From a virus (taxonomy: Duplodnaviria; Caudoviricetes), in IMG/VR virus record IMGVR_UViG_3300012940_000036, positions 1 to 47,242 of that record: DNA of 47,242 nt. One strand, written 5' to 3'. Below the pieces are notes generated by a model. That model was not told the DNA's origin and made no database searches. It saw only the letters and a list, made by a program, of their open reading frames with translations. A program made the translations under genes and the position numbers. Below are positions 1-47,242 of the stretch, in pieces (within the stretch, counting starts at the first letter, position 1; each line of letters starts with the position of its first letter).

Positions 1-1
1 C

Positions 2-445
2 TGCATCTCGCCCAACCAGGGCCGGCCGCTGAACTTCGGCGAGTTCCCCAGCGCCGAGTACCAGGCGCTGGCGGTCCACGGCAACGGCAGGATCGACGGC
101 CGCGCCTTCCTCAAGACCCGCGCTGGCACCCTGAAGCCGGCGGCCGGCAAGGACGTGGCGCTGATCCCGGCGACGCGCTACATGGCGCCGCTGTACAAGG
201 CCTACCAGGAGCGGCGGCCGCTAGGCGAGCCCGACACCCGGGCGAAGATCTACACCCGCACGGTGCGCGCCGACGCCGAGGGCCGTTTCAGCTTCGCCCA
301 GGTGCCGGCGGGGCGCTATTACCTGAGCTGCGAAGTGACCTGGGAAACCACCGGCGCCAACGGCCCGACCACGGTGGGCGCCACCGTCATGGCGCCGCTG
401 ATGCTGCGCGAGGGCGAGGAAGTCCAGGTCGAGTTGACGCGCTGA
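2..445 (+). CDS. Host gene, 5'-truncated; probable lipoprotein with a carboxypeptidase-regulatory-like beta-sandwich domain
   Basis: Frame is open from base 2 (CISPNQGRPLNFGEFPSAEY...) into ORF 155..445; contains ADAEGRFSFAQVPAGRYYL; host-like high-GC codons; lies outside attL. Confidence 0.6.
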   Translation, partial: CISPNQGRPLNFGEFPSAEYQALAVHGNGRIDGRAFLKTRAGTLKPAAGKDVALIPATRYMAPLYKAYQERRPLGEPDTRAKIYTRTVRADAEGRFSFAQVPAGRYYLSCEVTWETTGANGPTTVGATVMAPLMLREGEEVQVELTR

Positions 446-484
446 GCCGCCGACGGGGTGTGCCCGGGCGGCGGGCAAAGTGGG

Positions 485-490
485 TACAAT
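485..490 (+). promoter_or_regulatory. Probable -10 element (TACAAT) of the native queD promoter, now pointing into the integrase
   Basis: TACAAT about 40 bp upstream of the old TTG start; no convincing -35. Confidence 0.35.
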
Positions 491-532
491 GAGCGGTTGC
501 AATTGCCCACTGATGATCTGAAGGCCACCTCT

Positions 533-547
533 TGGAACTGTTCAAGG
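533..547 (+). repeat. attL core TGGAACTGTTCAAGG, overlapping the displaced original queD start (TTG at 532)
   Basis: Identical to 47052-47066; similarity extends to 25 bp with 3 mismatches; reads L/M-E-L-F-K like the QueD N-terminus. Confidence 0.92.
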
Positions 548-622
548 GTTCCACTTTTCCTTCCCGCCAAAAACCGGCGAGCACCACGAAACCTGCAAAA
601 GCGCTTCTTCAGCAGGATTCGC

Positions 623-640
623 AGTGTCACCGAGTGTCAC
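623..640 (+). repeat. AGTGTCAC direct repeat with 10-bp period; candidate excisionase binding sites
   Basis: Copies at 623-630 and 633-640, between the att core and the arm sites. Confidence 0.45.
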
Positions 641-661
641 GAAGAACCTTCCCAGCCCACG

Positions 662-687
662 CCAATTAGTACATCCTCCAGTACACC
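662..687 (+). promoter_or_regulatory. Integrase arm-type sites, left arm (tandem YAGTACA)
   Basis: 22/26 identical to 46972-46997; an inverted copy TGTACTA lies at 709-715. Confidence 0.7.
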
Positions 688-715
688 CAACTGAACCGGA
701 CTGGAGAATGTACTA

Positions 716-1891
716 GTGGCGCTCACGGACACCGCCGTGCGGCAAGCCAAGCCAAAGGAAAAGGCTTACACGCTTGCCGACTCTCTCGGGCTCACTCTCT
801 ATATCGCCGCCAGCGGCGTGAAAAGCTGGCACTTCCGCTTCACCTGGCTGGGCAAGCAGGCTCGCATATCGCTGGGGACATACCCCGAGATCGGATTGAA
901 GGAGGCACGAACGCGTCGGGACGAGGCCCGCGAGGAGGTCGCAAACGGAATTGATCCGCGCGAATCAAGGAAGGAAAAGAAAACGGAGAGACTTGAGGCC
1001 AGCGGCCAGACCTTCAAGAAGGTCTATGAGGAATGGTTCAAGTTCAGGGAGGGAGATATTGCGGAGGGAACAAGGAAGGGAATTCGGATTGCGATGGACA
1101 ATGACGTTCTGCCGGCCTTCGGTAAGCGCCAGATCAAGTCCATCAGTCGAGCCGAGATCATCACGCTGATCAGGAAGATCGAGGACAGGGGCGCCATCAC
1201 CTCGGCAGTTAAGACACGACAATGGATTGGCCAGGTGTTCAAGTACGCCATCGCCACCGGCGTGGCTGAATCCAACCCGACAGCAGAGATGCATACCGTC
1301 ACTGAGAAGATAGACGTCTATAAGCACCGGCCATTCGTCGACTTCGACGAGATGCCGAGGATCATGAAGGCCATCCGTGAATGCGAAACTGGCCACATGT
1401 ACATCACGGCCACGCTACTGATGATCTACACCGCCTGCAGGCCTGGAGAGGTGCGCTATGCCGAGTGGGCCGAGATCGACCTTGAATCGGCAACCTGGAC
1501 TATCCCGGCCACCAGGATGAAGGCGCGTCGCGACCACGTCATCCCGCTGTCGCGCCAGGCTATCCAACTACTGGAATCCATGCTGCCCTTCTCCAAGGGA
1601 CTCCAGTATGTCTTCCCGAACCGGAACGACATCAGTCGGCCAATGGGCGTGAACTACGCCACCGAGACCATGAATGCCTGCGGCTACCGCGGCCAGCAGT
1701 CACCGCACGGCTTCCGGCACATGTTCTCGACGGAAATGAACCACCGCGGCTACAACCGCGACTGGATCGAAAAGCAACTGGCCCACACCGATCCCAGCAT
1801 CATCCGTGAGACCTACAACCACGCGACCTACCTGGAGCAGCGGCGCGGCATGATGCAGGAGTGGGCTGACAGCATCACGCCGTGGGATTGA
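716..1891 (+). CDS. int: P4-like tyrosine integrase with N-terminal arm-binding domain
   Basis: MALTDTAVRQAKPKEKAYTLADSLGL N-terminus; catalytic motifs TACRPGE, HGFRH, QLAH and ETYNHA; GGAG RBS. Confidence 0.96.
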   Translation: MALTDTAVRQAKPKEKAYTLADSLGLTLYIAASGVKSWHFRFTWLGKQARISLGTYPEIGLKEARTRRDEAREEVANGIDPRESRKEKKTERLEASGQTFKKVYEEWFKFREGDIAEGTRKGIRIAMDNDVLPAFGKRQIKSISRAEIITLIRKIEDRGAITSAVKTRQWIGQVFKYAIATGVAESNPTAEMHTVTEKIDVYKHRPFVDFDEMPRIMKAIRECETGHMYITATLLMIYTACRPGEVRYAEWAEIDLESATWTIPATRMKARRDHVIPLSRQAIQLLESMLPFSKGLQYVFPNRNDISRPMGVNYATETMNACGYRGQQSPHGFRHMFSTEMNHRGYNRDWIEKQLAHTDPSIIRETYNHATYLEQRRGMMQEWADSITPWD

Positions 1892-1909
1892 GCCTCCGTT
1901 CTGGGCGCC

Positions 1910-2422
1910 CTACTCCCCCAAGATTTTCCTGACATACCCCTGGCACGCCATCAACTGCCGGATGGCATCGTCACCTCGATTGGCTATGGCGACAATTCGA
2001 TCAGCAGATCCTGGGTCAAGGTCGGCTCGACCGTCTGCATGATCCACGCCTCCGGTGCCGGCGGCGGTGGACACGTCGGTGGAGGAACTGCAACCACTGA
2101 CCTTGACTGACAGCCTGCGCTGAGCAGTGAGCAGGTCAGCACGAAGCTGAGCATTCTGATGCTGGGCATCGGTGTACTCCTGGTATCGGGTAGCGGAATC
2201 CTGCTGGACAGCCTTGGCAAGCGCCTGACGCTGTTCGTTGGCTTCCTGCTGGGCCTTTGCCGTGGCGAGGTTGATCGTACTCAGATCAGCCTGGAAAGCG
2301 GCCTGCTGCTGCTCGATCTGCTGGCCCAGCCTCCAGCCGTTTGAAAGCCAGCCAGAAGCGAAGGCGCAGAGCAGGACCGCTACCAGGGCCAGGGGCTTCC
2401 AGTAGCTGAGCAGCCAGGTCAT
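1910..2422 (-). CDS. Rz-like inner-membrane spanin
   Basis: N-terminal TM helix, coiled coil, RRLSVKV...C and C-terminal ACQGYV; directly downstream of the endolysin. Confidence 0.88.
   Translation of the reverse strand: MTWLLSYWKPLALVAVLLCAFASGWLSNGWRLGQQIEQQQAAFQADLSTINLATAKAQQEANEQRQALAKAVQQDSATRYQEYTDAQHQNAQLRADLLTAQRRLSVKVSGCSSSTDVSTAAGTGGVDHADGRADLDPGSADRIVAIANRGDDAIRQLMACQGYVRKILGE
1984..2169 (-). CDS. Rz1-like outer-membrane lipoprotein spanin embedded in Rz
   Basis: GGAG RBS, lipobox LLSAG-C, proline-rich mature part, alternative frame inside Rz. Confidence 0.85.
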   Translation of the reverse strand: MPSIRMLSFVLTCSLLSAGCQSRSVVAVPPPTCPPPPAPEAWIMQTVEPTLTQDLLIELSP

Positions 2423-2952
2423 GCCAGCACCGCCTTCGCCTTCTCCCAGAGCGCCAGGCGATCAGCCTGACCGTTCAGGCCACCGTTGATGCGCCGGGTG
2501 ATGTCCTCGAAGCGGCCGGCATCGGCCAGCTCGTTCAGGCCGTGGCTCGACCACCACCAAGCGGCAGATGCAGCTGCCCACTCGGCCTGCTCCAGCAGTT
2601 CAGGCTGGTCGAGCAACGGTAGGCCCAGGGCGGCGCCAGCTTTCCGGTAATTCTCCCGGCCGGTAATCTGGATCAGGCCGCGGCCCTTGAATCTGGCCCC
2701 GTCGCCCGGCTGGGTATTGCCCAGGTCCTTCCGGCCCTCGTAGCGCTGCTGCGCCGCCGTCGGGCCCCAGATCTCGCGCACGTAGCGCAACTGGCCAGAT
2801 TCGTGGCCGATCTGAGCGAGGAAAGCGGCCTGGCGTACCGGCGAGTCGATCCGGTAGCGCTGCATCGCGCGGTTGAGCGCAGGAACGAAAACGCCGGCTC
2901 GAGGGCCGGCGTTCGGGAGGATGCGCAGGAGTTGCGCTTCAGTGAGGGGCAT
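2419..2952 (-). CDS. Endolysin, glycoside hydrolase family 19
   Basis: FLAQIGHESG, FKGRGLIQITGRENY and ITRRINGGLNG motifs. Confidence 0.95.
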   Translation of the reverse strand: MPLTEAQLLRILPNAGPRAGVFVPALNRAMQRYRIDSPVRQAAFLAQIGHESGQLRYVREIWGPTAAQQRYEGRKDLGNTQPGDGARFKGRGLIQITGRENYRKAGAALGLPLLDQPELLEQAEWAAASAAWWWSSHGLNELADAGRFEDITRRINGGLNGQADRLALWEKAKAVLA

Positions 2953-3359
2953 CACTCCACCTCCGGCGCAACTGGCCACTGAATATCTGTCGGCCAGCCA
3001 GGCTGCTGGTCAAGTCGGTTCAGTGAAATGCGGTACTGCTTCCAAGCCTTGAGTTCAGCTTGTTCGCTCGTGGTTGCTTCTTCGAGGTCGACGGCATCCT
3101 GCAGCGGTGCAATTTGCTGAGACGCCCAGACCATAAGGGCTGCTCGATGCCCACCTGCAATCGCCTCAAGCTCTTCTTCAGTCGGTGGTGGCGGCGGAGA
3201 AAACTCTCCGTCTTCATAGACCCAGCCAACTAAAGGATCTGCATTCTCCGGGATCTCTACCCACACCAGGTCCGGATGGAACATTTCCGTGATATCGCCA
3301 TCGGTCGCAAACAGCTCAACGACCTCGACACCATCAATGCGTGCATAGGTCTTCATCAT
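2952..3359 (-). CDS. Tail fibre assembly chaperone
   Basis: IAPLQDAVDL, WKQYRISLNR and IQWPVAP motifs; follows the fibre gene. Confidence 0.88.
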   Translation of the reverse strand: MMKTYARIDGVEVVELFATDGDITEMFHPDLVWVEIPENADPLVGWVYEDGEFSPPPPPTEEELEAIAGGHRAALMVWASQQIAPLQDAVDLEEATTSEQAELKAWKQYRISLNRLDQQPGWPTDIQWPVAPEVE

Positions 3360-4219
3360 GCGTACTCCCAAACGATGACACAGCCGTTTTCGCCGGTGTT
3401 GCCATTAACTGCAGATGCGCTTGCCCCCGTGTAAACACCACTCGCTCCGAGACCAGCGCCAATGGGAGTGGTTTGCAGAGGGAGGAATCCTGTGGCATTC
3501 CCCCAGGCCGCCCCCAAAGCGTTGTTGCTTGCGAATGATCCGATGGCCTGCAGTATCCCGGAGCCTGTTGGAGATCCAGAGCCAGAGCCGCCAAGCGAAA
3601 TGACCGGGGTGGCTCCAACTAGCACGCCGGTACCCGCCCCGCGGCCACCTGGGCACGACAGAAGGGCGCCAAAGGACGTGGTGCCGCCGTTCCCGCCTGC
3701 CGTGGTTGGCCCGCCTGCACTTCCTCCTGCCCCCACCGTTACGGTCACGCCGGAGAAACCAGAGAGATAACGGGCCTTCGCATAAGCTCCATTACTGCCA
3801 GGAGCCGAAAGGCCGCTCTGGGAAGCGTTCGTAGCCGGTGCTCCACCGCTACCACCACCAGCGCCGACTGCTTCGACCACCACGGATTTTGTGCCTGTCG
3901 TTGGGGTATAGACAGATGATCCAGCCGTACTGAATACGCGCACGCCAATCAGGCGCCCCGCAGTAGCACTCTTCAACCCGTCCAGAATGGTTGCGGTCGT
4001 ACCATCATCGATAACATCAGCACCCGTGTTATCGGCGATGAGTTGAGCGAGAACGGCAGCCATAATCGAGGACTGCCGCCAAACCTTATTCAGCTCGGCT
4101 GACTTTGCCACGCCAGCAGAAAAGCCAGCCGTTCTGGCGGCCAGGGCTGCATAGGCTGCCTGAGTGAGGACGTTCGAACCCGCCCCGCCGGCGAACGGCA
4201 GGAAATCGTTAGTTGCCAT
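3356..4219 (-). CDS. Short glycine-rich tail fibre protein
   Basis: MATNDFLPFA baseplate-anchoring N-terminus followed by a Gly-rich domain; position. Confidence 0.8.
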   Translation of the reverse strand: MATNDFLPFAGGAGSNVLTQAAYAALAARTAGFSAGVAKSAELNKVWRQSSIMAAVLAQLIADNTGADVIDDGTTATILDGLKSATAGRLIGVRVFSTAGSSVYTPTTGTKSVVVEAVGAGGGSGGAPATNASQSGLSAPGSNGAYAKARYLSGFSGVTVTVGAGGSAGGPTTAGGNGGTTSFGALLSCPGGRGAGTGVLVGATPVISLGGSGSGSPTGSGILQAIGSFASNNALGAAWGNATGFLPLQTTPIGAGLGASGVYTGASASAVNGNTGENGCVIVWEYA

Positions 4220-4231
4220 GTAGTGCTCCCG

Positions 4232-4894
4232 TCAGGAGTAGACAGTTCCCCAGCTTCCTTGGTCGAAGCCGGAGATGAATTGGTTGGAAACGTCGAAACC
4301 GAATAGAGGAGCGTCTGTATTGGTGACGACGTAGTAGTCCACGCGGACGCCTTCTGGTTTGATCGGGATGTAGCCGCCGGTAAGCAGGGCTAGGGCAATG
4401 GCGGACGGAGGCTCTCCGGAAGCGCCGATGGTCATCGACATGTCCTGGTTGTCTTGGAGAAATACGTAGGTGTCGCCGCCGAAAACCAGATCGAGAATCG
4501 CCTTTGAGCCACTCATCGTGCCGTCCCAACGATTCGCACCGATCTTCGCCCTGATCAGGATCCGATAGGTTTCGTCGTCGAGCTCAACAACGCCACTGTC
4601 AGGATCGTACGGCCCTTTCCAGACGCCCTGATCAAGCCCAACGCCCGCCGTATCGAAGGCGAAATAGACGCCCACTAGGGGCGTATTCACCCGGCGACCT
4701 ATGCCAACCCAGAGCCCAACGACATCCAGCTGCGCGCCGATTGCCTGGTCCAGGTCGAAGTCCTTAGGGAGCTGCGCCGAGGAGTTCAGAGCGTCGACCA
4801 TCGGGCCCAGCACCGCCTCGATCATCGCCATGTACTTCGGCTTGTCGGCGTGCTCCGTAGTGATCAGCGCGAGATAATCGGAAAGGCTCGCCAT
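4232..4894 (-). CDS. Baseplate wedge protein (DUF2612-like)
   Basis: FDLDQAIGAQLDVVGLWVG and LDDETYRILIRAKI motifs. Confidence 0.85.
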   Translation of the reverse strand: MASLSDYLALITTEHADKPKYMAMIEAVLGPMVDALNSSAQLPKDFDLDQAIGAQLDVVGLWVGIGRRVNTPLVGVYFAFDTAGVGLDQGVWKGPYDPDSGVVELDDETYRILIRAKIGANRWDGTMSGSKAILDLVFGGDTYVFLQDNQDMSMTIGASGEPPSAIALALLTGGYIPIKPEGVRVDYYVVTNTDAPLFGFDVSNQFISGFDQGSWGTVYS

Positions 4895-4897
4895 GGG

Positions 4898-6076
4898 TCA
4901 GGTCACCGTTATCGTTACAGCGGATGGAGAGCACTGGGCTGCCTGGTTGAATGCGAGCGGCACGTCTGGACTACCTGCCCCGCCCGGTCCAGCAAGCGCC
5001 AGGCTGGTGATCTTGAAGGTGGTGTTGTTCGGAACGCTGTTCGCTGCGGTGATCGCGTCCGCCCACTCCACCGACTTGCTCAGACCGCCGCCTATTGCCA
5101 CCGAGTTGATGTAGTCAGAAACGGCTTGTTGGACGGCTGCGCCAGTGACTGAGCTGTAGCCAGCCAAGGCTTTAATCGTCAGTGCAACCGTCAGGGCTTG
5201 GTAGGTTGGCCGGTAAAAGCGAATGGTCAGCGGACGGCCGTACACATCCGTCACGCCTTGCGACGTTGTCCCATAGGTGCCGGTTCCTGGAGTTTTCTTG
5301 TCGGCGATCGCCTGCGCGATGGCGGCGGCATCCCCTCCCTCCACCACGAGCGAGATAGAGTGCGCGGGAATGCCGTTGGCGTCCGTCGAGTTGGTGTCGT
5401 TTTCGTAGGTAGCCAGGCGAGTCACGCCGACGATGTTCGCCACCGCCCCCGAGGTTCCCTCCAGCACCGTCCGAGAAGGAAGCGCCACCGATACCTGCTG
5501 CCGCTGGCGGAGGGCTGAGTCAGTCTCAACCGGAGCGCCAGGGTCGGCCGCTGAAGGGTTGGTGACCGTCTGCCAGCCGCGCGTCGGCGTCGCGATCACA
5601 TTGACCTGGCCAATGCCGGCGGAGATTGCGCCCATCTCGGTGCAGGTAGCTGTGACGGTGATTTCGCCCCCCGGCGGGATCGTCACGGTGGCCGGAAGTG
5701 CCCAGTTGAAGCCGGCCACGTCCCGGGCGATACCCTGAGTAATCACGGTGCCAGCCTGGCCGACGACCTTTAGATCCACCTGGGAGTTCGTGGCCACCGC
5801 ACGCGCGATCCCGTTGATCTTCACGTTGCTGGACAGGCCGTTGCCCTGCCCAGTCAGCGGAGAGAACGAGTTATAGGCGGCGATGGTCGCGGCGTTCGCA
5901 TCACTGATGGCCAACGCGAGCACGCCCAGGAATTGGCCATCCTGGCTGTCGTTGCCAAGATAGACGTCCGCCCCGTAGATCGAGCGGTACTGCTGCTGGA
6001 GGTAGTCCAACACCTCGGCATAGCTGGGCGCCGAGATGCCGTTGGCGTCGATGATCGGTGCGGTCGAAGAGGCCAT
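4898..6076 (-). CDS. Baseplate J / gp47-like protein
   Basis: DSQDGQ and ETDSALRQR motifs, size and position. Confidence 0.9.
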   Translation of the reverse strand: MASSTAPIIDANGISAPSYAEVLDYLQQQYRSIYGADVYLGNDSQDGQFLGVLALAISDANAATIAAYNSFSPLTGQGNGLSSNVKINGIARAVATNSQVDLKVVGQAGTVITQGIARDVAGFNWALPATVTIPPGGEITVTATCTEMGAISAGIGQVNVIATPTRGWQTVTNPSAADPGAPVETDSALRQRQQVSVALPSRTVLEGTSGAVANIVGVTRLATYENDTNSTDANGIPAHSISLVVEGGDAAAIAQAIADKKTPGTGTYGTTSQGVTDVYGRPLTIRFYRPTYQALTVALTIKALAGYSSVTGAAVQQAVSDYINSVAIGGGLSKSVEWADAITAANSVPNNTTFKITSLALAGPGGAGSPDVPLAFNQAAQCSPSAVTITVT

Positions 6077-6430
6077 TCAGAGCGTCTCGCTGATAGTGGT
6101 CTGGCCGTAGGCCGTGGTGATCGTGCAGGTGATCGTCAGCTTCCGGCTGTTCGGCTCGAACTCGCTGTCGTAGCTGTCGATCTGCTCTACGCCCTGGGTG
6201 CCGAGGATTCGATTCCGGATGGCCATGTCGTATGTCGCCCTGGTGTGTTCGCCAAGCACTTCGGTCTGCCAAGGCGTGCCGTCGGCAGTGTCGACGAACC
6301 ACTCACCCTTGAAGAGCTGCAGGCGCGTCAGCACGGCCTGGCCAACCGCCTCCGGGGAATCCACGAGGAAATCCGCACGGCCACCGCCGAAGGTGTAGTC
6401 GCCGTCGGCATCGAGCTTTCGGTATCGCAT
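6077..6430 (-). CDS. Baseplate gp46/W-like protein
   Basis: MRYRKLDADGDY and RLQLFKGEWFVD motifs; position before J. Confidence 0.8.
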   Translation of the reverse strand: MRYRKLDADGDYTFGGGRADFLVDSPEAVGQAVLTRLQLFKGEWFVDTADGTPWQTEVLGEHTRATYDMAIRNRILGTQGVEQIDSYDSEFEPNSRKLTITCTITTAYGQTTISETL

Positions 6431-6432
6431 CG

Positions 6433-6579
6433 TCACCACCAGCGCACGGCAGTGACCAGCGGGGCGGATGCCCACATCACGCCGATCAGTAGAACAGTCC
6501 ACGCCATGCGGCGCAGGCAGGGCGTTTTAGCGATGAGCTGTAGCACTTTGCGTACCTCTACATTGAGGTTAAAATTCAT
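6433..6579 (-). CDS. 48-aa single-TM peptide MNFNLNVEVRKVLQLIAKTPCLRRMAWTVLLIGVMWASAPLVTAVRWW (absent from the ORF track)
   Basis: Translated by hand; upstream GGAG; fills the gap exactly to the next gene; hydrophobic C-terminus. Confidence 0.65.
   Translation of the reverse strand: MNFNLNVEVRKVLQLIAKTPCLRRMAWTVLLIGVMWASAPLVTAVRWW
6548..6575 (+). promoter_or_regulatory. Candidate sigma70 promoter for an antisense RNA (TTGCGT-16-TAAAAT)
   Basis: Near-consensus hexamers in an AT-rich patch, facing a terminator about 75 nt away. Confidence 0.5.
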
Positions 6580-6615
6580 CCAATTTCTTCTCCCAGGTCT
6601 GATGGGGGTTGGAAT

Positions 6616-6656
6616 AAAAAGCCCCGAGTGTTGCGAGCACTCGGGGCTTTTGCTTT
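6616..6656. terminator. Bidirectional intrinsic terminator
   Basis: Perfect 14-bp stem AAAAGCCCCGAGTG/CACTCGGGGCTTTT. Confidence 0.85.
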
Positions 6657-6700
6657 CTGTCTCTGTACTAGTGAGGTTTTTTGTCCATATAGGAGGCCAA

Positions 6701-7381
6701 TTACGGTACCGGGGTGCTGCTTGTGCCCGTCCCTGCGGTAACGCCAGAGGTTCGGTGGGACTGCAAGCTGATTGTCCCGGCCTTTACGTCACCGGTGGTG
6801 TCGACGCGACCGTTCACCTTCACGTCCCCGTTGATCGTGACCAGAGGCGCAGAGAGCGCCATCGGACCAGTCGTGGTGGCGTTCACGGCATGCGTGCTCG
6901 GATTGATCTCGACAAAGGCGATACCGTCATCGCTTCTGAGCTGAGCCGAGTTGGTGCTCACGGCGCCGATGACCCGCGGCTGAGACCGAAAGCCCAGCAG
7001 AGCGAACCCGTCGGACAGGTCGTGCATGCGCAGTTCGGCCTGCGCCTGGATGCCGCCTGACTGCCACCAGGAGTCGATGCAGCGCGAGGCGAACACCACC
7101 AGGCACTCGTCGTTCGGCTTTACCGGGAAGGTGAGCGTGCAGCCACCGCCGGCCGGGAACTGCACCGGGCAGTCCAGCAGCAGCGGCAGGTTGACCGGCG
7201 ACAGGTTGCCGGCCTCGTCGCGCACCAGGGCCTGGATGGCCGGCTGCACCACGCACGTCATGGCAACCGCGTCGAAGCTCTGGATAATTCCCGGTAGCGC
7301 GGTCCATAGTTTCGACTGCAGGCCGTTGAAAGCCACGGCAAGCCAACGGATTGGGTCGTCCATTCGTTCAAGAGGATTCAA
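6701..7381 (-). CDS. Baseplate spike protein (Gp138-like)
   Basis: TALPGIIQSFD, GGGCTLTFPVKPNDECLVVF, RMHDLSDGFA and C-terminal SLQSHRT; start uncertain (7381 TTG or 7363 ATG). Confidence 0.85.
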   Translation of the reverse strand: MNPLERMDDPIRWLAVAFNGLQSKLWTALPGIIQSFDAVAMTCVVQPAIQALVRDEAGNLSPVNLPLLLDCPVQFPAGGGCTLTFPVKPNDECLVVFASRCIDSWWQSGGIQAQAELRMHDLSDGFALLGFRSQPRVIGAVSTNSAQLRSDDGIAFVEINPSTHAVNATTTGPMALSAPLVTINGDVKVNGRVDTTGDVKAGTISLQSHRTSGVTAGTGTSSTPVP

Positions 7382-7392
7382 GGAGAGTCACC

Positions 7393-7764
7393 GTGAAGAA
7401 AGCAATTTTGATGGGCGCTCTGCTGGTAGCAGCGCCTGCTTTTGCAGAAACAGTTCTTTTCGATCCGGGCGAAGGCAGGCAATACGTGGGCGAAGAGTTT
7501 GATGCGCGATCCGCAAAGCAAGTGCTCTACCTGGACCGCCCCTGCCAGCTTCCGATCGTCAATGCCAAAGACATGCGTGAATACACCACCACCGCCATAG
7601 CCATCCCAATGAAGGCGTGCTGGGGAAAGCTTCTTGGCGGCGAGGTGGTAATTGTTTTCGAGAATGGAATGACGAGGCGGTCATCAGAGTCAGCCTATGT
7701 AGTGGCTGAGGTGGACAAGAAAGGAAACGCCAGGATCGTTAAGTCCATTTACAAGCGACATTAG
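7393..7764 (+). CDS. Moron: exported protein with signal peptide
   Basis: AGGAGA RBS, GTG start, MKKAILMGALLVAAPAFA signal, two Cys, opposite strand, lower GC. Confidence 0.75.
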   Translation: MKKAILMGALLVAAPAFAETVLFDPGEGRQYVGEEFDARSAKQVLYLDRPCQLPIVNAKDMREYTTTAIAIPMKACWGKLLGGEVVIVFENGMTRRSSESAYVVAEVDKKGNARIVKSIYKRH

Positions 7765-8744
7765 CCATAGGGTTTGACGGGGCCTGGCTCAGCAATAACT
7801 CCTGGTATCCCGACCCCGGCCTTGACCATTCCCTGATTGCTAACCGTTGTATCTACAGATATGCAGATCACGTCGGTATACCACTCATTACCTCTCGTAT
7901 CGCCGACGTGATTTGCGACCAAAACTTTATAGAACCCGTCAGCATCCAGGTTTATCTGCTGAAGCATAAAGCGTACATCAGCTTCATCTAGCTCGGCCGG
8001 GCTAAGCCGTAGCCGTTGAATGCTGGCGTTGTTGATCTGCAGCCGGCGACCGCAGCGAACCGCAGGATTCAGCAGCATCTTCACATTGACACCGTTTTGG
8101 GTCTGCTCCGGCAGGCCCACCATCCCTGTTTCCGAGTTAACCACCACGGCCTCGCCGGGCAGGTAGGCGGTGTTCGGGATCAGCGTCATCTTGCCGTCCT
8201 GGAAGCTCCAGCTGATGTCCTGCGTCTTCCCCAGGGCATCCAGGTAGTCGCGCGTCATGCCAAACATGACCTTGCCGCGCGGCAGCTTGTTGGTCGGTAG
8301 CGGCGGCCGCTCACCCATCGTGATACCGCGCGACTCCATTGCCTTCATGGCGGCCTGAAGGTGGTCTTCTGGCGTAGACCCAGCGGCCAGCGACGTATTG
8401 ATCACGGCCCAGTTGTAGGCGCTGTCGCCATCCGCTGCCGTGATATCCAAGTAAGTGTCGGTCTGGCTTTCCCGGCCGCGCCGCACTTGCTTGATGGTGC
8501 CGTCGAAGATCACCCCAAAGTTGCCGGCGTAGCCTGCCTGCAGGACCAGCCGGGAAAACTCCCGTAGGTCAGCCTTCTTGGCAGTCTCGGCGCTGACGTT
8601 ATAAACGCGGATGTCGGCCGTGTTTGGCGTCGAGACATCTCCACGGCGCACCGAGAACCGGATGCGCAGATTGGACAGGTCGAGGCCTTCCTGGTCGTTG
8701 CCGATCTTCAGGCTGATTTGGCGCAGGTATTGGGGTACGCTCAT
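7761..8744 (-). CDS. Baseplate hub protein (Mu gp44-like)
   Basis: PNTADIRVYN, LQAGY and GDTRGNEWY motifs; position. Confidence 0.82.
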   Translation of the reverse strand: MSVPQYLRQISLKIGNDQEGLDLSNLRIRFSVRRGDVSTPNTADIRVYNVSAETAKKADLREFSRLVLQAGYAGNFGVIFDGTIKQVRRGRESQTDTYLDITAADGDSAYNWAVINTSLAAGSTPEDHLQAAMKAMESRGITMGERPPLPTNKLPRGKVMFGMTRDYLDALGKTQDISWSFQDGKMTLIPNTAYLPGEAVVVNSETGMVGLPEQTQNGVNVKMLLNPAVRCGRRLQINNASIQRLRLSPAELDEADVRFMLQQINLDADGFYKVLVANHVGDTRGNEWYTDVICISVDTTVSNQGMVKAGVGIPGVIAEPGPVKPYG

Positions 8745-8774
8745 TAGGTTTAGACCATAAGAGAGGGAATTCTG

Positions 8775-9095
8775 ATGGGATTCAGGTTCAGAAAGAGCAT
8801 CAAAGTAGCGCCAGGTATCAAGCTGAACATCTCCAAGGGAGGCGTTAGCACTACTGTTGGGAAACGCGGCGCGTCTGTGAACGTCGGCAAAAAAGGCGTG
8901 CACACCAATGCAGGCATACCTGGCACCGGTCTCTCATACCGCACGAAGATTTCAGGCGGCGTAGGCGCACCCCGGCAACGAAAGGTATCTCCAGTCTCAT
9001 TCGTGGCCGGCTTCTTTCAGTTGGTAGTTGTCCTAATGAAGCTCGCCTTCATCATCTTCGTCTGCTACCTGATCATGAAAGTGTTCTTCTTCTAG
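8775..9095 (+). CDS. Moron: DUF4236-like protein with C-terminal membrane anchor
   Basis: MGFRFRKSIKVAPGIKLNISKGG...GIPGTGLSY signature; hydrophobic tail; opposite strand. Confidence 0.85.
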   Translation: MGFRFRKSIKVAPGIKLNISKGGVSTTVGKRGASVNVGKKGVHTNAGIPGTGLSYRTKISGGVGAPRQRKVSPVSFVAGFFQLVVVLMKLAFIIFVCYLIMKVFFF

Positions 9096-9406
9096 CCCTC
9101 AGTCCACCAATAGAGATGCGAGCCTACGCCCAGGTTATCGAACGTGGGCACCGCATCAGGCTCGGCGGTCGTCTGCACCCACAGCGCAGCGGTGAATCCC
9201 AGGTGCGCATAGGCCGCCAGCAAGTTGCAGCCCGTCACCAGAGGGATGCCGTTGATGATGGGCGTGCCGCCGGCGTCGGCGATATCCAACACCCAACCGC
9301 CGTCCACGGCATTCCGCCACTGCACCCGCAGCTGATACTCGACGCCGCTCAATGTGATGCTGAAGCGCTGCCCCTCGGGCGACAGGGGAATCTCGAAGTT
9401 CGCCAT
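9092..9406 (-). CDS. Baseplate plug-like small protein
   Basis: FEIPL and GIPLVTGCNLL motifs; position. Confidence 0.7.
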   Translation of the reverse strand: MANFEIPLSPEGQRFSITLSGVEYQLRVQWRNAVDGGWVLDIADAGGTPIINGIPLVTGCNLLAAYAHLGFTAALWVQTTAEPDAVPTFDNLGVGSHLYWWTEG

Positions 9407-9409
9407 CGA

Positions 9410-10006
9410 TCACCCCGTTCCGTTCGGCGGTTGCCAGCCGCCAGGCGCTGGAAAGGCCTCAGCCGTTTGCTTCGATCCCATGTTGGACACTTCGCCCGTG
9501 CCCTGCGGGTTCGCCTGGGCATCACGCGGCGGCAGCGTCGTCGCCTGCGTCTGCACGATGATCACCTGCCGGCAGACCACCGTGCACATCAGCGCGTATT
9601 CGGTCCGAGGGTCGGTGGTCAGTGCCAAGCTGCGCATCAGCATGTTCTGGTAGGTGCGCTTGCCGGTCGACACGTCGAACGGAATACGCGATTCCTGCAA
9701 TGCCAGTAACTGGTTGTAGACACCCGACACGTAATCAGAGCCGAAGGCGGAGTCGCCGAAAATGGTCGAAACCGCCTGGCGCAGCCCGGAGATCAGGCTG
9801 CCAAGGCTCGAATTGCTCCACCCACAGCGAATCACCACCTCTGCCGGCTGCTTGAAGGCGTGGTCGTTGATGTTGGCACCGAGCTCCACGGGGTGCTCGG
9901 TGATCTGCAGGTTGTCGGTGCTGAGCTCTTCCAGAGTGACCATCGCAGTGATGGGCCCGATGGAGCGCTTCGGGTCGATCGAGATCAGTCCTGCAAAGTT
10001 GGGCAT
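9410..10006 (-). CDS. Tail tube initiator / Dit-like baseplate protein
   Basis: ITEHPVELGANINDHA and TGKRTYQNM motifs; follows the tape measure gene. Confidence 0.75.
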   Translation of the reverse strand: MPNFAGLISIDPKRSIGPITAMVTLEELSTDNLQITEHPVELGANINDHAFKQPAEVVIRCGWSNSSLGSLISGLRQAVSTIFGDSAFGSDYVSGVYNQLLALQESRIPFDVSTGKRTYQNMLMRSLALTTDPRTEYALMCTVVCRQVIIVQTQATTLPPRDAQANPQGTGEVSNMGSKQTAEAFPAPGGWQPPNGTG

Positions 10007-10007
10007 A

Positions 10008-11726
10008 TCAGTTCACCGCCGTACTGGTGCTTCGGACCATTTCCTCGTTCACACGGCCCTGAGCACCGGCGACGGCCTGGGCGGTAGAATTCGGATCTGA
10101 TCCACCGGACACGTTGATATTGGTTGTCTGATTTAGCTGCACAGCCATCTGGCCGCGCTTCGCGGCTTCAACCTCGGTAGCGGCTGGCCGCTCGTAGTAG
10201 CGCGACACAACCCCGCCGGCATCCTGGGCGTTCTGGGCAGCCATCAGCAGCTTCCCTGCCTTCTGCTCGGCGCCCTGGGTCAGCTCGTACTGGACGAACT
10301 CCAGCTGCTTCATGAAGTCCGCTCGCGGGTCGTGCAGGCTGAAGCCTGCGAACTTCTCGAACGCCTGCTGGCGGTCGGGATGCCATTGACCAATCCCCGC
10401 AGCCCGTCCCCAGTCGCCAATGGCATGGGGGTTCAGATTGCTCTCGGCGGCCAGATTGGAAACGATTCCGGCGGCCTGATGCGGCTTCCAGCCTTGCGCC
10501 TGGAAAAAGTCCATGGCGAAGGTCGACTTGTCCTTGTCGACGCCCTGCAGGGTGCGCCAGGCGTTGGCCATTGCATCCAGGCCGGGAGTCTTCGGCTCCT
10601 GATCAGGCAGGCCGCGCTCGCGGCGAATGCGCGCCACTTCCTTGTCTTCGCCTTCATTGAGGTCAGGCGAATAGAGCATCCCCGCGACAAAGGCAGCGGT
10701 AGGCCCAATTGCCATTACCAGCTTCCTCAGAGCACCACCACCAGCGGCAGTCTCGGCTGCACCAATTCCTTTCCCAAGTTTCAGGAACGCGCCCGCCAGC
10801 TTGAGAATTCCGGTTACCAGAGACGTAAGGCCGAGCGCACGCATAAGCCCCAGCACTACGATGATCTTCGTGCTCCAGCCATCAGTTGCTTTGTCCAAGT
10901 CAACGAAGAACTTGTAGACAGCCTCAAGGTACGGCTCGGACTCTTCGCCAAACTCGACGAGTGCCTTGGTCACGTCAACGATCCGGTCCCGGATCATCGG
11001 ACTGTTCTTCTCGAACCAGGCGGAGAACTTCTCCAACTCCGGGCCGAGGCGATGCATCAGCTCGGCCTGCACCTGGGTGCCCAGGGTCTCGAACTGCAGA
11101 CCGATGCCGCGCAGCTGCACCATGAACTCGTGGGCATCGCGGGTGGCTTGGTTCAGCCCGGCGCCGGCGAGCTTCTTGCGGTTCTCCTCCAGCTTTCGGC
11201 CGAACTCGCCATTCATGATGGCGCGCATGGTTTTCTCGTCGACGCCAAGGATCGAGGCGTACTGCTTAGCCTGATACCAGGGCATCGAGCGCAGGCGCTG
11301 GCCCAAGCCTACCAGGATGTCGGCGGTGTCCTTGATGTTGCCGCGGGCATCTCGCGTCTGGACGCCCAGGCTCTGGAGGAAGCCCTCGCCGCCCGGATTG
11401 TCGCGCAGGAAGCGCGCCATGCCTTCGAGCGAACCGCGCACCTCAGCGGCAGAGGCCCCCAGGTCGCGGGCCGCATAGTCGGCGGCCTTCAGGCTATCCG
11501 CTGCAGCACCGGTCCGCTGCGCCGCGTAGTACAGGCTTTCCAGGTTCGAGGCGAAGGCCGAGACCCCGGCGGCGACAGTCAGCGAAGCGCCGGCCAGCGT
11601 GGTGACCAGTTTGGTCACCGCCTTGGTGGCGTTGTCGATACCGCCGGTGAAGATCTTCAGCCCCTTCTCATCGACCTTGAATCCCAGGCCGACCAAGAAC
11701 TCCTTGATCACATCGGAATCGGCCAT
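10008..11726 (-). CDS. Tape measure protein with C-terminal tail-lysozyme domain
   Basis: VIKEFLVGLGF start, helical Ala-rich body, QAAGIVSNLAAES...GIGQW lysozyme-like motif. Confidence 0.88.
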   Translation of the reverse strand: MADSDVIKEFLVGLGFKVDEKGLKIFTGGIDNATKAVTKLVTTLAGASLTVAAGVSAFASNLESLYYAAQRTGAAADSLKAADYAARDLGASAAEVRGSLEGMARFLRDNPGGEGFLQSLGVQTRDARGNIKDTADILVGLGQRLRSMPWYQAKQYASILGVDEKTMRAIMNGEFGRKLEENRKKLAGAGLNQATRDAHEFMVQLRGIGLQFETLGTQVQAELMHRLGPELEKFSAWFEKNSPMIRDRIVDVTKALVEFGEESEPYLEAVYKFFVDLDKATDGWSTKIIVVLGLMRALGLTSLVTGILKLAGAFLKLGKGIGAAETAAGGGALRKLVMAIGPTAAFVAGMLYSPDLNEGEDKEVARIRRERGLPDQEPKTPGLDAMANAWRTLQGVDKDKSTFAMDFFQAQGWKPHQAAGIVSNLAAESNLNPHAIGDWGRAAGIGQWHPDRQQAFEKFAGFSLHDPRADFMKQLEFVQYELTQGAEQKAGKLLMAAQNAQDAGGVVSRYYERPAATEVEAAKRGQMAVQLNQTTNINVSGGSDPNSTAQAVAGAQGRVNEEMVRSTSTAVN

Positions 11727-11956
11727 TTACTTGGACTCCATGGCCTTCTGCAGGCGCGCCTTGTTCTCGGCGCGCACCAGGAGGCAGTCGTTCATCAGGG
11801 CGATATCCGCCAGATCCAGCGTCCCGTCGAGCAGGGATTCGTACTTGCACATTCCCTCGGCGACCGGCAGCAGGAGCCAGTCCAAGCCGTCTGGCAGCTT
11901 CGCCAGTTCGACCGTTGACCCTACCCCTGCGCCGAGGTCGACAGGAGTCCGGCCAA
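11727..11956 (-). CDS. Tail chaperone T segment, reached by -1 frameshift (...VELAKLPDGLDWLLLPV...KAMESK)
   Basis: Open -1 frame from the slippery site to TAA at 11727-11729; no clear RBS or start of its own. Confidence 0.75.
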
Positions 11957-12361
11957 AAAAGGGCCCAGGGACTCGCGGACGACGTGCGCCGCCAGCTGCA
12001 GCATCACGCCGCTGTCGATATCGTCGAACATGACAACCTTCTGGCGATCATTCCAGACCGGCGACCAGGTGGTGCCTTGTTGCCGGGCGACCACCGACAG
12101 GCAGGTGCCCATGACGTATTCGGCCGTCTCGTCCGACATGGTGGCCACGGCCTCGGCGAACGGCTCGAACAGTGCAGCCATTGCGACCAGGTCGCTGCTC
12201 AAGGGCTTCGCGCCATCCGCCTTCTGGCTCTCGGCCAGCTTGGCGAAGACTGGGATCAGCGCCGGGATCACCGGCGCGATCTTGCGGGAGAGGTGGAACT
12301 GGCGCATCGCGTCGATCTTGGCGGTGCGGTAGTTCTGGCCGCTTACGGTGAATTCAGCCAT
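11921..12361 (-). CDS. Tail assembly chaperone G
   Basis: Between tube and tape measure genes; carries the slippery site. Confidence 0.85.
   Translation of the reverse strand: MAEFTVSGQNYRTAKIDAMRQFHLSRKIAPVIPALIPVFAKLAESQKADGAKPLSSDLVAMAALFEPFAEAVATMSDETAEYVMGTCLSVVARQQGTTWSPVWNDRQKVVMFDDIDSGVMLQLAAHVVRESLGPFLAGLLSTSAQG
11954..11963 (-). other. Programmed -1 frameshift slippery site CCCUUUUUUG
   Basis: In-frame X XXY YYZ heptamers (C CCU UUU and U UUU UUG) near the end of the G gene. Confidence 0.8.
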
Positions 12362-12801
12362 CAGTAAGTCCCCAGCAGGCCGTCAATTTTGATGGAGTCG
12401 AATACCCACTCCACGATGTCGCCGTCCTTGCGGTAGTTCAGGTCCGGGCGCTTCTTGAAGGCACAGGAGCGCGCCACGGTGGTGTCGCCGTTGGCCGAGT
12501 TGGTCACGGTGATCACGTTGTTTCCCCAGGCCGAGGAACTCAGCGACTGGGCGTCGTATAGGGCCATCAGCTGGGCGTTCTTCGGCGAGGTCTTCAGCAG
12601 GCGCACAGTGACCTGGCCCGACTTGTCGGCGTGCATGGAGTGCATGCCCTCGCCGTCGGAGCCAATCATCATGGTGTTCTTGTCACCGGCCGCGACGATG
12701 GAGATGCCCTCTTCTGCCGTCGCCGCGCCGGCGCCCAGGTCGATCACTGCACCTGCGCCGACCAGGGTGGCGTTCACATCGAGAAATGAGTAAGTGGACA
12801 A
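12361..12801 (-). CDS. Tail tube protein (DUF3277-like)
   Basis: TYSFLDVNA and VTVRLLKTSP motifs; AAGGAG RBS with TTG start. Confidence 0.85.
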   Translation of the reverse strand: MSTYSFLDVNATLVGAGAVIDLGAGAATAEEGISIVAAGDKNTMMIGSDGEGMHSMHADKSGQVTVRLLKTSPKNAQLMALYDAQSLSSSAWGNNVITVTNSANGDTTVARSCAFKKRPDLNYRKDGDIVEWVFDSIKIDGLLGTY

Positions 12802-12813
12802 TTTGAATCTCCT

Positions 12814-13350
12814 TTATCCGGCGTTCGCGAATTCGCCGTGCAGGCGTTTTGAGGCCGCAACGTATGCGGCATGTGCGAGTTCGGGAGTGTCAAATGTCCC
12901 GATGTAATGCTGTTTTCCTTGGTGCTGAATCCGTGCAATCCAGCGCGGAGTATTTGGATGTGCCGATACACCCTTCAGCCCAGCCCGATTGCCTCGGTTC
13001 ATCCGCCTGTTTCTGCAGTTCTGTTCTTTGGTGCAAGAGCGCAGGTTCAAAAGTCGGTTGTCCAAAGGGTCGCCATTGATGTGATCAACCACCTCGGGCC
13101 ATTCCCCTGTAACCAGAGCCAGAGCAATTCTGTGAGCGCCAATGAACCCATACTGGCCAAGGTTTATCAGCCGATATCCTGTGCTCTGCACCACATGTCC
13201 AGCTACTTTCCCTACATCTCTAGACCGGAATACACGATGACCACGATCGGTAGCGAAATGCGATCGTGGGCGGTCTTTCCATGTCAGAACACCTGATTCG
13301 GGGTCGTAGCTCAGCGCCTCTCGCAAGAAATCAATCGGGGCTGAGTTCAT
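12814..13350 (-). CDS. HNH homing endonuclease with AP2 domain
   Basis: YDPESG, AHRIA, VDHINGDPLDNRLLNLR and GTFDTPELAHAAY...LHGEFA motifs; lower GC. Confidence 0.93.
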   Translation of the reverse strand: MNSAPIDFLREALSYDPESGVLTWKDRPRSHFATDRGHRVFRSRDVGKVAGHVVQSTGYRLINLGQYGFIGAHRIALALVTGEWPEVVDHINGDPLDNRLLNLRSCTKEQNCRNRRMNRGNRAGLKGVSAHPNTPRWIARIQHQGKQHYIGTFDTPELAHAAYVAASKRLHGEFANAG

Positions 13351-13353
13351 GAA

Positions 13354-14835
13354 TCACCTATTCACATTTACGATGACGTCGACGAAGTGGACGGCGCCGG
13401 CCAGCTTGACCGCCACCTGGATGACGGGGGCCTTGCGTGCTTCGCGGTCTGCCTGCGACTGGGTCGCCACCGGCGGCGCGTAGACGTAGTAGCCAGTGCT
13501 CAGGAACTGTCCGGTCTTCAGCGCACCGAACTCCGGTCCGTTCCACTGGCCGGGCGCTACCAGGCCATTCGCGACAGCCTGGTCCAGGCGTTGGCAGATC
13601 GTGGTGACGATCCGGTTGATGCCCTGGTCGGTCTGCGGAATTTTCGTGGTGCTGGTGTACAGCAGGTTGTAGACGGCGGTCTGCAGGTCGTTCTGCAGCC
13701 AGTCCAGGCCGTGCACCTCGTCGAAGAAGTACCCGTTGGCCATCACTCCTTCCTGGATGATGGCGGTGTCGTTGCTGTAGTTGACGAAGACGTTGCAGTT
13801 CTTCGCCTTCAGCGCGGCAGCCTGGGTCTCGTTGAGACTCTCGGCGGTGACGCCCGGCTCCTGCTTGAACTTCAGGGTGATGGTCGTGTTGTTGCCCTGG
13901 AAGTTCACGGTGAAGGCCCGGCCGAAGATCGAGGCCGCGGCGTATGGGCTGCTGCTGGAGAACTGGTCGAAGGTGCGTTTGTAGTTCGCGGCCTTCAGCT
14001 TCGCCACGATATCGGTGGTGCTGGTGCCGTCCAGAGCCAGCGGGTTCTGGGTGGTGTAGCCGAAGATGCGCGACTGGCCGGAGCCCTCGATGAAGGCGGC
14101 CACTGCGAGCACATCGCTCTCGGACAGGGTGGCGTCGGCGACCTGCAGGCCATACCAGGCATTGGAGATTCCGGCGATCTCGGCGACAGCGTCCACCAAC
14201 GACTCGGCGGCAACGCCATTCACCGGAGCGGATGCCACGCCAGTGACCAGGCCCAGCAACGCAGAGATGTCGGTACCCGAAGCCGGAGCCTCGGCGTAGG
14301 TGATCGTCGAGGTCACACCGGTGGTGCTGCTGGTGATCTCGAAGCGGTCGAAGGAGGCATTCCAGACGCAGACGCCAGAGGCTCCCAGCTTCGCGGTTAC
14401 CGCCGAGGCGACGCCGTTCAGGTTGGTCACGGCCGACAGGTCGACTGCACTCAGGGTCTTCAGGGTGCCGTCGATGGTGATCTTCATGCCGCCGGCGGTG
14501 ACCGCGGTGAAGTTCGACAGGGCCTGCTGGGCGTCGGACAGCGCGCCGCCCTTCAGCAGTGCAGAGGTCGCGGCCTTGGCCCAGCGACCCACAAACAGGG
14601 TTTCCGGCTGCGGCGACTGGCTGTAGTAGAGGTTCGCGGCCAGGTATTCCGGAGCGGAGGTGCCGAAGTCGGCGGCCACGCCATCCAGGCTGGAGTATTG
14701 GCGGATGCGCTCGTTTACGTCGACCACCGGCGAGGAGCCGAGGATCAGCAGCGCACCGAAATCTCGGATGGCCGCCGCCTTGGGAGACATGACGACCTGG
14801 ACGCTCACCACGTCCGAAACGGCGAGAGTTTGCAT
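13354..14835 (-). CDS. Tail sheath protein (DUF3383-like)
   Basis: 493 aa; [18 protein letters not shown] and AGAVHFV motifs. Confidence 0.9.
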
Positions 14836-14852
14836 TGAGTTCTCCGATGGAG

Positions 14853-15404
14853 TCAGCCGGTGATGACGGGGGTATCAGCGGACAGGATGTTGAGCACCGG
14901 GTAGGTGCGTTCGATCTTCCGGCGGAGCCGGATGCGCAGGTCGTAGCGGCGGACCCACTGTTGGTTGATCAGATCGGGCGCGGCGACCAGGTCACCGGCC
15001 TCGACGAAGGCCATACCCTGCGCTTTCAGGGCCTCGCTGTTCTGCGGGACGTACATGCCGTCGCTCAGCAGCTGGCCATAGGCCTGGGCGTTGGGCCCGT
15101 AGAAGGTGGCCAGCAGGATCACATCCTGGTGGCGCTGGTACTGGTCGGCGCCGTCCCCGGACCCGTCATGCTCGATGGCCGGGTTGGCGTCGGGCTTCGT
15201 CTGCATCACGCCAAAGGCGCACCAGTTGACCGTTGGCTCGGGCTGCTTCGGGTTGCCCGGCTGCCAGCGCGGCCGGACCATCTTGCCCGGCAGGCCGGTG
15301 ATCCCGGCCACCATCGGCTGCAGGATGTCCTCCAGCGCCTCGTCCGCGGGCGTAGGAGAGCCCGCCGGCGTCAGGTACCCGCCGGATGCTGAGGTGTTCG
15401 CCAT
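14853..15404 (-). CDS. Neck / tail terminator protein
   Basis: MVRPRWQP motif; directly before the sheath gene. Confidence 0.72.
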
Positions 15405-15407
15405 GAG

Positions 15408-15782
15408 TTATCCCGCCAGGGGTAGGAGGTCGCAGGAGGCGGCGACGAAGCCGCGGCCGAAGTGGCTGTAGTCGTTGACGTTGGCCACTGTGTAATCGCG
15501 GCCCTGCCAGGTGACGACGTCGGCGATGCTGTCCTCGCCGCTCCCGGCGGTGAGCCTGAACATCGTGTGAATGGTGATGGAGCCTTTCTTGCGCTCGCCG
15601 CCGGCGATCCGTTCGAGGATGTCGCCCTTGTCGCTGGTTACCACGCCGGCGAACGGCGTAGAGGTCACGACGTTGGTCGCCCGACCGTTATCGCCGACGA
15701 CCTGGACGGAGCGCTTACAGACCAGCCCCGTGTCCATGAAATCCGGATCGAGGAGGATTTCAGTGACGTCGAGCTGGGCCAC
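15408..15782 (-). CDS. Head-tail adaptor / head closure protein
   Basis: LDVTEILLDPDF start, size and synteny. Confidence 0.7.
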   Translation of the reverse strand: MAQLDVTEILLDPDFMDTGLVCKRSVQVVGDNGRATNVVTSTPFAGVVTSDKGDILERIAGGERKKGSITIHTMFRLTAGSGEDSIADVVTWQGRDYTVANVNDYSHFGRGFVAASCDLLPLAG

Positions 15783-15786
15783 AGGG

Positions 15787-16350
15787 CTATTCCTTCTTGC
15801 GGATGACGTAAGTCAGGTGGTCTCCCAACTCACCAGTGTTGTGCAGCGGCCTGATGCCGGTTTCTTCTTGAGCCTGCTCCGGCGTAGCGCCGTTAGCGAT
15901 CAACTCCAGGTATTTCTTCTCGTCCGCTCGCATAGATTGAGTCCGCCGAGCCTTCCGGCGCTTGCGAACTGTTGCAGGCTTCAGCGGCTCAAACTCGCCG
16001 CTTTCGATCTTTGTTTTGGCGCCAATCTGGCCAAGCAGGCCGGCCGCATGCAGCTGCTGGTCAACCCGACTGGAGTCTCCATCCATCGCCGCTTTCGCCG
16101 CTGCCTTCATGCGTGGCGTGATCTTGTCCATCGCCTCAGAAACCCCAGGCTCGAGGAATGGACGCGCAGGAATGTTCGCCTGCGGCGATCCGTACTCGTG
16201 GATGTACCCAATCTGGGCGTTATTGAGGGGGCCGCCACCTTCACGGCTTGCGCTGCTGGCGGGTATTCCAATCAGAACTTCCTGACCGACTAGCTTCTGG
16301 ATGGCAGCAAGTACCTTGCTCACATCATCCTTCACAACCTTCATCGTCAT
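15787..16350 (-). CDS. Tail completion protein (HK97 gp10-like)
   Basis: HEYGSPQANIPARPFL motif. Confidence 0.75.
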   Translation of the reverse strand: MTMKVVKDDVSKVLAAIQKLVGQEVLIGIPASSASREGGGPLNNAQIGYIHEYGSPQANIPARPFLEPGVSEAMDKITPRMKAAAKAAMDGDSSRVDQQLHAAGLLGQIGAKTKIESGEFEPLKPATVRKRRKARRTQSMRADEKKYLELIANGATPEQAQEETGIRPLHNTGELGDHLTYVIRKKE

Positions 16351-16730
16351 AGCTGGATGCCTCCAGAACCGATCATTCGCGCCAGTTGCAGGAACTGGAT
16401 GCCGTAGGTGGTCAGGTTGAAGAACCCGCCATCCTCCAGCGCGGCCGCGCCGCTGTCGTAGCCGACACTGACCTTGTCGACTGCCTTGCTGGTCAGCGGC
16501 CCCTTAACCTGGCCCGGAGCACCGCCAACCGCGGCCGTAGCCTGGTTGCCGGCGGCCAGCGCCAAGTTGTGGGCCGCGAAAAGCTCCATGCCGATGTCCA
16601 GATAGTCGCACCAGCGTTCAGCTGGGAGCGTCTTGCTGGCCAAGTCCAGCCAGAGGTTCACCGCCGAATCCGGGTACTTCGTGGTGTCGGCGAACTCGGG
16701 GAAGTCCTGGCGGAACTTGGTGGCGTCCAT
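16347..16730 (-). CDS. Head-tail connector (DUF4054-like)
   Basis: FRQDFPEF and TTYGIQF motifs. Confidence 0.82.
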   Translation of the reverse strand: MDATKFRQDFPEFADTTKYPDSAVNLWLDLASKTLPAERWCDYLDIGMELFAAHNLALAAGNQATAAVGGAPGQVKGPLTSKAVDKVSVGYDSGAAALEDGGFFNLTTYGIQFLQLARMIGSGGIQL

Positions 16731-16733
16731 CGG

Positions 16734-17048
16734 TTACTCCGTGGGGTTCTCGGCATCTGCGCGAGCTTTCTCGACGCGGGCGCGCAGAGTGTCGAGCCGG
16801 ATGTTACCGCCGACATTGATGCCGAACGAGGCCAGTTCAGCGAACAGGCGTTGCCGCTCGGCGGCCTCGTCCTCCGGCTGCTCTTCTTCCTGCTCCTCTT
16901 CAGCCGAGTCCTCCGGCTGCTCGAGGTGCGCCTGCACGAACCAGTGATCGAGGTGCTTGTCCTCGATCTTCTGAGTGCCGGCGGCGAACTCGATGATGCC
17001 ATCGGGGGTGTTCAGCTTGAACGCCTTGAGCACGTTGCGCTTGGCCAT
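16734..17048 (-). CDS. Small acidic phage protein after the capsid gene
   Basis: GAGGAG RBS; HWFVQAH motif; synteny. Confidence 0.7.
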   Translation of the reverse strand: MAKRNVLKAFKLNTPDGIIEFAAGTQKIEDKHLDHWFVQAHLEQPEDSAEEEQEEEQPEDEAAERQRLFAELASFGINVGGNIRLDTLRARVEKARADAENPTE

Positions 17049-17058
17049 GATGCTCTCC

Positions 17059-18057
17059 TCAGATGCCGTCGCGGTAGCCGATGGTTTCCGGGTAGACCAC
17101 TTCCACCACGCCCAGGCGGCCGTAATAGGTGGTGATCTGGCGGATGCCACGGTATTCCAGCGGAGTGCGCTGCAGCGGCACCATCGGGAAGCGGACACGG
17201 TCCTGCTCGTTGGTGTAGGCCATCATGCGGTTGGTGTTGCTGGTGCCGCGGTTGGTCAGCCACTTCAGCGGCTGGATGTTCAGCGGCCGACCGTTTATGG
17301 CGTTGGACAGGCTGTTGACGCGCAGGAACTCCAGCACCGAGATGTTGCCTGCATCGGAGACGATGCGGCTCACCAGGCGGCTGTAGTTGACCGGGTCCAG
17401 ACGCAGTTCACTGGGGCAGATGGCGAAGCCAGAGGCAGCCCACACGCTGTTCAGCAGGTCGTTCACGTCGGCCAGGATCTGCGCCGGAGTGGCGGTTGCC
17501 CAGTTGCCGGTGACGGCGTTGCTGACGTTGGTGACGCTGGCCGCGTTGACCAGGCCGGTCACGCCGAGATCGGCATCACCGATGTACACCTGCTCATCGG
17601 TGTCCATGTTGTGCTTGAGCTGCATGCCGGCGAACTTTTGGGAGTCCACCGGGCGGCCCAGCCGCTGGGCGGATGCCAGTTCCGGCAGGGTCCAGGACAG
17701 CTCCATGCCCCAGAGGGTCAGGGGGCTGGGAGTCTTGCCGATGTCCAGCGCCAGCGAGGCGATGGAGCTGGAGTCCTTGCCGATCCAGGCCTTGCCGTTC
17801 GGGCTGGTGCCGCCCACAGCGGCGAAGGTGCTGTTGGTGAAGCTGGACATCTCGTCCGCGATCGACACGTCCTCGCGGAGCTGGATGTCGCGCGACCAGG
17901 TCACGGACGCCAGCGGGCCGTGCAGGTTCTGGTCCAGGCGCTCCAGTTCACCGATGAGGAACACGCCGGTGGAGTCGATGGTCGCCGCGTCGAAGGTCAT
18001 CATCGAGTCGCGGGTGTGCGCACGTTTGATAGCGCGCGGCAGGATCAGGTTGCTCAT
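17059..18057 (-). CDS. Major capsid protein (DUF2184-like)
   Basis: FLIGELERLD and GVVEVVYPET motifs; 332 aa; position. Confidence 0.9.
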   Translation of the reverse strand: MSNLILPRAIKRAHTRDSMMTFDAATIDSTGVFLIGELERLDQNLHGPLASVTWSRDIQLREDVSIADEMSSFTNSTFAAVGGTSPNGKAWIGKDSSSIASLALDIGKTPSPLTLWGMELSWTLPELASAQRLGRPVDSQKFAGMQLKHNMDTDEQVYIGDADLGVTGLVNAASVTNVSNAVTGNWATATPAQILADVNDLLNSVWAASGFAICPSELRLDPVNYSRLVSRIVSDAGNISVLEFLRVNSLSNAINGRPLNIQPLKWLTNRGTSNTNRMMAYTNEQDRVRFPMVPLQRTPLEYRGIRQITTYYGRLGVVEVVYPETIGYRDGI

Positions 18058-18070
18058 CGAGCTATCTCCG

Positions 18071-18565
18071 TCAGATGTTGTAGGCGATTTCGACGTTGCC
18101 GGAGGCATCCGCCGGGCCCATGAAGGTGGCAGTGGTGATCGCCACGGTGTTGGTCGAGTCGGCCGCGGCCTCGATGCCGCCGATAGGTTTGCCGGCGGCA
18201 GCGGCAGCCACGCGGACGTACACCTGGCCGTCCTTCGCGGCGGTGCCGGCGTTCAGCTTCACGGTCATGTAGCCGCGGCGAAGAACATCGGCGACGCCTT
18301 TGGTGGGCGGCGTGGAGGTGCCGAGCGGATCGGAACCGGAACCACCGGTGATCGGGTACGGACGAACCAGCAGGCCGTACTCGGCACCAGCAACGTCGCC
18401 CGCGCCGAAGGGCACGAACTTCTCGCTGACGATCTTCCCGAACAGGCCGAAGCCGGCGAACGGCAGCGACGGGTTCAGGAATACCGGCTCGATGGTGGAT
18501 TGGCTGGCACGGGTGACATCACCCGGAATGCCCGCCGGCATGCGGTACAGGAATGCGTTGCTCAT
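18071..18565 (-). CDS. Capsid decoration / cement protein
   Basis: YRMPAGIPG and DVLRRGYMTV motifs; between protease and capsid genes. Confidence 0.78.
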   Translation of the reverse strand: MSNAFLYRMPAGIPGDVTRASQSTIEPVFLNPSLPFAGFGLFGKIVSEKFVPFGAGDVAGAEYGLLVRPYPITGGSGSDPLGTSTPPTKGVADVLRRGYMTVKLNAGTAAKDGQVYVRVAAAAAGKPIGGIEAAADSTNTVAITTATFMGPADASGNVEIAYNI

Positions 18566-18575
18566 CGGGTGGTCC

Positions 18576-19871
18576 TCAGTTGTTGCCCTGGCCTTGCCAG
18601 TGCTTGCGGTTTGCGGCGTTGATCTCGGCGATCGACTTGGTCTTGCCGAAATCACGAGTGGCGGAGGCGGTACGCGCGGCCTTGTCGTTGTTGCGGACCT
18701 TGGCCAGCTCGCTCGCGCCGTTGAAGGCAGCGGCCACCTGGTCGGCGGTCAACTTGTCCAGGGAGCGGCCGAACAGGAACGGCTCGACCACGGCCTTGCC
18801 GGTGTCGGTAGCCATCGCCTTGATCAGCGCCTGGCGCTGGCAGCTGCAGATGTGGTCGGCGACCTTCACCTTGCCGTCGCGGGTGCCGAAGGTGATGCCT
18901 GGCACCAGGATCTCGGCGCGGGAGCGCAGGTCGGTCAGCGCAGCACTGTCGCCGGTGTAGGTTTCGCCGCCTGCCTCGGGGTTTTCCTTGGCCTTCTCGG
19001 CTTCGAGGACGTCGTCGGTGGTCTCTTCAGACTCCTCTTCGTCATCGTCCTCGGTCTGCTCTTCGAGCTTCTTCTCCATGTCGCCGACGCGACCGGACAG
19101 CGTGCGGACCTCCTTCAGGATTGCCGCGAGGGTCGCGGAGTCGCCGGTCTTGGCCTTCTCCTTGTCCTCGTCGTCTTCATCCTCGTCGGCGGTTTCGGCT
19201 TCCTTGGCCAGTGCCTCGGCTGCCTCGGCGTCCTTGGACATGAAGGCCGCGCGCAGGCGATCGGCGAAGCTGCGTTTCTTGGTCTTGCTCATGGTGTCGG
19301 AGTCTCCGATTGCGCAGCGCGGGCCACAGCGGCCACGCTCTACCAGTGCTACGTGGTTGCCCACGATGTTGGTCTGACGCCCTCGGCCGGGAGCCAGCTG
19401 TTCATAGTCCGCGTCGTAGCCGCAGGAGACCTGCCGCAAACGTTCGCTGTTGGGTTCGTTGTCGCTGCGCACCAGGGCGATGGCAGCGGCATCAGTGATG
19501 AGCAGGTCGGCCAGCATCAGGTCCGACTCGACGTCGGTGCCGCGCCGCACGTTCTGGGTGATGCCAACCGTGAGTTCTTTCCAGTTCGCCGGGGTCACGA
19601 ATTCGTCTGGGTGCGAAAGCGTGACCGGCTTCCCTTCGAAGCTGGCCATCGTCTCGGCGCGGAACACCTCGTCGGCGTTGCGCTCGATGGTCACCAGGCC
19701 GCCAGGGCCGCCCTCCACTGGGATTTCGCTCTCGTCGTAGATCAGCGTGCCGGTGCGGGCGATGGGAACCGCTTCGCAAAGCAGAAACCCTTCCGGCGTC
19801 ATCCGCTGTCGGGCGCTCAGGGTCTCGGGCGTGAACCAGCGGCCGGCGTCGTCTTGCGTCCTTACCTGCAT
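18576..19871 (-). CDS. Prohead protease / scaffold (DUF2213-like)
   Basis: TPEGFLLC, VSCGYDA and NHVALVERGRCG motifs; acidic C-terminus. Confidence 0.88.
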   Translation of the reverse strand: MQVRTQDDAGRWFTPETLSARQRMTPEGFLLCEAVPIARTGTLIYDESEIPVEGGPGGLVTIERNADEVFRAETMASFEGKPVTLSHPDEFVTPANWKELTVGITQNVRRGTDVESDLMLADLLITDAAAIALVRSDNEPNSERLRQVSCGYDADYEQLAPGRGRQTNIVGNHVALVERGRCGPRCAIGDSDTMSKTKKRSFADRLRAAFMSKDAEAAEALAKEAETADEDEDDEDKEKAKTGDSATLAAILKEVRTLSGRVGDMEKKLEEQTEDDDEEESEETTDDVLEAEKAKENPEAGGETYTGDSAALTDLRSRAEILVPGITFGTRDGKVKVADHICSCQRQALIKAMATDTGKAVVEPFLFGRSLDKLTADQVAAAFNGASELAKVRNNDKAARTASATRDFGKTKSIAEINAANRKHWQGQGNN

Positions 19872-19884
19872 GGTGTGCACTCAC

Positions 19885-19905
19885 AAAAAACCGCCAGGCG
19901 GCGGG
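19885..19905 (-). terminator. Intrinsic terminator after the minor head gene
   Basis: CCGCC-GCCT-GGCGG followed by U6 on the minus strand. Confidence 0.6.
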
Positions 19906-19907
19906 TG

Positions 19908-20642
19908 TCATTCGGGGATTACAGGCTCAGGCCAGCACCTGCAGTTCGGCAGACGGCCTGCGTGGCCGGTGAGCTTGTCCAGGGTGGGAGGCGAGGACCA
20001 TGGAATAAACTTCCCTTCCATGGCCTTGTGCGAGCTGCGGACCGTGCCGTCGTGGGCGGTCCGCCAGATATAGCCTTCGCTGCCGGTCGCCTTGGCGCGT
20101 GCCTCGGTGAGCGTCGCCGCGGTGCGCGATACCTCGGTCCTGGCAATCAACTGGGCTCGACTGGCGGCCACCTCGCCGGAGCGCCGAATCTCCTTGGCGA
20201 TCTCGTTCGCGCGGGTGGCGTCCTCTATGCCCTGCAGCGTCAGCTCGTGCACGCGCTGGGCGGCGTCGAGCGGGATGCTCTTGATCAGCGTCACCTGCTC
20301 GCTGAGCAGCCCACGCATCGCGACGCCGGTGCCGGCGTGCAGGATCTCGTCACGCAGCGCCTTGGACATCTCCTCGGTCCTCGCAGCCCAGGCCTTGCGG
20401 TCCTGCTGGTTGACCTCGGTGATCATCCTGGCGCCGGTGGCGATGGCCCAGTCGTTCAGTGCGTCTGCGTACTTGCGCAGGATCTGGCTGATGGTCGGCT
20501 CAGCCGACGGATCACCTGGCGGGAAGCCGTTGATGATCGCGCCGACCTGCCGCGCCACCTGGGTCAGGCTGCGCTGGTACTCACGCTCCGCTCGGCTGGT
20601 CCTGACCGGATTCCGGTTTTTCTTCCGGTCGATCGTTCGCAT
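19908..20642 (-). CDS. Minor head morphogenesis protein (SPP1 gp7 / Mu F)
   Basis: RAQLIARTE, YIWRTAHDGTVR and NCRC motifs; start may be 20666. Confidence 0.88.
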   Translation of the reverse strand: MRTIDRKKNRNPVRTSRAEREYQRSLTQVARQVGAIINGFPPGDPSAEPTISQILRKYADALNDWAIATGARMITEVNQQDRKAWAARTEEMSKALRDEILHAGTGVAMRGLLSEQVTLIKSIPLDAAQRVHELTLQGIEDATRANEIAKEIRRSGEVAASRAQLIARTEVSRTAATLTEARAKATGSEGYIWRTAHDGTVRSSHKAMEGKFIPWSSPPTLDKLTGHAGRLPNCRCWPEPVIPE

Positions 20643-22053
20643 CTGGAGGGTCCAGGTCTTCGGCACCAGGCGGCGGGTCGTTCTCCGCCTCCTCGATGTC
20701 CTCGTCGGTGATGTTCGACCAGAGGCCGGTGGTCTGGCTGGACTGGCGCATTTCCTTCAACGCCGTCGCCCGGCTGATGATTCCGGCGTCGTAGGCCTCG
20801 ACAATCGACGAGGTGTCCTTGCTGCCGATGTCAGCCTTCTCGGTATCGGTGAGCTGGCCCAGCGGGTTGAACTTGAAGTCCCAGCCATCGGGCATGGGCT
20901 TACCGAGCACTGAGCGCGACACCACCTCGAGCAGCGTGGTGACACCCGGGCGAAGGTCGCGGTCTTGCCAGGCAGCCACGTTGTCGTGGTAGGTGGCGAT
21001 ATCGCTCTCACCCGAGCTGTTCAGGCCGCCAGGGGACTGCCCGAACAGGCGCACCAGGGGAATCTGCAGCGCGCCGGACAACTCCTCACCGAAGCTGAGC
21101 TTGAGCTCGGCCAGGCCGGAGAAGGTGTACTGGTGCGCCTCGAACTCGTCCGAAGCATCCATGAGGGTCATGCCCTCGTTGGACTGATACTGCCGGATCA
21201 GGTCGATCTGCTTGACGACGGCCTCGAAGGCCTTGCCGCCGGTGGCGATCAGCTCGCGGAGCTTCTCGATCTTGTAGGTGCGCAGGTGCGCCTTGTAGGC
21301 CAACTGGGCAGCGCCCGCGCTGACGCTATCGAAGGAGATCAGGCGATCCCACAGGCGCTCCAGCACCGACTGACCCCAGCCGTTCTCGGCGATACGCTGC
21401 CAGTAGGGAAGCTGCACGCCCTCAAGGCGAATCACACGGGTGTAGTGGATCTTCTGGTTGATCAGCGCCTGGGCATCCGCCAGCACGGTGTAAAACTTCG
21501 GCTTGCCCAGGTTCGGGCCAAACTCGGTGACCAGATCCTCCAGCGACGGCTGCACCAGCCAGCGGTCCAGCACCAGCAGGCCCTTGAACTGACCTTTGGC
21601 GATGGTGTCCAGCCGTAGGGGCGTGCTGACGTCCTGGCCGTCGATCAGCATCACGGCGATCGAGCCGCCGTACAGGCGCGACCACTTCACGTTGTCGCAC
21701 AGCTGGTTCCAGACCTGCAGACGCTCAAGCGCCTGGTTCAGCTTGTCCTTGTCCTCGGGCTCCATGTCCGAAACCAGCTCGATACCAGAGCGGGTCATGT
21801 CCTGCGCCACCAGGTCCACGGCCATGCCGGCGATCCAGCTGGAGCGGTAAACCGCCTCCATCTGCACGCGGTTGCGGCTGACCAGGTCGAAGGTGTAGTG
21901 CGACGCGGTGTTCTGGTTGTTGGCCTGCAGGCCGACGCGCGCGGCGAAGTTCTCGAAGCTGTCGCGGGTGACGAACGACTTGCGGGCCCGGTCGGTGTCG
22001 TGGGTTACCTTGGCTGCCAGGCGCTGCTGTTGCCGTGCGTTCTTCTTGCTCAT
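20581..22053 (-). CDS. Portal protein (DUF1073-like)
   Basis: WSRLYGG and IPLVRLFGQSPGGLN motifs; follows the large terminase. Confidence 0.9.
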   Translation of the reverse strand: MSKKNARQQQRLAAKVTHDTDRARKSFVTRDSFENFAARVGLQANNQNTASHYTFDLVSRNRVQMEAVYRSSWIAGMAVDLVAQDMTRSGIELVSDMEPEDKDKLNQALERLQVWNQLCDNVKWSRLYGGSIAVMLIDGQDVSTPLRLDTIAKGQFKGLLVLDRWLVQPSLEDLVTEFGPNLGKPKFYTVLADAQALINQKIHYTRVIRLEGVQLPYWQRIAENGWGQSVLERLWDRLISFDSVSAGAAQLAYKAHLRTYKIEKLRELIATGGKAFEAVVKQIDLIRQYQSNEGMTLMDASDEFEAHQYTFSGLAELKLSFGEELSGALQIPLVRLFGQSPGGLNSSGESDIATYHDNVAAWQDRDLRPGVTTLLEVVSRSVLGKPMPDGWDFKFNPLGQLTDTEKADIGSKDTSSIVEAYDAGIISRATALKEMRQSSQTTGLWSNITDEDIEEAENDPPPGAEDLDPPDANDRPEEKPESGQDQPSGA

Positions 22054-23483
22054 CAGCCTGCCAGCCTGTTCCAGATTTCAATGAGGTTGCCGGAGGCGAC
22101 CATGTCGTTGATGGCATCGCACATCGGGTCGATCTGGTCATCGTGCGCGTGCGTGTCGTTCGGTGTGAAGGCTTCGCACTCGGCGACGAAGTCGCTGGTG
22201 AACGGCGCGTCCTCCGGTATGCAGATGCGGCCAGCTTCGATGTAACCGACCACGTCGAGGACGCGCGTCAGCTTGTCCTTCTCGCGCTCGATCGGGAGGA
22301 TCGGGATGCTGCAGGTCAGGCGGATGTCCTGGATCAGGCCGGTACCGCTGGCCTTGTCCTCGACCGCCATAGCGCGCAAGGAGCCGAACTGGTGCGTGTC
22401 GAAGGCAAGGTGCTTGTTCCAGAACTCGACGGCGCGGCGCTTCAGCTCTGGCGCCTCCCACTTCCCGCGGATCATGTCGAGCAGATAGGCCTTGCCGTCC
22501 TCGCCCTGGCCCCAGCACTCGAAGACGCTGTAGTCGTTGTGCTCTTTCGTCTTCTGGGCGGTGTCCGCGAAAATCTTGCGGTAGTTGAGCAGCGGCAGTT
22601 GCTTGTAACGCTGGAACCAGGCGCCCTTGATGATCCCGCCACCGAGTGGGCTGGGTCGTTGCTGGTACTGTCCGGAGAAGACATAGGGGTTGGCCGCGCG
22701 CATCTGCTCGAGCATGTCGGCAGTGTGCTTCTCGGGCCACAGCGGAACGCCATCCTCGCCCAGCGCAGGCAGCGAGAGCAGCTCCCACTCCTCACCATTG
22801 CCGCCGGCCAGCAGCCACCCGGCGAGGTCCTCCTCGTGCAGGCGCTGCATGATCACGATGATCGGCGTGTTGTGCGGGTCGTTCTTGCGCGACTCCAGGG
22901 TGTTCTGGAACCAGTCCAGCACCCCCTTCCGGATCGTGTCGCTGTTCGCTTCGTCGGCCTTGTGCGGGTCGTCGATGATGATCGCGCCACCGAAGCCTGG
23001 ACGATGCTTGCCGGCGCCGTAGCCGGTGATGGTGCCGCCGGAGCCAGTGGCATACACGATGCCGCCCTTGGTGGTGCGCCATTCGTGCTTGGCCGCGCTG
23101 TCAGGGCGCAGCTGTGTCTCTGGGAAAATCTCGCGGTAGGCCTCGTGGGCTACCAGTTCCCGTGCCTGCCAGGCGTTGTTCGAGGCGAGCTGCGCGGCGT
23201 AGCTGGTGTGGATGAACTCGGCGTCGGGCACCTTGCCCAGGCACCAGGCCATCCAGTTGATCACGGCCAGCTCGGTCTTCGAGTAGCGCGGCGGGATGTT
23301 GATCACCAGCCGCTTGCACTCGCCGCGGTACACCCGCATCAGCGCGTCGCAGACCATCTTGTGGTGCGCAGCGCGCATCCACTTGAAGCCCTTGCGCTGC
23401 AGGAACATCCAGCGGGCGAAGAAGTAGAAGTCAGCCCGGGCAAGCTGGATCGCCGCGTAGCGCTCTTCTGCTGCGGCGGTCAT
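22053..23483 (-). CDS. terL: Terminase large subunit
   Basis: INIPPRYSKT Walker A, IIIDDPHK Walker B, HDDQIDP nuclease motif. Confidence 0.95.
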   Translation of the reverse strand: MTAAAEERYAAIQLARADFYFFARWMFLQRKGFKWMRAAHHKMVCDALMRVYRGECKRLVINIPPRYSKTELAVINWMAWCLGKVPDAEFIHTSYAAQLASNNAWQARELVAHEAYREIFPETQLRPDSAAKHEWRTTKGGIVYATGSGGTITGYGAGKHRPGFGGAIIIDDPHKADEANSDTIRKGVLDWFQNTLESRKNDPHNTPIIVIMQRLHEEDLAGWLLAGGNGEEWELLSLPALGEDGVPLWPEKHTADMLEQMRAANPYVFSGQYQQRPSPLGGGIIKGAWFQRYKQLPLLNYRKIFADTAQKTKEHNDYSVFECWGQGEDGKAYLLDMIRGKWEAPELKRRAVEFWNKHLAFDTHQFGSLRAMAVEDKASGTGLIQDIRLTCSIPILPIEREKDKLTRVLDVVGYIEAGRICIPEDAPFTSDFVAECEAFTPNDTHAHDDQIDPMCDAINDMVASGNLIEIWNRLAG

Positions 23484-23485
23484 TG

Positions 23486-23803
23486 CTACACCTCGTCGTT
23501 GATCTTCCTGGCCAGCTGCGTCAACTGGTCGTCAGAGAGATTCGGCGCAATGCCGACTGGAGGGCGATCTGGATCTCCCGCAATAGGCTGAGTCGCCTTC
23601 CCGTGCCCTCGGTCCAAAATGTCTTTGGCCGCAGCTACTCGGGCAGCGTGAGGCGCACCATCATCGCGCATGATCTCAACAAGACTCTTCACAGCCTCTT
23701 CGCTGTATTGCTGCGCCAGCGCCTTAACGTCGACAGTGGCCTTGTTGGGCGTTCCTTTTGATCTGCCGCCCGTTTTGGGCAGTCCTTTTGGTCTGCCAGT
23801 CAT
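23486..23803 (-). CDS. terS: Terminase small subunit
   Basis: KTGGRSKGTPNK and ILDRGHGK motifs; directly upstream of terL. Confidence 0.8.
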   Translation of the reverse strand: MTGRPKGLPKTGGRSKGTPNKATVDVKALAQQYSEEAVKSLVEIMRDDGAPHAARVAAAKDILDRGHGKATQPIAGDPDRPPVGIAPNLSDDQLTQLARKINDEV

Positions 23804-23828
23804 TTCTATTCCTATCTACTTTTGAAAC

Positions 23829-24122
23829 TCAGCGTCGTCTCCGATCCGCTCCATCCCAGGACCAGTTCTCTCGGAATATCTGCTTCCGGCGCGACCAGGC
23901 GTAGCTGACGATGCCGAGGTGCATCACCACCGCCCAGGGGCTGACCCAGTAGCCTTTTGCCAGCTCCACCAGCAAGCCGAAGGCTCCGATGGCGACCAGG
24001 TAGAACGACAGGCTCAGGATTGGATGCTCGAACAGGTGGACGGCGCGCAGGAACTCCAGCGCGGCCAGTACCACCAGAATGCACAGCACGGCGTCCAAGC
24101 CCATGAGGATCGAGTTCATCAT
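23829..24122 (-). CDS. Three-TM membrane protein, holin or holin partner
   Basis: Three hydrophobic segments and a basic C-terminus; second gene of the late operon. Confidence 0.6.
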   Translation of the reverse strand: MMNSILMGLDAVLCILVVLAALEFLRAVHLFEHPILSLSFYLVAIGAFGLLVELAKGYWVSPWAVVMHLGIVSYAWSRRKQIFRENWSWDGADRRRR

Positions 24123-24124
24123 GG

Positions 24125-24433
24125 TCAGGCACCCTTGGTAGCGAGAATGCGCTCCGCAGCGGCCTTTACGGCTGGGATGATGTTCATGGCGAGCAGACCG
24201 ATCAGGAATGCCACGCCGTTCTTCGAATCAGCATCAGCGGGAAGTCCGAAGTAGCTCACGACGAGCTGGGTGGTGAAGATCGATGACAGGAAGCCGGTGA
24301 TCACTGCGGCGCCGGCCTGCTTGCGGGTCAGGCCGCGGAGGAACGACAGGGAGAGGATGGCCCCCGCGAAGCCGGCTATCGCGGCGCTGTACTTGGCGAG
24401 CAATGCTCCTGCCGCAGTAGAGGTCGGTTCCAT
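24125..24433 (-). CDS. Putative holin
   Basis: GGAG RBS; AGFAGAILSL and AFLIGLLAM TM segments; first late gene. Confidence 0.7.
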   Translation of the reverse strand: MEPTSTAAGALLAKYSAAIAGFAGAILSLSFLRGLTRKQAGAAVITGFLSSIFTTQLVVSYFGLPADADSKNGVAFLIGLLAMNIIPAVKAAAERILATKGA

Positions 24434-24461
24434 CGGCAGCTCCGCTTCACGCATGCAAGAA

Positions 24462-24490
24462 CGACAAAGCCCGGCGCATGGCCGGGCTCT
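24462..24490 (-). terminator. tR'-like terminator after the late promoter
   Basis: AGCCCGGC/GCCGGGCT stem followed by U residues. Confidence 0.65.
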
Positions 24491-24517
24491 GAAGTGACAA
24501 TTTCTAGGATGGGAATG

Positions 24518-24546
24518 ATTGTTCACCAACCGAGATTTTCTGTCAA
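24518..24546 (-). promoter_or_regulatory. Late promoter pR'-like (TTGACA-17-AACAAT)
   Basis: Perfect -35 just downstream of the Q-like gene and upstream of a terminator. Confidence 0.7.
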
Positions 24547-24566
24547 TACGTTATAACGGTTCGTTT

Positions 24567-25169
24567 TCACGCCGCCTCCTTCATCACCGCGAGGATCTGC
24601 GAAACCGGCACCAGCGCTGCCTTGTCCAAGTCATCGCACGCCAGGAAGCAGGCCGCCTCGAACGGCTCCCACTCGCGCCCCCATGACTCGCTAGCCAGCT
24701 TCACGCCCTTCTCGTCTTCGATCCACTTCCGGAAGGCTTCGGGCTTGGGCAGCGGATCGGGCATCGCGCTCTGGCCGCCTTGGTGCATGCGGCGGTACCG
24801 GTAGAGAACGCCGGCGGCGATCGCCTGAGCCCGGACCATGGTCTTGGCGTAGAACTTCTCACCGCGCCCGAGCATCTGCGCATACACCACGTCGAACACC
24901 AGGGATTCAGCAGCCTCCCGGATGTCGTCCTCGGTGCCTGGGCCGTACATGTGGTGCCCGAAGGCCTGCAGGCGAGCCGGGAGCGTGGCAATGGCGCCCT
25001 GGATTGGTCCGGCGAGTGCTTGATGCATGGCCACAAGCGTTGATCGGTCCCGCTCGCTCATCTGCACCATGCAGCCGAGGTAATGCTGTTGCTCGAAGGC
25101 AATCCACTGCCCATCGGACTGCGAGTAGAACGCCGAATGCCAAGCCTCTCGCGCGCTGTTGAGTTTCAT
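24567..25169 (-). CDS. Late-gene regulator, antiterminator Q-like
   Basis: Last early gene before pR'/tR'; MKLNSAREAWH start; function assigned mainly by position. Confidence 0.65.
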   Translation of the reverse strand: MKLNSAREAWHSAFYSQSDGQWIAFEQQHYLGCMVQMSERDRSTLVAMHQALAGPIQGAIATLPARLQAFGHHMYGPGTEDDIREAAESLVFDVVYAQMLGRGEKFYAKTMVRAQAIAAGVLYRYRRMHQGGQSAMPDPLPKPEAFRKWIEDEKGVKLASESWGREWEPFEAACFLACDDLDKAALVPVSQILAVMKEAA

Positions 25170-25243
25170 GCCTTCCAACTCCCCCAGAGATAGCCAATGG
25201 CAAGCGGTATCAGGATCGAGTACAGGAACGCATCGCCAGTCAT
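25166..25243 (-). CDS. 25-aa hydrophobic peptide MTGDAFLYSILIPLAIGYLWGSWKA
   Basis: ATGA overlaps at both ends; GGAG RBS. Confidence 0.55.
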   Translation of the reverse strand: MTGDAFLYSILIPLAIGYLWGSWKA

Positions 25244-25845
25244 GCCGTCTCTCCCCTGTAGTTTTCAGTAGCGGCCTTCAGTTCGCGCACCCAGGCCCGG
25301 AACTTGGCCTTCAGCGCCTTGATGTCCTCGATGGTCAGCTTCAGGGGCTCATGAGGCCCTTCCAGGATCTGGACTGCCTCTTCCCCGATCCGACGCACCA
25401 GCTCAGGCCGGTATCCCATGATGTTGCCGCTCAGGTGCGAGTTGCAGATGGAACAAGCGCGGTGCACGTTGAGCGGGTTGAAGCGGAGCGCCGGCGTGGA
25501 GCCGACGCTGCGGTAGTGCGACGCGTGCCATTGGCCATCCCAGGTGGCGGGACGGCCGCAGCTCACACAGGGCTTGTCCGCATCCCGGAGCCGGATGTAT
25601 TGGTTGAAGATGGCTTGGCATTCCTTCAGGTGCTCCGCCCTGCTCTTCAGCTTCTCCTTCCGCGCTTTGATCTCCCGGCGGTTGCGGTCGGCGATGGCCT
25701 TCCGCGCCGGCGCCTGGTGCTTGTCCTTGATGGCCAGGGCGCAGGCTGGTGAGCAGACGCGCTGCCCGAGGCGCTGAGGGATGAACTTGGTGCCGCATTC
25801 GGTGTTCTGGCACTTCTTCGGGCGTGGCTGGCGGGTGGAGAGCAT
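25240..25845 (-). CDS. ninG: NinG/Rap recombination endonuclease
   Basis: CSPAC, FNQYIRLRD, CVSCG, HASHY and CSICN motifs. Confidence 0.92.
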   Translation of the reverse strand: MLSTRQPRPKKCQNTECGTKFIPQRLGQRVCSPACALAIKDKHQAPARKAIADRNRREIKARKEKLKSRAEHLKECQAIFNQYIRLRDADKPCVSCGRPATWDGQWHASHYRSVGSTPALRFNPLNVHRACSICNSHLSGNIMGYRPELVRRIGEEAVQILEGPHEPLKLTIEDIKALKAKFRAWVRELKAATENYRGETA

Positions 25846-26015
25846 CAGTAGTCCTCCCAGCCGTCACGGAGCGCCTTACGAGTTTCCCGCCGGTCTACAG
25901 AGCGCCCGCATGGCGTCGACTGGATATCCCGGCTAACTTGGCAGGAACCGCCATGGCCGGCGCAACAGCACCGGCCGAACTTCTTCCGCTTGCGCATCAG
26001 CTTCGCGTGAATCAC
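25845..26015 (-). CDS. Small basic Cys-rich hypothetical protein
   Basis: GTGA and stop/start coupling with neighbours; GGAGG RBS. Confidence 0.55.
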   Translation of the reverse strand: MIHAKLMRKRKKFGRCCCAGHGGSCQVSRDIQSTPCGRSVDRRETRKALRDGWEDY

Positions 26016-26281
26016 GCCTCCACCTCCTTCGCCTTCTGCTGCTCGGGCTGGAAGTCGCCTTTCAGTGGCATCAACCACTTCTCCCAAACGATGGCGCCTT
26101 GATCGTCCACTACCCACACCGGCTCGCCGTCAGGGGTTTCATAAACTCCTGGGTCCATCGGATCGCTACGATCAACCGGCCCAACCAAATGGCGGCTGAT
26201 CAGTTCAACGCAGGTTCCAACCACCGGAGGGAAGGTGTGATTGATCACAAGCGCCAAGTCGCCGGCCTTGAACCTGCTCAT
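26012..26281 (-). CDS. Hypothetical protein
   Basis: Coupled ORF, MSRFKAGDLAL start. Confidence 0.7.
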   Translation of the reverse strand: MSRFKAGDLALVINHTFPPVVGTCVELISRHLVGPVDRSDPMDPGVYETPDGEPVWVVDDQGAIVWEKWLMPLKGDFQPEQQKAKEVEA

Positions 26282-26682
26282 GCCGCTCCCTCCCAGTAAT
26301 CCCGCGTTGTGAACTTCACGCCGCGCTCAGCAGCAAAGGCCTCCATCACGAGGAACATCTCGTTGAACCATTTCTTGGATTGCTTGCGGGTGGAGACGCC
26401 CAGGACCACGAAGCCACCGTTGATGCCCGGGACGGCGTCCTGTTGCTGAACCGCGGCGCTGAAGATGTGCTTCCAACTCTCGTCGTCCAGTTTCCGGCCG
26501 TACCACTCCACCTGGTGGCTGATGTCGCGCAACATGGCCCACATACGCCTGTTCTGGGCGTCACTGCGGGCTTCGTCGTGGATGCTCCAGGTCTTGCCTT
26601 CAGCCAGGTCGATGCGCTGCAGGATCGCGATGGCGCGCTGGCGGTCGGTTTCGTTGCGGATTGGGAAGCGCGGGTTAGCCAT
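26278..26682 (-). CDS. ninB: NinB/Orf recombination protein
   Basis: RSDAQNRRMWAMLRDISHQVEW and SWKHIF motifs. Confidence 0.9.
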   Translation of the reverse strand: MANPRFPIRNETDRQRAIAILQRIDLAEGKTWSIHDEARSDAQNRRMWAMLRDISHQVEWYGRKLDDESWKHIFSAAVQQQDAVPGINGGFVVLGVSTRKQSKKWFNEMFLVMEAFAAERGVKFTTRDYWEGAA

Positions 26683-26911
26683 GGCGAATTTCCTCCACCG
26701 GCGTGACACCTGGGATCATCATGGCGCGCCGGCGGAGCACCTCGGCGCGCTCATGCGGAACCCCTCGACGGTCAGACTCACCATTGCGGTATCCATGCAT
26801 GTAGGCGGCAGTCTTAGACTCACGGGACATGCCATTGCGACCGTGCATGTACCCCTGAACCATCTCCCAGTCAGCATCGGAGTAGATGTCCGGCTTCTTG
26901 TACTCAGCCAT
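26675..26911 (-). CDS. Hypothetical protein
   Basis: Coupled ORF in the nin region. Confidence 0.65.
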   Translation of the reverse strand: MAEYKKPDIYSDADWEMVQGYMHGRNGMSRESKTAAYMHGYRNGESDRRGVPHERAEVLRRRAMMIPGVTPVEEIRHG

Positions 26912-27029
26912 GGCTCACCCCAATCACCGCAGCCAAGGCGATACAGGCAATGATCCCAACCACGCTCCGACGCACGAAGCAGAAGTTGGCGCAGAAGGAG
27001 AGCGTGGCGAGGATGGTGAAGTCAGTCAT
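26904..27029 (-). CDS. 41-aa hydrophobic protein
   Basis: MTDFTILATL...; overlaps both neighbours; GGAG RBS. Confidence 0.5.
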   Translation of the reverse strand: MTDFTILATLSFCANFCFVRRSVVGIIACIALAAVIGVSHG

Positions 27030-27372
27030 TGGCCAGCTCCCGCATCTTACGTACGTACTCTTCGCGCTCGCGTCGGGCGAGCTCCTTCTGCTTGGCGTCG
27101 ACAGCGAGCCAGAGGCGGTACATATTCCAAAGGCCCGGGCGACGCTTCTGAAGAGGAAACCCCCAGATATGCCCGTAGCTGTAGAAGGCGTTTGAAGTCC
27201 ACACCTCGACTCCATTGATGGTCGTGGTGTGCTCGCCAACAAGAACCCTGTCGCTGCATTTATCGAGAAGCGCGCCAAGGGCCTTGTCCCATTCAGGGCA
27301 ATAGCGCCATTGATGGAGAAGTCCGAACCAAGTCGATGCAGCCCACATCAGATAGAACTTGAAGAAACTCAT
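27022..27372 (-). CDS. Hypothetical protein
   Basis: MSFFKFYLMW start with GGAGG RBS. Confidence 0.65.
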   Translation of the reverse strand: MSFFKFYLMWAASTWFGLLHQWRYCPEWDKALGALLDKCSDRVLVGEHTTTINGVEVWTSNAFYSYGHIWGFPLQKRRPGLWNMYRLWLAVDAKQKELARREREEYVRKMRELAND

Positions 27373-27439
27373 CACGCCACCTCCGCAGTCGGCCAGATAC
27401 TCCGCACCACTTCCAGCGGGTCGCAGTCTTCCATCAGGA

Positions 27440-27622
27440 TCATCGCAGAGCCTTGGCATGCTCCCGGCAGTGCTCCAGTGCCGATTCCTTCGTGCCGGCA
27501 GGACCGATGAACGCGCCCCTGAATGAGGCCCTGAATAGGGGCTCCGATCCATCCATGAACTTCGCTATGGCGTACCCATCCGGCCTCCGGACGAGCCATT
27601 CGTTGATGCGCTCCCATCTCAA
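27440..27622 (-). CDS. Hypothetical protein, followed by a coupled 23-aa ORF at 27372-27443
   Basis: Overlaps the primase stop; GGAGG RBS. Confidence 0.6.
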   Translation of the reverse strand: MRWERINEWLVRRPDGYAIAKFMDGSEPLFRASFRGAFIGPAGTKESALEHCREHAKALR

Positions 27623-28527
27623 GAGGCCTCCCTAATGCGTTGCATGAGCAGGTCGTTGTAGTCCTGGCCGCGAGGGCAGTCGCGGCGGACCTCGACCGGA
27701 ATCTTGTGCTTGATGATCAGTCGCCGAGCCAGAGCCTCAGCTGCGGCTTCGCCAGTATGGGAATGGTCCACATCGGCGAAGATCGTCACCTGCCCCACCC
27801 CTTCAGGAAGCTGGAAGCGCTCCATGCGGCCGGCGTCTCCAGTGGCCCAGCAGGCGACTCCGTAGAGCTGCGATGCCGACAGGGCCGTCTCGATGCCTTC
27901 GGCGAGACCAAGATGCTTCGGGGTGTCACACAGGCGGATCACGCAATCGCCGGTCTGACCTGGGGTGTAGAGCTTCTGGCTGGAAAGCTGGGCCTTCCTG
28001 CCTTCCTTGGTGATGAAGCTCAGGTGGTAGCCCTTGCGCTTGCCGGAGGCGTCGAAGAGAGCAGCCACCATCGCCGGGGAAAGCGTCTTGTCCTGCCAGT
28101 TCCAGATGCCCGGGTTGTACCGGAGGTATTGGCGCGGAGCCGATTGGATGCCGCGGTTGCGCAGGTACAGCACCACGGGATCGATATCGGCCAGCGGCAG
28201 ATTTCCATCGTGGATGCGCTTGAGCAGCGAGCGGTGATCGCGCTCCTGCTTCACGGACTCGCGCAGGGCACCGGAACGACTGTCCAGGTCGCGAGCAAGC
28301 TCCTTGAAATCCATGCCGGTGATGCCCATCGCCAGTCTGAATCCATCGCCAGCACCGCAGCCATTGCAGTAGTAGGAGCCAGAACCTTCCTTGTCGTCGA
28401 AGCGGAAGCGGTCCTTCCCGCCACAGAGCGGGCATTCCGTGTGCTTCCCGCTCAGTTGCTTCTCGTTGAGTCCGTAGGAGCGAAGCGCATCAGCCCAGCG
28501 GCCAACCATGCGGTCGACAGTCTTCAT
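27619..28527 (-). CDS. DNA primase (Zn ribbon plus TOPRIM)
   Basis: CPLCGGKDRFRF, CNGCGAGDG, AEGIETALS, FADVD and DYND motifs. Confidence 0.92.
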   Translation of the reverse strand: MKTVDRMVGRWADALRSYGLNEKQLSGKHTECPLCGGKDRFRFDDKEGSGSYYCNGCGAGDGFRLAMGITGMDFKELARDLDSRSGALRESVKQERDHRSLLKRIHDGNLPLADIDPVVLYLRNRGIQSAPRQYLRYNPGIWNWQDKTLSPAMVAALFDASGKRKGYHLSFITKEGRKAQLSSQKLYTPGQTGDCVIRLCDTPKHLGLAEGIETALSASQLYGVACWATGDAGRMERFQLPEGVGQVTIFADVDHSHTGEAAAEALARRLIIKHKIPVEVRRDCPRGQDYNDLLMQRIREAS

Positions 28528-30014
28528 GCCGCCACCCTCCGCTTGGCCCACTTGATGTTGATGTGGCGAATCCACTTCTCGATCTCGGGGGACGGATGGC
28601 GCGGGGCTATGCTCTTGGTGTCACGCGGAGCGCTGCCGCAGTACTCGCGGCACTTGTGCCAGGCCCACCCAGGGTTGTGATGGTGGTCTATGGCATAGCC
28701 GAGGAACTGGGCGAAGATGGCTTCCTTCTCGGCGGTGCTGAAGGTCTTCCGCTTGGAAGTGCCCTCGCCGATCTTCACCAGCTTGCCGTCGCACCACTCG
28801 ACATCCTCATGCGCCTCGGGTTTGAAGCCGCAGGCCGGGCAGATGCTGGTGGCAAAAAGGCGCTGGCACTTCGGGCATGGGCGAGGCAGGCGCTCAGCCT
28901 TCTCGGTATCACGCACGCGGCGGTCGCTGTTCTTGCCGGCGCCCATGTCCAACTCAGTCGGTAGCGCCTCAGTCGGCACGCCATTGCGCAGGCAGTTACC
29001 GGCGTGGTCGATGATGATGCAGTCATCCTTGCCATCGGCTGGACGCAGGCCGCGCCCCATCATCTGGTAATGCATCATCAGCGACTTCGTGGGGCGCGCC
29101 AGGACAACACAGGAAGTCTCCGGCGCATCGAAACCCTTGGTCAGCACGGCGACGTTGCAGAGAACACGGATGGAGCCGTGGCGGAAGTTCTTGATGATCT
29201 TCGCCCGCTCCTGCTCATCCATGTACCCATCGACGTGTGCGGCCAGGATGCCGGCTGTGTTGAACTGGCGGGCAAGCTCACGGGAATGGGCGACGTTGCA
29301 GGCGAACACCACGGTCTGGCGGTCCTTCGCATGGATCAGCCAGTTGGTCACCACGTCGCCCATGATCTTGGCACTGCCCATCACCTCGGCCAGGGCATCT
29401 TCAGCCCAATCACCATCGGCGGTGGTCTTGACGCCCTTCATATCCGGGATGTGCGGTGCATAGCATTCGGCTGGCACCAGGTAGCCCTGCTGAGTCAGGT
29501 CGGACAGAGAGGCGGTGACCACCAGGCGCCCGAAGGTCTTGCCGAGCCCCTTGCGGAACGGCGTGGCGCTGAGGCCGATCACCGGAATCTTGCGCTCGAT
29601 GCATTCGGCGATGATCTCCTTGTGCATCTTGTGCAGGACGTGAGCTTCGTCGATCACCACCAAGTCAGGCTTAAGATGATCGGCCAAGTCTTTCCAGCGG
29701 GAGCGAAGGGTTTGAATGGTGCAGACCTGCACGGGCTTGCTGTAGTCCGTGAAGATGTGGTCGGACTGGATGACACCCACCTGCAGGCCGTCATGGCAGA
29801 ACCGTGCCACCGCCTGATCCACTAGCTCCAGGGAGTCGACAATAAAGAACGCCCGCTTGCCCTTGGCGCAGGCACCCTGCTTCATCGCCGATGCGATGGT
29901 GGTCTTCCCGGCCCCCGTGGGCGCCATGAGCATCTGCACGAGAAACCCATCGCGGATGCCGCGCCGAAGCTCGTTCAGCGCCTGGTCTTGGTACGGTCGA
30001 AGGATTTGAGCCAT
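28524..30014 (-). CDS. SF2 DEAH helicase with C-terminal Zn finger
   Basis: LRPYQ, APTGAGKT, DEAH, SATP, QMMGRGLR and CPKC..CPAC motifs. Confidence 0.94.
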   Translation of the reverse strand: MAQILRPYQDQALNELRRGIRDGFLVQMLMAPTGAGKTTIASAMKQGACAKGKRAFFIVDSLELVDQAVARFCHDGLQVGVIQSDHIFTDYSKPVQVCTIQTLRSRWKDLADHLKPDLVVIDEAHVLHKMHKEIIAECIERKIPVIGLSATPFRKGLGKTFGRLVVTASLSDLTQQGYLVPAECYAPHIPDMKGVKTTADGDWAEDALAEVMGSAKIMGDVVTNWLIHAKDRQTVVFACNVAHSRELARQFNTAGILAAHVDGYMDEQERAKIIKNFRHGSIRVLCNVAVLTKGFDAPETSCVVLARPTKSLMMHYQMMGRGLRPADGKDDCIIIDHAGNCLRNGVPTEALPTELDMGAGKNSDRRVRDTEKAERLPRPCPKCQRLFATSICPACGFKPEAHEDVEWCDGKLVKIGEGTSKRKTFSTAEKEAIFAQFLGYAIDHHHNPGWAWHKCREYCGSAPRDTKSIAPRHPSPEIEKWIRHINIKWAKRRVAA

Positions 30015-30077
30015 AATCGTCCTCGCTCTCTGAGCAGCGCCCCGTTCTGTCCTCGCCGACTGCGGGGCGTTTTCGTT

Positions 30078-30272
30078 TCAGCCTTTCCAGGCCCAACCAA
30101 GGGAAGGCTCGCGTTTCGCCTCCCCACCGAACTTCGCCTCAACCATCCGCAGCGCGTTGGCGGGCGCATAACCTTTCCCGATGAGCCAGTCGTAGTAGCC
30201 GTTCGGGTCCGGCTTCCTTTTCTTCCCATCCAGGGAGGCGCTCTGCGCTTTCCCCTTACGCCGTCGAGCCAT
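30078..30272 (-). CDS. Small basic hypothetical protein
   Basis: AGGAG upstream; MARRRKGK start. Confidence 0.6.
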   Translation of the reverse strand: MARRRKGKAQSASLDGKKRKPDPNGYYDWLIGKGYAPANALRMVEAKFGGEAKREPSLGWAWKG

Positions 30273-30284
30273 CTCACTCACTCC

Positions 30285-30745
30285 TGGTCGGGGCTTTTCC
30301 TGGCTTGGCCCTGTGTTTCAGGCATACCAAGATCAAGAGGGCACCCGGCCCAACGAAATTTCCCGGAATCGGTTGTCTTTGGAGCTCGCTATACCTGGCT
30401 GGATGGGGCGGCCTTCTGCCCCCCAAACACGCCCGACTTCTCTACTTCGCCGGGCAACTCACTTGCCGCCAGGGTTGGCATCCGAACAGTGACCGCTTGC
30501 TCGGATGCAGGGCCGCCCTCCTTCCAGAATCCCCTCGCGCCTCCACAGTCACCGGCCCTTCTCGCCGTCACCTGCTTGCAGCTTCCCCGCGTCCTAGCGG
30601 TTGGTCCGACTCAGCTCTTGGGGCGTTACTCCCTCCACTTGCCGGACGCTCGGGGGCTGGTGTTTTCGCCCCGTGCTCTGTACTTCACTTTCACCGCTGC
30701 GCCTGCTCGGAGAAGGCGCCTTAGCTGTCACTGGCCGACAGCGCA
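30285..30745 (-). ncRNA. Putative large structured RNA, or structured replication origin
   Basis: About 450 nt without a credible CDS; many nested helices with G-U pairs on the minus strand. Confidence 0.45.
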
Positions 30746-30746
30746 G

Positions 30747-30950
30747 TTAGTCACTCTTGAGCCCCTCTTCAGGCCTCAGCTGGACGACCTTCGCTTTAGG
30801 TCGCCCTGCGGATGTCAGTCCGCCCATCGCAATCCCTTCGATCACGATCTCTTCCATGCAGCGCTCAATGCTCCAGCCGTGCTGCTTGGCCAGGGCATCG
30901 ATACGCGCTTTCACCCACTCAGGCAGGTCATCGAATTCGAGTGCGCTCAT
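30747..30950 (-). CDS. Small putative DNA-binding regulator (RHH-like)
   Basis: LPEWVKARIDALAKQHGWSIE; GGAGG RBS. Confidence 0.6.
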   Translation of the reverse strand: MSALEFDDLPEWVKARIDALAKQHGWSIERCMEEIVIEGIAMGGLTSAGRPKAKVVQLRPEEGLKSD

Positions 30951-30968
30951 AGCCCCTCCAGAGGGGCC

Positions 30969-31178
30969 TTAAGCCGCCGTAGAATCGAACTTGATGGCTT
31001 GTTCTTCCTGGATCGACTCGATGGCGCCGTTCACGACGGACCATTCGATGAGTTCACGAAGGAAAGCGGCGTACTCGATGTCAGCCCTGCTGGCCGCCTT
31101 GCGCAGCATCCGGTCGAATTGAGGTGTCAAGCTGAGCTTCGGGCGCTGGGTTTTGCGCTGCTCGGGACGGTCGTACAT
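30969..31178 (-). CDS. Small regulator in the cII position
   Basis: AGGAG RBS; MYDRPEQRK...; directly after cro. Confidence 0.6.
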   Translation of the reverse strand: MYDRPEQRKTQRPKLSLTPQFDRMLRKAASRADIEYAAFLRELIEWSVVNGAIESIQEEQAIKFDSTAA

Positions 31179-31189
31179 GCACAGGTCTC

Positions 31190-31453
31190 CTATGCGGCTG
31201 ATTTTTTGGGGGATGCATTGGTGCGAAGCGCGGCCGGATCTAGGTGCTTTCCGCGGGCGAGTGCCAGTTCGGAGATCACCTCGGCGTAACGCGTTTCGCC
31301 GGTGTATTCGGTGCGGGGGAGCTGGTCGCTGCGGATCCATTTGTCCACCGCCTGGCGGCTCTTGCCGCACGCTTTGGCAACGGCAATGGCGCCCCCGGCG
31401 AGGTCTACAGCCTCAGCAACAGAGCCTTCTCGGCAGGTGAATGGAGTATCCAT
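31190..31453 (-). CDS. cro: Cro-like HTH repressor
   Basis: GGAIAVAKACGKSRQAVDKW HTH; LPRTEYTGET; divergent from cI. Confidence 0.88.
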   Translation of the reverse strand: MDTPFTCREGSVAEAVDLAGGAIAVAKACGKSRQAVDKWIRSDQLPRTEYTGETRYAEVISELALARGKHLDPAALRTNASPKKSAA

Positions 31454-31468
31454 ATTGAGCCTCGCTCA

Positions 31469-31540
31469 TCAACTTACGGTTGATATTAATGATCAACTGA
31501 CTGTTGCGCAAGTTCTGTGCAAGGATCAACCAATGGTTGA
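31469..31540. promoter_or_regulatory. OR operators: three TCAAC-N5-GTTGA sites; candidate pR (TTGCGC-17-TAATAT, minus strand)
   Basis: Sites at 31469-31483, 31493-31507 and 31526-31540; same motif as OL. Confidence 0.8.
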
Positions 31541-32273
31541 GACTCAAGAGATACGGGACGCCTTTGCGGCGCGCCTGAACAGAGCGCTGGACGAAATGCC
31601 TGAGATCAGGCAGGAGCGCGGCCGCAATGTCGATTTGCATGGCGCACTGGAGAAGCTAGGGGCTAGAGCGAAGAAGCAGGCTACTCACAAATGGCTTACC
31701 GGCTCCTCGATCCCTGAACGCGACAACATGGAACTGCTAGCGCGCTGGCTGGGTGTTCGCGTCGAATGGCTGGAATACGGCCTGGGCGAAATGCGCGAAT
31801 CGGACCAGGCGAAGCCCGAGCCCGAACCTTCGGCGGACTCGTCCGATGACGAATACGTCCACGTCCCGCTGAAGAGCGCCAGGGGCGCAATGGGCCGCGG
31901 CTACGAGAACCCCTACGTCGAAGTGAAGGGGCATCTGGCGTTCAAGCGATCCTGGATCATGGCCAGGGGCTTGAATGTGAAATACCTAGAAGCCTTCTAT
32001 GCCGACGGGTGGAGCATGCATCCCACCATCAACGATGGCGACGTGGTGCTGTTGAACAAGGCCCAGAAAGAGCCGATCCACAACACAATCTTCGCCCTCA
32101 ATGGCGCCGACGGCGTGATCATCAAGCGCCTTTCGCATGCGAGCGCCGTGAACCAGTGGGGGCTGATCAGCGACAACCTCGACAAGCGCGAATTCCCGGA
32201 CCAGTGGTTGGACGAGGATGACGAGCCTATGTCGCTGATGGGGCAGATTGTTTGGCGCGGTGGGGATCTGTAA
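31533..32273 (+). CDS. cI: CI repressor (HTH plus S24 autopeptidase)
   Basis: ATHKWLTGSSIP HTH, AMG cleavage region, GWSMHP catalytic Ser and IIKRL catalytic Lys. Confidence 0.93.
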   Translation: MVETQEIRDAFAARLNRALDEMPEIRQERGRNVDLHGALEKLGARAKKQATHKWLTGSSIPERDNMELLARWLGVRVEWLEYGLGEMRESDQAKPEPEPSADSSDDEYVHVPLKSARGAMGRGYENPYVEVKGHLAFKRSWIMARGLNVKYLEAFYADGWSMHPTINDGDVVLLNKAQKEPIHNTIFALNGADGVIIKRLSHASAVNQWGLISDNLDKREFPDQWLDEDDEPMSLMGQIVWRGGDL

Positions 32274-32276
32274 GAA

Positions 32277-32513
32277 ATGGGCATGAACAAACCCACCCAG
32301 TTGCTAAAGCACGACCTCAAGTCCATAACGGCGGACCTCAAATGGGCATCCGTCGACCTGGTGAAGATCGCCGAGCGACTGAGCCAGGCAGGCAATGAGA
32401 CTGACGCCTGGGCCGTACTCCGTATCGTTGGGGTGCTCATCAACGGCGAGGACCGTCTTGGCTCATATGCTGATGAGGTCAAGGCGGGGCGGATAACGCG
32501 GAGTAAGGGCTGA
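32277..32513 (+). CDS. Hypothetical helical protein downstream of cI
   Basis: ORF starts 3 bp after the cI stop. Confidence 0.6.
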   Translation: MGMNKPTQLLKHDLKSITADLKWASVDLVKIAERLSQAGNETDAWAVLRIVGVLINGEDRLGSYADEVKAGRITRSKG

Positions 32514-32569
32514 TAGGTGTCATGGCCAGGGCCGGAGCGATAGGCAAATGGGGGGAGTGAGGCGTATGC

Positions 32570-33025
32570 ATGGATGATCAGCAACTGATCGCGCGACCCA
32601 AGCGCTTCTCTGGCCGTTTGGCGTTCGGCACTAAGGATACTAACACCCTGTTCAAGGTCGCCGCCTTCCGGCCGGAGGATGAGGATGGCGCAACCATCCC
32701 CGGCGTGACCATCGAGATCGTGCTGCGCACGGGCGTGGCTGCGGATCGCTGCAAGTACACCTTCACCATGTTCCGCCTGAGCAACCAGAAGCAGCGGCGC
32801 GTCTACCAACTAGAAGTCGTCCCCCAGGACAAGCGTTCGCACAACGGGCCGCCAAGGCTCTACGGCCCGCACGAGCACTACGGCGACGATGGCGATGTGC
32901 GACCTGTACAAAATGACCTCTGCTGCACAGACTACAAGCTCTGGCTGGAATTATTCTGTAGCCGCATCTGTCTGACATTGGAGACCGAACTGCCATACCC
33001 GTTTGGTGACGATCATGGAATGTAA
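32570..33025 (+). CDS. Hypothetical protein, partner of the DUF1828-like gene
   Basis: GAGG RBS; SHN...GPHEH motif; overlaps the next gene. Confidence 0.7.
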   Translation: MDDQQLIARPKRFSGRLAFGTKDTNTLFKVAAFRPEDEDGATIPGVTIEIVLRTGVAADRCKYTFTMFRLSNQKQRRVYQLEVVPQDKRSHNGPPRLYGPHEHYGDDGDVRPVQNDLCCTDYKLWLELFCSRICLTLETELPYPFGDDHGM

Positions 33026-33770
33026 CTGGCTGATCAATAATCTGGGCTTCGAGTGCCGACCCGTGAAAGGCATCACCCATGGGCCGGTGCTAGAGGTCGA
33101 CACGCCGTTTTCCTTCTCGGATGGAGAGCCGATTGCCTTCTACGTGAAGGAGCACGGAACCGTTCTGGTGCTCAGCGACAATGGCGACACCCTCGCCCAC
33201 CTGATGAGCATCGGTCTGTCCTCTTCGGACAAGCGCCGCTGGGCCTCGCTGCGCAATCGCCTGGAACTGCATAGCCTGGCGCTGAGCGATGCGGGCGAGA
33301 TCTTGGCCAGCGGACCGAACCAACAGGCCTCCGATCTGATCGCCCGCTACCTGGCTGGCTTGATGTCCATCGTCGAATACGAGCGCGAGGCGTTGGCGAC
33401 TCCTTCTGACTGGCATGTGCTGGTCGATGAGGTGGAGATGCTACTGCGGCACTGGCGCCCCACCGAAACACTGTCGCTGCGGCCCAAGGCTCGCGGCCTG
33501 TCCCGGCGCGAGCACACTTTCGACTTCCAGTTGGGCAATCTGCTGGTGGACGCAATCAGCCCGAACGCCAATGCGACGGGCGGCGTTATGCGCAAGGCCG
33601 GCGACATCCTGAGCAGCCCCTATACCAAGGGCCGGGAGATCATGGTTGTGATCGATGACCGTAAGGACCACGCGAGCGCCCTGATGGAGCGCGACATCAT
33701 CTCATCGCTGGTGAAGTCCATGCTGTTCACCGACCTGGAGAAGCGCGGCGCCAGCCGAAGTCATCACTAA
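33015..33770 (+). CDS. DUF1828-like protein with a possible nuclease-fold C-terminus
   Basis: TPFSFSDGEPI, LSDNGDT, GLSRREHTFDF and VVIDDR motifs. Confidence 0.75.
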   Translation: MECNWLINNLGFECRPVKGITHGPVLEVDTPFSFSDGEPIAFYVKEHGTVLVLSDNGDTLAHLMSIGLSSSDKRRWASLRNRLELHSLALSDAGEILASGPNQQASDLIARYLAGLMSIVEYEREALATPSDWHVLVDEVEMLLRHWRPTETLSLRPKARGLSRREHTFDFQLGNLLVDAISPNANATGGVMRKAGDILSSPYTKGREIMVVIDDRKDHASALMERDIISSLVKSMLFTDLEKRGASRSHH

Positions 33771-33780
33771 GCATGGCCCT

Positions 33781-33804
33781 AAGCCCCGCGCCCGCTGGGC
33801 TTTT
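33781..33804 (+). terminator. Terminator of the cI-accessory operon
   Basis: AAGCCC/GGGCTT stem plus U tract. Confidence 0.7.
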
Positions 33805-33847
33805 CGCCCTCCCTTGACCGCCCTACCCGTTTTGGTAAATTTTCCCT

Positions 33848-33911
33848 GCCCTGGAGCTGGGAAGACAGCAGCTACCAGGACAAGGCCGTATCGATTGGGT
33901 ACGGCCTTTTT
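33848..33911 (+). ncRNA. Putative sRNA of about 65 nt
   Basis: TTGACC-16-TAAATT promoter (33814-33841), one hairpin, then a terminator at 33882-33911. Confidence 0.45.
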
Positions 33912-33970
33912 CGTTTCTGGCAATGACGGCATCGCCTGCTACGCTGAAGTTTCCATGCTGAGACCTTTCC

Positions 33971-34006
33971 GGCCGCCCGTCCCTGATCGAGGCGGCCTTT
34001 CTTTTT
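33971..34006 (+). terminator. Intrinsic terminator ending a second short unit
   Basis: GGCCGCC/GGCGGCC stem plus U-rich tail. Confidence 0.6.
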
Positions 34007-34030
34007 CTGGCATCTGCACAGGAGGACGCC

Positions 34031-34144
34031 ATGGGGCAACCACATCGACCGACCTTCTGGGTTCTTCTCTGCGCCTGGGCTATCGCCTCGGCAGCGATTG
34101 TCTCCGTCATCTGGCTGATACTGGGCCGAGCTGGACCAGGTTGA
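34031..34144 (+). CDS. 37-aa single-TM peptide MGQPHRPTFWVLLCAWAIASAAIVSVIWLILGRAGPG
   Basis: AGGAGG RBS; hand translation; terminator follows. Confidence 0.65.
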   Translation: MGQPHRPTFWVLLCAWAIASAAIVSVIWLILGRAGPG

Positions 34145-34160
34145 TATCAATCGCCCCATG

Positions 34161-34187
34161 AAAAAGCCCCGCACTGCGGGGCTTTTC
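34161..34187. terminator. Bidirectional terminator
   Basis: AAAAGCCCCGCA/TGCGGGGCTTTT between convergent genes. Confidence 0.85.
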
Positions 34188-34205
34188 GTTTCCGGTCTCT
34201 TCCTC

Positions 34206-34463
34206 CTACCAGGCGCTCTCGTCTACCTGCCACCGGATGGTGACAGCGCCCTCCTCCCCCTCCTCGATATCCACCCCGTCAGCCAGGCTCATCTCGTCCA
34301 GTAGCCGGTCCCAGTCAGCGTGGCTTTCGCCCTCCTCCCTACTGATGGTCAGCGACCGCGCCAGCTGCGCGGCCGGCATACCCATCAGTCGCTGAATCCT
34401 TCTCCCTAGTACCTCGTAACTGCTCGGTTCGCGCGGTTCCTGCCTCTTCGCTTGCTTTGCCAT
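34206..34463 (-). CDS. DUF1654-like protein, probably SOS-regulated
   Basis: SSYEVLGRRIQRL...GAVTIRW; AGGAGG RBS. Confidence 0.78.
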   Translation of the reverse strand: MAKQAKRQEPREPSSYEVLGRRIQRLMGMPAAQLARSLTISREEGESHADWDRLLDEMSLADGVDIEEGEEGAVTIRWQVDESAW

Positions 34464-34478
34464 ATCAACCTCCTGTTG

Positions 34479-34494
34479 CTGTATGTATATACAG
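34479..34494. promoter_or_regulatory. LexA (SOS) box CTGTATGTATATACAG
   Basis: CTGT-N8-ACAG consensus overlapping a minus-strand -10 (TACTGT). Confidence 0.85.
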
Positions 34495-34583
34495 TATTTC
34501 CTCCCTCAGGCTCTTTGCAAGCTGGCCGCATAGAAAATTTTTCCCTTAGAAAATCAACCGGATATCAACTGAAACACGAAATA

Positions 34584-34626
34584 TCAACTTCTGGTTGTTG
34601 ACATAAAACAACCACTGGTTGATATT
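34584..34626 (+). promoter_or_regulatory. pL-like promoter (TTGACA-17-GATATT) with two OL operators
   Basis: -35 at 34598-34603, -10 at 34621-34626; operators at 34584-34598 and 34608-34622. Confidence 0.85.
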
Positions 34627-34687
34627 TGTCTCACACCAACGCAATCCACCGCGCTGGCCAGGCAGAGATGCCTCGGCGAAGCCGGAA

Positions 34688-34701
34688 CGCTCTTTTCACA
34701 A
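34688..34701 (+). promoter_or_regulatory. boxA-like antitermination element CGCTCTTTTCACAA
   Basis: Resembles lambdoid boxA, about 55 nt into the pL leader; a second CGCTCTTAA lies near 37335. Confidence 0.55.
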
Positions 34702-35228
34702 TTCGGGAACCCTCTGCTGCACCACCGTCGCGAGACGCTGGAAGAGGCAAAAGACGCAGCCTGAGCTGGGCCAGACAGTCCAGCCGTGCAAGCCCATGCA
34801 TTGCACGCGACGTCGCTCAAGTCACCTGCCAATAGACCAAAGAAGCAAACGCAGGAGTGGGAACGAACCCCGACATGGAGAAGCGACCGAGATGACACCA
34901 ATAGGAGGAACCCACCCATGCAGTAACAAGCCCAGCCGATGTTCGGGTCGGCACCTCGCGAGCAGCTGCCCACATCACCAGGCCGCCGGGCTGCAGCGAA
35001 CCCGCGAGATCACCTCTAGTCCCCCACGACCTGCTCCGTAAGCCGATTGAAGGCGCAGCGAGGGAAGCCCAAGGCCAAACACATCGAGTCCGAGCTGCTA
35101 TCGGCAGTGGTGAGGACAGCACCACCCGCGGGTTGTAGAAGCCCAGTTAGGCGAACGCGGAGCAACACCGATTTCCTCGATGCCATCCAGAGGGTGGCAT
35201 CTGGGAAGTCAGCCAAGAGGACAGGATC

Positions 35229-35441
35229 ATGAACATCAGCGTTTTGAACTTCACGGCCTACAAGATCGATGTAGACCCATCCAGCCGCACGACCGTAGGC
35301 ATCTCGGCCTTTGATGCGGACGGCGCCTCGGTGCTGGAGAACTTCGACATTGAGCAGATCGTTAACCACTTTGGCGCCGAAGCCATCCTTGACGAGATCG
35401 GGGAGCAGGTCGCCCGCCGCCACTTCAACATTGAGGGATGA
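35229..35441 (+). CDS. Hypothetical protein
   Basis: AGGA RBS; first clear pL-operon gene. Confidence 0.75.
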   Translation: MNISVLNFTAYKIDVDPSSRTTVGISAFDADGASVLENFDIEQIVNHFGAEAILDEIGEQVARRHFNIEG

Positions 35442-35444
35442 GAG

Positions 35445-35708
35445 ATGGCCTCTACTTACGGACGCAGCCCGGCGGAGATTGCTGAGGACATGGTTCTGAC
35501 CATGGCCTCCCCCATCTTCAACATCAGCCGCGAGTTTGCAGCTCGCTATTGCGAGCAGCGCTTTGAACTCAAATCAGCCAAGCCTATCCGTGAGCAGGCA
35601 GTGGCCCTGCTTGATAACTGGGAAGGTACGAACGCGAATATCGCCGCCGCGATGCAGCTGTGGCCGATTTGGTGCTACGCCACTCGCGCGCATCGGTCCA
35701 ACACCTAA
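35445..35708 (+). CDS. Hypothetical protein
   Basis: Closely coupled ORF. Confidence 0.6.
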   Translation: MASTYGRSPAEIAEDMVLTMASPIFNISREFAARYCEQRFELKSAKPIREQAVALLDNWEGTNANIAAAMQLWPIWCYATRAHRSNT

Positions 35709-35819
35709 CCCAAGACACGCCGCGCGAGACGCCAGTAGCTGAGCGCGGCGAGCAACACCGATTTATTCGATGCCCTTGGAGACAGGGGCATCCGGGAAAT
35801 CACCAGCAGAGGAATCACC

Positions 35820-36107
35820 GTGGACAACCAGCACCGGAAAATCAGCGGCTACCGCGAACTCAGCCAGAACGAGATCGACCTGATGAACGAGATCAAGGCC
35901 TTCGGCCCGCAGCTCGCCCAACTGATCGACAAGGTCGAGGAGCACATCGGCATTCAGGTTGAGAAAGCCAACAGCATGGAGACCGATGAAGAGACCGAGC
36001 GCCTCGATGCGGCCGGCCCGCGCCGCTGGGCCGCGATCGCGAAGAAGGACCTCCAGATCGGCCTGATGGCGCTGACGCGCGCCGTCGCTCAACCGACTTT
36101 CTTCTGA
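35820..36107 (+). CDS. acb2: Anti-CBASS cyclic-nucleotide sponge, Acb2 family
   Basis: MDNQHRKISGYRELSQNEIDLMNEIK and RWAAIAKKDLQIGLMALTRAVAQP match the Acb2 pattern as recalled. Confidence 0.88.
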   Translation: MDNQHRKISGYRELSQNEIDLMNEIKAFGPQLAQLIDKVEEHIGIQVEKANSMETDEETERLDAAGPRRWAAIAKKDLQIGLMALTRAVAQPTFF

Positions 36108-36117
36108 GGCAGAAACC

Positions 36118-36363
36118 ATGATCGAGCTTGGAAAGAAAGGCCGGGACAAGATCACTGGCTTCGAGGGAATCATCACCGGTCGTTGCCAATACCTCACCGG
36201 CTGCGACCAGTACAGCCTGGTGCCGCCGGCGCGCGACGGGAAGATCGAAGGCGCCCAATGGTTCGATGAGGGGCGCATCGAGGTCATCGGCGACGGCGTC
36301 ACCGCCGCCCAGGTGCAGGCGCCGCAGCGCGGTGGCCCGAACCGCGACGCTCCCCAGGCCTGA
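36118..36363 (+). CDS. Hypothetical protein
   Basis: DKITGFEG...YLTGCDQY conserved-looking phage motif. Confidence 0.75.
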   Translation: MIELGKKGRDKITGFEGIITGRCQYLTGCDQYSLVPPARDGKIEGAQWFDEGRIEVIGDGVTAAQVQAPQRGGPNRDAPQA

Positions 36364-36430
36364 GCATCACTTCTGCACCTGGGCGACCGGGTGCAGCGGG
36401 ATGCGACGAGCATCACCTTCCCCATCCTTC

Positions 36431-36453
36431 GCCCGGTTCGCCGGGCCTTTTTT
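36431..36453 (+). terminator. Intrinsic terminator
   Basis: GCCCGG-TTCG-CCGGGC plus U tract. Confidence 0.75.
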
Positions 36454-36546
36454 CGCCCTCTTTCGCATGCCGACGCATCGCCGGCAGCCGAAAGCGCGCA
36501 CGTCGCCCTCGGCCAAGGGCATTCGAACTCCTCAAAGGAAACCCCA

Positions 36547-37266
36547 ATGAAAACCTATACCCCCGAAGAGCTTGCCGAGGTCCTGGAAAAACACCGCATG
36601 TGGCTGGATGACGAAGAAGGCGGCGAGCAGGCAGACCTGCGCGGCGCCTACCTGCGCGGCGCCGACCTGAGCGACGCCAACCTGCGCGGCGCCAACCTGA
36701 GCGACGCCTACCTGAGCGACGCCAACCTGAGCGACGCCGACCTGCGCGGCGCCGACCTGAGCGACGCCTACCTGAGCGACGCCAACCTGCGCGGCGCCAA
36801 CCTGCGCGGCGCCGACCTGAGCGACGCCGACCTGAGCGACGCCAACCTGCGCGGCGCCAACCTGCGCGGCGCCTACCTGCGCGGCGCCGACCTGAGCGAC
36901 GCCGACCTGAGCGGCGCCGACCTGAGCGACGCCAACCTGAGCGGCGCCTACCTGAGCGGCGCCAACCTGAGCGGCGCCTACCTGAGCGAACTGTCTTCCA
37001 TCTGTGGCCTGACCGGCAACCTCCGCGAGGTGAAGGCCATCCAGGCGGACATCTGGCCGGTCACCTACACCGCCACCCATATGCAGATCGGCTGCCAGTT
37101 CCACCTGCTCAGCGAGTGGTGGGCCTTCAACGACGAAGAGATCGGCCGCATGGATTCGAAGGCGCTGGACTGGTGGGCGGTCTGGAAACCGATCCTGAAG
37201 CAGATCATCGACGCCTCTCCGGCCGTGCCCGGCGGCGAGAAGCCGGCCGAAACCGAAGCGGCGTAA
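36547..37266 (+). CDS. Pentapeptide-repeat protein
   Basis: 24 A(D/N/Y)L(R/S)(G/D)-type units; C-terminal MQIGCQFH domain. Confidence 0.9.
36631..36990 (+). repeat. 24 tandem 15-bp coding repeats GCCDACCTGMGCGRC
   Basis: Directly visible in the sequence. Confidence 0.95.
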
Positions 37267-37363
37267 CCGAACAGCGAACGAGTCGAGGGGCTAGCGCAGC
37301 CAGACCTGACACATCCGGGGAAGTGCCCGGCGTTCGCTCTTAATTCCCTCCCAGGAGGAAGCC

Positions 37364-37657
37364 ATGACTTACACAGTAAGCATCGAACAGTACGAACTCC
37401 AGGTCGAAGTCACCGACTATTCGCCAGGCCGCGCAGGCAAGTACAGCGGCCCCTGGGAGGATTGCTACCCCGACGAGCCTGAAGAGCTGGAATTCGAAGT
37501 TGTTTCTGGTCTGGTCTACGACGAGGGCGGCAACGCGAAAGACCTTGGCCGTAACGGCTGCGCATCGGTGGCTGAGCTGTACGCCGAAGAGATCGAGGCG
37601 CGGCTTCTGGATCGAATTCATGAAGATCGCGACGACCGCGACTGGGAGGCGGCATGA
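37364..37657 (+). CDS. Hypothetical acidic protein
   Basis: AGGAGG RBS. Confidence 0.75.
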   Translation: MTYTVSIEQYELQVEVTDYSPGRAGKYSGPWEDCYPDEPEELEFEVVSGLVYDEGGNAKDLGRNGCASVAELYAEEIEARLLDRIHEDRDDRDWEAA

Positions 37658-37845
37658 AATACGACGTCGACCTTCACTATCCGAAGCAGACTCGCCAGCC
37701 GGTCTATACGGTCCGCCTTGAGGCAATCAGCGAAAGTCAGGCCGTAGCACACGCCAAGATCTTCGCGCGCCAGGAAGGCTGGAAAGGCGAGCCGCTGAAG
37801 CATCGCGTGTACCAAGCTCGGGAGGACGAAGCATGGTCTGCATAG
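37654..37845 (+). CDS. Hypothetical protein
   Basis: ATGA-coupled; GGAGG RBS. Confidence 0.7.
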   Translation: MKYDVDLHYPKQTRQPVYTVRLEAISESQAVAHAKIFARQEGWKGEPLKHRVYQAREDEAWSA

Positions 37846-37868
37846 CCGCCACCTTCCCGGACTTGATC

Positions 37869-37897
37869 AAAGCCCTGCAATGTCAGGGCTTTTCTTT
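37869..37897 (+). terminator. Intrinsic terminator
   Basis: AAAGCCCTG/CAGGGCTTT plus U tract. Confidence 0.7.
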
Positions 37898-37957
37898 GCC
37901 CGTCTTCCGGCGCTCGCCGTTCAAGCAGGCTGGGCGCTGGGTGTGCGAGGTTCAGCC

Positions 37958-38170
37958 ATGAATCTGAATGACGGAGACGCGACCTTTGTTGGGTCTTTCA
38001 ACAAGATCGGGTGGACCGAGGACGGAAGGAAGATGACGTTCGGGTTCAGGCCGCCGCGCGGAGAGCAGTTCGTTGTCATGCTGCTCGGTTCGGCAAAGAA
38101 GGACGCTACTGATTTTGACCTTGAGGGCGCGCTGAACAGGCTCGGTTTCTATCGGAAGGAGGAAGCATGA
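37958..38170 (+). CDS. Hypothetical protein
   Basis: GAGG RBS; MNLNDG start. Confidence 0.65.
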   Translation: MNLNDGDATFVGSFNKIGWTEDGRKMTFGFRPPRGEQFVVMLLGSAKKDATDFDLEGALNRLGFYRKEEA

Positions 38171-38454
38171 TGCTCCGCAAAGCCCTCCGCAACGGCCTGA
38201 TCCTCGCACTCCTCTCCATGCTCGCCTTCTTCAAGGCCATCGAGTTCGCCGACGCGATCACGGGCCGGCACACCGTAGAGCAACCGATTCAGTACCCAAC
38301 ACCACAGCCGACCGCGGCGGCCCGCTGTACCTGTTCATTCTCGCAGCCGGCCCGATCTGGGGCGGCATCATCACCGCAGAAGCTACGCACCTGTCCGCAG
38401 CAGGCCGGTAATCCGGATAGCTGCGGCTTCCCCAGCGGGCGGTGGGCGGCATGA
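38167..38454 (+). CDS. Membrane-anchored hypothetical protein, possibly chimeric at its 3' end
   Basis: Coupled start, N-terminal TM; low-quality C-terminal half. Confidence 0.5.
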   Translation: MMLRKALRNGLILALLSMLAFFKAIEFADAITGRHTVEQPIQYPTPQPTAAARCTCSFSQPARSGAASSPQKLRTCPQQAGNPDSCGFPSGRWAA

Positions 38455-38583
38455 AGAAAACACCCGCAGCAGCGGCTTCTAGCGAAACGCTATTCATCCC
38501 GCAGGGATGACGCTGCCGAGTGGCGCCGTAAGCGCCTTTCCCCTCCCCTCTACCAGCTGCGCGCCGCGCGGCAAGGAACAACC

Positions 38584-39327
38584 GTGAACGCAATCACTGA
38601 ACCCGTATCGCGCGGCAGCTTCAGCCTGGCCCCGCAGTCGCTCGACGAGGCCCTGCGCTTCGCCGAGATGCTGAGCAAGTCCAGCATCGTGCCAAAGGAC
38701 TTCAACGGCAACCCGGGCAACATCCTGGTCGCCATCCAGTGGGGTATGGAACTCGGCCTGCAGCCCATGCAGGCAATGCAGAACATCGCCGTGATCAACG
38801 GACGCCCGGCGCTGTGGGGTGATGCCGTAATCGCCCTGGTTCGCTCCTCGCCGCTCTGTGAGTACGTGTACGAGACCATCGACGGCGATGTGGCCACCTG
38901 TCGCGTGAAGCGTCGCGGCGAGGAAGAACAGGTCCGCACCTTCAGTTTGGCCGACGCGAAGGCCGCTGGGTTGATCGGCAAGCAGGGGCCCTGGACGCAA
39001 TACCCCAAGCGAATGCTGCAACTCCGCGCCCGCGCCTTCGCCCTGCGCGACGTTTTCCCCGACGTGCTGCGCGGCATGCCGGTTGCCGAAGAGGTGATGG
39101 ACATGCCTAAGGAGCGCGACATCACGCCTACGTCGCCGAAGCTGGAGCAGGACAAACCGGCCTACACCGACGAGCAGTTGGCCGAGAACCTGCCGAAATG
39201 GCGCCAAGCCATCGAGCAGAGCAAGACCTCGCCCGACCACCTGATCAACACCATCAGCAGCAAATACGTCCTGAGCGATGAGCAGGTCGCCCAGATCAAG
39301 GCGCTCGATCCCATCGAAGGAGAATGA
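38584..39327 (+). CDS. RecT/Redbeta-like ssDNA annealing protein
   Basis: GMELGLQPMQA, INGRPALWGD, WTQYPKRML and LRDVFPDVLRG motifs. Confidence 0.88.
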   Translation: MNAITEPVSRGSFSLAPQSLDEALRFAEMLSKSSIVPKDFNGNPGNILVAIQWGMELGLQPMQAMQNIAVINGRPALWGDAVIALVRSSPLCEYVYETIDGDVATCRVKRRGEEEQVRTFSLADAKAAGLIGKQGPWTQYPKRMLQLRARAFALRDVFPDVLRGMPVAEEVMDMPKERDITPTSPKLEQDKPAYTDEQLAENLPKWRQAIEQSKTSPDHLINTISSKYVLSDEQVAQIKALDPIEGE

Positions 39328-40922
39328 TCATGCAGATCCACAACGTCACCCAGGGTGCGCCGGAGTGGCACGCCCTGCGAGCCAACTACTTCACTGCCTC
39401 CGAGGCGCCGGCGATGATGGGCGTCTCGAAGTACCAGTCGCGCAGCGACCTGCTGAAGCAGAAGAGGACCGGCATCGTACCGGAAGTCAGCGAGTCCCAG
39501 CAGCGACTGTTCGACCGCGGCCACGAGACCGAGGCTCTGGCCCGCGCGATCATTGAGGCCCAGATCGGCGAAGACCTGTTCCCGGTGGTCGCCACCGAGG
39601 GCAACCTGCTCGCCAGCGTCGACGGCATGGACATGCTCGGCACCGTATTGTTCGAGCACAAGCTCTGGAACGAAGGCCTGGCCGCCAAGGTGCGCGCCGG
39701 AGAGCTGGAGCCGCACTACTACTGGCAGCTGGAACAGCAGTTGCTGGTCACCGGCGCCGAGCGCGCCATCTTCGTCTGCTCCGACGGCACCGAGAACAAC
39801 CTGGTGCAGATGGAATATCGACCGGTCGCCGGGCGCCGTGAGCAACTGCTGGCTGGCTGGGCACAGTTCGAGCAGGACCTGGCCGAGTTCTCCCCGCAGG
39901 AAGCCAAGGTAGAAGCCGTTGGCCGTGCCCCCGGCGCTCTGCCAGCGCTGCGCATCGAAGTCACCGGCATGGTCACCGCCAGCAACCTCGATGCCTTCAA
40001 GGAACACGCCCTGGCGATCTTCAAGGGCATCAACACCGAGCTGCAGACCGACCAGGACTTTGCCAACGCCGAGCAGGCGGTGAAATGGTGCGGCGACGTC
40101 GAGGAACGCCTGGCAGCCGCCAAGCAGCATGCGCTGAGCCAGACCGAGAGCATCGACGCCCTCTTCCGCGCCATCGACGAGATTTCGGCCGAGGCCCGCG
40201 CCAAGCGCCTGGAACTCGATAAGCTGGTGAAAGCTCGGAAGGAGAAAATCCGCACCGACATCGTCACCAAGGCCAGCACCGCATTGCGTGAGCACATCGC
40301 GCAGATCAACGAGACGCTCGGCGGTCGCGTCGTTATGCCCGCCATCGCTGTCGACTTCGCCGGCGCCATCAAGGGGAAGAAGACCGTCGCCAGCCTGCAG
40401 GACGCCGCAAACACCGAGTTGGCCAGGGCGAAGATCGAAGCCAGCCAGGTGGCCGACGGCATCCGCGCCAATCTGCGCAGCTTCGACGAACTGGCTGGGG
40501 ATCATGCATCCCTGTTCGCCGACCTGCAGCAGCTGGTACTGAAGCCCAGTGATGACCTGGTGGCGACAGTAAAGTCCAGGATCACTGAGCACGAAGCCGA
40601 GCAGAAGCGCCTGGAAGAGAAGCGCGCTGCGACAGTAACGCAGCCTGCTGCCGAGCCAGTGGCGCAAGTGGCGCAGCGCCAGGCGGTGTCGGTGGCCGTA
40701 GTTGCGCCGACGGAGGACGACGGCCTGCGCATCAAGCTGGGCGACATCAACAACCGCCTAGGCTTCGCGCTGACTGCCGACTTCCTTCGCTCCATCGGCT
40801 TTGAGCCAGCCGGCCGCGAGCGTGCAGCGGTGCTGTACCGCGCCGCCGACTTCCAGCGTATTTGTGCAGCGCTGATCGCCCACATCCAGCAGGCACAGGC
40901 CGGGCAGCAGGTCGCAGCATGA
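39324..40922 (+). CDS. YqaJ / lambda-exonuclease-like protein with long coiled-coil C-terminus
   Basis: QGAPEWHALR, TASEA, ASVDG, FEHK and YYWQLEQQL motifs. Confidence 0.9.
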   Translation: MIMQIHNVTQGAPEWHALRANYFTASEAPAMMGVSKYQSRSDLLKQKRTGIVPEVSESQQRLFDRGHETEALARAIIEAQIGEDLFPVVATEGNLLASVDGMDMLGTVLFEHKLWNEGLAAKVRAGELEPHYYWQLEQQLLVTGAERAIFVCSDGTENNLVQMEYRPVAGRREQLLAGWAQFEQDLAEFSPQEAKVEAVGRAPGALPALRIEVTGMVTASNLDAFKEHALAIFKGINTELQTDQDFANAEQAVKWCGDVEERLAAAKQHALSQTESIDALFRAIDEISAEARAKRLELDKLVKARKEKIRTDIVTKASTALREHIAQINETLGGRVVMPAIAVDFAGAIKGKKTVASLQDAANTELARAKIEASQVADGIRANLRSFDELAGDHASLFADLQQLVLKPSDDLVATVKSRITEHEAEQKRLEEKRAATVTQPAAEPVAQVAQRQAVSVAVVAPTEDDGLRIKLGDINNRLGFALTADFLRSIGFEPAGRERAAVLYRAADFQRICAALIAHIQQAQAGQQVAA

Positions 40923-40977
40923 GCATGATCCCCATCGACTACCGCACACGTCATCCGCTGGAAGATCGCCGGGAGCA

Positions 40978-41005
40978 ACTGGCCGGCCGGCATGATCGCC
41001 GACAT
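40978..41005 (+). repeat. 28-bp direct repeat, copy 1
   Basis: ACTGGCCGGCCGGCATGATCGCCGACAT is identical to 45343-45370. Confidence 0.9.
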
Positions 41006-41085
41006 GACCATGGGTAAGCGACGCCTCCCCTGACTATCACGCAACCCACTGCTCTCGCGGCGTGGCTGCGCAGCCTGGAGAGACC

Positions 41086-41445
41086 ATGACCGAGCACAAC
41101 ATCGTCAGCATCAGCGGCGGAAAGGACCATGTCGGGCCGTCCGACTCCATTCCAACTGCCAGCGGCGCGCCAACGCACAGGGCCATCATGAATCTGAATC
41201 TCAACATCTACCGCCACACCTTCGTTGCCAAGTGCCCCGCGGATGGTGAGCAGATCATCTACAGGCTGGAGATCCGCTCGGCGATGATGATTCGCGTCGA
41301 GCACATCCGTACCGCCACCGCGTTGATCAAATGTGGCTTCCAGGAAGAGATCGCGGACCGCCTGCAGGATCAACTCGGCGGCGAACAACGCATCGTCGGC
41401 TTGCACCAGGGCGTCGAGGTCGAAACCGTGAGGTTGCCAGCGTGA
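41086..41445 (+). CDS. QueF-like (QueF-L type) single T-fold protein, fused to a PP-loop remnant; alternative start at 41188
   Basis: CP...Y.LEI...VE...QEEIA...GVEVETV spacing resembles archaeal QueF-L (CP, E, HEE, GVEVE); coupled to a TGT-like gene. Confidence 0.6.
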   Translation: MTEHNIVSISGGKDHVGPSDSIPTASGAPTHRAIMNLNLNIYRHTFVAKCPADGEQIIYRLEIRSAMMIRVEHIRTATALIKCGFQEEIADRLQDQLGGEQRIVGLHQGVEVETVRLPA

Positions 41446-42170
41446 TGATTCACTACCACGGCACCCCAATCGGTGGCACTCGCCAGGACGCCGCGCGTTT
41501 CCTCGCTGGGCGGCATGCCTTGGTTCCGTTCCCGCGCCAGGACGATATGGGCATCGTCGCCGACACCTGCCAGAGCTTCTGTTTCGACAACGGTGCTTTT
41601 TCGGTCTGGAAGCAGGGCGGCACCCTCGACGTCGACGGGTACATCCGCTGGGTAGAGAACTGGCGCCAGCACCCCGGGTTCGACTGGGCGCTGATCCCCG
41701 ACGTAATCGACGGCGATGAAGAGGCCAACGACCAACTACTCGAACAGTGGCCAGCGCACCTGCCTGGCGTCCCGGTCTGGCATCTGCACGAATCCCTGGA
41801 ACGCCTGCAAAGATTGGCAAGCGCGTGGCGCACTGTTGCCCTGGGCAGTTCCGGCCAATGGGCGACACCCGGCACGGCGGCTTGGTGGAAACGCATTGCC
41901 AGCGCGATGGACGTCATTTGCGATGCCCACGGCCGGCCGGTCTGCCGGCTGCACGGCCTGCGGATGCTCGATCCGCAGATTTTCAGTCGCCTGCCGTTCG
42001 CCAGTGCGGACAGCACGAACGCGGCAGTCAACGGCGGCAGCGTCTCCAGATTCGGCATGTACGTGCCGCCTACAGCAGGCCAGCGCGCGGCAGTGATCGC
42101 TGATCGCATCGAAGCCCACAACTCAGCCCCGGTCTGGACGCGTAGTGGCCAAGCCGAACTGGCCATTTAG
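41445..42170 (+). CDS. DpdA/TGT-like base transglycosylase (candidate 7-deazaguanine DNA insertion enzyme)
   Basis: Ordered motifs DNGAFS, PDVI, VPVWH, VALGS, LHGL and SADST parallel DpdA-type DSGAFS, LDVI, PVFH, ALGG, HGFG and SVDST. Confidence 0.75.
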   Translation: MIHYHGTPIGGTRQDAARFLAGRHALVPFPRQDDMGIVADTCQSFCFDNGAFSVWKQGGTLDVDGYIRWVENWRQHPGFDWALIPDVIDGDEEANDQLLEQWPAHLPGVPVWHLHESLERLQRLASAWRTVALGSSGQWATPGTAAWWKRIASAMDVICDAHGRPVCRLHGLRMLDPQIFSRLPFASADSTNAAVNGGSVSRFGMYVPPTAGQRAAVIADRIEAHNSAPVWTRSGQAELAI

Positions 42171-42333
42171 GTGAGGAGCTCGAAGCATGAGTATGCCCGC
42201 GGCCTACTACAAGCGATGCGCCAGACGCAATCGAATCCAAGCCCATCGCCTCCTCCTTTATCCGGCCCCATGCCGGGCCATCCGAACCTACCCCACTCCC
42301 CGCCATTGCGCCACTACGGCGCGAGGACATCTC

Positions 42334-43050
42334 ATGAAGACCTACGAACAGCTGCGCGAAGAGCGCCGAGCTGAAGCAGCCGAGTACCTGAAGAATCACC
42401 AGTATCGCCCCCTGGTAGATGCCGATGACGTGAAGGTCTGGCGCTGCCAGCAGCCGGGCACCAGCGCCTATGCCTTCGACATCATGCTCACCCGCTACGG
42501 CATCGCCGTCGTGGGCGACATCGCCAATCTGACCTTCGGTGTTGGACTGAGCTACGGCCTCGACTTCCTGTCCGGCGACGACGTTGGCTACTACATCCAT
42601 TCGAAGCTCGACGAGAAGTGCAAGACCAGGGAATTCGACGAGGCAGCATTCCGTGGCGCACTCGTCACCGGGATCTGCCAGCGCATCGCCGATGAGGCTG
42701 AATACGACGCTTATGAAGAGCTCCCCGCATGGGTGCGCGAGGAGAAGGAGCGCGGCCCTGACGGCAGCCACTGGAAGGAGCTGCGCGATTTCATCTGCAC
42801 CGAGGCCCGCAAGAACGATGCCGACGATAAGTGGGGGGAGTGGGACGACCTGCTGCGCGAAGCCAGTGACATTGGCGATGAGCACTACGCAGGCGCCTTC
42901 ATGAACGAGCACTGCGAGACGCTAGGCCTCGGGCCTGACTGGTGGGAGATCAGAACCACCACGCCGGCCGAGTCCCTGATGCGCGAGCTCTACATGATCC
43001 GCCACGCCGCGCTCGCCATCCTGGCGCAGAAGCAAGCCGCCGCTGCCTGA
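42334..43050 (+). CDS. Hypothetical protein
   Basis: GAGGA RBS; coding-like codon usage. Confidence 0.8.
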   Translation: MKTYEQLREERRAEAAEYLKNHQYRPLVDADDVKVWRCQQPGTSAYAFDIMLTRYGIAVVGDIANLTFGVGLSYGLDFLSGDDVGYYIHSKLDEKCKTREFDEAAFRGALVTGICQRIADEAEYDAYEELPAWVREEKERGPDGSHWKELRDFICTEARKNDADDKWGEWDDLLREASDIGDEHYAGAFMNEHCETLGLGPDWWEIRTTTPAESLMRELYMIRHAALAILAQKQAAAA

Positions 43051-43115
43051 CCCTCCGCAACAAACTGCCCTTTTCCGGAAACTCTTTCCCGCGCCAGCAG
43101 GCGCAAGGATTCGTC

Positions 43116-43337
43116 ATGCTCGACAAATCAGCCTTCCAGCGCTCAGCCGAGGCGCTGGTAGCGAACCCACACGCGCATTACCAGGCCCAGTTGGAAGAAG
43201 CCCTGTTCCACGAGCGGGCCCTGGACCTGATCCGGCGCCTGAAGGTCTATGCCGACCGCAGCGCTTCACCGATAGCCCATGAACTCTGCGTTGAAGCGAC
43301 TGAGTTCGTGGCCAAGCATACGAGGACTAAACCATGA
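43116..43337 (+). CDS. Hypothetical protein
   Basis: AAGGA RBS; coupled to the next gene. Confidence 0.65.
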   Translation: MLDKSAFQRSAEALVANPHAHYQAQLEEALFHERALDLIRRLKVYADRSASPIAHELCVEATEFVAKHTRTKP

Positions 43338-44386
43338 CCATGGCAATGGACCTGATCCGCCACATCGCCGGCCTCTACAGCGGCAAGGCCATCAAAGGCG
43401 ACTTCACCCAGGTCTACATCACCGGGAACGAAATCTGGATGGCGCAGCAAATCCTCGCCTCGCAGCAGGGGGAGCAGTGCCCGCAGTGCGACGGCTCAGG
43501 CAAGGTATCTGACAGCGACGGCTGCGGCGTCTGGTACATCGACTGCCAGACCTGCGCCAAGAAGCACCCCGAGCAGGCAGAGGGCGCGCAGGGGGAGCGG
43601 GAGGCGCTTTCCGCGTATTGCGCTTGGTATCGGGGAGTGTTTGGCAGCGCCCCATTCCACGCGAAGGAAAACCAAGAGTTCGCGGCGTTCAAAGCCGGGG
43701 CAGCCTGGCAAGCCCGCGCCGCCCTGGCGCAACCCTCCCCGGCGCCGGAGCTGGAGCGGCCGGAGGTGGTTGGCACGTTGCTTATCGGCGAGCACTACGA
43801 CGGTTCGAAAAGTGTGGATGCAACCAGGAGCTGGCACACGGAAGGCCTAGAGATTGGAGCACACCACTTGATGACCGTCGCCCAGCATGACCGCATCGTC
43901 GGGGCGCTGCGGGCTGAGTCGGCCAAGCGCGGTGTAAGACTTTCCGAAATGCACGAAGATATTCGCGTCATCACCGAAGAGCGCGACGCCGCCCAGGCCA
44001 GGGTGGCGGAGCTTGAGCAATCCACCCAAAACCTGCGCCAGGACCGCAAGCGCCTGACTTCTCAGGCGGTCCAGCATCGCGACGAAATTGAAGCGCTACG
44101 AGCCAGGCTATCCGACCTGGGGAACCAGGTACCGGAGGGCTATGCACTTATTCCGACCCGCCTGCTACTCGACAAGGAGCTTATTGAGTGCATCGCCTTC
44201 CACTGTAGCGATGGAGGCGGATCCTATGGCGACTACCAGGACGGCATCCTCTTCATCGGCGAGATCACCGACGACGATGGCCGGCAGGTTCATGGTCTGC
44301 ACCTGGCCTGCGCCGAGTGCGAGGAAGATGGCTACACGACTCTGGTTGAGTTTGCCGCCGCGCCGGCACAGGGAGGTGAGTTATGA
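43334..44386 (+). CDS. Mosaic early protein (CxxC pairs, Ea22-like coiled coil)
   Basis: CPQCDGSG..CQTC, WQARAAL linker and ERDAAQARVAELE coiled coil. Confidence 0.75.
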   Translation: MTMAMDLIRHIAGLYSGKAIKGDFTQVYITGNEIWMAQQILASQQGEQCPQCDGSGKVSDSDGCGVWYIDCQTCAKKHPEQAEGAQGEREALSAYCAWYRGVFGSAPFHAKENQEFAAFKAGAAWQARAALAQPSPAPELERPEVVGTLLIGEHYDGSKSVDATRSWHTEGLEIGAHHLMTVAQHDRIVGALRAESAKRGVRLSEMHEDIRVITEERDAAQARVAELEQSTQNLRQDRKRLTSQAVQHRDEIEALRARLSDLGNQVPEGYALIPTRLLLDKELIECIAFHCSDGGGSYGDYQDGILFIGEITDDDGRQVHGLHLACAECEEDGYTTLVEFAAAPAQGGEL

Positions 44387-44859
44387 GCGAAGTGAAGACC
44401 TACAGGTTCCCTGACGACACCTTCAAGACTCACATGCGTTACGTGCTGGCATCTGACTACTCCAAGCTCGAAGCCGAAGCCCAGGCGCTCAGGGAGGAAG
44501 TCGCGCGCGGTGAACGGCACCGCAACGATCAGGCAGACCAGATCGTGTCGCTGCGCACCGAAGCCGCAGCCCTGCGCGCAAGGGTGGTGGTTGTGCCCGA
44601 GCGCATGCCGCGTAGCTCTGACATCGCTTCGATCTATCAGCACAACACTGGCTGGAACGCCTGCCTCGACGAACTGGCGCGCCTCAACGGCAAGGTGGTG
44701 AGCGAGGGGCTGTTGCGGCGCTGCGAACAGATGCTCCAGTTCTACTTCGAGTATCTGTGCGACGAGTCGGCAGAAGAAGGCGACATCGCCATGGCTGCCG
44801 AGGCGCGGGATGAACTGCGCGCCCTGCTCGACGAGGGGAAGGAGAACGGCCATGCCTGA
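44383..44859 (+). CDS. Ead/Ea22-like hypothetical protein
   Basis: YVLASDY, coiled coil and GWNACLDE modules. Confidence 0.7.
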   Translation: MSEVKTYRFPDDTFKTHMRYVLASDYSKLEAEAQALREEVARGERHRNDQADQIVSLRTEAAALRARVVVVPERMPRSSDIASIYQHNTGWNACLDELARLNGKVVSEGLLRRCEQMLQFYFEYLCDESAEEGDIAMAAEARDELRALLDEGKENGHA

Positions 44860-45139
44860 GCTGAAGCCCATCGCCTGGGCGACGGTCTACACCCGTGCCG
44901 GAAACGAGGATCGCATCGAGATTGGTGATGCCAACCCTGTGCGGGAATGCAATGCCGAACTCTGGGGCTGGCAGCACCGGCGCGTTCCGCTGGTGGAAAT
45001 CCCCGCCGACCAGGTGCTGGTGCCAATCGAGCTATTGAAGCGCTTGCAGGATCACATCGAGTACGACGCGATTGGATCACCAAGTGCATCCATTGCATCC
45101 GATCTTGCCGACGAACTCCGCGCCCTCCTCCAATCCTAA
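44852..45139 (+). CDS. Hypothetical protein
   Basis: AAGGAG RBS; coupled ORF. Confidence 0.7.
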   Translation: MPELKPIAWATVYTRAGNEDRIEIGDANPVRECNAELWGWQHRRVPLVEIPADQVLVPIELLKRLQDHIEYDAIGSPSASIASDLADELRALLQS

Positions 45140-45179
45140 CCATTCCCCTTAACCGCACACCCATATGGGAGGCATTACC

Positions 45180-45623
45180 GTGCCTGACATTCAAGCAACC
45201 TACATCGAAGTGAGCGCCGAAGTGCGCTATTGGGAAGACGCCAAGATCAACGGGCAGGAGGACAGTGACGGCTCTCTGGTGCCGTTCCGTCGTGACGACC
45301 TCTGGTGTCCAGTGATCCGCCTGGAAGATGGCATGGTGATGGACTGGCCGGCCGGCATGATCGCCGACATCCACTACAAGGTCTGCGACGCAGGCCAGTA
45401 CTGGCTGCTCGACGACAACCGGCAACGTGTCGCCCAGTGGGCCGGCTACTACGTACCGGACGACTTCCTCTGCCCGACCGAGAACGGCTATGGCGACTAC
45501 ATCATCTTCAAGGTGGGCGTCGATGGCCTGATCAAGAGTTGGAGCAAGCCCGAGATCGAATGGGGTGGCCGCGAGGATGATCAGGAAGGCTGGAAGCGCC
45601 TTGAGGAGAACGACCGTGCCTGA
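45180..45623 (+). CDS. Hypothetical protein
   Basis: GGAGG RBS with GTG start; VRYWED and YKVCDAG motifs. Confidence 0.8.
   Translation: MPDIQATYIEVSAEVRYWEDAKINGQEDSDGSLVPFRRDDLWCPVIRLEDGMVMDWPAGMIADIHYKVCDAGQYWLLDDNRQRVAQWAGYYVPDDFLCPTENGYGDYIIFKVGVDGLIKSWSKPEIEWGGREDDQEGWKRLEENDRA
45343..45370 (+). repeat. 28-bp direct repeat, copy 2
   Basis: Identical to 40978-41005. Confidence 0.9.
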
Positions 45624-45885
45624 CGAAATTTCCTATGAATCCGAACTGGCCAGCAAGTGCCAGGGTGCCGCCCAGTGCCTTAGCTACAACGGCCCGAAGC
45701 ATGAGGCCGAGGCGAAGCACGTCCTGCATGAAGCATCGCACGCGCTCGACAAACATGCTGTGCGCGTGTCCGAGGACTTCCCTGGTCTTCTGATAACCAA
45801 TGCTCGCGGCGAGTCTCGGTATATGACATGGCGTGAGCGTCTGGCCCGCTGGCTGCTCAAGGGTGCCCTGGAGATTCGGCCATGA
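45616..45885 (+). CDS. Hypothetical protein
   Basis: GAGGAG RBS with GTG start. Confidence 0.7.
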   Translation: MPDEISYESELASKCQGAAQCLSYNGPKHEAEAKHVLHEASHALDKHAVRVSEDFPGLLITNARGESRYMTWRERLARWLLKGALEIRP

Positions 45886-46109
45886 CCGACATTCGAGAAG
45901 AGTTTGAAGCGTGGCACCACGCTGAGTTCGGCTACTGCATCTCTGAGGAAGATGATGCTTGGAACGCCGGGGAATGCGCCAAGCGCTGGGAAACCTGGCA
46001 AGCCAGCCGCGCGGCTCTGAAGGTGGAGCTGCCGGACTGGGAGTTCCCGCATTACTCCGAGATAGTCGAAGCCCTCCAGCAAGCCGGAATCGAGGTGAAG
46101 CAGCCATGA
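45882..46109 (+). CDS. Hypothetical protein
   Basis: IREEFEAW...WQASRAAL phage module; coupled. Confidence 0.72.
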   Translation: MTDIREEFEAWHHAEFGYCISEEDDAWNAGECAKRWETWQASRAALKVELPDWEFPHYSEIVEALQQAGIEVKQP

Positions 46110-46471
46110 CCGACCGTGAACTCCTGGAGCTGGCGGCGAAGGCGGCTGGATATCAGTTCTCTACTTCGATGCGCAGCCTTTCCCAGCCGCCAGTTCCGGT
46201 AATCCTCGCAGAGTCAGGGCGCTGGAAGCAGTGGGATCCGCTGCATGACGATGGCGATGCGCTGCGCCTGGCGGCAAAACTCAAATTGGCAGTCGCATAT
46301 ACGCTGGACGAAATTCCTTGCGAGCCAAGCAAGTGCATGGTCGGCAAGAAACCTTGGAATGGCGGAGAGCCAATCTGCTGGGAGCGCTTCCAGGGAGACC
46401 AGGAACGCTATGCAGCAACTCGTCGCGCCATCGTCCGCGCCGCGGCCGAGGTCGGGAGGCAGATGGGATGA
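46106..46471 (+). CDS. Hypothetical protein
   Basis: MTDRELLELAAKAAG and WDPLHDDGDALRLA phage motifs. Confidence 0.8.
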   Translation: MTDRELLELAAKAAGYQFSTSMRSLSQPPVPVILAESGRWKQWDPLHDDGDALRLAAKLKLAVAYTLDEIPCEPSKCMVGKKPWNGGEPICWERFQGDQERYAATRRAIVRAAAEVGRQMG

Positions 46472-46722
46472 GCGAATGGCAGCCGATTGATACCGCGCCG
46501 AGGGACGGAACCGAGATCATCCTGCGCCGAGGAGCTCGCGTGAGCTCCGGCGCCTGGATTGAGTGGAGCAAGTCCGCGGCAGAACACCACTCCACAACCG
46601 GCGAATACCTCGGTCAGGTCGAGTACGACAGCGGAGCTAACTGGGGGTCCTGGGATGGCGGGTTCACTGAAGAAGAACCCCCAACCCACTGGCAGCCCCT
46701 CCCCGCCCCACCCTCCGCATAA
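46468..46722 (+). CDS. DUF551-like protein
   Basis: WQPIDTAPRDG...PTHWQPLPAPP. Confidence 0.82.
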   Translation: MSEWQPIDTAPRDGTEIILRRGARVSSGAWIEWSKSAAEHHSTTGEYLGQVEYDSGANWGSWDGGFTEEEPPTHWQPLPAPPSA

Positions 46723-46774
46723 CCCAACCCCATTCCACCATCGCCGGCCAGCGCCGGCGCGATGAGGTATTGCC

Positions 46775-47017
46775 ATGAGCGCAGCAGAGAAAATCGATCG
46801 CTTCATGCGCATCGAAGAAGTACTCCACACCACCGGCCTGGGGAAGAACACCCTGTATCGTCGGATTCGCGAAGGCTCGTTCCCGAAACAGGTTAGAATA
46901 GGGCCCAACTCGGTCGCCTGGCGCCAGTCTGATGTCGAAGACTGGATGCGGCGAATCAGCCCCAGCAACGACCAATCAGTACATCAATCAGTACACCAGC
47001 TGCGCGAAATCCTCTGA
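46775..47017 (+). CDS. AlpA-family excisionase / recombination directionality factor
   Basis: FMRIEEVLHTTGLGKNTLYRRIREGSFPKQVRIG; adjacent to attR. Confidence 0.9.
   Translation: MSAAEKIDRFMRIEEVLHTTGLGKNTLYRRIREGSFPKQVRIGPNSVAWRQSDVEDWMRRISPSNDQSVHQSVHQLREIL
46972..46997 (+). promoter_or_regulatory. Integrase arm-type sites, right arm (CAATCAGTACA twice)
   Basis: Tandem repeat, 22/26 identical to 662-687. Confidence 0.7.
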
Positions 47018-47050
47018 GGTCAGCGCGCCATCTGCATCACAGGAAATTTC

Positions 47051-47242
47051 GTGGAACTGTTCAAGGAATTCACTTTCGAGTCCGCCCACCGCCTGCCCCA
47101 CGTCCCGGAGGGCCACAAGTGCGGCCGCTTGCACGGCCACTCCTTCCGCGTGGCGCTGTACATCGAGGGCGAGGTCGACCCGCATACCGGCTGGATCCGC
47201 GACTTCTCCGAGATCAAGCAGATCTTCAAGCCGATCTACGAA
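47051..47242 (+). CDS. queD: Host 6-carboxy-5,6,7,8-tetrahydropterin synthase, 3'-truncated by the window
   Basis: Hand translation [32 protein letters not shown] with the CxxxHGH motif; phage-derived AGGA RBS and GTG. Confidence 0.95.
47052..47066 (+). repeat. attR core TGGAACTGTTCAAGG
   Basis: Identical to 533-547. Confidence 0.92.

Follow-up and report, generated by a model that had tools for sequence, protein, structure and literature searches.

A stretch of viral DNA of 47,242 nucleotides (hereafter the window) carries two overlapping genes, one encoding a new member of a published clade of DpdA enzymes and the other an 85-residue protein with a minimal T-fold. The new part is the small protein, together with a split of its family between aspartate and isoleucine at one predicted active-site position. 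The pair is laid out as follows:

41188..41445, + strand: small gene, minimal T-fold protein (85 aa), QueF-L-like, Ile subfamily, phrog_37496 (unknown function)
41443..41447, + strand: TGATG stop/start overlap of the small gene and dpdA, probably coupling their translation
41445..42170, + strand: dpdA, TGT-fold guanine transglycosylase (241 aa), "DpdA-only" clade, phrog_887

This pair is real and beyond chance, since both genes are conserved, both products fold confidently (AlphaFold pLDDT of 94 for the small protein and 89 for DpdA), and the stop/start overlap (here the TGATG noted in the initial annotation, with one base common to the two genes) recurs in 58 of the 61 paired loci among the closest. 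Contigs from a second study (run X8, low depth) span 41682-42238 with zero differences. Seen from the small gene, dpdA adjoins it in 103/103 close loci, starting at most 10 bases downstream in 79/80 viral and 23/23 genome loci (52 bases in the last), counts that are not independent because these loci include contigs common to other sets and come mostly from Pseudomonas. The pair is also found in Microcystis phage Mae-JY30 (in reversed order), in Rhizobium phage RHph_X2_30, and in a cultured phage, Pseudomonas phage Epa33. Seen from DpdA, the small gene is optional: it is found in 61 of the 80 closest loci, in 12/80 Mae-JY30-type loci and in 0/80 BTP1-type loci, and did not turn up in the whole records of MED16, 7-11, BTP1, SfI and HK106 (0/5; positive controls 3/3). 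Pfam, NCBIfam and PADLOC gave no name for either protein, and PDB searches by single sequence and by close profile returned nothing relevant.

A probable guanine transglycosylase of the DpdA-only clade

Judged by its sequence, the 241-aa protein is a member of the published "DpdA-only" clade, the third group of Hutinet 2019 (a gamma-proteobacterial singleton cluster), with Salmonella phage 7-11, phages BTP1, SfI, HK106, SEN1 and PEAT2, and Pantoea phage MED16. It matches phrog_887 (E 4e-71), counts 7352 of 8000 scored candidates as relatives, and matches 235 records of annotated phages, reaching proven DpdA1 enzymes such as that of Iggy (E 8e-5). Its identity to the DpdA of 7-11, MED16, HK106, SfI and BTP1 is 37-47% (E 1e-64 to 2e-30), and it has in common with the clade its DNGAF, PD, WH, HGLR and ADS motifs and the absence of preQ0 synthesis genes beside dpdA (tblastn with the Iggy genes found no queC, folE or second queD in the window). 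Supplementary Data 1 of PMC6884629 tabulates BTP1, SfI, HK106, SEN1, PEAT2 and 7-11 as having DpdA and no other pathway gene; MED16 is the only one of the five compared phages outside that table.

The TGT/DpdA barrel that had been proposed is borne out by Foldseek and AlphaFold, the model being a TIM barrel with TGT-fold proteins as best matches. Foldseek ranked a TGT at the top (E 2.6e-4), and all 50 top VIA rows were TGT-fold (Z 13.9-15.0, rmsd 3.0-3.9, 209-229 residues aligned). Counting against a DpdA role, tryptophan synthase alpha ranked close by Foldseek, and the best VIA row was Cap10, a protein of TGT fold whose ligand is a modified protein. The motifs DNGAFS (48-53), PVWH (110-113), HGLRM (170-174) and SADST (187-191) read in the initial annotation are all there, and a third conserved aspartate, D86 (PDV), adds to its list. 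Across 48 DpdA sequences D48, D86, H113, L172 and D189 are invariant, and F52 is kept in at least 90%; mapped by order rather than by superposition, these conserved residues follow the site described for bacterial DpdA (Asp95/Phe99/Asp130/His181/Leu236/Asp256; PMC10164549). The structural zinc site of TGT and bacterial DpdA (CxCxxC...H) occurs in 0/48 sequences, and the protein is therefore not a bacterial DpdA or a TGT proper. DNG and HGLR had been taken for special, divergent motifs, which does not hold: DNGAF and HGLR are common to 7-11, MED16, BTP1 and HK106 (Iggy has DSG and HGFG instead) and thus mark a known clade. A new chemistry signalled by these motifs, which are normal for DpdA-only phages, was rejected.

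This DpdA probably puts some 7-deazaguanine into DNA. For the two clade members with DNA measurements in the literature searched, dADG is reported at 50 vs. <6 dPreQ0 per million nt in 7-11 and at 354 vs. 3 in MED16, where the level of 354 gave little restriction protection. Among phages that modify their DNA with deazaguanines, the DpdA-only group is both the largest and the least explained, and how its members obtain the amide base is posed as a question in PMC6884629 and PMC8306585.

Besides the small gene, the clade has other partners, Vut_1 transporters and a QueD-like T-fold, which look like handlers of the precursor. The Vut_1 importer is found in 6/19 of the closest DpdA loci without the small gene vs. 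0/61 with it, the six loci not being independent since they fall mostly in one clade, and a QueD-like gene is found in 13/80 Mae-JY30-type loci. A DpdA tree (84 rows after dereplication of 263 sequences, with the window and Iggy added) shows the small gene, Vut_1 and QueD-like partners scattered, as expected of exchangeable accessories. A C5 methyltransferase lies near DpdA in 23/80 loci, and is not in the corresponding slot of the window. Separately, we observed that in L083:3705-4726 (Caulobacter phage DMCA) and at 13 of loci L199-L278 this DpdA clade has, coupled to it or nearby, a QueD-like T-fold of 98 aa that lacks the catalytic Cys and may be DpdL-like.

The small T-fold protein and its two subfamilies

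The small protein matches only phrog_37496, and its model is a bare T-fold of two strands, two helices and two strands. The QueF-L-like fold proposed for it agrees with the Foldseek search of the AlphaFold model, where QueF-L was the top match (E 3.6e-4), as it was by VIA (Z 12.6, rmsd 2.5, 85 residues aligned, followed by GTP cyclohydrolase I at Z 11.2 and QueF at Z 9.7) and with a family profile to which distant members had been added (E 0.019). In the ESM Atlas the nearest clusters were unnamed viral ones (0.95-0.96), the QueF cluster at 0.88 being a lead only. All four motifs that had been listed are in place, i.e., CP (16-17), VE (37-38), QEE (52-54) and GVEVE (75-79), and so is the replacement of the catalytic Asp: Ile23 lies seven residues past Cys16 and is put on QueF-L Asp28 by the profile alignment.

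Compared with QueF-L of Pyrobaculum calidifontis (PDB 5JYX, 5K0P), the protein has the single T-fold, the thioimide Cys (C16 for Cys21) and the two base-binding Glu (E38 for Glu46, and E53 within Q52-E53 for His62-Glu63), and like QueF-L has no NADPH motif. It differs in the general acid/base Asp at Cys+7 (Ile23 for Asp28) and in His73 for Tyr90, is ~25 residues shorter, and is phage-borne and coupled to dpdA, whereas QueF-L acts on archaeal tRNA. With QueF (B. subtilis type, and the phage QueF of Dp-1, phiSM and VH7D) it has in common the T-fold, the Cys, the VE and the F-H/Q-E pocket residues: V37-E38 and F51-Q52-E53 correspond to the preQ0 pocket Val77-Glu78 and Phe95-His96-Glu97, of which His96 is reported to act via its backbone (PMC13740343). 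Unlike QueF, it has Ile23 at the catalytic aspartate (Asp62/Asp197), and the motif for binding of NADPH, E(S/L)K(S/A)hK(L/Y)(Y/F/W), was found in 0/151 small-protein sequences. The protein would thus be a candidate preQ0 binder of QueF-L type that falls outside both QueF-L and QueF. Its net charge is -1, and the family medians are -3 and -3 (a crude proxy for surface charge). QueF-L reportedly has a positively charged surface that binds nucleic acid, and forms a homodecamer whose sites lie between subunits.

Other accessories are known to alter the C7 group of the 7-deazaguanine used by DpdA, i.e., DpdC of the bacterial Dpd system and DpdL of phage phiST. In contrast to the reading favoured below, DpdC works on DNA-bound preQ0, and, with no PADLOC match, homology of the small protein to it was not apparent; DpdL resembles QueD and has a His motif, whereas the small protein has no QueD/DpdL zinc motif (CxxxHGH or LxxxHRH) and no PTPS match in Pfam.

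A profile search gathered 952 clusters of the small-protein family at 50% identity, the best 150 of which form the basis of the residue counts and the tree. Among these 150, C16 is conserved in 148, E38 in 149, and E53 and H73 in all, and 142 carry Asp or Asn at Cys+3. The Cys+7 residue is Asp in 54, with Ile, Val or Met in the other 96, and position 74 varies with it (Ser/Thr in 51/54 Asp-type vs. 4/96 Ile-type sequences). When columns 23 and 74 are left out of the tree, the Asp/non-Asp label switches once, vs. at least 36 times in shuffles; the Asp clade itself is modestly supported (0.64). These patterns point to two subfamilies, one that keeps the catalytic Asp and one, that of the window, with Ile and linked changes. 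In a search for Asp-type genes, 24 of 25 loci had the Asp and 21 a neighbour matching the DpdA profile; the other four had in its place a phrog_15826 protein, which is probably a more distant DpdA. A Vut_1-like transporter gene was found in 11 of the 25, three of these eleven having built the profile. As observations in their own right, three-gene cassettes (L361:2408-3731, L362:2254-3776, L363:2561-3785 and L380) combine a phrog_15826 protein (DNG and PD motifs), an Asp-type small T-fold and a Vut_1 transporter, and in a predicted 185-aa protein (P0381) an Ile-type small T-fold is joined to a domain that its His motif, read by eye, marks as QueD-like.

No description of the small-protein family was found in the literature searched, which leaves most subscription journals outside; data tables of Cui et al. 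may list such phages. Likewise, the accessible parts of PMC6884629 and bioRxiv 2023.04.13.536721 report no validated QueF-L in phages. The premise of the initial annotation that DpdA with QueF-L yields dG+ in some phages is not borne out by the same sources: Dp-1, annotated with QueF-L, had dPreQ1 and no dG+ (PMC6884629), and no phage QueF aligned with QueF-L (bioRxiv 2023.04.13.536721). For HVTV-1, only trace dG+ is reported, not assigned to any source.

What the pair may make

The reading that we favour, plausible though tentative, is that free host preQ0 is bound by the small protein, which converts it by hydration into ADG, the amide base; insertion of ADG by DpdA would then give dADG. The host would supply the preQ0, no precursor genes having been found in the prophage, and the small protein would form an oligomer whose pockets lie at the subunit interfaces, like those of other T-folds. 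There preQ0 would be held as a free base in the conserved pocket and Cys16 would attack its nitrile, with the lost acid replaced by Asp19 (Cys+3) or the invariant His73, perhaps via a metal. Water, rather than ammonia or NADPH, would resolve the adduct to ADG, and DpdA would swap a small share of the guanines of the phage DNA for it, which could serve as partial protection from restriction or from another host DNA sensor.

That the base is reshaped before its insertion is likely because the nearest fold is archaeosine synthase and the catalytic Asp of that enzyme is absent. Hydration of free preQ0 is favoured because the amide is what has been measured in the clade, the nitrile being nearly absent from DNA, because other partners of the clade appear to handle the precursor, because the family is net acidic (which makes the free base a better fit than DNA) and has no NADPH motif, and because His73 and the Cys+3 residue offer a substitute acid or metal site. 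The initial annotation had proposed dG+ or a different derivative: dG+ now looks doubtful, with Ile at Asp28 and clade DNA nearly without dPreQ0, and a different derivative fits better. Against hydration, 7-11 and MED16 make dADG without a detectable small gene, so that the gene is not needed for the amide; the adduct of QueF-L with free preQ0 is reported as stable to three ammonia sources (PMC5485725); hydrolysis of a QueF-type thioimide to the amide is not reported in the literature searched, as far as the sources were accessible; and the published dADG level of MED16 is barely protective against restriction.

Since the QueF Asp197 variants N, A and H are reported to lose all activity (PMC13740343), the Ile subfamily may be non-catalytic. 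It might then be a non-catalytic or single-turnover binder of preQ0, perhaps through a Cys adduct, which hands preQ0 to DpdA or shields it from host QueF and leaves DpdA alone to set the product as dPreQ0 or dADG. This we regard as unlikely, although the acid whose loss kills QueF is gone, the pocket residues are retained, and Vut_1 occurs among the closest loci where the small gene does not, as if both served supply (mostly in one clade): Cys16, Asp/Asn19 and His73 remain conserved, and sequences that lost the Asp also have a fixed change at position 74, more suggestive of rewiring than of decay. An amidinotransferase of QueF-L type, adding ammonia to preQ0 already inserted by DpdA to give deoxyarchaeosine, appears quite unlikely in the window and more plausible for the Asp subfamily, which has the complete Cys/Asp/Glu/Glu set. 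Three methods (Foldseek, VIA and the family profile) rank QueF-L as the closest relative of solved structure, the family has no NADPH motif, and QueF-L is described as requiring only NH4+ and working on nucleic-acid-bound preQ0 (PMC5485725), but the protein of the window has Ile for Asp28 and His for Tyr90, its family is net acidic, and the measured DNA of clade members is reported to hold almost no dPreQ0 substrate.

Two further explanations carry less weight. It is improbable that the pair makes an undescribed 7-deazaguanine derivative by a metal- or His-assisted reaction at C7. The invariant His73 is absent from QueF-L, and GTP cyclohydrolase I, the next structural match, has a zinc site built from a Cys, the residue at Cys+3 and a His close by, on strands that would match; four new derivatives are reported to have come earlier from such accessory genes, and P0381 joins a QueD-like to an Ile-type domain, but this fusion is one predicted protein. 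Very improbable is a module that leaves phage DNA unmodified, being inactive cargo or acting on tRNA, protein or the host queuosine pool. Cap10 as the top VIA row, the very low modification levels reported for the clade, with little effect on restriction, and a dADG in 7-11 and MED16 described without a genetic tie to dpdA would fit such a module; against it stand the sequence link to the proven DNA-modifying DpdA of Iggy, the dADG reported in both measured members, and the strong conservation of both genes.

Returning to a catalytic small protein, it is tempting to speculate, with somewhat more reserve than for the hydration itself, that the small genes form the first real QueF-L-like family of phages. 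The Asp subfamily would keep a QueF-L-type chemistry, and the Ile subfamily would act on preQ0 through a Cys/Asp/His site in a way new to T-folds, hydrating the nitrile or making a C7 product not described so far, so that a two-gene plug-in sets the deazaguanine in temperate-phage DNA. A T-fold of ~80 residues that is tied to DpdA in hundreds of clusters and comes as a natural Asp/Ile subfamily pair is directly testable; it could extend the T-fold superfamily by a new reaction and provide a minimal DNA-labelling kit.

The prophage and its integration at host queD

The prophage is complete and of Pseudomonas type, and the pair sits in its early region, downstream of RecT and RecE genes and ~4.6 kb ahead of an AlpA-type excisionase. 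That the phage is temperate, as had been suggested, is plain from a 15-base repeat that bounds the prophage and from an empty integration site in three runs. The att cores, and a gene remnant beside the pair, are placed as follows:

533..547, + strand: attL core, 15-base repeat
47052..47066, + strand: attR core, 15-base repeat, inside the first codons of host queD
41088..41136, + strand: 5'-end remnant of a PAPS-reductase-like gene, in frame with the small gene

Of host queD, the window holds just the 5' part. At the empty site (X6, X8 and X15) queD starts with TTG, and in the lysogen both the start codon, GTG, and what precedes it come from phage DNA, 33 bases past the excisionase stop and on the early-gene strand. 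Loci with a related integrase have a similar att core, visible in 11/80 loci, many of which have no upstream sequence. Integration at queD is confirmed but is incidental to the pair. A link between the two was rejected: this DpdA is found in only 1/40 of the records that reach 38 kb or more and carry a related integrase (62-99% integrase identity, chosen from 80 loci), and queD in the flank of only 1 of the 80 closest DpdA loci.

No sigma-70-like promoter was found in 40800-47242, where terminator-like matches are at chance level, and the RNA contigs of one metatranscriptome do not reach the pair and are uninformative on its expression. The G-dinucleotide ratios of the prophage are unremarkable (0.85-1.14).

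The remnant upstream of the pair, which we take to be PAPS-reductase-like from the motif that names this family, consists of the first codons only, which run on in frame into the small gene; databases predict a 119-aa product from this fusion (P0122). At locus L085 (3006-3995) a full-length PAPS-reductase-like gene of 329 aa occupies the place of the remnant. Such a gene was rejected as a third member of the module, being found in only 3/80 and 1/23 loci. Elsewhere in the window, an exact 28-base repeat occurs at 40978-41005 and 45343-45370, its first copy resembling a scar of the gene at 45165-45623; a run of Lar-like restriction-alleviation genes (phrog_3592, weak phrog_599) lies downstream of the pair at 43334-45139; and a pentapeptide-repeat protein is encoded at 36391-37266, with ~23 registers of a 15-base unit.
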